64,000 nucleotides of DNA from Mobula birostris (Eukaryota): assembly GCF_030028105.1 (NCBI RefSeq), contig NC_092379.1:19879309-19943308 (forward strand), read 5' to 3'. Below the pieces are notes generated by a model. The model saw only the letters and a list, made by a program, of their open reading frames with translations, was not told the origin of the DNA and did not search any database. The position numbers and the translations under genes are program-made. Of this stretch, positions 1 to 64,000 are shown piece after piece; within the stretch, counting starts at the first letter, position 1, and every line of letters begins with the position of its first letter.

Positions 1-384
1 CTCTCTAAACAATTTAAGGTCAGTTGATTTAAACTGCTTTCGGCATCGGGAATCCTGTGGACAGAACCGGCAGTAAAGGTGCGTCGGTGAAGAAATCGTT
101 CTCCAGAGAAGTCTCTCCCAACTGAATGTGTAAAACTGTTGGACTTTTGAAGTTATGCCTTTAAGAACTGTATCTGACTGTGTCACTTTAAGAACTGGTT
201 CCGTATTTAACTCTTTAAGAGCCAGAGCCGAGTGGAGTTGATGAACGGCTGCCTACCTGTTTAACCTCCGGTCAAAGTTTTCCTTTGTTTTTTTTTCCTT
301 ATCGCTTATACGTGTTTAATAAATGTTTGGTTGTTTTTGTAAACCCTGTCTCGATTAATATTCATTGTTGCCGGTTAAGTAACA
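1..384 (+). repeat. 3' part of an LTR-like sequence (runs off window start)
   Basis: AATAAA near 318 followed by a GT-rich stretch ending in ...GTAACA, an LTR-type terminus; no internal domain seen. Confidence 0.4.
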
Positions 385-399
385 GTACTAACATACGAG

Positions 400-2100
400 G
401 TGCCTATAAAGCAGTGCCTCCACTCCACATTGACTCTCAGACTACTTATCTGTAATGCTAATTGCAGCATACAAATGGGTCAGCCAGTTCTAAAGATGGT
501 GAAAACCTGGTCCACAGCTGCAATCTGCCTATGGTAACCATGTTAACATCGAGGAATATGTGGATTTTGTGATCATCTACACAGAGAAGTGTACTGAGGA
601 TGTTACCATCATGAAACACATCCAGCTGAGGGTAAATCAGAAGCCATGGCTTACTGTAGAGGTCCATGAACGGTGGAGGGATCGTGATGCTCCCTTTAGA
701 TCGGGGGACGTGACAGCTGTCAGGGAACTAAGAACTGTGCTTTTCCGCTCCAACAGGAATATGAAATGGGAACATTCTCAGAGAATTTACAGTCACTTCT
801 GCAATGCCAGAGATGAGAGGCACTTGTGGCAAGAAACTCAGAGGAGTACAGACTATAAGTCTACCCTGCGCGTCAGAGACCAAGATGCTTCACTCTCTGA
901 GAGGATTAATGCCTCCCATGCCTAGTTTGATGCACAGAACAAAGCGCTGCCTAAATGATTATCATCCGGTGGCATTAACATCAACCATTATGAAGTGCTT
1001 TGAGCAACTGGTCATGGAGCACATTAAAGTTTTTCTCCCGGCTGCATTGGACCCTTTCAAGTTTGATTAATGCTTAAATCGATCCACTGACGATGCAATA
1101 GCCTCTGTCCTCCACTATGTTCTGTCCCACCTGGAAAATGGGGTCTCGTTTGCCAAACTACTGTTTATTGACCAATTTGGCATTCAACACCATCATAAAC
1201 CAGAAACTGGTGGGGAAACTGTCCTCGCTTGGTTTCAACACCCCCTCGGCAAGTGGATACTGGACTTCTTAGCAGTAAGGCCGCAGTCAGTCCGTGTGGG
1301 CAGCAACATCTCTAGTTCCATTCCGCCAAGCACTGGCGCTACTCAAGGCTGTGTGCTCAGCCCACTGCTGATGCAGGACTGTGTCACAAGATCCAGTTCA
1401 CCCAGGCCATCATTTGTGGATGATACACCAGTGGTTGGTCTCATCAAAAATGATGACAAGATGGAGTATAGAGAGGAAGTGGAGCGGCTGGTGGATTGGT
1501 GCGAGAAGAACTATCTAAGCCTGAACGTGGAGAAGACAAAAGAAATCGTTGTGGACTTCAGGACAAACCACCCCCTCCCGAATACATGGCTCCTCCGTAG
1601 AGAGAGTTAAGTGCACCAAGTTCCTGGAAGTTCACATCATGGATGACCTCACCTGGTCCCTTAATATCACTTCCCTGAACAAGAATGCACAGCAGTGCCT
1701 CTAAAGAAGTTTATTTCGTTTGACTTCTTAGGAAGTTCATTTCCTAAGAAGATTGAAGCAACCACGCTTGCCCACATCTTAACTGATTTTACTGGAGCGT
1801 CATTGAGAACATCCTGACAAGTTGCATCTCCATCTGGTATGGGAGTAGTCGATCATTGGACAGGAATTCTCTACAAAAGGCTCTGTGTGAATGGCTGAGA
1901 GGATCTCCCAACTATTTATCAGAAGGGTTGCATACGCAGAGCCCTTAGTATTATTAAGGACCCCACTCATCCATTCAGCATCTTCCTTGACTTTCTACCA
2001 TTAGGCAGGAGGCGACGATGCATAAAAACAAGAACGGTCAGGATCTGAAAGAGTTTTTTTCCCCAGGCCATTCCGCTTCTGAGCTCCCTGTCACATCAAA
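400..2100 (+). mobile_element. Decayed Rex1/Babar-type LINE (RT region)
   Basis: Broken frames give [35 protein letters not shown] and FVDDT..VGLI...YREEV..LV.WC..N.LSLNV.KTKE.VVDFR. Confidence 0.8.
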
Positions 2101-2142
2101 TTCAGTGTCACTGGTTAATCTGTTCCAGTACAATATTTAGTA

Positions 2143-4120
2143 TAACCATATAAACATATAACAATTACAGCACAGAAACAGGTCATCTCGGCCCTTCTAG
2201 ACCGTGCCGAACTCTTACTCTCACCTAGTCCCACCGATCTGCACTCAGACCATAACCCTCCATTCCTTTCCTGTCCATATATCTGTCCAATTTAACTTTA
2301 AACGACAACATCGAACTTGCCTCAACCACTTCTGCTGGAAGCTCGTTCCACACAGCTACCACTCTCTGAGTAAAGAAGTTCCCCCTCATTTTACCCCTAA
2401 ACTTTTGCCCTTTAAATCTCAACTCATGTCCTCTTGTTTGAATCTCCCCCACTCTCAATGGAAAAAGCCTATCCACGTTACTTCTATCTATCCCCCTCAT
2501 AATTTTAAATGCCTCTATAAAGTTCCCCCCTCAACCTTCTACATTCCAAAGAATAAAGACCCAACTTATTCAACCTTTCTCATAACTTAGGTGATGAGAC
2601 CCAGGTAACATTCTAGTAAATCTTCTCTGTACTCTCTCTAATTTGTTGACATCTTTCCTATAATTTGGTGACCAAAACTGTACACAATACTCCAAATTTG
2701 GCCTCAACAATGCCTTGTACAATTTCAACATTACATCCCAACTCCTAGACTCAATGCTCGGATTTATAAAGGCCAGCATACCAAAAGCTTTCTTCACCAC
2801 CCTATCCACATGAGATTCCACCTTCAGGGAACTGTGCACCATTATTCCTAGATCTGTCTGTTCTACTGCATTCTTCAATGCCCTACCATTTACCATGTAT
2901 GTCTTATTTTGATTAGTCCTACAAAAACGTAGCACTTCACATTAAACTCCATCTGCCATCTTTCAGCCCACTCTTCTAACTGGCCTAAATCTCTCTTCAA
3001 GCTTTGAAAACCTACCTCATTATCCACAACTCCACCTATCTTAGTATCATCTGCATACTTACTCATCCAATTTACCACCCCATCATCCAGATCATTAATG
3101 TATATGACAAATAACTTTGGACCCAGTACAGATCCCTGAGGTACACCACTAGTCACCGGCCTCCAATCTGACAAACAGTTATCCACCACCACTCTCTGGC
3201 GTCTCCCATCCAGCCACTGCTAAATGCGTTTTACTACTGCAATGTTAGTACCTACAGATTGAACCTTCCTAACCCACCTTCCATGTGGGACTTGTCAAAG
3301 GCCTTACTGACGTTCATATAGACAACATCAACTCCTGTACCCTCGTCAACTTTCCTAGTAACCTCTTCAAAAAATTCAATAAGATTTGTCAAACATGACC
3401 TTTCACGTACAAATCCATGTTGACTGTTCCTAATCAAACCCTGTCTATCCAGATAATTATATATACCATATCTAAAAATACTTTCCATCAATTTACCCAC
3501 CACTGACGTCAAACTCACAGGCTGATAATTGCTAGGTTTAGTCTTAGAACCCTTTTTAAACAATGGAACAACATGGGCAATTCACCAATCATGCGGCACC
3601 ATCCCCGTTTCTAATGACATTTGAAGTATTTCTGTCAGAGCCCCTGCTATTTCCACACTAATTTCCCTCATGGTCCTAGGGATTATCCTGTCAGGACCCG
3701 GAGACTTATCCACCTTCATATTCCTTAAAAGCTCCAGTACTTCCTCTTCTTTAATCATCATAGTTTCTATAATTTCCTCACCTGTTTCCCTTATCTTATA
3801 CAATTCAAAATCCTTCTCCTTAGTGAATACCGAAGAAAAGAAATTGTTCAGAATCTCCCCCATCTCTTTTGGCTCCACACATAGCTGTCCACTCTGATTC
3901 TCTCAGGACCCAATTTTATCCCTCACTATCCTTTTGCTACTAATATAATGGTAGAAACTCTTGGGATTTCTTTTCACCTTACTTGCCAAAGCAACCTCAT
4001 ATCTCCTTTTAGCTTTTCTAATTTCCTTCTTAAGATTCTTTTTATATTCTTTATATTCCTCGAGCACCTCATTTATTCCATGCTGCCTATATTAATTGTA
4101 GATATCTCTCTTATTCTGAA
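2143..4120 (-). mobile_element. CR1 LINE, RT/3' half, frameshifted
   Basis: [49 protein letters not shown] in ORF track; short-repeat tail at ~2143-2170. Confidence 0.9.
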
Positions 4121-5560
4121 CCAAGTTTCCATAGTAGACATAGTCATACTTTGTTGATCCCAGGGGACATTGGTTTTCGTTACAGTTGCACCATAATAAT
4201 TAAATAGTAGTAAAACCATAAATAATTAAATAGTAATATGTAAATTATGCCAGGAAATAAATCCAGGACCAGCCTATTGGCTCAGGGTGTCTGACCCTCC
4301 AAGGAAGGAGTTGTAAAGTTTGATGGCCACTGGCAGGAATGACTTTCTATGACGCTCTGTGCTGCATCTCGGAGGAATGAGTCTCTGGCTGAATGTACTC
4401 CTGTGCCCAACCAGTACATTATGTAGTGGATGGGAGACATTGTCCAAGATGGCATGCAACTTGGACAGCATCCTCTTTTCAGACACCACCGTCAGAGAGT
4501 CCAGTTCCATCCCCACAACATCACTGGCCTTACAAATGAGTTTGTTGATTCTGTTGGTGTCTGCTACCCTCAGCCTGCTGCCCCAGCACACAACAGCAAA
4601 CATGATAGCACTGGCCACCACGGACTCATAGAACATCCTCAGCATCATCCGACAGATGTTAAAGGACCTCAGTATCCTCAGGAAATAGAGATGACTCTGA
4701 CCCTTCTTGTTGACAGCCTCAGTGTTCTTTGACCAGTCCAGTTTATTGTCAATTCGTATCCCCAGGAATTTGTAATCCTCCACCATGTCCACACTGACCC
4801 CCTGGATGGAATCAGGGGTGACTGGTGCCTTAGCTCTCCTCAGGTCTGCCACCAGCTCCTTAGTCTTTTTCACATTAAGCTGCAGATAAGTCTGCTCACA
4901 CCATGTGACAATGTTTTCTACCGTAGCCCTGTACTCAGCCTCATCTCCCTTGCTGATGCATCTAACTATGGCAGAGTCATCTGAAAACCTCTGAAGATGA
5001 CAAGACTCTGTGCAGTAGTTGAAGTCCGAGGTGTAAATGGTGAAGAGAAAGGGAGACAAGACAGTCCCCTGTGGAGCCCCAGTGCTGCTGATCACTCTGT
5101 CGGACACACAATGTTGCAAGCACACAAACTGTGGTCTGCCAGTCAGGTAATCAAGAATCCATGGCACCAGGAAAGCATTCAGCTGCATCGCTGTCAGTTT
5201 TTCCCCCAGCAGAGCAGGGCGGATGGTGTTGAACGCACTTTAGAAGTCAAAAAACATGACCCTCACAGTGCTCGCTGGCTTGTCCAGGTGGGCATAGACA
5301 TGGTTCAGCAGGTAGGGGATGGCATCCTCAACTCCTAGTCAGGGCTGGTAGGCGAACTGGAGGGGATCTAAGTGTGGCCTAACCATAGGCTGGAGCAGCT
5401 CCAGAACAAGTCTCTCCAGGGTCTTCATGATGTGGGAGGTCAATGCTATTGGTCTGTAGTCATTGAGACTGCTGGGGCGTGGCTTCGGCACAGGGATGAG
5501 GCAGGATGTCTTGCACAGCACAGGAACCCTCCAGAGCCTCAGGCTCAGGTTGAAGACATA
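4121..5560 (-). mobile_element. 5'-truncated Rex1/Babar-type LINE inserted into the CR1
   Basis: 304-aa ORF 4274-5188 with TGAPQGTVLSPFLF and FSDDSAIV; LNDYRPIALTSHIMKTLERLV upstream; CR1 sequence continues on both sides. Confidence 0.85.
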
Positions 5561-5580
5561 TACCCCTTGAAAAGGGATAT

Positions 5581-6480
5581 CCAATATCCCTTGAAAACCA
5601 TGGCTCTCTCAAACTTTTAACAGTTCCTTTCAACCTAACAGGAACATAAAGATTCTGTACTCTCAAAATTTCACCTTCAAATTACCTCCATTTCTCTGTT
5701 ACATTCTTCCCATAAACAAATTGTCCCAATCCACTCCTTCTAAATCCTTTCGCATCTTGTCAAAGTTAGCCTTTCTCCAATCAAAAATCTCAACCCGGGG
5801 TCCAGACCTATCCTTTTCCATAATTATATTGAAACTAATAGCATTGTGATCACTGGACCCAAAGCGCTCCCCAAGACAAACCTCCATCACCTGACCTATC
5901 TCATTCCCTAACAGGAGATCCAACACTGCCCCTTCTCTAGTTGGTACCTCTATGTATTGCTTCAAAAAACTATCCTGCACACATCTTATGAACTCCAAAC
6001 CATCCAGCCCTTTTACAGTATGGGCTTCCCAGTCTATATGTGGAAAATTAAAACCTCCCAAAATCACAACCTTGTGCTTACTACAAATATCTGCTACCTC
6101 TTTACAAATTTGCTCCTCCAATTCTCACTCCCCATTTGGTGGTCTATAATACACCCACATAAGAGTTAATACACCTTTCCCATTCCTCAATTCCACCCAA
6201 ATGGCCTCCCTAGACGAGCCCTCTAATCTATCCTGCCAAGCAATACAACACCTCCCACTCTTGTCCCTCTGATTCTATCACACCTGAAGCAATTAAATCC
6301 AGGAATATTTAGTGGCCAATCACACCCCTCCTCTAACTATGTTTCACTAATAGCTACCACATCATACTTACAAGTATCAATCCATGCTTTAAGCTCATCC
6401 ACCTTTCTTATAATGCTCCTAGCATTAAAATTATTAATGCACTTTAGTTTGTTATTTACATGTGATTCATCTGTAGACTT
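5581..6480 (-). mobile_element. CR1 LINE, APE endonuclease half (same copy as 2143-4120)
   Basis: KYDVVAISET, GGFNFPHIDW, LDLLLGNE, SSDHNAISF motifs. Confidence 0.85.
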
Positions 6481-6624
6481 TATCTTTACCTTCATAAGTT
6501 TCCCTGTGTTATGTGCACTACTGTGATTTACACCCTGATTCGGAGAAACACTGTCCCGTTTCAATATACATTATATGGTTATATACATTATATACATGTG
6601 TATAGTTAAATGACAATAAAGTTG

Positions 6625-6861
6625 ACATGACGATGAAATGAAGTTGAGTCACTGGAATGTGAGAACCTGTGGAGTTTCCAACAGCGAAAAATATGAGTGT
6701 CGTTTTAGTCTCAAACACGGACGTTGATGTTGCCACCCTAGTGAGGGGTTCAGGAGAGGGTCAGCTGAAGGAACAAGGTACACATTATGGAAGGGTCATC
6801 TGGAAGGAAAACCTCTTCTACATGGGGTTGGATTAGCTGTGAAAGATGAGATATTTGTCCC
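6625..6861 (+). mobile_element. Old RTE-clade LINE remnant (start of endonuclease); continues at 14233
   Basis: HWNVRT and GQLKEQG..YT..WKG...LHGVGLAVK; collinear with the reverse complement of ~48.6-48.9 kb. Confidence 0.65.
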
Positions 6862-7007
6862 AGTGGGCGGTGTTAACAGTGGTGCCAATCAAGTTGAAAG
6901 GCAGCCAACACTGAAACAGCAGCACCTCGGGAACTCCAAGGAACTGCGAAGTGATACTGGATCAACAGCGACCTCTAGTGGCTTAGGTGATTATGACAGT
7001 AATGAGG

Positions 7008-8185
7008 TAGGTTTCCCCCGCCACCCGAAGGTAGAGCGTTCCTATGAAACAGTTCGTAAGCCGGAATGTTGTAAGCGAAGAAGCAATTACCATTTATTTA
7101 TATGGGAAAAATTTGTGAGCGTTCGCAGACCCCAAAGTAACCTACCAAATCATGCCAAATAACACATAAAACCTAAAATAACATTAACATACAGTAAAAG
7201 CAGGAATGATATGATAAATACACAGCCTATATAAATAGAAACACTTCTCTGCAATCGGCAATCGCCCCTGATCCGGACCGACATTTATGTGCCAGGCAGC
7301 ACCTAATTAATTAGCTTGTTTATTTCAGTTTTTTTTCTTAAAGACGTGCTGGATGCCTCCCGGCTACCGCTGAATTCTCCGCGAATCGGTATCTGTCCGC
7401 AGTCCGGGGGTTGGGACCACTGGGGTCGTGGGACACGGGGGTGTCATCTCATCGTCGATCAGGGCAGGCAGGTCATCTTCTTTGGCGAAGGTCGAGGTTC
7501 GTCGTCTGCTGTGGCTGATGTGGAAGGCTTGAAAAACGACAGTATGCTTAACTGCTTAGCCTTGCGCATTTTTCTATCATACAGTTCTTTGTAAACCATC
7601 TTGCAAATATGTCCTAAACCGATGTACCCTTTCAAAATTAAAGTCGTACTTTATCATTGCAGCGAAAATCTCACGCAATTGCTTCACATTCAGTTCCTGG
7701 ACGACTTCACTTTCGGTCCGTTCACCACTGCATTCGGTTTTGATTGTTATCTTTTCCTCTTCCAATTGCATCAGCTCTTCATTTATCAGTTCTTGGTCAT
7801 GGGATGCCAAAACCTCTTCAACATCATCTTCCACAAGCCAAACTCACTTTGTCCGTACTTCTTTCACCACGATCAAAAGGCTTAATTATGTCTAATTTTA
7901 CGCTAAGTGCAACATCCTTACGAGCTCTTTCAGGCTTTTCCGATACCTTAGAATTCATCTTACAAACTGCTGCTCACAGGCACTTGTTTAAGCAATGCCG
8001 GCGAGAATGCAGTTCCGAATCCAGGGGAGGAGCTTGGCTGCTCGGGGCGCGCGCTGCTTATTTTCGCGTGCTGCTTTTTTCGTAACAGTGAAAACACCTT
8101 CTGTTAGCGAAAACAGGTACTAATGCAGGCCTTTCGTAACAGCGAAGTTTCGTAAAGCGAACGTTCGAAAAGCGGGGGACACCTG
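7008..8185 (-). mobile_element. Tigger/pogo DNA transposon, internally deleted
   Basis: Imperfect TIRs (T)AGGTTTCCCCCGC / GCGGGGGACACCTG; ORF 7577-7834 resembles TIGD-type C-terminus (DVEEVLASHDQELINEELMQLEEE). Confidence 0.75.
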
Positions 8186-8199
8186 GTAATTGGTCTGGC

Positions 8200-9030
8200 A
8201 GCCATGGCAGGACTTGTCCCAGTAAAAACTAAGAGAGTGAAAACGTGCAAGACTGATGATGGAGAGTATGGAAGGAAACAGGAAGTTTGTCATGAACCAC
8301 CAGATCCAGAAAAAATGATGAATGATCTTGAGAAGTTGTTGGGCTGAACTTCAATGAATTAAGAATATATACAAATTGCATCCATATGTGGACATTCAAG
8401 TTTTAGTTACTATGCTAATAACTCAGCAAATGCAGCATTTGACACGGTGAGTTGAAGACCGTATAGGGGAGGATAAACAGAATTCACCATCTGGTTGAGA
8501 ATCAATTAAGGTGTGGTTAGAGAGACATGCCCCAAAGCAGATTGACTGGAAGAAAGTGGTTGATTACAAACAAAAGCCTTCAGAAGATATTTCTGAATAT
8601 GAAGACTGTTCTGGGACAGTTTGGTTTGCTTACTCAGGTGTCCCAGGAACAAAGAAAGATAATATCGAAGAGACTATATATGGCCCTCTCAAGTCGATTT
8701 TCAAGGATGGTTTGAAGACAGATGATGCCAAAATGGTGAAGATAGTGAAAGAAAATTGGAGTGAAACTGCTTTTTCCTACAGTGAACTGGTATGAGCTGA
8801 TAAACAAGTGGAGCGAGATATCAACATCCAAATAAGATCGATACAGATGGATCAATGATCTCCATCTGCTAACCAACAGAACAAGTGGAATTGGATATGC
8901 AAGTTATATGGTAGAAGAGGACATTGGGCGAGATCTTTTTGCCATAAGAAATTAACTTCACCACAAAGACCTCGACAACAACTTCCCCACAGTAAGCTCA
9001 ATCCTGACCTCACAAGGGAAGGAAAACATT
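8200..9030 (+). pseudogene. gag: ERV-A gag remnant (capsid C-terminus and degenerate zinc knuckle)
   Basis: IDWKKVVDYKQKPSEDISEY (ORF 8511-8795); C..YGRRGHWAR..C near 8897-8943. Confidence 0.65.
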
Positions 9031-9129
9031 GACTGGACGGCACAATTTCAGGCTACAATTGCAGATGTAATAGGTATGTTGTCAAGGTTGCAAAAATGAC
9101 TAGGCCCATCACAACAGGACATGGAAGAC

Positions 9130-10500
9130 TATGATGACCATGACTGTGCAAGAACAATAACATGCCAAGAAGATGCTAATTATCATTAAGAAGTGCCTTT
9201 GTTGAACCCAGATCTGGTTCTGTACACTGATGGCTCTTCAGTCACTGAGTGAGGAATTCGAATGGCTGGTTGGGCTGCTGTCACAGAAAATGAAGCGATA
9301 GCCTCAGGAAGCAGGGAATCTCTGCATGTGAAACCTTTAACTGAAGCCTGTAAGCTAGCAGAAAGAAGATAAGCTAATATGTACACCAATTCTCGATATG
9401 CTTTCTGAGTTGTTCATGAATTTGGAAATTTATGGAGACAAAGATGATTTCATACAGTCGTGGGAATTCCAATCAAGAATGGTGAACTAGTACAAGAGCT
9501 CATGGAATCATACAACTACCAACAGAAGTTGCAGCATTAAAATGGAAAGGTTACTCTAAAATGACCACAATGGAAAGCCATGGAAATGCATTTGCAGATG
9601 AAACCGCAAAAAGGGCAGCAAGCGAAGGAGTAAAGAAAATCGAAGCCATGGAAGAACACCTGATAACTGAAACCAAGTTAAAAACTATGTCGCAAACAAA
9701 CATGGAAGATATTCTAGAAATGCAACATCGGTGCTCAATTAAAGAAAAGAGGTACAGGATGGAAAATGGAGACAATAGAGTATGGAGAAACGGCACCAGT
9801 CTTAGACTGGTCTCAGCCTGAAATGTTGACTGTACTTCTTCCTAGAGATGCTGCCTGGCCTGCTGCATTCACCAGCAACTTTGATGTGTTGCTTGAATTT
9901 CCAGCATCTGCAGAATTCCTGTTGTTTACTAGTCTTAGACTGGTAGCCCCATCTGAGCTGCTTCCTTACCTGACCCAGCAGATACTCTTCTTGGGGCACA
10001 TTGGTTGCAAAAGATGGTCGATAGATTCTCCCCATGGTGGTGGAACCCAAAGTTCAGGATGCAAGCTTGGCAAATAGTTTAGAGATGTATGACATGCCAG
10101 AAAACAAGCCCCTGATCAGCTACCTCAACTGAGTACTCCTGCTCCACCTGGTCCATTTTCACATCTGCAAGTGGACTACATTACTTTAATGAAGTGGAAA
10201 GCATATTCAGATGTGCTAGTAAAAGTGGATGAATTTTCAAGATGGGTAGAACCCATCCCAGCAAGAAAAGTTACTGCCACATACACAGCAGGAATCCTGA
10301 TTAAAGACTATATTCCTCGATGAGGATTTGCATTCCACATTGACTCTGACCAGGGAACACATTTCACTGGAAATGTTTGTTAAGAATGGCATCATCAAAC
10401 AATGGCTGAATAAGTATCATGATGAAGGTGTACCATAGCCTACAGCTATTCCTTTGCTTTTATGCAGTATCAGGGCAACCCTAAACAAGAATACAAAACT
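9130..10500 (+). pseudogene. pol: ERV-A pol remnant: RNase H and integrase core only
   Basis: DHDC, PLLNPDLVLYTDGSS, GNAFADETAKRAA; PGPFSHLQVDYI, VDEFSRWVEP, IDSDQGTHFTG. Confidence 0.85.
9812..9930 (+). mobile_element. Short Penelope-terminus-derived retroposon
   Basis: 14-bp TSD AGTCTTAGACTGGT (9798-9811, 9931-9944); same sequence family as 13570-13635 and 16790-16850. Confidence 0.8.
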
Positions 10501-10509
10501 AAGCCCATT

Positions 10510-13421
10510 TATATAAAGCCTGAAGGCTTTGTGTGTCAATGCCAGGAGCATTCGTAACAGGGTGGATGAATTGAAAGTGCAGATTGTTATTAATGATTAT
10601 GATATAGTTGGGATCACAGAGACATGGCTCCAGGGTGACCAAGGATGGGAGCTCAACGTTCAGGAATATTCAATATTCAGGAGGGATAGACATGAAAGAA
10701 AAGGAGGTGGGGTGGCTTTGCTGGTTAAAGAGGAGATTAACGCAATAGAAAGGAAGGACATAAACTGGGAAGATGTGGAATCGATATGGGTAGAGCTGCA
10801 TAACACTAAGAGGCAGAAAATACTGGTGGGAGTTGTGTACAGGCCACCTAACAGTAGTAGTGAGGTCGGGGATGGTATTAAACAGGAAATTAGAAATGTG
10901 TGCAATAAAGGAACAGCAGTTATAATGGGTGACTTCAATCTACATGTAGATTGGGTGAACCAAATTGGTAAAGGTGCTGAGGAAGAGGATTTCTTGGATT
11001 GTATGCGGGATGATTTTTTGAACCAACATGTCGAGGAACCAACTAGAGAGCAGGCTATTCTAGACTGAGTTTTGAGCAATGAGGAAGGGTTAATTAGCAA
11101 TCTTGTCGTGAGAGGCCCCTTGGGTAAGAGTGACCATAATATGGTGGAATTCTTCATTAAGATGGAGAGTGACATAGTTAATTCAGAAACAAAGGTTCTG
11201 AACTTAAAGAGGGGTAACTTTGAAGATATGAGACGTGAATTAGCTAAGATAGACTGGCAAATGACACTTAAAGGATTGACGGTGGATATGCAATGGCAAG
11301 CATTTAAAGATTGCATGGATGAACTACAACAATTGTTCATCCCAGTTTGACAAAAGAATAAATCAAGGAAGGTAGTGCACCCGTGGCTGACAAGGGAAAT
11401 TAGGGATAGTATCAATTCCAAAGAAGAAGCATACAAATTAGCCAGAAAAAGTGGCCCACCTGAGGACTGGGAGAAAATCAGAGTTCAGCAGAGGAGGACA
11501 AAGGGCTTAATCAGGAAGGGGAAAAAAGATTATGAGAGAAAACTGGCAGGGAACATAAAAACTGACTGTAAAAGCTTTTATAGATATGTAAAAAGGAAAA
11601 GACTGGTAAAGACAAATGTAGGTCCCCTACAGACAGAAACAGGTGAATTGATTATGGGGAGCAAGGACATGGCAGACCAATTGAGTAATTACTTTGGTTC
11701 TGTCTTCACTAAGGAGGACATAAATAATCTTCCAGAAATAGTAGGGGACAGGGGGTCCAGTGAGATGGAGAAACTGAGCGAAATACATGTTAGTAGAGAA
11801 GTGGTGTTAGGTAAATTGAAGGGATTAAAGGCAGACAAATCCCCAAGGCCAGATGGTCCGCATCCCAGAGTGCTTAAGGAAGTAGCCCAAGAAATAGTGG
11901 ATGCATTAGTGATAATTTTTCAAAACTCGTTAGATTCTGGACTAGTTCCTGAGGATTGGAGAGTCGCTAATGTAACCCCACTTTTTAAAAAAGGAGGGAG
12001 AGAGAAACCGGGGAATTATAGACCGGTTAGCCTAACGTCGGTGGTGGGGAAACTGCTGGAGCCAGTTATCAAAGATGTGATAACAGCACATTTGGAAAGC
12101 GGTGAAATCATCGGACAAAGTCAGCATGGATTTCTGAAAGGAAAATCATGTCTGACGAATCTCATAGAATTTTTTGAGGATGTAACTAGTAGAGTGGATA
12201 GGGGAGAACCAGTGGATGTGGTATATTTGGATTTTCAAAAGGCTTTTGACAAGGTCCCACACAGGAGATTAGTGTGCAAACTTAAAGCACACGGTATTGG
12301 GGCTAAGGTATTGATGTGGATAGAGAATTGGTTAGCAGACAGGAAGCAAAGAGTGGGAATAAACGGGACCTTTACAGAATGGCAGGCAGTGACTAGTGGG
12401 GTACCGCAAGGCTCAGTGCTGGGACCCCAGTTGTTTACAATATATATTAATGACTTGGATGAGGGAATTAAATGCAGCATCTCCAAGTTTGCGGATGACA
12501 CGAAGCTGGGCGGCAGTGTTAGCTGTGAGGAGGATGCTAAGAGGATGCAGGGTGACTTGGATAGGTTAGGTGAGTGGGCAAATTCATGGCAGATGCAATT
12601 TAATGTGGATAAATGTGAGGTTATCCATCTTGGTGGCAAAAATAGGAAAACAGATTATTATCTGAATGGTGGCCGATTAGGAAAAGGGGAGGTGCAACGA
12701 GACCTGGGTGTCATTATACACCAGTCATTGAAAGTGGGCATGCAGGTACAGCAGGCGGTGAAAAAGGCGAATGGTATGCTGGCATTTATAGCAAGAGGAT
12801 TCGAGTACAGGAGCAGGGAGGTACTACTGCAGTTGTACAAGGCCTTGGTGAGACCACACCTGGAGTATTGTGTGCAGTTTTGGACCCCTAATCTGAGGAA
12901 AAACATCCTTGCCATAGAGGGAGTACAAAGAAGGTTCACCAGATTGATTCCTGGGATGGCAGGACTTTCATATGAAGAAAGACTGGATGAACTAGGCTTG
13001 TACTCGTTGGAATTTAGAAGATTGAGGGGGGATCTGATTGAAAAGTATAAAATCTTAAAGGAATTGGACAGGCTAGATGCAGGAAGATTGTTCCCGATGT
13101 TGGGGAAGTCCAGAACGAGGGGTCACGGTTTGAGGATAAAGGTGAAGACTGAGATTAGGAAAAACTTCTTCACACAGAGAGTGATGAATCTGTGGAATTC
13201 TCTGCCACAGGAAACAGTTGAGGCCAGTTCATTGGCTATATTTAAGAGGGAGTTAGATATGGCCCTTGTGGTTATGGGGATCAGAGGGTATGGAGGGAAG
13301 GCTGGTGCAGGGTTCTGAGCTGGATGATCAGCCATGATCATAATAAATGGCGGTGCAGGCTCAAAGGACTGAATGGCCTACTCCTGTACCTATTTTCTAT
13401 GTTTCTATGTTTTCTATGTTT
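10510..13421 (+). mobile_element. CR1 LINE with near-complete ORF2 (APE + RT), two in-frame stops
   Basis: ORFs 10529-11068, 11072-11350 and 11375-13318 in one frame; FADDTKLGG; (TTCTATG)n tail ~13395-13421. Confidence 0.95.
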
Positions 13422-13635
13422 TGCCAATCAACTTTCCAGCTCTTAGCTCCATCCCTCCCCCTCCTGTCTTCTCCTATCATTTCGGATCTCCCCCCACCCC
13501 ACGTTCAAATCTCTCACTATCTCTTCCTTCAGTTAGTTCTGATGAAGGGTCTTGGCCCGAAATGTCGACTGTACCTCTTCCTTGAGATGCTGTCTGGCCT
13601 GATGCATTCTGCCAGCATTTTGTGTGTGTTGCTGC
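13422..13635 (+). mobile_element. Penelope-like element terminus (pLTR)
   Basis: End of GIY-YIG-type frame, pyrimidine-rich 3' region, hammerhead core and GATGCTG.CTGGCCTG motif. Confidence 0.7.
13534..13570 (+). ncRNA. Minimal type I hammerhead ribozyme motif (one CpG-decay change)
   Basis: AGTT-CTGATGA-A-GGGT(CTTG)GCCC-GAAA-TGTC/GACT: intact core, stem II hairpin, stem I pairing AGTT:GACT. Confidence 0.7.
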
Positions 13636-13639
13636 AATT

Positions 13640-14232
13640 ATTGGACATTTTCTTTGGATATTATGATCATAATCTACATTTTTGTGTTTGTTTAAATGTG
13701 ATTACTCTGAATTCTCAGATGTGATTCTGCCAGTGTACTTATAGAATCAAAAGTGGGAACTGTTTGAACCCACCATTTTTTAAATAATACTTTTTATAAG
13801 ATTTGAACTTTTTAACAAAGTCACATATTTTTCACAGCATGTGATGTTTCATCCCCACTCACTGGTAGAAAGCAGTATAGTAGCTATACTCATGATTCAT
13901 CACCTTTCTCATTTTTCTTTGGCTAAGTATCAACACATTACCTACGTGATGTAGTCATTTTAATCATGTAATCTATTACCAAGCTTATTTTCTATCTGAG
14001 GAATTTCTTAATCTTGTTCATAAAAGTGAATGATTTGTGCAGAAACGCCATATGGGCTGCTTTATTCTTCTGTCTTTCCACCACGGCATCGTTTTTCAAC
14101 TTTTTCATTAGTTTGCTTTGTATTTGTATGCTTGTATTCCAAAATAAACTGAAATCTTGGAATTAAGATGGCTCACCAGTTTTGGCTCCCAGAAGAACAC
14201 AATGGATTAGAAAAATAAACAGAGATCCAACA
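13640..14232 (+). repeat. Probable 3' LTR of ERV-A
   Basis: Inside the GTCCC TSD, two AATAAA near 14142 and 14213, ends in CA; 5' boundary uncertain. Confidence 0.5.
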
Positions 14233-16735
14233 GTCCCTACCACAGACTGTTCAGTAATAAATGAGTGTCTGACAAACATATGGCTGGAAAATAGATCTTG
14301 CACACTCCTGGCACAGCAGTCAATACTCTGATATATTTTGGTGGGGCCAGAGAGGATTTCTTCTGAAACTTGAGAAAACCTTGGCCTGAATTCAATTAGG
14401 AAACAAATTGTGAGAAATAGCAAGGACAAAAACCTTTAGAAATGTGCAATGGATGTATGAGGAGAAGTAAAATCAACTTGAGTAGAATCATGTGGGACAA
14501 GAACCCTGTGTCTGTTGTGATGTAGAGTATTCATTTGAAAAGTTGTCCCTTCCTTTCTTTCCACAATTGTTGCCTGACCTATTGAGTTCTTCTGGCAGTT
14601 TGAGTTTTCCTACAGATTCTAGCATCTGCAGTCTTCAAGAGAATACTTTTCCTGATGAAGTGCAAAGAACATGGACTCATCACTTACAAACTGCAATGGA
14701 AGAGACAAGAGACTTCATGACAACATATTTGATCCAAGTGCTAGCACCTGATAGATATCATATTCTTTGGGCAAAGGAATATTAATAGTGTTGGAATCAT
14801 CAGAGGTGATAGCAGCTGGACAGACTGCTTAATCATAGAGTATCACTGATAGAAGAGTGTGGAAGAAATTCAATTTGCCTATGAAGTCTATGGTGTTGTA
14901 TTCAAGAGCAAACCAACATGTCTCCCTGCCTTGTCTCTCCCTTTATTCTGCAGTTTGTCTTCCTTTCAATTTTCCACTCCCCTTTTGAATGCCCCAATTG
15001 GATCAGTTTCCTCTACCAGGCACACCAGAGATTTCTAGACACAAGCATCTCACTGCACAAATCATTCCTTCCTGATGTGACTCAGATCCTTTTGTCAACC
15101 CCACTCATTCTACACCCTCTGCATTCACCAATATCCGGGAAGCTGGAGGACCACCAGAATTCTCACATTGTGATTCCATTGGGCCACAGGAAAAAACCTA
15201 TAAAGTCTAAAGTGTGTGAACGTTCCTCTTTAAATCTCTTTCCCCAAACAATCTGTTGCCTCCTCTCTCTTAATCAATTGGGCCACCAGAAAAACTTCAG
15301 TAGAACTCACATCACGCTCATCCCCCCTTACACTGGCAACACAGCAGTGGAAATTGCAAGCAATTTCAAACTCTTGGGAGTGCTAATCACACACAACTTC
15401 TCATGGTCCACAAAACTCTTCCTACATGGTAGAGATCGCTCACCAATGCTAATTTCTGAGGAGGCTGAAGAGAGTTGGACGTTGCAAATCCAGACCCACA
15501 TCATTGTAGAGATGCACAGTGTAGAGCATCCTAACAAGCTGCGTCACTACTCAGTGATGCAAAGCAAATTTCACATCATCTGCCAGTGACATTAAACCTG
15601 ATTCTGGTTCTGATTCTTCTGATACAGAAACTGAACTGTGGGGGACAGGAAGACCCTACAACAGGTAGTTAACACTGCTCAATACATTAGCCTACCTGCC
15701 ATCAAGGACATAGATACAGAAAGATTCTGGAAAAGGACCAGTAATATCATGAAGTGTCCCACCTACCCAGCATGCTCATGAACTGCTTGTCCCACTTACA
15801 CCAGGGAGGAGGCTACACAGCATCCATGCCAGAATGACCAAACTCAAATAGATACTTTCCCCAAGCAGTAAGGTTGATCAACACCCCCACCCACTAACTC
15901 CACCACTACTTTATTATTTCCTCTCAGTCACCTTATGTACAACCTCATATCACTTTATGGAATATAATTAATCTACCTATGAATATAAGCTGTTTTGTGA
16001 ATTTATATTTATGGTGTTTTTATTTATTCTTGTGTTCTTTATCTTATTGTGGTTACTTTGTGCTGCATCAGATCCAGAGAAACAATTATTACATTCTCGT
16101 TTACACTTGTGTTCAGGAAATCACATTAAACAATCTCGAATCTTGAATCTTGGAACCCTTCAGTCACCTTATGTACAGCCTCACATCACTTTATGGACAT
16201 ACAATCAATCTACCTGTGAATATAAGGTCTTCAATGTTTTATATTTATTGTTTTCTTTTATTATTATTGTGTTCTTTATGCTATTGCATTTTTGTGTTGT
16301 TGCCCAGAGTAACAATTATTTTGTCCTTGTTTACACCTGTGTACAGGAAATCACATTAAACAATCTTGAATCTTGAGTCTTAGAGCTTTGGTGATTAGAA
16401 ATACCTTCACAGATGTTCTCTCCACTTCCTCTTTTCCAAACAAAATAATTCTGGCTGCTCCATTGTCTAACTGATATCCAGTATTCCTGGAATCATCCTA
16501 AGGTTCTCTCAGAGTGACACATCACTCCTCTGATATTGTGTCCTGAATTATGGATAATATATACATTAGGATAATATAAACAGATAGAAAACTGATTCCC
16601 CTTTTGTCAGAATCAGTTTTATATGTGTAGACATCATCATCATTGTTTTCTTCCCTCTTACATCCTGATTATTTGGGCTGTAAAGGGATTACTAACAAAT
16701 GACATAATGTAATCAGCGGGTTACCTATACACTTA
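14233..16735 (-). repeat. Segmental-duplication unit U, copy 1 (inverted relative to 41480-42960)
   Basis: Collinear similarity to 28940-31850 (same orientation) and to the reverse complement of 41480-42450 and 48400-48640. Confidence 0.75.
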
Positions 16736-16740
16736 CTAGC

Positions 16741-16850
16741 TCTTCCTTCAGTTAGTCCTGACGAAGGTTCCCGGACTGAAACATCGACTGTACCTCTTCC
16801 TAGAGATGCTGCCTGACCTGCTGCGTTCACCAGCAACTTTGATGTGTGTT
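16741..16850 (+). mobile_element. Penelope terminus with degenerate hammerhead (16754-16789)
   Basis: AGTC-CTGACGA-AGGTTCCCGGACT-GAAA-CATC/GACT. Confidence 0.65.
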
Positions 16851-18590
16851 GGAGGATTTATCACCTCGTTGGGGAAAATGATTAAACCCGCCTCCTTCGT
16901 ACTGAACCTTTCAGAAGCTATAGAGTTGCCACAGACTTTAGAAATAATTAAGAGCGAGGCACACACCTCAGCCGAGAATGAGGTCTCCAAGGGAAATCGG
17001 TTTGCAGGCATGTTAGCAAAACAGGTGGCCCTTCAGCGACAACCTGTGCTACAGACCCCTCAGGCTGAAACGGGAGGGAAGAAGCTCTGTGTGTATGGAC
17101 GTCCAGCAGTTGCAGGAAGCCCAAGATCTTGCCTCACAGCAAGAGAAATGTGCCTGGAGCAAATCTGCATATTACCAGAATACCGGGCTATGGCATCACC
17201 CAGATGGCTGAGTAGTGTACCCGCATAGTTTATTTTTGCCCGTGGCTCACCTGGCACATGGCCAGGCTCACATGGGCAAAGGCGGGATGCGGCATGCCAT
17301 CACTCAACAATGGTACTCCCCAGGGATAACAGTAACTATCGAGAAGGTAGCACGAACTTTTTTATTGCCAGCAAAACAATAGAGGAAAGGCACCCGCTAG
17401 ATTTGAACACCTGCCCCAACTGGAAATTATACCTAGGTTTGGAATACCCCTAGGGATAAATAGCGACAGGGGAACCCATTTTACAAATAAAGTAGTGCAG
17501 GGACTGAAGGAAGCCTTGGGGTTCCAGTAGAAATTGCATATCCCCTACCAGCCTCAGTCCTTAGGTATGGTGGAAAGAGCAAACTGGGAAATAAAAGTGG
17601 TTTTGACAAAAGTTTGTCAGCAAGACTGTGTCGGATGGCCAGAGGCAATGCCCCTAGTAACGTACACTCTGCGAAAATCAGAAGAATGGAAATACAGGAC
17701 TTACCCCTCATGAAATTTTGGTGGGGCGGTCTATGACAACAGGAACTAAGCCCCCATGACCCCAGAGAAAGGTAGTGCTAGTGATGAGAAGGCACTGAAA
17801 TACCGGGACAATTCTGATTAGATGGAGAGGGGTGTGAAAGCACAGACGAACATATGGAGAAATTTCTGAAACGCGGGTTTGCTGCTGTTTTTACTGCACT
17901 TTCGAGAATCTTCCAGAGGGAAGGCCTCAAAATCCCTGGCTTTGCCTGCTGTTGCCAACCGAGATTGAGGTCGAATCTTTCGAATAGAGATGGTGCTCGG
18001 TACCCGGTGTCAGAGAGCTGATTGGAGGCTTGAGGTTTTCGGACAACTCAGAGTCGGACTGTGGTCGGGCATGGCAGGGAGGGTTTTACTTCCTTCTTCC
18101 GTCTGTGTAAGATGTGGGACATTTGAGAGACTTTGAATTTTTTTACTGTGCTCATGGACTGTTCTTCATCAAGTTATGTTACTGTTGCACTATTGTAACT
18201 ATATGTTATAATCATGTGGTTTTGTTAGTTTTTTCAGTCTTGGTCTGTCCTGTGTTTTGTGATATCTCACCGGAGGAAATATTGTATCATTTCTTAATGC
18301 ATGCATTACTAAATTACAATAAAAGAGGACGATTGGTCTTCATAATCTAAATACGCGCAAGCATTGTGTCAGGAGGCAGGGAAATTATCTGAAAGGGTCT
18401 GGCAAGCCCAAGCACCTTTAACTGAAGCTAACATGCATCCGTTACGCCGGCAGATAGAATATATGTGAGATCAATGAATAAAGATTCTTTCTCTCCCAGG
18501 TGGAAAGGCCCCTACCCAGTGCTTATAACAACCTGAACCACGGTAAAGGTTGAAGGAAAATGAGAATGGATTCACACTACTAGGTGCAAA
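16850..18590 (+). pseudogene. pol: ERV-B pol remnant (RNase H C-terminus, integrase)
   Basis: GFITSLGKMIK...AHT...KGNRFA; H...HMGKGG; RFGIPLGINSDRGTHFT; PQSLGMVERAN; PRWKGPYPVLITT. Confidence 0.85.
17830..18350 (+). mobile_element. Non-autonomous retroelement inserted in ERV-B integrase
   Basis: Interrupts integrase coding similarity; AT-rich LINE-like 3' end with AATAAA; family not identified. Confidence 0.45.
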
Positions 18591-18619
18591 CTGCACCAGG
18601 AGTTGGAAGACAAGAAAGT

Positions 18620-21143
18620 ATGAAGCTGACAAGCCAGATGCTTTTACGGGGACTGATACTGCGGGGAGTTAGTATGGCCTTATCGAAAAATACCTTTTTG
18701 TCTTTATGTCCCACTTATGCCAGTCAACAAAGTGAAGAGTTGGACTCTTGTTGGGTGTGTGGAAAGATAGCTCAGCATGTCGCCCAGGGAATGTCCCTGG
18801 AAGAGGTCCTCCGAACGGAAGCAAAATGCTTTCTATGTGACTTATGAACGAATTTAACCATCCTATTCCAACTTTAAAACAAGAGATTGGCAGAAGATGA
18901 TAAACATAGAACATAGAATAGTACAACACAGTACAGGCCCTTCGGCCCACATTGTTGTGCCAACCCTCAAACCCTGCTTCCCATATAACCCCCCCACCTT
19001 AAATTCCTCCATATACTTGTCTAATAGTCTCTTAAATTTCACTAGTTATCTGCCTCCACCACTGACTCAGGCAGTGTATTCCATGCACCAACTATCCTCT
19101 GAGTAAAAAACCTTCCTCTAATATCCCCCTTGAACTTCCCACCCCTTAACTTAAAGCTATGTCCCCTTGTATTGAGCAGTGGTGCCCTGGGGAAGAGGCG
19201 CTGGCTATCCACTCTATCTATTCCTTTTAATATCTTGTATACATCTATCATGTCTCCTCTCATCCTCCTTCTCTCCAAAGAGTAAACTCAAGCTCCCTTA
19301 ATCTTTGATCATAATCCATACTCTCTAAACCAGGCAGCATCTTGGTAAATGTCCTCTGTACCCTTTCCAATGGTTCTGCATCCTTCCTATAGTGAGGCGA
19401 CCAGAACTGGACACAGCACTCCAAGTGTGGCCTAACCAGAGTTTTATAGAGCAGCAACATTACCTCGCGGCTCTTAAACTCTATCCCTCGACTTATGAAA
19501 GCTAACACCCCATAAGCTTTCTTAACTGCCCTATCCACCTCTGAGGCAACTTTCAGGGATCTGTGGACATGTACCCCAAGATCCCTCTGCTCCTCCACAC
19601 TACCAAGTATCCTGCTATTTACTTTGTACTCTGCCTTGGAGTTTGTCCTTCCAAAGTGTACCACCTCACACTTCTCCGGGTTGAACTCCATCTGCCACTT
19701 CTCAGCCCACTTCTGCATCCTATCAATGTCTCTCTGCAATCTTCAACAATCCTCTACACTATCCACAACACCACCAACCTTTGTGTCATCTGCAAACTTG
19801 CTAACCCACTCTTCTACCCCGATATCCAGGTCGTTAATAAAAATCACAAAAAGTAGAGGTCCCAGAACAGATCCTTGTGGAACACCTCTAGTCGCAATCC
19901 TCCAATCCGAATATACTCCCTCCACCAGGACCCTCTGCCTTCTGGAGGCAAGCCAATTCTAAATCCACTTGGCTAAACTTCCCTGAATCCTATGCCTTCT
20001 GACTTTCTGAATAAGTCTTCCCTGTGGAAATTTGTCAAATGCCTTACTAAAATCCAATGGATCACATCCACTGCACTATGCTCATCTATATGCCTGATCA
20101 CCTCCTCAAAGAACTGTGATGTCAGGGAAGGGGATTGTGGATGTACCTGCTTCAAAGGATGGTACCTCAATACCCCGACGGAGGAAAAAAAGATGCCCTC
20201 CTTTGAGTTAGTATTGTAATATGGTGGGGGGGGGGGGATGGGACATTTCTGGGTCATAGCTCTTGTACTGAACAGAGGCGGTACGTGGGGAAAGAGCTTA
20301 TCTTTGGTTTCCAGGGCTGCCAGGCATAACTGGGAATGTGTCCCCAGGAAATTGGACGACCTGCTGTTATTTGGCCCATATAGTGCCCTCCATGCATCTT
20401 ATAAAAGATATATCGCAACACCCTTATTTAAGGCGAAGTAAGCGAGGGATAACGGAAAGTGAAAGGTTTTGGATGGTAGCATTTCCCTCATATGGTGTGG
20501 CACGAAATTCGCGAGAAATTATTAATATGGCAGCCGCTCTAGAGAAATTGGCCAATGACACTGCCGATGCCCTAACTGATGTGCAGACGCAAATGAAAGA
20601 CCTAACAACAGAAGTAATTGCCCTTAGGGTGGTAGCCTTGCAAAATAGAATGGCCCTGGACCTACTCTTAGTCAAAAAAGGAGGGACATGTGCCTTGGTA
20701 GGGTAGGGATGTTGTACTTGTATTCCCGATGATTTAGAAAACATAACTGACTTTAGTCAACACATAAGGGGAAAAATTGAGGAGATTAGAAAGATAAGGA
20801 AACAGTTTAAGAAATTTGGTTTAGGAACGAAATGGTGGGAAATAATAGAGGAATGGTTTTCTGGCTGGAGAAACTGGATTACCCATGGGATAATTATATT
20901 GGAAATGGTATGTGTTTTAGGGTGCTGTGTATGTGGAGCATTATGATCGTGTTGTTACCAGTTAATGAAAAGAGCCTTACTCGGACCTGAAAATGTCCCT
21001 ATGATACCCCAGATGGTGAGAGAAATGCGCAGGAGGCGAAACTGGTGGGGAGAGGAAGTACATCCTGGCAAAGAAAGAACATTTCCAGAGGGATATGAAT
21101 CCCCCTATGAGGAAGAGGAGGAAATACCTCATGAGGAGTGTTG
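18620..21143 (+). pseudogene. env: ERV-B env (gamma-type), split by CR1 at 18898-20075
   Basis: NTFLSL...SCWVCG (CXXC); furin site RRSKR; ISD LQNRMALDLLL; C-ALVG*G-CC (CX6CC with stop 20704-20706); Trp-rich then hydrophobic TM segment; acidic tail. Confidence 0.9.
18898..20075 (-). mobile_element. 5'-truncated CR1 inserted in env
   Basis: [35 protein letters not shown]; (CATAGAA)n tail at left end. Confidence 0.9.
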
Positions 21144-21170
21144 ATCTGAAAGGATCAACAAGGAGGGAAT

Positions 21171-21604
21171 TGTGGAAGAATTTAAGACTCTCTGGATATG
21201 TAGGGGTTAACCTAATAGCTTGTGAATGCTCTTAAAATTCAGCTAAAGTCCTTGCTCTAAGAATTTAGCTGAAAGTCCTTGATAAAGTCTAAAGAAAAAT
21301 GTTATGGCGCTGCACTTATGTAATGCTGCTGCTTGTTGAAATTTAGGCCAAGTTCAAAGTCACGTTGTTTGTTACATTCTAGACCTAAGTTCACAGCCAA
21401 GCAATGTTATTGTTAAGTGCTTTCAGTTACATACGCTGTGTCTATATAATGGAGCATGTCTGGAAGCTAACCAGAGCCTCCGAGCACCGCTTTTAGGAAA
21501 AGTGGCTGTCCGTGATATCACATATAAATAAAGTCCTTTAGTCTGAAACAGTTCTCTGAGTCGGCCTGATTTGTTCTGTCTGCTGCTCCTGAGATTTTTC
21601 CACA
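21171..21604 (+). repeat. ERV-B 3' LTR
   Basis: PPT AAGGAGGGAA just upstream; terminal inverted repeat TGTGGAA...TTCCACA; TATATAA 21443-21449; AATAAA 21527-21532. Confidence 0.85.
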
Positions 21605-24600
21605 ACACCTCTGACAGCCTTCCACACTATCCACAACACCCCCAAACATTTTGTCATCAGCAAATTTACTAACCCATCCCTCTACTTCCTCATCTAGGTC
21701 ATTTATAAAAATCACGAATAGTAGTCGTCCCAGAGCAGATCCCTGAGGCACACCACTAGTCACCGGCCTCCATGCAGAATATGACCCATCTACAACCACT
21801 CTTTGCCTTCTGTGGGCAAGCCAGTTCTGGATCCACAAAGCAACGTCCCCTTGGTTCCCATGCCTCCTTACTTTCTCAATAAGCCTTGCATGGGGTACCT
21901 TATCAAATGCCTTTCTAAAATCCATATACACTACATCTACGGCTCTACCTTCATCAACGTGTTTAGTCACATCCTCAAAAAATTCAATCAGCTCGTAAGG
22001 CACAGCCTGCCCTTGACAAAGCCACGCTGACTATTCCTAATCATATTATACCTCTGCAATTGTTCATAAATCCTGCCTCTCAGGATCTTCTCCATCAACT
22101 TACCAACCTCTGAAGTAAGACTCACTGGCCTATAATTTCCTGGGCTATCACTATTCCTTTTCTTGAATAAGGGAATAACATCCGCAACCCTCCAATCCTC
22201 CAGAACCTCTCCCATCCTCATTGATGATGCAAAGATCTTTGCCAGGGTCTCAGCAATCTCCTCCCTCGCCTGGGGTACATCCTGTCCGGTCCCAGTGACT
22301 TATCCAACTTGATGTTTTCCAAAAGCTCCAGCACATCCTCTTCCTTAATATTTACATTCTCAAGCTTTTCAGTCCACTGCAAGTCATCCCTACAATCGCC
22401 AAGATCCTTTTCCGTAGTTAATACTGAAGCAAAGTATACATTAAGTACCTCCGCTATTTCCTCTGGTTCCATACACACTTTTCCATTGTCACACTTGATT
22501 GGTCCTATTCTCTCACGTCTTATCCTCTTGCTCTTCACATACTTGTAGAATGCCTTGGGGTTTTCCTTAATCCTGTCCGCCAATGCCTTCTCATGGCCCC
22601 TTCTGGCTTTCCTAATTTCATTCTTAAGCTCCTTCCTGCTAGCCTTATAATCTTCTAGATTCCTGTCATTACCTAGTTTTTTTTTTGAAACTCTCGTAAG
22701 CTCTTCTTTTCTTCTTGACTAGATTTACAACAGCTTTTGTATACCACGGATCTTGTACCCTACCATCCTTTCCATGTCTCATTGGAACGTACCAACTCAG
22801 AACCCCGCGCAAATATCCCCTGAACATTTGCCACCTTTCTTCCGTACGTTTCCCTGAGAATATCTGTTTCAAATTTATGCTTCCAAGTTCCTGCCTGATA
22901 GCCTCATATTTCCCCTTACTCCAATTAAACGCTTTCCTAACTTGTCTATTCCTATCCCTTTCTAATGCTATGGTAAAGGAGATAGAATTGTGATCACTAT
23001 CTCCAAAATGCTCTCCCATTGAGAGACCTGATACTTGACCAGGTTCATTTCTCAATACCAGATCAAGTACAGTCTCTCCTCTTGTAGGCTTATCTACATA
23101 TTGTGTCCAGAAACCATCCTAAACACACCTAACAAATTCTACCCCATCTAAGCCCCTTATTCTAGGGAGATGCCAATCAATATTTGGGAAATTAAAACCT
23201 CCCGCCACAACAACCCTATTATCATTACTCCTTTCCAGAATCTGTCTCCCTATCCATTCCTTGATGTCCCTGTTACTATTGGGTGGTCTATAAAAAACAC
23301 CCAGTAGTGTCATTGACCCCTTCCTCTTCCTAACTTCCACCCACAGAGACTCCGTAGACAACCTCTCCATGACTTCCTCCTTTTCTGCAGCCGTGACACT
23401 TCCTCTGATCAACAGTGCCACGCCCCCACCTCTTTTGTCTCCCTCCCTATCCTTTCTGAAACATCTAAAGCCTGACACTTACAGTAGCCATTCCTGCCCT
23501 GCACCATCCTAGTCTCTGTAATGGCAACAACATCACAGCTCCAAGTGCTGATCCACGCTCTAAGCTCATCTGCATTATTCATGATACTCCTCGCATTAAA
23601 ATAGACACATCTCAGAGCATCAGACTGAGCACGTCCCTTCTCTATCACCCGCCTATCCTCCCTCTCGCATTGTCTCCAAGCTTTCTCTATTTGTGAGCCA
23701 ACCTCCCTTTCCTCCGTCACTTCAGTTCGGTTCCCACCCCTCAGCAATTCTAGTTTAAACTCTCCCCAACAGCCTTAGCAAACCTTTCTGCCAGGATATT
23801 CATCCCCCTTGGATTCAAGTGAAACCTATCCTTTTTGTGCAGTCACAGAAGAAGAGATCCCAATGATCCAGATATCTGAATCCCTCCCCGCTGCTCCAAT
23901 CCCTCAGCCATGCATTTATCTTCCACCTCATTCTATTCCCATACTCACTGTCACGTGGCACAGGCCGTAATCCCGAGAACACTACCTTTGAGGTCCTGCT
24001 TCTCAACTTCTTTCCGAACTCCCTGTAGTCTGTTTTCAGGACCTCCTCCCTTTTCCCACCTATGTCGTTGGTACCAATATTTACCACAACCTCTGGCTGT
24101 TCTCCTTCCCGCTTCAAGATATCTTTGTCAAGGGCAGGTCATGCCTTACGAGCCTGATTGAATTTTTTGAGGATGTGACTAAATATTTTGATGAAGGAAG
24201 AGCAGTAGATGTAGTGTATATAGATTTCAGCAAGGCATTTGATAAGATACCCCATACTTAATGAGAAAGTAAGAAGGCATGGGATCCAAGGGGACATTGC
24301 TTTGTGGATCCAGAACTGGCTTGCCCACAGAAAGCAAAGCGTGGTTGTAGACGGGTCATATTCTGCATGGAGGTCGGTGACCAGTGGTGTGCCTCAGGGA
24401 TGCGTATGGGGACCCCTAGTCTTCGTGATTTTTATAAATGACCTGGGTGAAGTAGTAGAGGGATGGTTTAGTAAGTTTGCTGATGACACAAAGGTTGGAG
24501 GTGTTGTGGATAGTCTGGAGGGCTGTCAGAGGTTACAGCGGGACATTGATAGGATGCAAAACTGGGCTGAGAAGTGGCAGATGGAGTTCAACCCAGATAA

Positions 24601-26050
24601 GTGTGAAGTGGTTCATTTTGGTAGGTCAAATATGATGGGAGAATATAATATTAATGGTAAGACTCTTGGCAGTGTGGAGGATCTGAGGGATCTTGGGGTC
24701 CAAGTTCATAGGACACTCAAACAGCTGTGCAGGTTGACTCTGTGGTTAAGAAAGCATATGGTGCGTTGGCCTTCATCAATCATGGAATTGAGTTTAGGAG
24801 CCGAGAGGTAATGTTGCACCTATATAGGACCCAGGTCAGACCCCACTTGGAGTACTGTGCTCAGTTCTGGTCGCCTCACTACAGGAAGGATGTGGAAACC
24901 ATAGAAAGGGTGCAGAGGAGATTTACAAGGATGTCGCCTGGATTGGGGAGCATGCCTAATGAGACAGATTGAGTGAACACGGCCTTTTCTCCTTGGAGCG
25001 ATGGAGGATGAGGGGTAACCTGATAGAGGTGTATAAGATGATGAGAGGCATTGATCGTGTGGATAGTCAGAGGCTTTTTCCCGGGGTTGAAATGGCTGCC
25101 GCAAGAGGGCACAGGTTTAAGGTGCTTGGGAGTAGGTACAGAGGAGATGCCAGGGGTATTTTTTTTATATAAACGCAGAGAGTGGTGAGTGCATGGAATG
25201 GGCTGCCGGCAACGGTGGTGGAGGCAGATACGATAGGGTCTTTTAAGAAACTTTTGGATAGGTACATGGAGCTTAGAAAAATACAGGGCTATGGGTAACC
25301 CTAGTAATTTCTAAGGTCGGGACATGTTCGGCACAACTTTGTGGGCCAAAGGGCCTGTATTGTGCTGTAGGTTTTCTCTGTTTCTATGCTTCTATATCAT
25401 GGTCTCCATCAGAAACATTCTGGACCCTGGCACATGGGAGGCAAGCTACCATCCGTGTTTCTTTCCTATGACCACAGAATCACCTGTCTGACCCCTAACT
25501 AGAGTCCCCTGTCGCTGCTGCCATCCTCTTCCTTTCCTTACCCTTCTGAGCCACAGGGCCAGACTCTGTACCAGAGGCGCGACCACTGCTGCTTCCCCCA
25601 GGTAGGCTGTCCCCCGCAACAGTACTCAAGCAGGAATACTTACTGTTAAGGGGGACAGCCACTGAGGTACTCTCTAGTACCTGCTTTTTGCCCTTCCCTC
25701 TCCTGACTTTTACCCACTTCTCTGTCTCCTGTGGTCCCGGGTTGACTACCTGCCTATATCTCCTCTCTATCACCTCCTCACTCTCCCTGACCAGATGAAG
25801 GTAATCGAGCTGCAGCTCCAGTTCCCTAATGCGGTCTCTAAGGTGCTGCAGCCTGACGCACCTGGTGCAGATGTGGTCGTCTGGGAGGCTGAGAGTCTCC
25901 AGGGCCTCCCACATCAGACACCAAGCACAGAAAACCCGCCTCACACACATACTCTGTCTTTATTTTAAACAGATAGCCTACCTGGTCTCCACCCTTTATC
26001 ACCAAAGCCTCATTGAGCCAAAGCCTTCCTACTCTGTCTCCCACTACTCT
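21605..26050 (-). mobile_element. CR1 LINE with ORF1 (zinc finger, coiled coil, SGNH esterase) and ORF2 5' half; 3' end missing
   Basis: CAWCLMW...CTRCVRLQHLRDRIRELELQL; GDS; VVVNIGTND; WDL; then APE and RT motifs, stopping abruptly at the ERV-B LTR. Confidence 0.85.
24124..25394 (+). mobile_element. 5'-truncated CR1 inserted antisense into ORF1 of the preceding CR1
   Basis: RT motifs in ORFs 24239-24811 and 24727-24972; (TTCTATG)-like tail; host ORF1 resumes on both sides. Confidence 0.85.
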
Positions 26051-26289
26051 GTCCCTCGCACCTCTTCAGGCAGCACAGTGGCATTTCCTAGAGTGCAGCG
26101 ATATCAAACATACAAAGGCCACTCCCACCACAGGGTCTTTGCCAAAAGAAGAGACGGAAACAATCAGAATAAAGGGCAGGCAGACACAGTGAACCACCCT
26201 GTGCCTGTCCCGACCCTATTCCTGCCACCATTGGTTAAAAGGCTTGACAGTCCTCCAATGAGACATGAACCTTCTCGAATTCAGCACTC

Positions 26290-27530
26290 CCCTCACCTCC
26301 TTGAAGCTTACCTTCTCTGAACACACTGCCCTCCACTCTCTCCAACCAATCCCAAACTTACCATCAAAGCTGTAGACAAAGGGGGTGCTGTTGTAGTGTG
26401 GTGGACTGACCTCTACCTTGCTGAGGCCAGGCAGCAATTCTCAGACACCTCCTCATACTTACCCCTTGAACCACTCCAAACCATCAGAAAACTGTCTCCA
26501 ACAGCATGACTGACCTCCATGACTGACCTCATCAATTCTGGAGATCTCCTATCCACTGCCTCCAAACTGATCGCTCCATAACCCCACACTGCTCGCTTCC
26601 ACCTCCCACCCGAGATCCACAAACATGACTGTCCGGGCAGGCCTTTTGACTCTGCCTGCTACCATCCCACTGAAATCGTGTCCTCATATCTTTGCTCTGT
26701 TCTATCGCCCTGTTTCAGTCCCTTCCCACCTCCACCTGCTACACTTCTCATGCTCTCAATCTCCTCACTAACTTTTAATTCTCTGGCCCTGACTACCTCA
26801 TTTTCCCCATAGATGTTCAGCCCCTACATCTCCCATCAAGAAGGCCTTAAATCTCTCCATTTCTTTCTCAATAAAAGAACCAACCAGTTCCCCTCCATCA
26901 GAACCCTCCTCTATCTGGCAGAACTGGTCCTCACTCTCATCGAATTTTTCTTTGGCACTTCCCAGTTTCTCCATACTCCAGTGGTAGCAATGGGCACCCT
27001 CATGGGCCCCAGCTATGCCTGCATCTTCATTGGCTGTGTAGAATAGTCCATGTTCCAAGCATTCCCATGTGATGCTCCACATCTTCCTCTGCTACATTGA
27101 CAACTGCATTGGTGCTGCTCATGCACTCATGCTGAGCTCAACAATTTCATCAAGTTTACCTTTAACTTCCACCCTGCCCTTAAAATCACTTGGTCTATTT
27201 CTGACAACTCCCTTCGCTTTTTTTGATCTCTCTGTCTCCATCTCTGGAGACAAACTGTCAACGAACTTCTCTTATAAACCTATCAATTCCCACAGTTGTC
27301 TTAACTATACCTCTTCCCACACTGTCTCCTGTATAAATGTTATTTCCTTTTCTCATTTCCTTCATCTCCACCGCATCTGTTCTCAAGATGTGGCTTTCCT
27401 TTCTAGGGCATCAGAAATGTGTCCTTCTTCAAAGAATAGGGTTTCCCTTCCTCCACCATTGACGCTGCCCTCACCTGCATCTCTTCCATTTCCCAAACAT
27501 CTGAGCACACCCCATCTTCTCGCTGCCTTA
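26290..27530 (+). mobile_element. Decayed Penelope-like element (RT region)
   Basis: IK(A)VDKGGAVVVW; VAMGTLMGPSYACIFIG; YIDNCIG; YKPINSHSCLNYTSSH. Confidence 0.8.
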
Positions 27531-28071
27531 CCAGTGATAGACATTAAACCTGATTCGGGTTCTGATTTTTCTGGTATGGAAACTGCACTGCAGCAGAAAG
27601 GAACATTTACAACAGGTAGTCAAAATTGCCCAGTGGATCAGCCTAAGCACCATCGAAGAGGCTACACAGCATACATGCCAGGAACACCAGGCTCTTAAAC
27701 AGTTACTGTCCCAAGCAGTAAATCTGATCAACACCTCCACCCACTAACTCCACCACTACTTTATTATTTCCGCTCAGTCTGAATGTAGGAGAACTTGGGG
27801 AAATTTGGTAAAATCATGAGGACAGAACTGTGATGAATTCACTCAGTCTTTTACCTAAGATTAATGAATTGAGAACTAGAGGGCTTAGGTTAGAGGGACA
27901 ACACCTTATATTCCGTTTCGGTAACCACCAAACTGATGGCATGAACATCAATTTCTCAAACTTCCAGTATGCCAATGATCAGCCCTTCTCCTTCTCAGGA
28001 GCCTTTGAGCCCATGCAAATCAGCTGCACAAGACTCCGTCGTTGAGAGGAAACAGAGGAGAGGATTGAGGC

Positions 28072-28112
28072 TGCTTTTACTGCAGGAAGCAGGTCACCTG
28101 CAGGCTGAATGT
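28072..28112 (+). pseudogene. Orphan CCHC zinc knuckle of an LTR-element gag (1-nt frameshift)
   Basis: CFYC(x)EAGHLQAECP. Confidence 0.55.
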
Positions 28113-28254
28113 CCGAAGCTGCAGCCATCAGGAGAACTGCTCAGAATGTCCGGTGTCGAGAGGACTGTGATGATAGCAGTCACTATTCCAACCCCAATGA
28201 TTCTGGTGTCATGCTGAAGGCGCAGATCTGTTGGGGTAAGAACCTAGAGGGAAA

Positions 28255-28925
28255 AGGGGATGGGGAATGGTGGAGGGGGGCATTACCAAAAGTTCAAGAA
28301 ATCTGTGCTAACAGGTTGGGGGCTACCCAGATGGAATATAAGGTGTTACTCCTCTGACATCAGTGTCGTACTGTCATGATGAGGCCATGCATTGACATGT
28401 CAGAATGGGAAAGGGAAGAGCACCTCCACTCCGTCCGCCACCTAGACAGGATCTCCCGGTAGCCACCCATTTCAACTCTGCTTCACATTCCCATTCAGAT
28501 ATGTCCATACATGGTCTCCTCTACTGCCATGATGAGGCTAAACTCAGGTTGGAGGAGCAACACCTCAGATACCGTCTAGGTAGTCTCCAGCCCCTAGGTA
28601 TGAACATAGAATTCTCCAACTTCCGGTAATTCCCTCCCTCTCCCTTCCTCTATCCCTATTTCGTATCACCTCCCTCATAGTTCCGCCTCCTTCTACTATT
28701 GTTCTCCTGCCAATCACCTCCCTGCTTCCCTTCCCCCACCCCTTTGTCTTAAAAATTACTTTTTTTTTCAACTACCAGCATTCTTCAAACCCTCCCCAAA
28801 GTTCTTCCTTCAGTCCTGACGAAGGGGTTCGGCCCAAAACATCGACTAACCTTTTCAACTGATGCTGACTGACTGACCTGCTGAGTTCCTCCAGCGCATT
28901 GTGAGTGTTCCTTTGACAACAGCAT
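28255..28925. mobile_element. Penelope end with inverted partial copy and hammerhead motif (28812-28847, G of GAAA mutated)
   Basis: 28255-28410 is the reverse complement of the GIY-YIG C-terminus encoded at 28430-28629 (VATHFNS...LRLEEQHL.YRLGSLQP.GMNIEFSNF); AGTC-CTGACGA-AGGGGTTCGGCCC-AAAA-CATC/GACT. Confidence 0.75.
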
Positions 28926-28939
28926 CTGCAGATTATTTT

Positions 28940-31850
28940 GTGTGAACATTAAGGGTATTGGAATGATAGGAGGTGATAGCAGCTGGACAATTGCTTAATC
29001 ACTGATAGAATAGGTGGAAGAAAGTCAATTTGCCTCCTAAATCTATGGTGGTTGTATTCAAGAGCAAACTACCATTTCTTCCTCTTGTCTCTCTCCTTAT
29101 TCTGCAGTTTGTCTTCCTTTCAATATTCCATTTCCCTTTTGAATGTCGCAATTGGATCAGCTTCCCTTACCAGGCACACCAGTGATTTCGAGACACAAGC
29201 CTATCTCTGCATAAATCATTCTTTCCTGGTGTGACCTTCTGTCAAACCCACTAATTCTATATCCTCTACATTCACCAATATCCGGGATGCTTGAGGTCTC
29301 CCAGAATTCTCACAGTGGGATCTGATTGGGCCACTGGAAAAAGTCAAAAGCATGTGAATGCTCCTTTTTAATTCTCTTGCCCCAAACAATCTGTAGCCTC
29401 CTCTCTTGATTTGATTGGGCCACCAGAAAAAGTCAGAAGCCTGCAAATGCTTTATTATAAATCTCTCACCCTGACCTATGTGTAAACTTTTCTCTCAATT
29501 CAATTGGGTGATCAGAAAAATTTCAGTAGAACTCCCACCACTCACATCCCCCTTTACACAAGTGACACAGCAGTGGAAACTGCAAACAGCACATCACACA
29601 CAACCTGTCATGGTCCACAAAACTCTTGCTACACGGTAGAGATAGCACACCAATGCTAATTTCTGAGGAGGCTGAAGAGAGCTGGACTTTGCAAATCCAC
29701 ACCCACATCATTGTACAGATGTGCAGTAGAGAGCATCCTAACAAGCTGCATCACTGCTTGACGATGCAAAGCAAATTTCACAACATCAGCCAGTGACATT
29801 AAGCCTGAGTCTGATTCTGATTTTTCTGGTACGCCAACTGCACTGCAGCGGAGAGGACGGTTCCACAGCAGGTAGTCAAAACTGTCCATTGCATCAGCCT
29901 ATTCACCATCAAGAAGGCTACACAGCATCCATGCCAGGAACACGGGACTCAAAACCAGTTACTTTCCCCAAGCGGTAAGGTTGATCAACACCCCCACCCA
30001 ATAACTCCACCACTACTTTATTATTTCCTCTCAGTTATCTTATGTACAGCCTCACATCACTTTATGGAAAATAAATCAATCTACCTATGAATATAAGCTA
30101 TTTATGTATTTATATTTGTGTTTTTTTATTATTATTGTGTTCTTTATCTTATTGCATTTTTGTGTTATTGTCCAGAGTAACAAATATTTTGTTCTCATTC
30201 ATACTTGTGTTCAGGAAATCACATTAAACAATCTTGAATCTTGGAGCCTTTGTGATTAGAAATACCTTCACAGATGTTCTCTTCACTTCCTCCTTTCCAA
30301 ACAAAATAATTCCAGCTGCTCCGTTGTTTAACCCAGGGGTCCCCAACCTTTTTTGCACTGCGGACCGGTTTAATATTGACAATTTTCTTGCGGACCGGCC
30401 GACCCCGGGGGCGGGGGGGGGGGGTAGGGTTGTCAACGGAGAGGAGTAGCAGTCAAATACATTGTGTTTACCCCTAAAAGACTACAATGACCATGAAGCC
30501 TTGCGCGAGTACCAGTGCGCATGCGTATACGTACCGATTTTTTTCTACAAATTGTTTTTCGGCGATTCTGTTTGGGGGGGGTGTTAATCACGACTGGAAT
30601 ATAGGTGATAAGTGGCTAATACACTCAATTTCATTTCTAAGAGGGTTTATCTAATGAATTTAATATTAAACACAGCGCATATTTTGCTCGCATGAATATA
30701 GTGATAAGTCAATTATCAGGGGAAGACAGGGGAGCTTGAAGTAAGTGTTGAACGGACTTCCAGTAGAAGTAGTAGAGGCAGGTTCAATATTATAATCTAA
30801 AGAAAAATTGGATAGGTATATGGACAGAAAAGGAATGGAGGGTTATGGGCTGAGTGCAGGTCAGTGGGACTGGGTGAGAGTAGCATTCAGCATGGACTAG
30901 AAGGGCAGAGAAGGCCTGTTTCTGTGCTGTAATTGTTATATGGTTATAGAAGTCACTTATAAGCTAATAGCATCATAACATTTTAAGTAACGTTTGGATA
31001 TCAAACACACAGCACATATTTTCCCCGTATGAACATATAAAATCATTGAAACACACCAATATCATGAATCAGTGGGAGCCCTGGGCTTCTTTCCCTGCTT
31101 CAAGACGGTCCCATCGAGGGGTGATGGGAGACAGCGATACTCGAAGGGGGTTCCTTATGTCCAGTCTATTCCGCAATTTAGTTTTCGTTGCATTTATTGC
31201 AGAGATATGTTGGAAATGGAAGCAACGTTTTCAGTGCTTTCGTGGCTATCTCAGGATATTCAGCCTTGACTTTGATCCAGAATGCCGGCAGAGATGTTAT
31301 GTCAAACATACTTTTCAGCCCGCCGTCATTTGCAAGCTCGACGAGCTGATCTTTTTCCCACGCTGACATGGATGACACGCGAGTATTGACCTCGCGTGCG
31401 TAATGGCTCAACAGTGGGCGTGACAGGGAATGAGGAAAGGTGCAGCTGACTCATATCACCAAATCATGTCGTTTCCTCGCGGCCTGGTACTGGTCTGCAG
31501 CCCAGTGGTTGGGGACTGCTGGTCTAACCGATGTCCATTATTCATGGAATCATCCGAATATTCTCTTAGGGCAACTCATCACTCCTCTGATGCTGTGTCC
31601 TAAATTATGGATAATATATACATTGGAATAATATAAACAGATATAAAACTGATTCTTCTTTCGGCAGAATCAGTTTTACACATATATAGACATCATTGTT
31701 TCCTTCCCTTCCTGATTATTTGGGCTGTAAAAGGATTACTAGCGAATGAGATGATGTCATCAGCAGGTTACCCGTACATTTTGGCTGTTCTTGCTGTGGA
31801 GATGGTGTGAATACTATATACTGTATGAGTATAATTCTCAATGCCACAGA
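28940..31850 (-). repeat. Segmental-duplication unit U, copy 2
   Basis: Collinear with 14800-16735; differs by the hAT insertion. Confidence 0.75.
30334..31521 (-). mobile_element. hAT (Charlie-like) non-autonomous DNA transposon
   Basis: TIRs CAGGGGTCCCCAACC / GGTTGGGGACTGCTG; 8-bp TSD GTTTAACC / GTCTAACC; dimerisation-domain remnant LPAFWIKVKAEYPEIATKALKTLLPFPTYLC. Confidence 0.9.
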
Positions 31851-32439
31851 ACAACACACTACAATGACAGAAGCAGAATAAAGAAGAGAACGGTATGAGA
31901 ACGTGGCAGCACCACCAGGAAGAAGATGTGAAAGAATTGATCAGCTCAGAAGACTAATATCAAGGGGAAAAGATGTTCTTCAGTCTGGACATTTGGGTTT
32001 TCCAGCTTCTTGACATTCTCCAGAAGGTAGCAGACTGAAAAGGGAATGGTCAGCATGGTATGCATCCTTGACAATACCACAAGTCTTCCTGAGACAATGC
32101 ACCATGAAGACTGACTGGATGAGAGGAATTAACAAGCCTCTGATGGACTGGGCTGTGTTTAGCACTCTCTTCAGGTTCAGACAGTCAAGAGCAGAGCAGT
32201 TGCTGTCCAGGGGTGTATTGCAACCTGTCCAAGTGCTTTCTATGCAAGTCTATAGAAATTTGAGAGATTCCTGGCAGACATACTAAACCTCAGAGATTTA
32301 ACAAAAGGAATATGCTAATGATCTTTCTTGATCACAACATCAGTGTGAAGGGACCTGGTGAGGTTGCTGGTGATATGAGTGCCAAAGAACTTGAAGCTGT
32401 TGAATATTTTTACAGCAGCTCCTTCGATGAGTTGGTGCT

Positions 32440-33450
32440 GTAACTGGCCACAGAGTTACGGGTCTACAGGGAGTAGATCCATGACAAATGGTGTACCTCA
32501 GGGGTCAGTGCTGGGTCACTTGCTGTTTGTCATCCACATCAAAGATTTGGATGAGAATGTACAAGGCATCGTTAGTAAGCTTATAGGTGACCTTAAAGTA
32601 AGTAGTAAAGTGAACTGTGAAGAAGATGATCAAAACTTACAGGAGTATGTTGATTAGCTGAGCAAATAGGCAGAGCTAGGTTTTAATTCAGATAAATGCG
32701 AGGTGTTGCATTTTGGAAAGTCAAACTAATGTAGGACATTCAGGGTAAATGACGGGGCATTGGGTAGTGTTGAGGAACAGAGGGACCTTGGAGTTTAAGC
32801 ACATGGTTCACTGAGAGTGAGTGTTAGATAGGACAGTGAGGAATGGTTTTGGCATACTGGTCTTATTTACACAGAACATTCATTCTGAATGTTGGGTGGT
32901 CATGGAGCAGTTGTACGAGGCACCGGTGAGGCTGCACTTGCAGTATTATGTTCATTTTATTCACCAAGCTGCAAGAAAGATATCATTATACTGGAAAGAA
33001 TGCAGAAAAGGTTTACAAGGATGCTGCCAAGACTCTAGGGACTGAGTTAAAGGGAGAGGTTGGACAGGCAAAGCTTTATTCCTTGGAGTGTAGGAAAACA
33101 AGGGGAGATTTGATAAAATCCCAAGAACACAGCTGTGACAAATCTTCTCAGTCTTTTACTGAAGATTGTGAATCAAGAACTAGACGGCTTAGGTTTCAAC
33201 TGAGAGGGGCAAAATTTATAGAAATGTAAAGGATTTTTTATACAGAAATGGTGGAAAATACGTGGAATATGCTACCAGAGGAAGTGGTTGCGTTGAGTTA
33301 ATAACAGCTTTTATAAGGCACTTGGACAGATACATGGAGAGGAACATTTTGGAAGGTTATGGGCCAAATGAGACTCGTCTGGATTGGCATCTTGGTCAGC
33401 ATTGGCGACTTATGCTAAAGGTATGTTTCCATGCCGTAGGACTCTATTAA
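32440..33450 (+). mobile_element. Old CR1-type LINE 3' remnant
   Basis: [33 protein letters not shown]. Confidence 0.7.
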
Positions 33451-33526
33451 TCTACACTCAGGGCTATCTACAGTAGTCAATTAACCCAACAACAAGCATG
33501 TCTTTGGTGTGTGGGAGGAAAACCTG

Positions 33527-33790
33527 TTGCAATGTGACATATTCATCTGAAGAGCTCCTGTAGCCTCAGGAACTCCTGGCACAATGGACTCCTCCTGCGC
33601 ACTGTTTCACCAGAACTGTCCAGCAACTCGTCTGTCTGTCTGTAACACTGACACCCAGTGGCTTGAGGTTGCTATTGCAGCAGCCAGTTTGACTGAAGCC
33701 TCAATACCTTCTTTCAAAGGTGCTCCTTTGACCTCCAGTAGTTACAGGTTGTCATTGCAAGGTACCAAGTGCTTTCCATCAAGTCAACTT
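33527..33790 (+). pseudogene. Unit G copy 1 (candidate decayed Ig CH exon)
   Basis: One of six similar copies; ends GCHCKVP (YxCxV-like). Confidence 0.4.
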
Positions 33791-34494
33791 CAATCCAGAC
33801 ACAAGAGACTGCAGATGCTGGAATCCAGACAAACACACAATCTGCTGGAGAAACACAGCGATTTCAGCAGCATTGATGGCTGGAAAGAAACTGTTGAACC
33901 CCTGCATCAGGTCAGTTCAAATTAGCACCAGGGTTACCACAGACAGAATGTAATAATCACTGAAGCAAAATAAACCTGCTCAGGTTACATTGCAGAGAAA
34001 AAATACTCTTGAAAACACCGGACAGACAATATCCATGGTGCATCAGTGGTGGAGGGAATGAAATGGAATGTAGCTGGGCAGACCTTATACATCACCAAGT
34101 GTGCCAACTCATGAGATGCCAATGATCATGTCGACACAGCCGTAAAATAGCAAAAACAGCAAAAATAAGCTAAAGATTGGTCTGATGAAAAACAGTTCAG
34201 ATCAAAACCATATTGAAGCTACTGTCTAAAAGCACAGGGTTCCAGCTGGCTGCCTTCATTCAAATGTTTATCATTGAGGTCTATCCATGGACACAAATGA
34301 GCCTCTGTAATCCTTAATGAAGAACAGGGGCTAATTCAAAAGAGAGTCTGATTCAGATTGGAAAGTGGGAGAGCGGAAACAGTGAGACAGGCAGTGTTGT
34401 GTGACGAACAGAAATCACAGGCAAACTGTATGAAATAAAATGATGTGACTGGCAGGTTTCGAAACCCTGGCAGCTTTATGCAGGGGAAGCTGCA

Positions 34495-34745
34495 AAGAGG
34501 AAAGAGGAAGGAGAGAGAGTCAGTCTGGGAATGGAAAGGAAGAGTGATGGGGAGAGGAAAGAATGGACAAGATGGAGAGAGAGAATGGATCAGATATATG
34601 TGAACCTGAAAGAGAGGTGACAATGGAGAAGAGAGACTGAAGGAGAGAGAGAATAAAAAAAAGATCAAGAAAGAGATAGACCAAGGGAATAATGGAGATG
34701 GAAATGGAAAGAGATAAGAAGAATGAGTGGGAAAGGGAATGATGT
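34495..34745 (+). repeat. Purine-rich low-complexity tract
   Basis: Almost exclusively G/A on the plus strand. Confidence 0.7.
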
Positions 34746-34864
34746 CTGATGGGCAAAGACACCAGGAGAAAGCATGGATTGTATAGAATGCCATTGTAGA
34801 GCCCTGCACTGTCTGTGAGATACCAACTAGTGAATGAAACTCCTGTCGTTTCCCTGTCTGAATT

Positions 34865-35130
34865 TTCAATGTGACATATTCATCTGAAGGTCTTCTGCAA
34901 TGAATCAGGACTTCCTGGCACAGTGGAGTCCTCCTGTGCACTCTTTCACCCACACCGTAGAGCAGTCTCTCTGTGCCTGACTATTACACTGAGACCCAGA
35001 GGCTGTCAGTTATTATCAGCAGCCAGCTTGACTGAAGCACCAGTAATTAGAGGTGTTCCTCTGACCGCCCCCTCCCCCAGTGATTGCAGGTTATCATCGC
35101 AAGCTTCCAAATTCTTTTCACACCAAGAGC
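34865..35130 (+). pseudogene. Unit G copy 2
   Basis: Collinear with 33527-33790. Confidence 0.4.
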
Positions 35131-35149
35131 CTCTGGAAGATCATTTGTA

Positions 35150-35470
35150 TTTTCTGAGCAAGAAAGATCTCCAACCACATCCTACTTGTTCAGTGTCATC
35201 AAGAGGATATGGCCGCAATCACCTTGATGAAGTTTTGGAGATGGGTTGGGAACATGATGAGGCCAACTCAACTCCATCATCATGACTTCATTGGATTCCT
35301 GAAGACCAGAGGAATCACAGGAGACCAAAGACAACTCGGCACGATACCATAGAGACAGAAATGAGGACCCTGAACTACATCTGGGTACAATTGAGAAGAT
35401 GGCCAAGGACAGACAGAGATGGAGGACAATCATTGCTGCCCTAAATGCAAGCAGAATAATGGGCAGTAAG
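35150..35470 (+). mobile_element. RTE-type LINE 3' end remnant
   Basis: HWIPEDQR..GDQRQL...ETEMRTLNYIWVQ...AKDRQRWRTIIAALNA pattern. Confidence 0.55.
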
Positions 35471-35739
35471 TAAATGGAGCAGGGAACTCAACTAAAATGG
35501 ACCCAGAATGTAAATTGTCCTTCACACAGCACAGTGGCATTTCCCAGAATGCAGCAATGTCAAGCATGTAAAGATCATTCCTACCATTGGAAGAGAAGGG
35601 AGCTACCAGAATAAAGGGAAGACAGACACAGTGAACCAGCCTGTGCCTGACCCGACCCTGTTCCCACCACCATTGGTTAAAAGGCTTGACAGTCCTCTAA
35701 TGAGACATCAACCATCTCAAATCCAGCACTCCTCTCTCC

Positions 35740-37430
35740 TCCTCGAATGTTACTCTTTTCGAATGCACTGCCCTCCTCTCTCTCTGCACCAATCCCAACC
35801 TTACCATCAAAGCCACAGACAAAGGCAGTGCTGTTGTGGTGTGGTGGACTGACCTCTACCTTGCTGAGGCCAGGCAGCAATTCACTTTCACCATAGATGT
35901 TCAGATCCTAATTCTCTCATCAAAGAAGCCTTAAATCTCTCCACTTCTTTCCCAATAAAAGAACCAACCAATTATCCGCCAGAGCCCCCCTCCATCTGGC
36001 AGAACTGGTCCTCATCCTCATCAAATTTTCCTTTGGCTCCTCCCACTTCCTCCATACTCCCGTCATGGTTCCATTTGGTTGTTCCCCTTTAACACTCCTT
36101 TCTCCCTGATTATGCCCTAATTTCAGCCATTAGATTTCAATTGCTGCTAGTTTACTTAATTGTGGTACACCTGGTTTGCATCAGAGACTGTGAAATAAGT
36201 ACAATGGCGTCACTACACAGGTCACCAGTTTGTTGGTCTATTCTTGTGTGATACTTTGTTCTCTCATCCGCTTAGAACCTTTAGTTCTAAGTTTCGTTCC
36301 AAGTTCTGCTCTAGTTTCAAGATAGTCCCTGTAAATCCCGTCTCCTTGTCAAGATTCCTCCGGTTTGCTGTTCTACGTTCACGTCTATGACAGCATCCCC
36401 AACTCAGTCAACGTGCCGGTGTCCTGCACTTGGGTTCTCCTCAGTTGCACTGTGCAACAACTCCAGGGGTAGCCATGGGCACCCTCATGGGCCCCAGATA
36501 ATCTGCCTCTTCATTGGCTGTGTAGAACAGTCCATGTTCCAAGCCTTCCCAGGCAATGCTCCCTGTCTTCCTCTATTACATTGACAATTGGATTTGGGCT
36601 GCTTCATGCACCCATGCTGAGCTCATCGATTTCATCAACTTTGCCTCTAACTTCCACCCTGCCCTTAAAATCACTTGGTCTATTTCTGACACCTCCCTTC
36701 ACTTTCTAGATCTCTCTGTCTCCATCTCTGGGAACAAACTTCTTTTATATACCTATCATTTCCCACGATTATCTTGGCTAAACTGCTTCCCACACTGTCT
36801 CCTGTAAAAATACTATTGCCTTTTCTCATTTCCATCATCTCCACTGCATCTGTTCCCAGGATGTGGTTCTCCTTTCCAGGACATCAGAAATGTGTCCTTC
36901 TTCCAAGAATGGGGTTTCCCTTCCTCCACCATTGATGCTGCCCACACCCGCATCTCCTCCATTTCCCAAACATCCGAGCTCACCCCGTCTTCCCACTGCC
37001 TTATCAGTGATAGAGTTCCTTTTGTCATTACCTACCACCCCATGAGGTTCTGCATCTGACTCATCATCCTCTGCAACTTCCACCATCTCCAAAGGGATAC
37101 CTCCACTAAACATATTTTACTTACCCCCCTCCATTTTTCATATGGATCCCTCCCAACATGATTCCCCTGTCCATTCATCCTTCCCCACTAATCTCCCTCC
37201 TGGCATTTACCCCTGCAAGTGGCAGAAGTGCTCCACCTGCCCATTCACCTTCTCCCTCACCTCCATTCAGGGCCCCAAGCAGTCTTTCCAGGTGAGGCAA
37301 CACTTCAGCTGCAAATCTGCTGGGGTCATCTATTGTGTCCAGTGCTCCTGATGTGGCCTCCTCTATATTGGTGAGATCTGTCGTAAATTGGGAAACCACT
37401 TCATCAAACACCTCCGTTCCAACCACCAAG
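35740..37430 (+). mobile_element. Decayed Penelope-like element (RT and GIY-YIG)
   Basis: RT motifs as at 26290-27530; PGIYPCKWQKCSTC...FQVRQHFSC.SAGVIYCVQC..CGLLYIGE (GIY-YIG). Confidence 0.85.
36061..36459 (+). repeat. Solo LTR inserted in the Penelope copy
   Basis: 5-bp TSD ACTCC (36056-36060, 36460-36464); (C)GTCATG...CAACA; absent from the paralogue at ~26.97 kb. Confidence 0.75.
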
Positions 37431-38155
37431 ATGAGGCAACCCTTAGGGTGCAGGTAGGAAATTCTGATCGTAGCAATGAGAGGTTGAAGATGTCTTTGAA
37501 TGCCCCTGCCAGTTGGTTAGCACAGGTTTTCAGAGCCTTACCTGGTACTCCATCAGGCCTTGCCACCTTGCGAGGGTTCACCCTCTTGAAAGACAGCCTG
37601 ATGTTGGCCTCCAAGACAGAGATCACAGAGCCAGCAGATGCTGCAGGGACTCGCACAGCTGTAGTTCTTTTTCTCCTTTTCAAAACAAGCATAAAAGGTG
37701 TTGAGCTCATTTGGGATTGAATTATCACTGCCATTCATGATGTTGGGTTTTGCTTTGTGGGAAGTAATGGCCTGCAAATCCTGCCAGAGTTGACGTGCAT
37801 CCAGTGTTGCCTCCAGCCTCTCCCAGAATCGTTTCTTGGCTCTTGAAATAACCCTCTGCAAGTCATGCCTGGTTTTCTTATACAGACATGAGTTGTCAGA
37901 CATAAATGTCACAGATCTAGCCCCCAGCAGACTACGAACCTCGTGGTTCGTCCATGGCATTTGGCTTGGGAATGTACAGTAAGATTTCATAGGCACACGC
38001 ACATCTACACAGAATTTAATAAACCTGGTGACAACTGTGGCATACTCATCCAGACTCAAAGATGACTCCCTGACCATAGTCCAGTCCATCAATTCAAAGC
38101 AGTCCTGTAAGCACTCCTGCCCTTTCCTGGTCCATACCTCCTTGGTCCTCACTAC
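37430..38155 (-). mobile_element. Rex1/Babar-type LINE fragment
   Basis: ORFs 37553-38152 and 37363-37734 (KVARPDGVPGKALKTCANQLAG.FKDIFNLSL). Confidence 0.8.
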
Positions 38156-38466
38156 TGGTGCTGCGGTCTTTGGTCTCTGCCTATGCTTACCAAAGTGTGG
38201 GTGTGGGAGAGCAGGATAGACATGCTTAAATTTAGCGTAACAGTGTTCCAGTGTGTTGGTTACTCTGGTACTACAGGGGATTTGTAGATAATCATTGCTG
38301 AAATCTCACTCAGCCCCTAAAATGGCCAGCACTTCATTGTGAGGTATTGCGGGTCTGGTGGACAATATTGGGAGGTCACCAACACATATTCACCATGAGG
38401 AGTTGATCATGAAGCAAGGCTGCTTTTGAGAGACTTGACTGACCTATCTTGGTGGTGGAACTGAAC

Positions 38467-38842
38467 CCGTCTGTCTTTATCTCTGTGTCCGGTGTGGAAA
38501 GGGTTAACTATGATACCATGAAACAAAGGGTGAAAGTGGTCCTAATGTCTCTCTGATACAGCACCCTGGCTCTGAGATCTTCAGTTTTATTTACCAGGGA
38601 CTGTACAATTGCCAGCAAGGTAGTCGGTATTGGGAATTGAAAACCTCATTTTCTTAAACACACCATCAGACCAGGACGTTGAATCCACTTTCTCCAGTGG
38701 CTTCCTAAAGGGGCAGTGTGCCAACCACAGTCTGGCCTATTTTCTCTCAGTTTTAAGCAGCAATAAGTTGTTCAATTGTATCAAAACTTCACCACTGACT
38801 GTACACATCTTAGACGTAGATGTGGTTCTCAGCAATTGCAGG
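38467..38842 (-). pseudogene. Heavily decayed Ig CH-like exon (IgNAR C4 / IgW equivalent, tentative)
   Basis: Good acceptor TTCTTGTTTTAG ~120 bp after the previous donor; fragments (A)C, EVLIQ, LVNKLKIS, TFTLC...LSTPDTEIK in shifting frames. Confidence 0.35.
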
Positions 38843-38965
38843 CTAAAACAAGAATATTTGATGATCACACCAGGGCTGCACCATTATTCAATATTGAACT
38901 GGCCTGGCAGAGTTCACAGCACAATGTAAACAATTTCATGAACGGGGTGAGTTCCAGGACCCTAC

Positions 38966-39272
38966 CTTGGACGTTCTCCACTTGCTTCTTGATACAGGTA
39001 TTGGAGGGCGGATAAATCACTGTACAGCTGAAGACTGATTCTGTCTTCCAATCCTGCAAACTCACGGTCAGGAAGTGTCTGGCACTGAAAGTCCACCCCT
39101 GGTTGGTGTAGCACTGGTGTTGGAGGTGATGATGGTGCTGCCTTTCTCCCAGGTGACATCCAATTGGTCCGAGTGGAATCCAGAGACCACACACTCCAGT
39201 GTGGCCATTTTCCTATTCTTCGTCTCTTCCTAGGATGGAAGCTGTCAGGATTTTGAATAAAGACAAACAATT
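38966..39272 (-). pseudogene. Immunoglobulin heavy-chain constant (C1-set) exon, IgW/IgNAR type
   Basis: Acceptor TTCTAATCCCCAG, donor G/GTAGGG, phase 1 at both ends; ELFVFIQNP / LPS*EETKNRKMATLECVVSGFHSDQLDVTWEK...TP / NQGWTFSARHFLTVSLQDWKTESVFSCTVIYPPSNTCIKKQVENVQ; both Cys and the Trp present; 1 stop, 2 frameshifts. Confidence 0.88.
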
Positions 39273-39889
39273 CTGGGGATTAGAAATGGAAAACGTCAGA
39301 ATCTTACTGGAGATATTCTTATCGGTTGTTGAATCAGCCCCTGTTCTTCCCTGTAATAAAGATTACAGTGGCTCATTTATATCCATGAAAAGCCTTCAAT
39401 GACAAATAATTGGCCAAATTCAGCCAGTAGCAACCCCGTGCTTTTACACAGTAGCTTCAAGATGGATTTGACCTGAACTCTCGTTCATGGGTCTTATCTT
39501 CAGTAATTTTGTTTGGCTGCTTTTGCTATTTCACAGCTGTGTCGACATGATCAGAGACATCTCATGAGTTGGCCACTTGTATGTTCTGCCCAGCCACATT
39601 CGATTTCACTCCCTCCATGAGTGATGCATGGTGAATATTGTCTGTCCAGAATTTTCAACAGTATTGTTTTCTCTACAATGTAACCTGAGCAGGTTTTATC
39701 TTGCTTTGGTGATAGTTGCATTTTGCCTATGGTAGCCCAGATACTAATTTGTACTGACCTGATGCAGGGATTCAACAGTTTCTTTCCAGCCATCAATGCT
39801 GCTGAAGTTGCCGTGTTTCTCCAGCACAGATTGTGCGTTGCTCTGGATTCCAGCATCTGCAGTCTCTTGTGTTTGGAATGAAGTTGACT

Positions 39890-40140
39890 TGACTGAAGTA
39901 TTTGGTACCTTGTAGTGACAACCTGCAGCCACTGGGGGTCAGAGGAACACCTCTGAAATAAGGTATTGAGACTTCAAACCGGCTGCTGTAATAGCACCCT
40001 CAAACCACTGGGTGTCAGTGTTACAGATTAGTCAGAGGGGGTTGCTGGACTGCTTGGGTGAAACAGTGCACAGGAGGAGTCCATTGTGCCAGGAGGGCCT
40101 GAGACTACAGGAGCTCTTCAGAGGAATACGTCACATTGCA
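39890..40140 (-). pseudogene. Unit G copy 3, ~600 bp upstream of the Ig CH exon on the same strand
   Basis: Reverse complement of 33527-33790. Confidence 0.45.
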
Positions 40141-40199
40141 ACGCAGTTTCCTCCCACACCTCAAAGACCTGCTTGTCAGTAGGTTAATTGGCTACCGTA

Positions 40200-41130
40200 A
40201 ATTGCCCTCAGTGATAGAGTCCTACAGCATGGAAACAGCACAAGTCGTCCATGCTGACCAAGATGAAAATCCAAGCTAGGCCCCATTTCCCAGTGTTTGA
40301 CCCATAACCATCCAAAATGTTCCACTCCGTGTATCTGTCCAACTGCCTTTGAAAAGTTATTTACTTAACTCAAACACTTCTTCTGGTAACATATTCTATA
40401 GGTTCCACCATTTCTGTTTAAAGAATCCTTTAAATTCCTGTTAAATCTTTCCCCTCTCACTGAAACCTATGCCCTCTAGCTCTTGGTTCTCCATCTTAAT
40501 AAAAGACTGTGGACATTTACCACAGCTATGCCCCTCCTGATTTTACACATCTTTATAAAAGTGCCTCTGAGACTCCTGTATTTCAAGCAATATAGCCTTA
40601 ACCTGTCGAACCTCTCCCCATAACATGGACCCTTGAGTCCTGGCAACATCCTTATAAATCTCTTCTGCACTCATTCAGTTTAATTGCCTCTTTCCTGCAG
40701 CTTGCTGACTGAAGTGCAGCCTCACAGATGCCTTGTACAACCGCACTGTGACCTCCCAACATTCACACTCAATGTTCTGTCTAATGAAGGCCGGCATGCC
40801 AAAAGCCTTTCACCATCCTAACTACTTTTGATTCCATGTCCTTTTAATCCACAACACTGTCCAGGACCCTGCCGTTTACCATGAAAGTCCAACCTTGGTT
40901 TGACTTTACAAATTACGACACCTCACACTTATCTGAATTAAAATCCAGTTGCCACTCCTTACTCAGCTAATCAACATACACCTGTAATGCTTGATAATCT
41001 TTCACAAACTTCACTTTACCACTTGTTTTAATATCGTCTGTGAACGTACTGACCATGTTTTGTACATTCGTATCCAAATCTTTGATGCAGATGACAAAAA
41101 AAATGGCCAAGCACTGACCCCTGAAGTACA
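40200..41130 (-). mobile_element. Old CR1/L2-type LINE 3' remnant (duplicated at ~44880-45730 and ~51230-52800)
   Basis: MQKRFIRMLPGLKG..Y.ER.DRL.LY.L.YR.LRG. Confidence 0.65.
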
Positions 41131-41479
41131 CCTACTTGTCATGGACATACTCCCTGTTCACCGATAACTGTGGGGCCAGGTACAGCTCCAACTCATTAAC
41201 GGAGTTTGTCTGGTGCACAGTTATGGGTGTACAGGGAGTATGTCCCTGTCAGAGCAACTCCCACACTGCAATCTCTGGCACAATGGAGAGCAACTGTACT
41301 CGGGACATTGGGAATGCTACTGTCTGTATGACATGCACCATCTGCACTTGGAAACAGCTGTTGGCTCCTACATTGTCATTTCACCCACGTCATAGACACC
41401 AATGATGATGTGAGCCCCACCCTGAACCACTAACAGTCTGGGTGTGCAAGGATCATATCACTGACAACAATCTGGAGTA

Positions 41480-42960
41480 TTAACATTATTTCTGTATCAC
41501 TGACAGACACAGGGATGTGAGAAGTATACTCGTCACACAGTATGTAGTACTCACACCATCTCCACAGCAAGAACAGACAAAATGTACAGATAACCTGCTG
41601 ATGACATCATCTCATTTGTTAGTGATCCTTTCAAAGACCAGATAATCAGGATGTAAGAGGGAAGGAAACAACAGAAAAATTAAAATTATATATATACACA
41701 CACTGTGTGTCTGTGTGTGTGTGTGTGTGTTCAAAACCAATTATGCCACAACAGAGTATCATGTCTAATTCAGAACCCAATATCAGTGGGATGAAAAAGC
41801 ATTAGAAAGTATTAGAATGATTCCAGGGATGATGGTCATTACTAATGTGGAAAATGGAGCAGCTGGAATTGCTTTGTTTGGAAAGGAAGATGTGGAAGGA
41901 CATCCATGAAGGCATTTGTAATCACAGAGGCTCAAAATGGACGAAGAGAGAAATTGTCATTGGTGAATGTAGAGGGTGTAGAATGACAAAAGGATCAGAG
42001 TCACATCAGGAAGTAATGATTTATGCAGTGAGAGGAACGTGTCTATAAATCACTGGTATGCCTGGTAGAGGAAGCTCATCCAATTGTGGTATTCAGAAGG
42101 GAAATGGAAAATTGAGAGGAAGACAAAATGCAGAATAATGGGAGATAAGACAGGGAAACACATTGGTTAGCTCTTGATTACCACCAGCTCAGACTTAATA
42201 GGTGAATCAATTTTCTTCCACACTATTCTGTTAGTGATTCTCCGTGCTTAAGCTATCTGTCCAGTTGCTATCACATCCTATCATTCCAAAACCCTTAATG
42301 TTCCTTGCCCCGAAGACAATGATATCTATCAGGTGTCAGAAACATGCTGGCTCCATCTTACAATCAGGCACAGACCCATTAGACTTTCAATTTTTCCAAA
42401 ACAGCCTTTGGTAGAGACATCCAGCTCATTTTCACAGTTAATCCAAACGAAATAGAAAAGATTCTCCTTCCTGATGATCCTTCTAGAATGTGCATGTTCT
42501 TTCAGCTGACTTCCTCCTGAACCCCGCACGGATTGGCAACATCAACGTCCAACCTTCTTTATTCGAGACTGAAACAACATTGGGACAACCAGATTTACGG
42601 GATTCTCACGTTCCGACTACTGAACTCCACTTCACGACTTCTTTGTCAACAGCAGTTGTTATGGGGGAAAGAAAAACAACTGGAAAAGCTGTGAACATTA
42701 CGACTAGTGACACTGTCTGTCCTGTCAGCACCGCCCCTACAGCACCAGCAACACTGTGTGTGAGTACCACATCAGTAACATGGTCTCTGGTATCAGCACC
42801 GACCGCTCTTATCAACGGCCGGGAACGCGACTGCGCGGTGGAAACCCAACGGCCGAGGCTCAGGCGGGTCGATCGTCAAGCAGTGATTGGATGATCGGCC
42901 GTCACGTGGGTGTGTCTATTGGCAGCGAGCTCGAGCGTGGGTTGTCGAGGTTCTCACTAG
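41480..42960 (+). repeat. Segmental-duplication unit U, copy 3 (contains antisense RTE remnant ~42340-42815)
   Basis: Reverse complement matches 14.7-16.7 kb, 29.0-31.8 kb and 6625-6861. Confidence 0.75.
41696..41730. repeat. (TG)n microsatellite
   Basis: Directly visible. Confidence 0.85.
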
Positions 42961-43400
42961 AGGGCGGGGTGACATCTTTGGTTGCCGGCAAAAAAAAAGG
43001 ACGATTCCAGAAGAGAGTCGAGTTGAGGCGCGCGGGTAGCGGCAAGCTCTGATTGGAGGATCGGCCTGAAGGTGACGTATGGCTGCTCCGGCTACCGCTT
43101 CTTTAACCGCTGATTGAAGGCACAGTCTCCCGGTGTCCGCGCGGACTTGGAGGAAGTAAGCACGCGGCAAATGGTTATAGCGCGGGAAAAAGCGAGGCTC
43201 CGATTGGTTGAGGGGTAAAGACGTGTGACGAGGAGCCGAGTGCGTGAATCCCTCCAACGGCGCAGCCGCAGCGGCGGGAGAAAGGAGACGCCAACGCTGA
43301 GTTGTCGTGTCCAGTAACAAATCGTTGGTGACTGAAGAAGAGGGCTTCGCCGGAGGTGTGCACAAAAGCTAGCGGGACAACGCATTGCAGGGTAAGGGGA
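42790..43400 (+). promoter_or_regulatory. CpG-island-like promoter with candidate non-coding first exon (donor at 43392)
   Basis: Dense CpG in an otherwise depleted window; ATTGG at 42886, 42918, 43052, 43203; CACGTG 42903; GGGCGGGG 42962; TGACGT 43073; AGGAAGT 43151; GCGCGGGAAA 43180; CAGG/GTAAGG. Confidence 0.65.
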
Positions 43401-43469
43401 GAGGCAAGTTCGGGAAACATTCATTTTCTGGTGTCTAAGAACATGCAGTGCAGGAAGAACACTAGTGTG

Positions 43470-44260
43470 GTATTGGAAGAAGTTCTGATTGTTTGATGTA
43501 TGGACTTGGTGGGTGGAGATGGGAGAGGTCGTTGTATGACAGGTGGACTAGTGTAGAGTGTGAATACACAGTTAAGCTGGTGACAGAAAGATTATATGCT
43601 GGGTGGGTAGACAATAAATAGACGTTTATTTTGTTGTTTGAGGCTGGATCTGCAGGTACTCAGGGTCATCTGGGAAGCTGGGGGCTTCATAGATGAGACA
43701 TTTACAGAGGTGGGCATACCTGAAGTACAATTTCAGATAGATGGGGAAGTAAGGGGAAAAGACAGTCAGTACATGTGCTGGTTAGTACCAGAATTGGAAA
43801 ATAGGCCAGATTTTCCTCTGCAATCGACAATAGTGTAACAACCGTCCCTTTGCCTCCTCACCACCATCCAATCTCCTCAACAGTCTTTCCAGTGAGGCTC
43901 AGATTTCCATGCACCACATCCATTGTTGACTATTGCATTCATTGCACTCAAGGTGACCCAAGTGTCATCTAGGGAATCACTTTAACAAATATCTGCACTC
44001 CAGGCACCATGGCCATCGATAGCTCCCATTCAGAAGCCATTTTAATTCTACTCCCCATTGCCACATCAACCTGTCTGGCTTTGGTGACATTCACTGTCAT
44101 GGTGAAGCCAAACGCAAGCATGAGGGACAGAACATCTTACTCCAGTTTGGTTATCTACAATCCAATGGCATTAATACTGAATTCTGCAATTTGAGGTAAA
44201 CTTCGTCCCCACTGTCTCCTTTTCTCTCACCTCCTGATCTACCCAGGTCCTCTTGTACAC
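43470..44260. mobile_element. Old Penelope end with inverted duplicate
   Basis: Minus-strand GIY-YIG C-terminus remnant (~43620-43760) facing a plus-strand copy (~43840-44190). Confidence 0.55.
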
Positions 44261-44629
44261 ATCTTTCTTTCAAAACTCCCCAATCCCAACGGGATTTGTT
44301 TATTTCTGCCAAGCAAATTTTAAGGATGATGGAGTAACAGGGCCCGTGTGAATTTATTCACAAGGTCCCTTGGTCACCATGGAGAGTAAGTGGAGGACAA
44401 AATGAGTTGAAAATTTTTTTTGCAGCTGTACTTGGTGTTCAACCATTAAAAGTCTAATTCCCTCAGCTCTTGTGAAAATATTGTGATATTAGTTTGTTTC
44501 TCTCTCCACAGATACTGCCTGTCCTGTAATTTCATTAGTTTTTATCTCTTATTTGCAACATGTGTAATTATTTCTCCCTCAGTGATGATTTCATTCTTCC
44601 TATTGGAGTTCAGATGCCAATTTTGTCTG

Positions 44630-44865
44630 CAGCTGGTTTGATCTGAACAATGTGTTACCCTGCAATAATAACTACAACCACTAGGGGTGAGAGGAACACC
44701 TCCAAATGTTGAGCCTTCAGTTAAATTGGCTGCTGTTTTGTTAACCAACAGTCTCTGGCTGTCAGTATAACAGTCAGGCAAAAAGACACTGCTGGATGGT
44801 GTGGGTGAAACAGTGCACAGGAGGATTCCACTCTTCAGATAATACATCACATTGAAATATGACAT
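44630..44865 (-). pseudogene. Unit G copy 4 (best C-terminal motif)
   Basis: ORF 44542-44865: ILLCTVSPTPSSSV...GVPLTPSGCSYYCRVTH. Confidence 0.45.
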
Positions 44866-45729
44866 CCTTCTTCAAAATTCATGCTTGTTGGTAGGTTATT
44901 ACCACTTTAAACTGTGCTTGTATTTGTAGATTCAGAGGGTCAAAGGCATGGAAACTGGTCCTTCGTCCCAACTCCTCCATGCTGACCAAGATGCCCATCC
45001 AAGCTGGTCAGATTGACAGCATTTTGTGGGAACTTTCCTTATCCATTGCCCTCTTGATTTTATGCATCTCTACAAAATCTCCACTCAATTTCCTACAAGT
45101 CGAAGATTTTCACCAGAGCTGAGGAAGTTAGAGATTTAATAAACAGGTACAGTCGCAGGAAAATATCCCATCTCACTGTTACGTTGACTCTCCACAGTGA
45201 CTGCGACTCCAAGATACAAAGTTATATTTTCTGTAATTTATATATTCATTCCAAGGAAAGTCCTAGCCCAGACAATGTCTCCCGGTAATTCAGTCATGGC
45301 AACATCCTTGTAAATCATTTCTGTACCCTTTTCTCATTAATAGCATCTTTCCACCAGGAGATTGAATAAAAACAGAACACAATACTCCAAATACAACCTC
45401 ACTGGTATCGTCTACCGTTTCAACATTTATACGCAACGCTCTGACTGACGAAGACCAGCATAGCAAAAGGCTTCTTCACCACCCTGTCTACCTGTGACTC
45501 CACTTTCAGTGAACCATGTACTTGAACTCCCTCTGTTCCACATCACTCTCCAGGGCCCTTTCATTCACTGTGAAATTCCTATCTTGGTTTAACTTTTGAA
45601 AACATTACACCTTGCACTTCCTTGAATGGAACTCCATCTGCCACACTTAAGCCCATTTATTCAGCTGAACAAGGACCCGCCGTAATTTTGATAACCTTCT
45701 TCACTCTTCACTTTACTGCTAATTTTTTG

Positions 45730-47590
45730 ATGGGCTGCAATTCGTGAGAGAGAGGTCATTAATTGGGGTTTAAAAAGAGCTCAGGTGTATTCAAGACTTT
45801 CCAGTGGGCTACAATCATGGTGATTCAGTCTGCTTCGATAGCACTCATCAGGGGCCAATAAAGAGAAGTGAAGTGCAAGTGGGGCAGCCATTGTGGAAAT
45901 GGCCATTGTGTGAGTGGACAGTGTGAGAGTGGTCACGGTTTAGCTCAGAAGGCTTCCTTGTAATCACTATGGGCAAGCACAGGTGGATGCTCTAAGGAAG
46001 TTTCTAGTAAGTTTTTTTCCTCTTGGTACACGGCTAATTGCTCTGAGAATGGGTCCAGAGTTAGTGGTATGTGCCTTGTATGAGATGTTGTAACTTCTGG
46101 ATACATCCAGTCTCCCTGATAAATACATTTATACGAAGTGCACCGAGCTGCAGTTTCTTAGACACCGTGTTAAGGAACTGGAGCTGCAGCTCAAAGACCT
46201 TTGGCTCTTAAGGGAAAATGAGGAGGTGATAGATAGGAGCTGTACTGAGGTAGTCACCCCTAAGTTACAGGAGATGGGTACCAGGGTGACTGTCAGTAGA
46301 GGGAAATGAAAAAGGCAGCCAGTACAGAGTGCCCCTGTGGCTGTTCCCCTCAATAATAATTCAAATGCTTTGGATACTGTTAGGGGGACACCTGTTGGGG
46401 GCAGCTACAGGGACCTGATCTCTGGCACTAAATGTGTCTCAGTGGCTCAGAAGGGAAGGGAATGGGTGGGCTGGGGAGAAGAAGAGTGCAGTAGTAATTG
46501 GGGATTCCACGATTAGAGGACCGGACAGAGATTCTGTAGACACCTGGATAGTATGTTGCCTCACAGCTGCCAGAGTAGGAGATGTCTCAGATCAGGTCAA
46601 TAGCATTCTAAAGGGGAAGGGTGAACAGCTGGAAGATGTGATACATATTGGTACCAATGGCAGGGTGGAAAAGGGAGGAGGTCTGGAAGACAGAATACAA
46701 GGAGTTGGGTCAAAAGCTGAGAAGCAGGGCCTCCAGGGTAGTAATCGCTGAACTGCTGCCTATGCCATGCACCAAGGAGGGTAAGAAAATGATGATATGG
46801 CAGATGAATGCAGAGCTGTGGAATTGGTACAGGGGGCAGGGTTTCAGATTTCTGTATCATTGGGATCTCTTCTGGGGAAGGAGTGACTTGTACAAAAAGG
46901 ATGGCTTGCACCTGAACCTGAAGGGGACTAATACCCTTGCAGGCAGGTTTGCTGGAGCTTTAGGGCATGTTTTGAACTAGTTTGGCAGGGGAATGGGAAA
47001 CTGAGTGATAGGGCTGAGGATGGGGCAGTTGTTATATAACTGGATGCAGTGTGTAGTGAGACTGTGAGGAAGGACTGGCAGATGATGGGCAAAATTGCAG
47101 TCAGTGGGAAAAGGGGCCAAAATAAAAATGATGATTTCAGGACTGAAGGTGTTATATTTGAATACAGCATATGGAATAAGGTAGATAATCTTGAAGCACA
47201 GTTAGAGATCGGCACTCGTGATGCTGTGGACATCGCTGAGTCATGGTTGGAAGATGATCATAGTTGGGGGATTAATATCCAAGGATACTCGTTGTTTTGA
47301 AAGGATAAGCGGAAGTGGGATGGCTCTGTTGGTAAAAAAAAATTAAATCAAATCATTGGAAATAGGTGACATAGGACTGGAAGATATAGAATCCTTCTGA
47401 GTGGAGTTAAGAAACTGCAAAAGTAAAATGTCCCTGATGGGAGTTATATACAAGCCTCTGAACAGTAGTCAAGATGTAGGCTATAAATTACAGCTGGAGA
47501 TAGAAAACACGTATCAAAAGGGCAATGTTATGATGACCATGAGGGATTTCAATATGCAGGGAAAATGGAAAAATCAAATTGGTGCTGGAT
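45730..47590 (+). mobile_element. Old CR1 5' remnant (UTR, ORF1 SGNH, start of APE)
   Basis: C.KCTELQFLRHRVKELELQL; VIGDS; IHIGTN; HWDLFWGRSDLYKKDGLHLN. Confidence 0.75.
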
Positions 47591-47592
47591 CC

Positions 47593-48240
47593 TGTGACAG
47601 GGTCTTGAATTACCCCTATGAACTATGCTTTTGAAAAGAGACAGAGAGAGTTATTTAACACCAACATCTTGTTTTTAAGAGAGAGAGATGTGAAGACTGC
47701 TCACAGTATGTTTACATTTCTACAAGGATGCTGCCTGGTTGGAAATTCTTACAGACAGAGAGGGGAGGAACTGTTTGAGTGACAGTTGGTATTCAGCATG
47801 GGGAGATAAATAGAAGGTCAGATGATAAACCTGAGACTCATGGTTTTGGACACTGAATGAGCTTTGTTGTGCCCACAGAAAAGGTGGGTTTTGGAGGATC
47901 GATCAGTGGCTCTCGCAGTGTGAAAAGGGAATGACCAGTGGGGAGTTGTTTGTGTATCCAACTCTTGCCTGGGTTGATAATTCCACCACAGAAGAATGGT
48001 CCCCTTTGTTGTGGTCACAGTTGGTGACCTCTAAAGGATTTCGGAGGACAACGGGAAGATCGATGGCATCAGCTACTTGAAGACTCAAATCTCTTCCTCT
48101 CCTTCTGTCTCCATCACTACTCAACTCCATACCACGGACTGAACTGAACTTTACTCATCATCGTAAGACTGTATCTATTTACGTCTAGACTTGAAGAAGC
48201 TTGGTTTTCATATATTTCCACACTTACTGATATACTTATA
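47593..48240 (+). repeat. Partial LTR-like sequence
   Basis: Starts TGTGACA, interrupts duplicated sequence; no right terminus or TSD found. Confidence 0.4.
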
Positions 48241-48329
48241 TACTCAACTGCCAGGTGAGCTCAATGGGTCAGGCCATCTTTGGAAGGAAAGGAAGGGACA
48301 ACATTTCAAGTGGATGTTCTATATCAGGA

Positions 48330-49250
48330 CAGACACAGGGTTCTTATCCCACGTGGTTCTATTCAAGTTGGCCTTACTTTTCCTTACACGTCCATTTTAC
48401 ATTTTGAAAGACTTTTTTCCTTACTGTTCCTCATAGTATTCCTCATATTAAAAGAAAGTTTCCCTTTTGAATTCAGGCTAGGATTTGCTCAGGTTTCAGA
48501 AGAAATCTTCTCTGATGCCACCTGCAAATTTTAGAGCATTGATTACGGTACCAGGAATGTGCAGGGTCCGTTTTCCAGCCATATGGTCATGAGACACTTG
48601 TTTATTACCAAACAGTGTGTGGTAGAGACAAACATTTCATTTTTCACAGCGAATCCAGCAACATGTAGAAGATGTTCTCCTCCCAGATGACCCTTGCATC
48701 ATGTGTAAAAATCACCTTGTTTCTTTAGAGAATCCCTCACTTGGGGTGGCGACATCAACGTCCAACTCTCTGTGTTCGTGGTTAAAGCAACATTAGGACA
48801 GCTATGTATTTCACTGTTGGAGATTCCATGGGTTCTCACATTCCAGTGACTCAACTTCACTACATGACTTCAATTGCAGTGGGGAGTTATCACATTTGTT
48901 ATGGGGAAAAAACAACTGGAAAAGCATTGTGTGTCCTGTCAGCACAGTCCCTGTAACACCAGCGACACTATTTGTGAATATCCCACCAGTAGCATGGTCT
49001 ATGGTGTCAGCATCTCCTCTGCAGCATCAACTAACCATTGACTGATCTGTGCATCCAAAGCCCCATGGCCGAAGCACAAGCAGGAAGATTGGCAAGCTGT
49101 GATTGGAGGATCCGTTGCCACGTGGATTGGGGGGGTGCGAGCTGTTGGACCTGCAAATTTGAATCTCAATAGTCGGCACTCGAGTGTGGGCTTGTCAAGG
49201 CTCTCATTAAAGGTCAGGATTGATGTGTGTGACAGTCGGGTGAGAAGGAG
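48330..49250 (+). repeat. Segmental-duplication unit U, copy 4 (includes CpG-decayed copy of the promoter flank)
   Basis: Collinear with 42390-42960 and the reverse complement of 14233-14430. Confidence 0.75.
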
Positions 49251-49254
49251 ACAC

Positions 49255-49860
49255 GGGAGACTACAGATGCTGGAATCTGGAGCAACAAGCAGTCTGCTGT
49301 ATAAAGTCAGCTGCTGGAGTAGTATTTGTGGGTGGAGGAATATGGAGCAGGCATAAGGTATATATGGATAATCTGAGCTGTGATGGGCAGATAGGAGAGG
49401 ACATGATGGAGGGGAGTGGTGGGTGGGTGAAGGTGGCGACAACAGCGTAAAGGGTGGGTCAGGCAGCATCTGTAGAGTTAGAGAAAATGGGTTTACATTA
49501 CAGATTAGTGAATGGTCGACATTGGAGCTGGACAGTGCTGTCATAAACTGGAGTGGCTGGTTATCTGAGATCATGATGACATCTGAGACCCAGGGACTGT
49601 AATGTTCCTCATAGGGGGATAGGTCCTTCCTCAAGTTATACATTGAGATATCAAAGTTCGGATAATCAGAGTGTGGTTTTGAATTCAAGTGAGAGCAAAC
49701 TAGAATCTGTTTGAATAAAGAACTCTTGAAAGCAGTTTCTGGATTTGTGTTTTCCCTGGTGTAGAGGAGGCCACATCCTGAGCAGGGGATCAACTACAGT
49801 AATTCAGAGATGTGCAAATGAATCACTGTCTCACCTGAAAGGAGCTGTTGTATCTCTGGG
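49255..49860 (-). mobile_element. Old Penelope end remnant
   Basis: CSGCGLLY...HLNSKPHSD...FDISMYNLR on the minus strand plus terminal CAGCATCTG motifs. Confidence 0.55.
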
Positions 49861-49869
49861 AGTTGGGAT

Positions 49870-50085
49870 GGGAGCCACTAGGGGTCAGAGGAATACAACC
49901 AAATATTGAGGCTTCAGTTAAACTGACTGCTGCAATAATAACCAACAGTCTCTGGGTGTAGGTGTAACAGTCAGGTACAGAGACGCTGTTGGACAGTGTG
50001 GGTGAAACAGTGCACGGGAGGATTCCATTGTGCCAGGAGGTCCTGAGACTACAGGGGCTCTTCAGATGAATATGTCACAGTGAAA
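49870..50085 (-). pseudogene. Unit G copy 5 (3' end missing)
   Basis: SWHNGILPCTVSPTLSNSVSVPDC... Confidence 0.4.
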
Positions 50086-50619
50086 GTAACAGACAGGGAA
50101 AGGGCAGGGTTTTCATTCACCAGTTAGTATGGCACTGATAGGACGTTTTATACAATCCCTGCTTTCTCTCACTGTCTTTTTCTGTCAATGCATATTACCT
50201 TGCACTAATTTGCATTTATAGGGTGTTTTCAGTAGAGCTTTGATCTGAGCTCTTGTTCATTGGACTCTAATTTTGCTATTTTACTGTTGTTTTGACTCGA
50301 TCATTGACATCCATGTGTTGACACATTTGAAGATGTATATGGTCTACTCACTGGCACTCCATTTCATTCCCTCCACTACTGATGTACAATGTATATTGCC
50401 TGTGCAGTGCTTGCAAGAGGTGTTACTACTGATTTGCAACATGAGTAGGTTTTCTTTACTTCAGTAATTTTATTCTCTCTGTTGTAACCCAGATGCTCAT
50501 GGACTGTCCTCATTTGGAATTCAACAGTTTCTTTCCATTGATGGTGCTCAGCCTGCCAGTAGATCGCGTGTGGCTCCAGATCCCAGCATCTGCTGACTCT
50601 TGTGTCTGGACTGAAGTCA

Positions 50620-51035
50620 ATTTGACTGGAAGCACTTGTTCCCTCACAGTGATAAACTGCAACCACTGAGCATCAGAGGAACACCTCCAAATATTTGGGC
50701 TTCAGTCAAACTTATTGTTGAAATACTATCGGACATCCACTGGGTGTCAGTGTATCAGTCAACACTCACAACACACTGGAGGAACTCAGCAGGTCGGACA
50801 GCTTCCGTGGAAAAGATCGATCGACATTTCCACGGATGCTGCCCGACCTGCTGAGTTCCTCCAGCGTGTTGTGAGTGTTGCTTTGACCCTAGCATCTGCA
50901 GATTATTTTGTGTTTAGTGTATCAGTCAGACTGAGAGTGTGGAGAATGTGGGTGGAACAGTGCACAGGAGGATTCCAGAGCATCAGGAGTTCCCGAGTCT
51001 GCAGGAGCTCTTCAGCTAAATATGTCACATTCAAA
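50620..51035 (-). pseudogene. Unit G copy 6, interrupted by a hairpin element
   Basis: Ends VAVYHCEGTSASSQ; collinear with the other copies once 50761-50915 is removed. Confidence 0.4.
50761..50915. mobile_element. Fold-back (hairpin) retroposon derived from a Penelope terminus
   Basis: 54-bp arms 50760-50813 and 50827-50880 with 3 mismatches; 12-bp TSD AGTGTATCAGTC (50749-50760, 50916-50927). Confidence 0.85.
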
Positions 51036-51894
51036 TGTGTTTCCCTCCACATCCCAAATACATGGGTAACTACAGTCAAGATGGCACAAGCGTCAATGGT
51101 GCCTGAGTGATATCTTCTGCATGGTCCATGAAACCATTTCTTTCATTTCTTTTACGTCTTTTTCTTTTAAATGTGGTTCTGGTATTGTAGCTGTGAGCTT
51201 CAGTTTGATGGTGTGTTTTTGGGTCAATTGAGTGATCTAGTGCTTTGCTTTCTCCAAAATCAATCCAGTTACCTTGCCAACATTTTGTGGGAACTTACCC
51301 TGTCCATGGTCCTCTTGATTTTGTGTACCTCCATAAAATCACCACTCAGTCTCCTACAAGTCAAAGTGCTTCACCAGGGCTGAGGAAGTTAGTGATTGTT
51401 AGAGATTTAATAAACAAGTACAGCAGCAGGAACAGTCCCACCTCACTTACGCTGACTCTCCAAAGTGACTGATTCCAGGATATTAATTATGTTCGGCAAT
51501 TTTTCTATTCACTCCAAGGAAAGTACTATTCTAGACAACCTCACCTTTTAACTCAAATCATGGCAACATCCTTGTAAATCTTTCCTGCACTCTTTCCAGA
51601 ATAATAACATCTTTTCACCAAGAGGATGAATAAAATTTGAACACAGTACTCCAAATGCAATCTCACCAGCGCTTTCTACAATTGTACCATGTGCTACCAA
51701 CTTTATACATACTGTTCTGAATGATGAAGGCCAGCATACCAAAAGACTTCTTCATCACCCTGTCTACCTGTTACTGCACTAAGTGAAACATGTACTTGAA
51801 CTTCAAGGTCCCTCTGTTCCACAATTCTCTCCAGGGCCCTGTTGTCCACTGTGAAAGTCCTTTCTTCGTTTAACTTTCCAAAGTGACACACCTC

Positions 51895-52708
51895 TGTTAT
51901 GTCCTGTAATGTTTTAGAAACAAACCAGCAGGAATAGAGTTCACACTGGAGTCTGGTTTTGATGTTGAAACCACTATCTTTATTAGTAACCACTTATGAT
52001 ATTGTAACTTAAATAAGATAGACAAAAGTTAACAGTGTTAGCTGTATAAATGTGTGTAAATATAACTCCCAAACTTTCGAGCGTGGGGGAACAAGGCTTA
52101 GAGTCTTGAGATGGTAAAGAAGGGAAGTTCAGTTCATCCATGGAATAAATGATGGGAGAGAGATATTTGTAATCCAAGGCAAAAGGTAGAAAGAAGGCAA
52201 TATGTCAATCTCCACAGGTTCCACGATGGTAATTAATAAATATCAGTTGTCGAAGATCCTCCGTCGAGTCGTTCCAAATCCACATACAAATTACCACCAG
52301 AGTGATCTGTCACAAGGACGTCATCTTCAAGGGGTTACCACATAACGTACCCAGGCAAGGGTTAACTTTGAGTGGTCCCACAGGACATTCCTTAATCCAC
52401 TCCTAACGATTATACGAAGTGACAGCCACACATTCGATGTGCATTGGATCGGTAATCAACCCACCCTTGTGGGTATAGGAGAGATGCAGATCCCCAGCAT
52501 CAACAAGCTGGAGCTGGAGCTGCTACCCTTTTCCAGGCTTGCTCCTCTCTCTCTCTGTCTTCTGACTTCTGACTGTGACTGTCTGTGTCCTTATTTTAAA
52601 AGTAAACAAGCTGTGAGTCAGTCAATGAACAACATCGTAGTCCTGCCTCCCTGAAGCGCACTTTTAAAGTGACAGTCCACAGTAAATGAAACCTGTGGGT
52701 TCGTAACA
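51895..52708 (-). repeat. Solo LTR
   Basis: TGTTATG...CGTAACA termini; 4-bp TSD CCTC (51891-51894, 52709-52712); absent from the paralogue at ~45.6 kb. Confidence 0.85.
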
Positions 52709-52799
52709 CCTCACTATTCCCCTGAATAGAACTCCATTTGCCACTCTTCAGTCCACTTATTCAGCTGAACAAAATCCCACTGTAATTTTGAGAACCTAC

Positions 52800-54016
52800 T
52801 TCGCTCTTTACTTTAGCACATTTTTCGGTGGGCTGCAATCAGTGTGAGAGGTTGTTCATTGGTGATGTAGCACAAAGTTTGAAAAGAGTTCAGGTGCTTT
52901 TGGGACATTTTGGGAGCTGCAAGCATAGTGATCTGTTGGGCACTTGGGAGTGAGGTGTAAGTGGAGCAGCCATTGTGTGAGTGGACAGTGTTAGAGTGCT
53001 ACGGCTTCAACTCAACAGACAGGCTTGGGCAAGCACAGGTGGATGTTTGAAGTAAGTTTCTCGTAAGTTTCTTTTTAACATTAGTATGTAGCTAGTCGTG
53101 CTGAGAATGGGTCCAGAGTTAGTGGTATGTTCCTTGTATAAGATTTGGGAACTTTTAGAGACCTTCAATCTCCCTGTTAACTACATTTGCACAAAGTGCT
53201 CCAAGTTGTAGCCCCTGAGAGACAATGTTAAGGAACTGGAGTTGATAGATAGGAGCTACAGTGAGGTAGCACCTCTAAGTTACAGGAGGCAGGTGCCTGA
53301 ATGACTGTCAGGAGAGAGAAGGGGAATAGGCAGCCAGTGCAGAGTACCCCCCTGGCTGTTCTCCTCAATAGTATATTGCTTTGGATACTGTTGGCAGGGC
53401 AATCTGTCAGGGGGAAGCCACAGTGACCTGATCTCTGGCACAGAGACTGTCTCAGTGGCTCAGAAGGGAAGGGTAGGGAAGAGGAGTGCAGCAGTGACGG
53501 GGGATTCCATAATTACAGGAGCAGGCAGCAGACTCTGCTAAGTAGAAAGAAAAAAAGCAGGACCTCCAGGGTAGTAATCTCTGGAGTGCTGCCTATGCCA
53601 TGTGCTGGTGACTGTAAGAATCAGATGATTTGGCAGATGAATGTGTAGCTGAAGAATTGGTGCAAGGAGCAGGGTTTCAGATTTATGAACCATTGGGATC
53701 ACTTCTGGGGGAATTATGACCTGCACAAAAGGGATGGCTTACACCTAAACTCGAGGGGGGACAATATCCTTGTGGTCAGGTTTGCCAGAGCTGTTAGAGA
53801 AAATTTAAGTTAATTTGTCAGGGGGATGGGAAACTGCGTGAAAGGGCTGAAGGTGGGACAGATGTTATACAACTAGGTTCAGTCTGTAGTGAGATTGTGA
53901 GGAAGGACAGGCTGATGATAGGCAAAATGATAGTCAGTGGGATGAGTTAAAGTGTAATGGGGTCCAAAATTGAAAAGGGTGATATTGGACTGAAGGTGTT
54001 ATATCGGAATGCCTGC
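52800..54016 (+). mobile_element. Old CR1 5' remnant (paralogue of 45730-47160); continues at 59592
   Basis: Collinear with 45730-47160; SGNH remnants. Confidence 0.7.
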
Positions 54017-57000
54017 TGTGAGCAGAGACCTAGGTGAGGATGTTTGGGACCCAAGTGCTGGAGTATCTGAGGCTGGAATCAAGAGACAATGTGAGACTGA
54101 AATTGGAACAGATTACTAAACTAGATGCTCGACAATGAGCCAAGTAGAGCTGATGATTGAGCACTGAACACATTCAGCACATTGAGCACATTCACGTTCT
54201 CCTCAAATATTGAAATCTGTTGCCAAAACATGGCTGCCAATTAGTGGGACAGTCCTGAATCCCTAATGAGGCCAGGCCAGATATCCACATTCTGGAGAAT
54301 CAGAGCATCTAAATCTCAGAAGCTGGCACGGTTGGGTGCATATCCTAACAGGACCCCCTCCCCTATGGCCAACTCCTGATGGTCCTAGCTGCTCAGAAAG
54401 ATGGTAATGGTAGTCATGGATAAGAGCTGGATCCAGGATATCCTTTTCAGGAACCCAGCACCGTTCCTTGGGTCCAAATCCTTCCTCATCCACAAGGAAC
54501 TGCCAAACACCCCGAACAGTTTGTTAATCCAAAGTTCTTCATGTGATGAAGACCTGTTTCCTATTGACACACCTTGGTGGCAGCAGGGCTGATGGTGGTG
54601 GGATTAAAGGACTGGTGTCAATGGGTCTTCATTTGGAGATGGGGAAAATGGGACTGATCTTGAGGGTTTTGGGGAGCTGCAAGGTGTAAACCACTGGGTT
54701 GAATTTCTTGAGAACCTTGAAGGGTCAAATGAATTTGGGCGCTGACTTTCTAGACTCCACCTAGAGAGGCAAATCCTGAGTAGACAGTCAGAACTGTTGT
54801 CCAAGCTGCAAAGTGGACTCCTGTGTTCTCCTTCGGTTAGCCTTGATTTCAGCCATCCTGGTAGAAGCCAACACAATCTCCCTTGCCTTAGTTTTTTTTC
54901 CCCCTGCAGCATTGAATGAGATCTTCAGCCTCAGGAACTTCAACCTCAGCCTCCTGCTCAGGGAAGAGTGGCGGATAATACCGAAACTGGTATTCAAATG
55001 GGGATGTCCCATGTGTTGAATGCTGTAAAGTGTAATGGGTAACCTCTGCCCATATTGTCAGGTCTTTCTGAGGGATTGTTCCAAATCTTGGTTTAGCCAC
55101 TCCGTCTGGCCATTGGACTGCAAGTGTAACCCAGAGGAAAGATTCACTGTTGCCCCAATCAGCTTACAGAAACATGATGTGAATTGTGGACTGTGATCTG
55201 ACAGAATGTCCAGCGTGCGTTCTCAAGACCTGGTGCAGAACGATTTTGGCTGTCTCTGCCACAGACAGTAACTTATACACAGCAATGAATTTGCAGGCCT
55301 TTGAAGAACGATCGACAATTACCTTGGAAGGCAGGAGACCCATGACAACATACATTGAGGTGTGTTGCCAATGGTCTGACTGGAAGTGGTAAAGTGTGAA
55401 AGAGCTCCTGAGGTTGTGTGCGGGGCTCCTTGTCCCAGGCGCACATCTTGCATGCCTGTACGTACTGTTGAACCTCTCTCACCATTCCAGGCCACCGGTA
55501 TCTTCTTTTGGTGAGCTCAAGGGTCCTGGCAATCCCTGGGTGAGAGGTCATTCTCAATGAGTGTCTCCATTGAAGTACCTGTAATCTGACAGAATCTGGG
55601 CCTTGCGATCCAGCATGTCAACCAATGAGACAAGGCATCTGGTTTCTGGATCTTTGACCCTGATCGATAGGTCAGAACAAAATTAAAGTGGTTAAAGAAA
55701 AGAGACCACCTCACCTGTCTGGAATTCAGTCTCTTGGCTCTCTGAAGCCAGTGTCACCATTCCTCCAGAGGCAACTTGACCGCGAGCACTTCTCTGTTAC
55801 CGATGTCATAGTTCACCTCTGCTGGGGATAGCTGCCTGGAGAAGAATGCACACAGGTTAATTTTTTTGTCTGAAGGTGTTCATTGAGACAGCACTGCACT
55901 CACTTCAATGTGCAAGGCATCCACCTCCATGACGAAAGGGAGGTCCGGGTTTGGTGAATCCAAAATGGGAGCTGTCGTGAACTGCTGTTTGAGCTCTGCA
56001 AAAGCAGCCTTGGCTTCAGTGGTCCAAACAAAAGGGCCTGTAGATTTTTTACTTAGTCCTGTCACTGAGCTGAAGTTCCTAATGAACCTCTGGTAAAAAT
56101 TGGCAAGCCCCAGGAACTGTTGGATTTGTTTCACATTGGATGGTTGTGATAAGTTTCTGACTGCCTGGGTCTTAGTTAGGCCCATCTTAAAATTGCCATG
56201 AGAGATGATAAACTCAAAAATGAAACAGTGGTCACATTAAATTCAGATTATTCCAGCTTTACATAAAGTCCGTGATCTAGAAGCCTCTTTAAAATGTCCT
56301 TGATGTGGGCAACGTGCTCCTCCATAGACTTTGAGAAGATTCAGATATCTTCCTAGTGGACGAAGGAATACTTATGGCAAGCATCCTGGAGCACATCCTT
56401 TATAAAGGCGTGGAAAATTGCTGCAGTGATCACGATGCTGAAGGGCATGACTGGGTACTCAGTGCCTCGTTGCTGTATTGAATGCAGTTTTCCACTCATT
56501 GCCCTCCTTTCTGCAGACTAGATTGTACACAATCAACAAGTCTAGCTCAGCAAAGGCTCTTGCTCCTTAGAGAATCTCAAAGGCAGTGTTCATGAGTGGA
56601 TGGGGGTAATGATTTCTGGCTGTTTTCAAATTTTCTCCCTGTAATCAATGCATTGCTGTAGACTCCTGTTCTTTTTCTATAGAAAGAAGAAACCTATGCA
56701 GGCTGATGAGGTGGAGGACTGAATTAATCCCATGGCAAGAGCCTCTTTTATCTACTCCTCCATGGTGCTTCTCTCCAGGCCTGAGAGCACATACAATCAA
56801 CCCCACGGAGGACAAGTTCTAGGCAGTAGATCTATAGCACAGTCGTCAGATTGTGTGATGGAAGAGTTGAGGCCTTTCCCTTGATGAATACCTCTTCCAA
56901 ATCCTTGTTGAAGGGAGAGATTTCGACCGGTTTAGGTGTTGCAATTTCCTCCAAACTTTCCTTCGAGGGTGACTCCTGAGGCCCCTTTGGTGGTTGGGAT

Positions 57001-59591
57001 GATTAAACAGACCTCAAAGTCTCCTTCATAGATTTACTTGTCTCTTTTGTTCAAACAGTGGCTTTACAAATGGTCCTTGCACCCCCAAGACTTGGCTCCA
57101 AGAGTCTGCATTTAGGAGTCTTTCCTTTAGTTGGGACCCTTTGGAGGATCCTTTTGGCTTAGCTGCAAGGTTCCAGACACCTTGGTATGCTTCTGAAGTA
57201 GAGTTCCTTGCTGTCTAGTTATAGCAAGCCCCTGACTAGACAAGGTCGCGACTTGCACAGTCCTGTTGGCCGGAACCGAATTGTCTGTCGTTAAGAGCAG
57301 GATTGAGTCTCCAGACGGCCTCAGGTTATCCCGAACTGGAGTCTTCCCCTTCATCGGTTGTTGGTCTCAGTAGAGTCTGGAAGTTGGAACACCAATAAAA
57401 GATTTGAGCTATGGATAAAGAAAGGTCTTACAACCTACCTCTCATTTATAGATAAAAGAGTATTACAAAGTTTCCAAATCCTGCAGGACAAACATGGCCT
57501 AGAACATAATGACTTTTTTAGCTACCTTCAAGTACGAAACTATGTTAACCAGAGTTGTAGATATACAGACCTATCAACAGTAGAATTAGAATTTTTCAAG
57601 ATTCTGAATTCGGCTTGCAGTTCAATACCTAGTAAATCAGTTTCTCAATTATATAATGCACTCTCCCATGCTAAAAATGTAAATACACTGTATATTAAAG
57701 AGAAGTGGGAGAAAGAAGCGGGGTTGGTACTTTCAGAGGAGGCTTGGGAGAAAATCTGCAGCTTTCAATGGTCCTCGACTAATTCTTTGACTTGGAGAGA
57801 ACATTGTTGGAAAAACATTATAAGATACTTCAAGACCCCATATCAGGAAAAATATAAAGATACAAATGTGATGTGTTGGAGAAGGTGCGGCTCCAAGGAG
57901 GCAAATCATTTCCATATTTTTTGGGATTGCCCTAAATTAAGTCTATTTTGGGAAGGTATTCATAGAACATTAGTTAAGGTACTTAGGTCCCAGATACCTC
58001 TGAACTTTGAGACACTCTATTTGGGGCATGTATTGTTTCTTGAACAGAAGGAAGATATAAAGTTGCTGCAGGCCCTCTTAGCGGCAAGTAAGAAATCAAT
58101 CACTAGAAAATGGCTAAATCCAATACCACCTACATTAGAAGATTGGTACGAAATTATCTTGGAAACACTTAAAATGGAAAAGTTGACTTACTCCCTGAGA
58201 ACTCAAAAAGAAAAATTTTATCGAATCTGAAATAAATGGATTGAATATATAACCCCAATGCGAGCAGACTTTAGATGACTCTCCTCATGATTTATACTGC
58301 TCTTCTCATCAACACAGTAATATTGCTAACGTAAGCACCCCTAGTCTAAATGTTTGTTTTTTTTGTTTTCTTTTGGAAAATAGAGAATTAACACAAGTAA
58401 AGGGAAAGATTTGGGAAAGGGATAAAAAAATGAAAAAATTAAGTAAATAAGTACATAGGGATTGGATAATTATGTCTGCGGGCAGGAGCAAGCATGAACA
58501 AATTAGGATATAAACACCTACAATGGTTGATACATAGGCTTAAATACAACATTTTGGACCAGTGGAAATGGTCCAGAAGGGTTATATGGAAACTATTATT
58601 ACCATTTTTCTTAACAACTAATTCCATTACTTAGCCTAATAGGTTAGATTTACCACAGTACATAATTATCTACTTAAATGTTTATTTTCCTTTTATATCA
58701 TCTCAATGTGTACTTAAGAATGTATAAATAATCGTAGTTTGATACATATAAAAAAAATGGAAAAGGTTATGTGTGAAAAAAGTACATGATATTTGTGAAT
58801 TCCTTATCCAAACAAAAATAAAATTAAAAAAAAAAGGAAGTTGGAACACCACGTATAAAACATAGCCTCTTGCATTGACTAGACCGGGCAATCATCCTCC
58901 CTTCCAGTTCATAGAAGGGTTATGCTGGGATAGCCAAGGGTTCCTGAGGATCAGGGGTGTGAGAGGCGAATCGATGACATAGAAACTAATGTCCTCCACA
59001 TGATTCTCAATCCTCATCCGTAAAACCAATGTCTGCTGCTGGATCTGCCCAGAACCTAGTGGGCATCCATCCAGGACAGGTGTGTGCATCGACTAGCTCA
59101 GCTCCTGTAGTGGTAGTTGAGTTGACAGGCAGTCTCCAAGTCCAGGAAATTACCATTTGCCCCAGAGTCCACAAAGGCATTCACCTCTCTTCGGTTTCTA
59201 CCCCAGGAGATCACTGCTTTCAGAGTGACACCAGAATCCCTGGGGTTGAGAGTCACGGGTCTGCTACCATCACAATTCTCCTGACACTGTTCAGTCTCAG
59301 CAGTTCCCTCGACAGCTGCAGCTTTGGACATTCGGTCAGCTGGTGCCCTGCTTCCCCACGGTAAAAGTAGCCACCTGAGCGACTTGGCTTCCATCTTGTG
59401 AAAGTTGCCACATGGTGACTTGGATCTCCAGGCTCTGTCTAGAAATCTTCTCACTCTGGCTACCCTCAGCAGATGAGAGAATCTGATACTCCTCTGGATC
59501 CATGTTAGACTCAATCGTACTGTGATGAGAGACCAAGAGCTGACGATTGAGAACCCCTGGAAGCTAACGCAGTTGTGTGTGTCTTGTAACA
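54017..59591 (-). mobile_element. Chromodomain-bearing Ty3/Gypsy LTR retrotransposon, decayed
   Basis: 3' LTR 54017-54350 with PPT GGGGAGGGGG; 5' LTR stub 59521-59591; VDSGANGNF protease; RT remnants; QFLGLANFYQRFIRNFS; HPGIART...WPGM...YVQAC..C integrase; chromodomain-like [25 protein letters not shown]. Confidence 0.9.
57395..58835 (+). mobile_element. 5'-truncated L1/Tx1-clade LINE inserted in the Gypsy element
   Basis: ORF 57358-58230 with C-terminal CWRRCG...HFHIFWDCP; poly(A) tail; 16-bp TSD GGAAGTTGGAACACCA (57379-57394, 58836-58851). Confidence 0.92.
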
Positions 59592-62400
59592 CACAAAGTA
59601 TATGGAATAAGATAAATGATCTTGTCCTGCAGTTCGTGACTGACAGGCATGACCTTGTGGGCATTGCTGAATCAAGGCAGCAAGAAGATCATTGTTGGGA
59701 GTTTAACACACAAGGATACACATTGTATCGAAAGGTCTGGCAGGTAGGCAGATGGGGTGGAGTAGCTCCATTTGTATAAAATGAAATCAAATTCTGAGAA
59801 ATGGGTGACGGATCAGAAGATGTAGAGTCCCTGTGGGTAGATTTAAGAAACTGAAAGGGTAGAAACACCCTGCTGCAAGTTCTATACAGGCCTCTGAACA
59901 GTAGCCAGGATGTAGGCTACAAATTAAATGGGAGACAGAAGACAGATGCCAGAAGGGCAATATTAGGATAGTCAAGGGGATTTCAATATACAAGTTCATC
60001 ACGAAAATCAGGTTGGTGCTGGATCCCGACTGAAAGTTTGTAGAATCTTTACAAGATGGCTTTTTATAGCAGCTTGTGGTTGGCCCATGTGGGGAAAGAC
60101 TATTCTGGATTGGCTGTTGTATAAAGAACTAGGTCTGATTCAGGAGCTAAACATAAAGGAACCTTTTGGAGACAGTGATCATAATATGATAGACTTCATC
60201 CTGCAATTTAAGAGGGAGAAGCCAAGATCAGATGTATTGTAGTGGAGTAAAGGGAATTGCAGAGGCATGAGAGAGGAACTGGCCGAAGTTGATTGGAAGG
60301 GTACACCATCAGGGATGATGGCAGAGCAGCAATGGCTAGGGTTTCTGGGAGGAATTCAGAAGGCACAGGATAGATATATCTGGGGAAAAAAAAAGTATTC
60401 TAAAGGCAGGATGACACAACCATGGGTCATAAGAGACGTCAAAGCTAACATAGAAGCAATAGATAGGGCATATAATAGATCTAAAATTAATGGGAAGTTA
60501 AAGGATTGGGAAGTGTTTAAACACCAACAGAAGAGATGAAATATTAAGGTAAGTTAGCTAATCGTATCAAACTTGATAGAAAAAAGTTTTTTTTAAATGT
60601 AAAGAATAAAAGAGAGGTGAGAGTAGTTTCTGGACCACTGGAAAATGACACTGGAGAGGTAGTAACAGGGAACAAGGAAATGGCAGATGAACTGAGTCAG
60701 TATGTTTCCTCAGTCTTCACTGTGAAAGGCGCTAGCAGTATGCTGGAAGTTCGAGAATGTCAGGGGGCAGAAATGAGAGCAATTGCTTTTTCTAGGGAGA
60801 AGGTGATTGGGAAGCTGAAAGGTCTGAAGTTTGACAAGTCACCTGGACAAGATGGACTTCTCCTGAGAGTCCTGAAAGAGGTAGCTGAAGTGATTGTGAA
60901 GGCACTATTAAGGATCTTTCAAGAGCCACTACATTGTGGCATGTTCCAGAGGACTGGGAAATTATAAATGTCATTCCACTCAGTAAACAGCTTGCTGTCG
61001 TGATGAAGAGATTTTGGTGGTGTCAAGGTATTCATTCGTCTCACAACCAGGGAAGAAGCTGTTACCCAGTCTGGCAGTCCTAGTCCTGATACTTCTGTAC
61101 CTCCTTCCGGATGGTAGTGGGTCAAAGAAATTGTGACTGCGTGGAAGGGTTCCTCAACAATGCTTTGGGCCCTATATCTACAACACTCCCAGTAAATGTC
61201 ACAAATCTGGGGGGAAGGAGACACTGATGAGCCTCTCGGAGTTTTCACTTGGAGGCACATGATAAAACAGGCTGAAGACAACATGGTTTCCTAAAGGGGA
61301 GATCTTGGCTGACAAATCTGTTGGAAATCTTTAAGGAAATAACAGGCAGGATAGACAAAGGAGAGTCAGTGGATGCTGTTTAACTGCATTTTCAGAAGGC
61401 CTTTGGCAAGTTGCTGCACATGAGGCTGCTTTACAAGAACACATGCTGTCACAGAAAAGATACCAGAATGGATAGAAGATGGTGCTGACTGGCAGGAGGT
61501 AAAGAGTGGGAATAAAGGGAGCCTTTTCCGGTTGGCTGCCAGTGACTCATGGTTTTCTGCAGGGGTTGTGTTGGGATAGTTTCTGTACCCATTGTATGCC
61601 AATGATTTGGATAACAGATTTGATCGCTTTCTGGTCAGGTTTATGGATGATATGAAGATAGGAGGAGGGGCAGATAGTGTTGAGGAAGCAGGGTGTCTGC
61701 AAAGGACTTTGAGAGATATGGAGAATTAGCAAAGAAATGGCATATAGAATATAATGGAGAGAAGTGTATGGGCATGTCACTTTGGTAGAAGAGAGAAAAA
61801 ACATAGACTATTTCCTCAACAGGAAGAAAATTCAAAAAACAGAGGTGCAAGAGGACTTGGGAGTCCACATACACGATTCTCTGAAGGTCAACTTCCAGGT
61901 GGGTAAAGAAGGCAAATGTAATATTAGCATTCATTTTGAGAGAGGAAGAATACAAAAGCAAGGATTTAATACCGAGCTTTATAAGGCTTTGGAGTATTAT
62001 GATTAACGACCCGGATCTGGGCCGTACCCTCCAAATATCTGGACCTGCCTCTCGGTTTTTTGCACTACCTTACTTTCCCTTTAACATTTTCTATTTATGA
62101 TTTATAATTTAAATTTTTAATATTTACTATCGATTTGTAATCCAGGGAGCGGGAAGTTCAGAATCAAGTATCGCTGTGATGATTGTACATTCTAGTATGA
62201 ATTGTTTGGCGACAATAAAGTATAAAATAAAGTATTTTGGGCCCCTTATATGAGAATACGTGTGCTGACATTGGAGAGGCCGGATGAGGTTCAGGAGAAT
62301 GATTCCGGGAATGAAAGGGTTAATGTATGAAGAGCGTTTGATGTGACTCTGAGCCTGTATTCACTACTGTTTAGAAGAATGGGGGGGGTGGTGGTGGTGG
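59592..62400 (+). mobile_element. Old CR1 ORF2 remnant with small LINE-tail insertions
   Basis: DLVGIAES, FDKSPGQDGL..RVLKEVA, further RT fragments. Confidence 0.75.
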
Positions 62401-62409
62401 GATCTCATT

Positions 62410-62925
62410 GAAGCCTATCACGACAGGGTATTCAGAATGGGCTTCTAACAGAAGTGGTGGTTTGGCGTAATCTGAACTGTGACTGGTTTGAGTTGGCAGG
62501 TTGTCATGGTGGAATGGAAGGGGAGGGTGTAAGAGACTACAAGGAATGGAAGAAAGTGCAGACAAGTAGTAAAAGTGGAAATAAATGAGAAAATGATCAT
62601 GATGATAGAGAACAATGATCGACTTGAAGGAAGATGATAGACTGGGAGATGAAAGTACGGTTTAAGTTTAAACCATGGAGTTTAGTAAATGCATTGTGTC
62701 CAATAGCACTGACAAGCAATCTAAACAACGTCATAGGAGACACAAGTATGACAAAGATTCTCTGTGATGGAGCACTGTTGGTGGTTTGTCTAAAAAATTG
62801 GAGCAAAGGGACAAAGCAATGAATGTACCAAATATTGGCAAACGAGGTAAAAATGGTGTTGAGGTGATAACGGGAATATCGTTTGGAGAGAACTTGGAGG
62901 AACTAAAGAAAAATATTAAAGGAGG
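62410..62925 (+). mobile_element. LINE ORF1 fragment (I/Nimb-like, tentative)
   Basis: LCPIALTSNLNNVIG..MTKILCDGALLVVC resembles ORF1 N-termini of I-group LINEs. Confidence 0.4.
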
Positions 62926-64000
62926 ATTGAATTGACTTTATTACTTATATGCTACATATACTCGAGGAGTAAAAATCTTTACATTACGTCTCTTTATAAG
63001 TGTGCAATGTGCAATTTATAATAAATAGTGTGGACAACAATATAATATAGAAATACAGTTGTGTCAGCCTGAATTATTCAGTCTGATGGTCTGGTGCAAG
63101 AAACCGTCCCGGATCCTGTTGGTCCTGGCCTTTATGCTGCAGTACTGCTTCCTGGATGGTAGTAGCTGGAACAGTTTGTGGTTGGGGTGGCTTGGGCCCC
63201 CAATGATGCTTCGGGCCCTTTCACACACCCGTCTTTGTAAATGTCCTGAATAGTGGGAAGTTCAAATCTACAGATGCGCTGGGCTGTCCACACCATTCTC
63301 TGCAAAGTCCTACAATTAAGGGAAGTACAGTTCCCACAACAGGCAGTGACGCAGCCAGTCAGGATGCTCTCATTTGCTCCCCTGTGGAAAGTTTTTAGGA
63401 TTTGGGGCCCATACCAAACTAATTCAACTGTCTGAGGTAAAGAGGCACAGTTGTATCTTTTTCACCGCACAGTTGTTATGTACTGACCATGTGGGATCCT
63501 TGCTGATGTTTATGTCGAGGAGCTTAAAGCTGTGCACCCTCTTAACCCCAGATTCATTGATTTCAATAGGGGTTAGCCTGTCTCCATTGCTCCTGTAGTC
63601 CACAACTAGCTCCTTTGTTTTGCGACATTGAGGGAGAGGTTGTTTTCTGGACACCACTGTGTCAGGGTGATGACTTCTTCTGTGTAGGCTGCCTCATTAT
63701 TATTTGAGATTGGGCCAATCGATGTAGTGTCATCAGCAAATTTAATTAGCATATTGGAGCTGTAAGTGACGACACAGTCATGGGTATACAGAGAGTAAAG
63801 GAGGGGGCTTAGAACACAGCCCTGAGGGGCACCTCTGTTGAGGGACAGAGGGGTAGAGTTGAGAGAGCCCACTCTTACAACTATCAGCGATCTGACAGGA
63901 AGTCCAGGATCTAGCTACACAAGGCAGGGTGAAGGCTGAGGTCTCTGAGCTTGTTGTCAAGCCTGGAGGGAGCTATGGTGTTGAATGGTGAATGGTAGTC
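62925..64000 (-). mobile_element. Rex1/Babar-type LINE (runs off window end)
   Basis: GAPQGCVLSPLLYSLYTHDCV...IKFADDT; KTKELVVDYR. Confidence 0.85.

What the first reader, a model, noticed from the sequence alone, without database searches (positions are those of the whole stretch)
38966..39272. Hidden IgW/IgNAR-type heavy-chain constant pseudo-exon
It is missed by the ORF track because it is split over three frames, yet it has intact phase-1 splice sites and the full C1-set signature (ATLEC-x13-W...TFS...L.V...DWK...FSC.V..PPS). It most resembles IgNAR C3 and the homologous long-form IgW domain (from memory). It is the only clearly host-gene-derived sequence in the window. Known: cartilaginous fish have many Ig clusters, including pseudoclusters. 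No V, D or J with RSS was found here, so this is an orphan constant-region fragment.
Basis: partly seen in the sequence, partly recalled or inferred. Interest (0 to 1): 0.75.

Follow-up and report, generated by a model that had tools for sequence, protein, structure and literature searches.

The report
Dead IgW antibody exon fragment
This is a real but dead 449-base scrap of a ray IgW antibody gene, in which the start of one constant-domain exon is fused to most of the next one; it is an ordinary gene fossil lying among jumping-gene debris near the working IgW genes.

Summary
Observation confirmed. The minus strand of 38966-39272 encodes an immunoglobulin C1-set constant domain, broken over three reading frames.

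- **Domain evidence:** Pfam C1-set scores E 5.5e-6 and 5.7e-3 on the two pieces. My own Ig-C profile scores 6e-13 and 6e-12, and nothing else in the window scores.
- **Isotype:** it is IgW, not IgNAR. It is up to 84% identical to C4 domains of Mobula IgW, against 47-54% for shark IgW C4 and 32-36% for IgNAR C3. In the tree it sits inside the Mobula/Hemitrygon IgW C4 clade (98/96).
- **New point, a chimera:** the first 30 nt (39272-39243) and 45 nt of upstream intron come from a C3 exon. The other 277 nt and about 97 nt of downstream intron come from a C4 exon.
- **Other damage:** a 10-nt deletion at 39100|39101 and a CAG-to-TAG stop at 39230-39232. The lengths add up: 321-34+30-10 = 307.
- **Splice sites:** both sit exactly where expressed IgW transcripts splice.
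- **Context:** the window holds no V, D, J or other Ig exon. Unchecked scan notes place IgW genes 112-132 kb away.
- **Expression:** no sign of transcription, on weak evidence.

An ordinary pseudogene fragment; low interest.

The parts
39273..39317 (-). Remnant of the intron that precedes IgW C3 exons, with a pyrimidine tract and an AG acceptor at 39274-39273.
   Evidence: Contigs of functional paralogues match 39243-39304/39317 with 8 differences, then run on unlike the window beyond 39317 (records 23 and 24, loose ends at 39317). An RNA contig joins the C2 end (..SKMVSMRYAD) exactly at 39273|39272.
39243..39272 (-). First 30 nt of an IgW C3 exon, reading (E)LFVFIQNPD in phase 1.
   Evidence: Mobula IgW C3 domains begin ELSVFIQNPDIEEMWI. 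Contigs matching this part continue before 39243 as ..EEMWIDKTA, which is the C3 reading.
38966..39242 (-). 277 nt of an IgW C4 exon, running from the LPPxQEE motif to the ..VENVQ donor. It lacks the exon's first 34 nt.
   Evidence: Identity to Mobula IgW C4 is 81% (piece A) and 88% (piece B). Expressed paralogues diverge upstream of 39231 into ..SPKVRLLPPP, the C4 start. A full C4 exon is 321 nt, by the skate locus L001 and the 106-residue domain.
39230..39232 (-). In-frame TAG stop where functional copies have CAG (Gln of PPxQEE).
   Evidence: Paralogue contigs join ...CCACCTC onto AG at 39231-39230, so they read CAG there. The one other DNA contig that crosses this place reads G on the + strand at 39232, which also gives CAG.
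39100..39101 (-). Site of a 10-nt deletion that removes most of T-A-L-E of the TALEQ motif and shifts the frame.
   Evidence: A paralogue contig (X13) has GCTCCAGAGC (+ strand) put in behind 39100, and the loose ends at 39101 in X1, X14 and X15 carry the same letters. On the minus strand this reads ..GCT CTG GAG C.. (tables 4, 7, 8).
38869..38965 (-). Remnant of the intron that follows IgW C4 exons, with a GT donor at 38965-38964.
   Evidence: One contig from an RNA-labelled run matches 38869-38995 with 16 differences and 8 gapped letters, and has 58 letters that do not fit below 38869 (record 17). An RNA contig joins the TM1 exon (..CTDLTGEEG) exactly at 38966|38965.

Best explanation
This is a non-functional 449-nt fragment (38869-39317, minus strand) of an IgW heavy-chain constant region from a manta/devil ray (Mobula), most likely M. 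birostris.

Shown: it reads as one 307-nt exon but is built from two.
- The acceptor, 45 nt of intron and the first 30 nt come from a C3 exon.
- The remaining 277 nt and about 97 nt of downstream intron come from a C4 exon. C4 is the domain homologous to IgNAR C3.
- Functional genes carry the rest of C3, the C3-C4 intron and the first 34 nt of C4 between the two retained parts.
- The copy also has a 10-nt deletion in the TALEQ loop and a Gln-to-stop change.
- It has replacements in conserved motifs: FYP to FHS, and C.V.H to C.V.Y.

Inferred:
- One illegitimate deletion of roughly 0.8-1 kb (size taken by analogy with the skate gene) removed that stretch.
- It cannot encode a domain and does nothing.
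- The fused piece was later copied at least once, because a second, diverged copy of the same junction exists.
- It probably reached this place as part of a small duplicated segment rather than by decay of a whole V-D-J-C cluster on the spot.
For: - **C1-set hits on both pieces:**
- **Best relatives among 1.84 billion proteins:** Mobula birostris and M. hypostoma heavy chains with repeated C3-C4 modules.
- **Domain assignment:** named IgW of Carcharhinus, Triakis, Squalus and Ginglymostoma and named IgNAR fix the domain as IgW C4, equal to IgNAR C3.
- **Trees:** they place it inside a Mobula/Hemitrygon IgW C4 clade. Support is 98/96 in the careful tree and 92 in the quick tree, with the IgNAR C3 domains in a separate group. 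Its end branch is 0.14 against a median of 0.031.
- **Identity:** 84% to Mobula C4, 47-54% to shark IgW C4, 32-36% to IgNAR C3.
- **Contigs laid at 80% likeness:**
  - C4 paralogues break off at 39231 into the C4 start.
  - C3 paralogues match 39243-39317 and then continue as C3.
  - The paralogue that crosses 39100|39101 carries 10 more letters there, and others show the same letters as loose ends.
  - One other DNA contig, at single-copy depth, crosses the junction with 4 substitutions and a 1-nt gap.
- **Arithmetic:** 321-34+30-10 = 307.
- **No other Ig in the window:** shown by tblastn with V-bearing IgW and IgNAR proteins and by a profile scan of all six frames.
- **Homology does not resume:** the functional intron's continuation beyond 39317 is found nowhere else in the window.
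Against: - I could not read the DNA of the functional Mobula IgW genes, because the file was too large. The junction is therefore inferred from 30-letter loose-end consensus sequences and from protein sequences. The breakpoint is uncertain by a few bases: a blunt joint at 39243|39242, or a GAC microhomology plus a 3-nt loss.
- The species is inferred from the best protein hits and from earlier scan notes.
- Absence of transcription rests on contigs, which drop rare variants. Even the DNA run lacks an exact contig over 38984-39176.
- How the fragment arrived here is inference only.
Confidence: 0.9

Rival explanations
1. The fragment is the last relic of a complete IgW V-D-J-C cluster that decayed at this spot. 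Every other exon was removed by deletions and transposon insertions.
For: Earlier scan notes (unchecked) place IgW genes 112-132 kb beyond the window on the same piece. Cartilaginous fish carry many clusters, some of them broken. The window is packed with LINE debris and repeats.
Against: Only 449 nt are Ig-derived. No other Ig exon or V lies within 38.9 kb on one side or 24.7 kb on the other. Intron homology stops sharply at about 39317 and 38869 and does not resume. The surviving exon is still 84% identical in protein, so its neighbours could not have faded by point mutation alone. The same fusion also exists in a second copy, so it has been copied as a unit.
Confidence: 0.25
2. It is an IgNAR C3 pseudo-exon, a trace of IgNAR in a ray.
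For: IgNAR C3 is the homologue of IgW C4. A solved IgNAR constant domain is among the hits for both pieces, and a skate IgNAR exists (P0163).
Against: Identity to IgNAR C3 is 32-36%, against 84% to Mobula IgW C4. The four IgNAR C3 domains, including the skate one, form their own group away from it.
Confidence: 0.01
3. The exon is alive. Its intact splice sites let it be spliced into a transcript, for example one starting at the CpG island noted at 42790-43400.
For: Both splice sites are intact and sit exactly where functional IgW exons are spliced.
Against: It has a stop codon and two frame shifts. The three RNA-labelled runs have no depth over the unique flank 39324-39400, although one of them shows very deep IgW signal. 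At the copy-specific letters 39057, 39160, 39161, 39172 and 39175, every laid contig carries the paralogues' letter. This is weak evidence, because these are contigs and the DNA run is also blank at those places.
Confidence: 0.03

Closest known systems
IgW (IgD-orthologous) heavy-chain C4 exon of batoids, as in Mobula birostris XP_072126131.1 and M. hypostoma XP_062916197.1
   Same: It is 81-88% identical over the two readable pieces. It has the same donor position and phase and the same motifs: PPxQEE, ATLEC, WEKG, TFSARHFLTVS, FSCTV, PPSN and KKQV.NVQ.
   Different: It lacks the first 34 nt of C4 and carries 30 nt of C3 in their place. It also has a 10-nt deletion, a TAG stop, and replaced conserved residues (FYP to FHS, H to Y). 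It stands alone, without V, D, J, other C exons or membrane exons.
IgNAR C3 domain (Triakis, Heterodontus, Chiloscyllium, Okamejei)
   Same: It is the homologous domain position, a C1-set fold with a similar LLPPS..E and TALEQ..TFS layout.
   Different: Identity is only 32-36%, and it forms a separate clade in the tree.
Broken copies among cartilaginous-fish Ig gene clusters (my own knowledge; PMC5192425 records a pseudogene locus only for nurse shark sigma-2 light chains)
   Same: It is a non-functional copy of an antibody gene, in a genome whose antibody genes come as many small clusters.
   Different: It is not a pseudocluster. It is a single fused exon fragment of 449 nt, present in at least two diverged copies.

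Membership tests
Immunoglobulin C1-set domain (PF07654) | A profile match above the curated cut-off. | tested here: met
   Piece A scores 27.1 bits against a cut-off of 21, E 5.5e-6. Piece B scores 17.4 bits and covers profile positions 56-82. The two halves cover profile positions 11-49 and 56-82.
Immunoglobulin C1-set domain (PF07654) | A B-strand Cys, a C-strand Trp and an F-strand Cys at the standard spacing. | tested here: met
   ATLEC, then VTW 13 residues on, and FSCTV are all present in the translation.
IgW heavy chain, C4 exon | Groups with named IgW C4 domains rather than other Ig domains or isotypes. | tested here: met
   It sits inside the batoid IgW C4 clade. The IgNAR C3 domains group apart from it, and the IgW C2 and C6 and IgNAR C1 and C5 domains lie further out.
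IgW heavy chain, C4 exon | Exon borders and phase of a functional C4 exon. | tested here: not met
   The donor is at the functional C4 position, where an RNA contig splices to TM1 at 38966|38965. The acceptor and the first 30 nt are those of a C3 exon. The piece is therefore a C3/C4 fusion, not a whole C4 exon.
IgW heavy chain, C4 exon | An open reading frame through the exon. | tested here: not met
   There is a TAG at 39230-39232, a frame shift at the fusion point and a 10-nt deletion at 39100|39101.
Cartilaginous-fish Ig cluster (V-D-J-C unit) | V, D and J segments with RSS, and the other C and membrane exons, lying nearby. | tested here: not met
   tblastn with V-bearing IgW and IgNAR proteins and a six-frame profile scan find nothing else in the 64 kb. 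RSS motifs were not searched for separately.
IgNAR heavy chain, C3 exon | Groups with IgNAR C3 domains. | tested here: not met
   Identity is 32-36%, and the IgNAR C3 domains form a separate group.

The most novel reading that the evidence does not exclude
The C3/C4 fusion fragment may be more than debris. It could be a small mobile or repeatedly copied unit: two diverged copies about 0.8 Mb apart at the edge of the IgW region. Such a unit could still be used, for example as a gene-conversion donor for the many near-identical IgW C4 exons, or as an exon of a non-coding transcript through its intact splice sites.
Probability: 0.04. Interest if true: 0.4.

Novelty: new member of a known kind. 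Interest (0 to 1): 0.15.

Why it matters
It matters little in itself. Dead fragments of antibody genes are expected in a genome that carries many antibody gene clusters.

It has three modest uses:
- It is a clean worked example of a hidden exon recovered from three frames.
- Each lesion is explained: one exon-to-exon deletion, one 10-nt deletion and one stop.
- It marks past rearrangement at the edge of the Mobula IgW region.

Annotators should mask it, so that it is not joined to neighbouring gene models.

Tried and rejected
- **DNA of the functional Mobula IgW gene:** I used the skate locus L001 for exon borders and loose ends of laid contigs for the Mobula sequence instead.
- **Fuzzy regex search for the intron continuation:** it timed out. 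A short-word BLAST then found only chance matches of 8-13 nt.
- **UrIg2 as the source:** it was the top solved-structure hit for piece A, at only about 13 bits per domain. I rejected it given 81-88% identity to IgW.
- **MHC, TCR or light-chain origin:** none appear among the listed hits, and none among the ten hits I looked up by name.
- **In-register C3 x C4 unequal crossover:** rejected, because the two breakpoints are 11 nt out of register relative to the B-strand Cys codon (my own reading of the sequences).
- **A copy of the exon elsewhere in the window:** none by BLASTN.
- **The neighbouring repeat 'Unit G' as a fossil Ig exon:** it gives no signal with an Ig-C profile (E above 0.7).
- **Synonymous against non-synonymous differences from the paralogues:** about 6 to 9 codons among the positions listed. 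The list is too few and too incomplete to test constraint.

Full report
**The observation**

The finding lies on the minus strand. Read from 39272 down to 38966 (307 nt), the sequence translates in three successive frames:
- (E)LFVFIQNPD
- LPS*EETKNRKMATLECVVSGFHSDQLDVTWEKGSTIITSNTSATP
- QGWTFSARHFLTVSLQDWKTESVFSCTVIYPPSNTCIKKQVENVQ

A pyrimidine tract ending in CAG precedes 39272, and G|GTAGGG follows 38966. Pfam C1-set matches both readable pieces: E 5.5e-6 on profile positions 11-49, and E 5.7e-3 on positions 56-82. Against solved structures, both pieces hit heavy-chain constant domains: antibody Fab and whole-IgG heavy chains, IgE, IgA, IgM, IgY, IgNAR and UrIg2. No MHC, TCR or light-chain entry is listed.

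**What it is related to**

A HMMER search of 1.84 billion representative proteins with the 46-residue piece A gave 99 hits. The best was a 1428-residue protein with seven matching stretches, at E 8.7e-105. An exact look-up names it an uncharacterized protein of Mobula birostris (XP_072126131.1), on a 148.7-Mb contig. Its cluster mates include a 'titin-like' protein of M. hypostoma. Further hits are heavy-chain-like proteins of other rays and skates, 'splenic IgW short secretory form-like' of Hemitrygon, and IgNAR of Triakis.

Single-domain BLASTP identity to the Mobula proteins is 81% for piece A and 88% for piece B. The Mobula protein ends in a typical heavy-chain membrane anchor. It contains a repeated 207-residue pair of domains:
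- X begins ELSVFIQNPDIEEMWI.
- Y begins VEIKSPKVTLLPPSQEETKNRKTATLEC and ends KKQVKNVQ.

A second search brought in named IgW of Carcharhinus, Triakis, Squalus and Ginglymostoma, and named IgNAR of Heterodontus, Chiloscyllium and Okamejei. Mapping domain Y on these shows that Y is IgW C4, which equals IgNAR C3, and that X is IgW C3.

**Isotype**

I built a tree of 76 C4-type and outgroup domains and a careful tree of 49 batoid domains. Both place the conceptual translation, with X at the breaks, inside a clade of Mobula and Hemitrygon IgW C4 repeats. Support is 98/96 in the careful tree. The four IgNAR C3 domains form their own group in the 76-row tree.

| Compared with | Identity |
|---|---|
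| Best Mobula IgW C4 | 84% |
| Hemitrygon IgW C4 | up to 80% |
| Shark IgW C4 | 47-54% |
| IgNAR C3 | 32-36% |
| Other IgW and IgNAR domains (IgW C2, C6; IgNAR C1, C5) | 24-32% |

The fragment's end branch is 0.14, against a median of 0.031. It has lost conserved residues: FYP became FHS, and the His after the F-strand Cys became Tyr. Both fit decay without constraint. Its position inside the clade is unresolved, so I cannot date it against the Mobula-Hemitrygon split.

**Why three frames: a fusion of two exons**

The skate IgW locus L001 gives the exon layout. C3 and C4 are separate exons, and C4 is 106 codons plus split codons, or 321 nt. The first ten codons of the pseudo-exon match the start of C3, not of C4.

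I laid contigs of one DNA run and three RNA-labelled runs of the same organism on 38700-39400 at 80% likeness. This showed five things.

1. Contigs of functional C4 paralogues fit from 38966 up to 39231. They then run on as a sequence that reads ..SPKVRLLPPP on the minus strand, which is the normal C4 start.
2. Other contigs fit 39243-39304/39317 and then continue below 39243 as ..EEMWIDKTA, the normal C3 reading. So 39243-39272 and about 45 nt of intron above it are C3-derived.
3. A paralogue contig that crosses 39100|39101 has ten more letters there, and loose ends in the other runs carry the same letters. On the minus strand they read ..GCT CTG GAG C.., which restores T-A-L-E-Q.
4. Functional copies read CAG where this copy has TAG (39230-39232).
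5. RNA contigs splice C2 onto the position 39273|39272 and splice TM1 onto 38966|38965. Both splice sites of the fragment are therefore at genuine exon borders, one of C3 and one of C4.

The lengths close exactly: 321 - 34 (lost C4 start) + 30 (C3 start) - 10 = 307. The joint lies at 39243|39242, give or take a few bases. The two breakpoints are 11 nt out of register relative to the Cys codon. I therefore read it as an illegitimate deletion rather than an unequal crossover; that step is inference. The deleted stretch is the rest of C3, the intron and 34 nt of C4.

**Extent and surroundings**

Homology to functional genes stops near 39317 and near 38869. A repeat occupies 39329-40213, with an inverted copy at 33455-34339. 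The continuation of the functional intron is not found anywhere else in the window.

tblastn with seven full IgW and IgNAR proteins, six of them V-bearing, finds no other Ig sequence in the 64 kb. A six-frame scan with a profile of 59 Ig C domains agrees: the two pieces score 6e-13 and 6e-12, and everything else is above 0.7. Three of the ten large ORFs that I scanned are LINE-type reverse transcriptase remnants. The fragment is thus orphan within the window.

Earlier notes of this scan, which I did not check, place IgW genes 112 kb, 132 kb and 315 kb beyond the window's end. They also place another 307-nt 'orphan IgW/IgNAR-like pseudo-exon' 778 kb before its start.

In agreement with that last note, one further DNA contig crosses the C3/C4 joint. 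It is at single-copy depth, with four substitutions and a 1-nt gap, and it reads CAG instead of TAG. The fusion therefore predates a duplication, and the stop arose later in this copy. I could not show that this contig is the copy 778 kb away.

Runs of a second organism hold 40-44% of the sampled words of the 1.1-kb stretch 38600-39700. I read this as the same locus in a close relative, which would make the fragment older than that species split. This is inference.

**Expression**

One RNA-labelled run shows very deep IgW signal. All three have no depth over the unique flank 39324-39400. At the copy-specific letters 39057, 39160, 39161, 39172 and 39175, all laid contigs carry the paralogues' letter.

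These are contigs, which drop rare variants. The DNA run is equally blank over 38984-39176. So this is absence of evidence, not proof of silence.

**Comparison with what is known**

IgW is organised in many clusters. Nurse shark clusters have six to eight C exons, and several spliced forms are known (PMC5192425). IgM, IgW and IgNAR clusters are linked in elasmobranchs, and duplication of two adjacent C exons in IgW and IgNAR is established (PMC12227049). From my own knowledge, broken copies among shark and ray antibody gene clusters are nothing unusual; PMC5192425 itself records a pseudogene locus only for nurse shark sigma-2 light chains. A dead exon fragment near IgW genes is therefore a new instance of a known kind of thing. 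The only unusual details are the exon-to-exon fusion and its second copy.

**Verdict**

The stretch is an IgW C3/C4 fusion pseudo-exon. It is not IgNAR, it is orphan within the window, and it is most likely silent. Interest is low.

Noticed in passing
Not in the window: proteins P0001, P0112, P0119, P0003, P0114 (Mobula); P0002 (Chiloscyllium); P0121 (Pristis); P0004 (Leucoraja): Predicted IgW heavy chains carry many tandem C3-C4 modules. There are six in the M. birostris 1428-residue membrane form and in the 1623-residue M. hypostoma protein, three in a short-tailed Mobula form that ends after its third C4, four in a bamboo shark, three in a sawfish and two in a skate. The review I read gives six to eight C exons per nurse shark cluster. 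Twelve or more C domains may not be described, but gene models can merge clusters.
   Followed up: partly
window 39329-40213 and 33455-34339; also 44670-45136, 49867-50098, 50655-51048: A repeat of about 0.9 kb abuts the fragment, 11 nt beyond the end of Ig homology, and has an inverted copy 5 kb away. Related pieces lie further on. My Ig-C profile scan and tblastn give no signal there.
   Followed up: partly
window 39232-39276, seen in DNA run X1: A second genomic copy of the same C3/C4 fusion appears as one contig at single-copy depth. It has 4 substitutions and a 1-nt gap in 45 nt and keeps CAG where this copy has TAG. It is probably the 307-nt pseudo-exon that the scan noted 778 kb before the window.
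   Followed up: partly
window 4274-5188 (-), 11375-13318 (+), 24239-24811 (+): Open reading frames with reverse-transcriptase domains (RVT_1, E 1e-10 to 1e-33). These are LINE-type retrotransposon remnants, in a window that also holds several repeat families.
   Followed up: partly
window 38748-38867: A repeat family seen in about ten DNA contigs that share differences from the window. It abuts the downstream edge of the Ig-derived fragment. I did not identify it.
   Followed up: no
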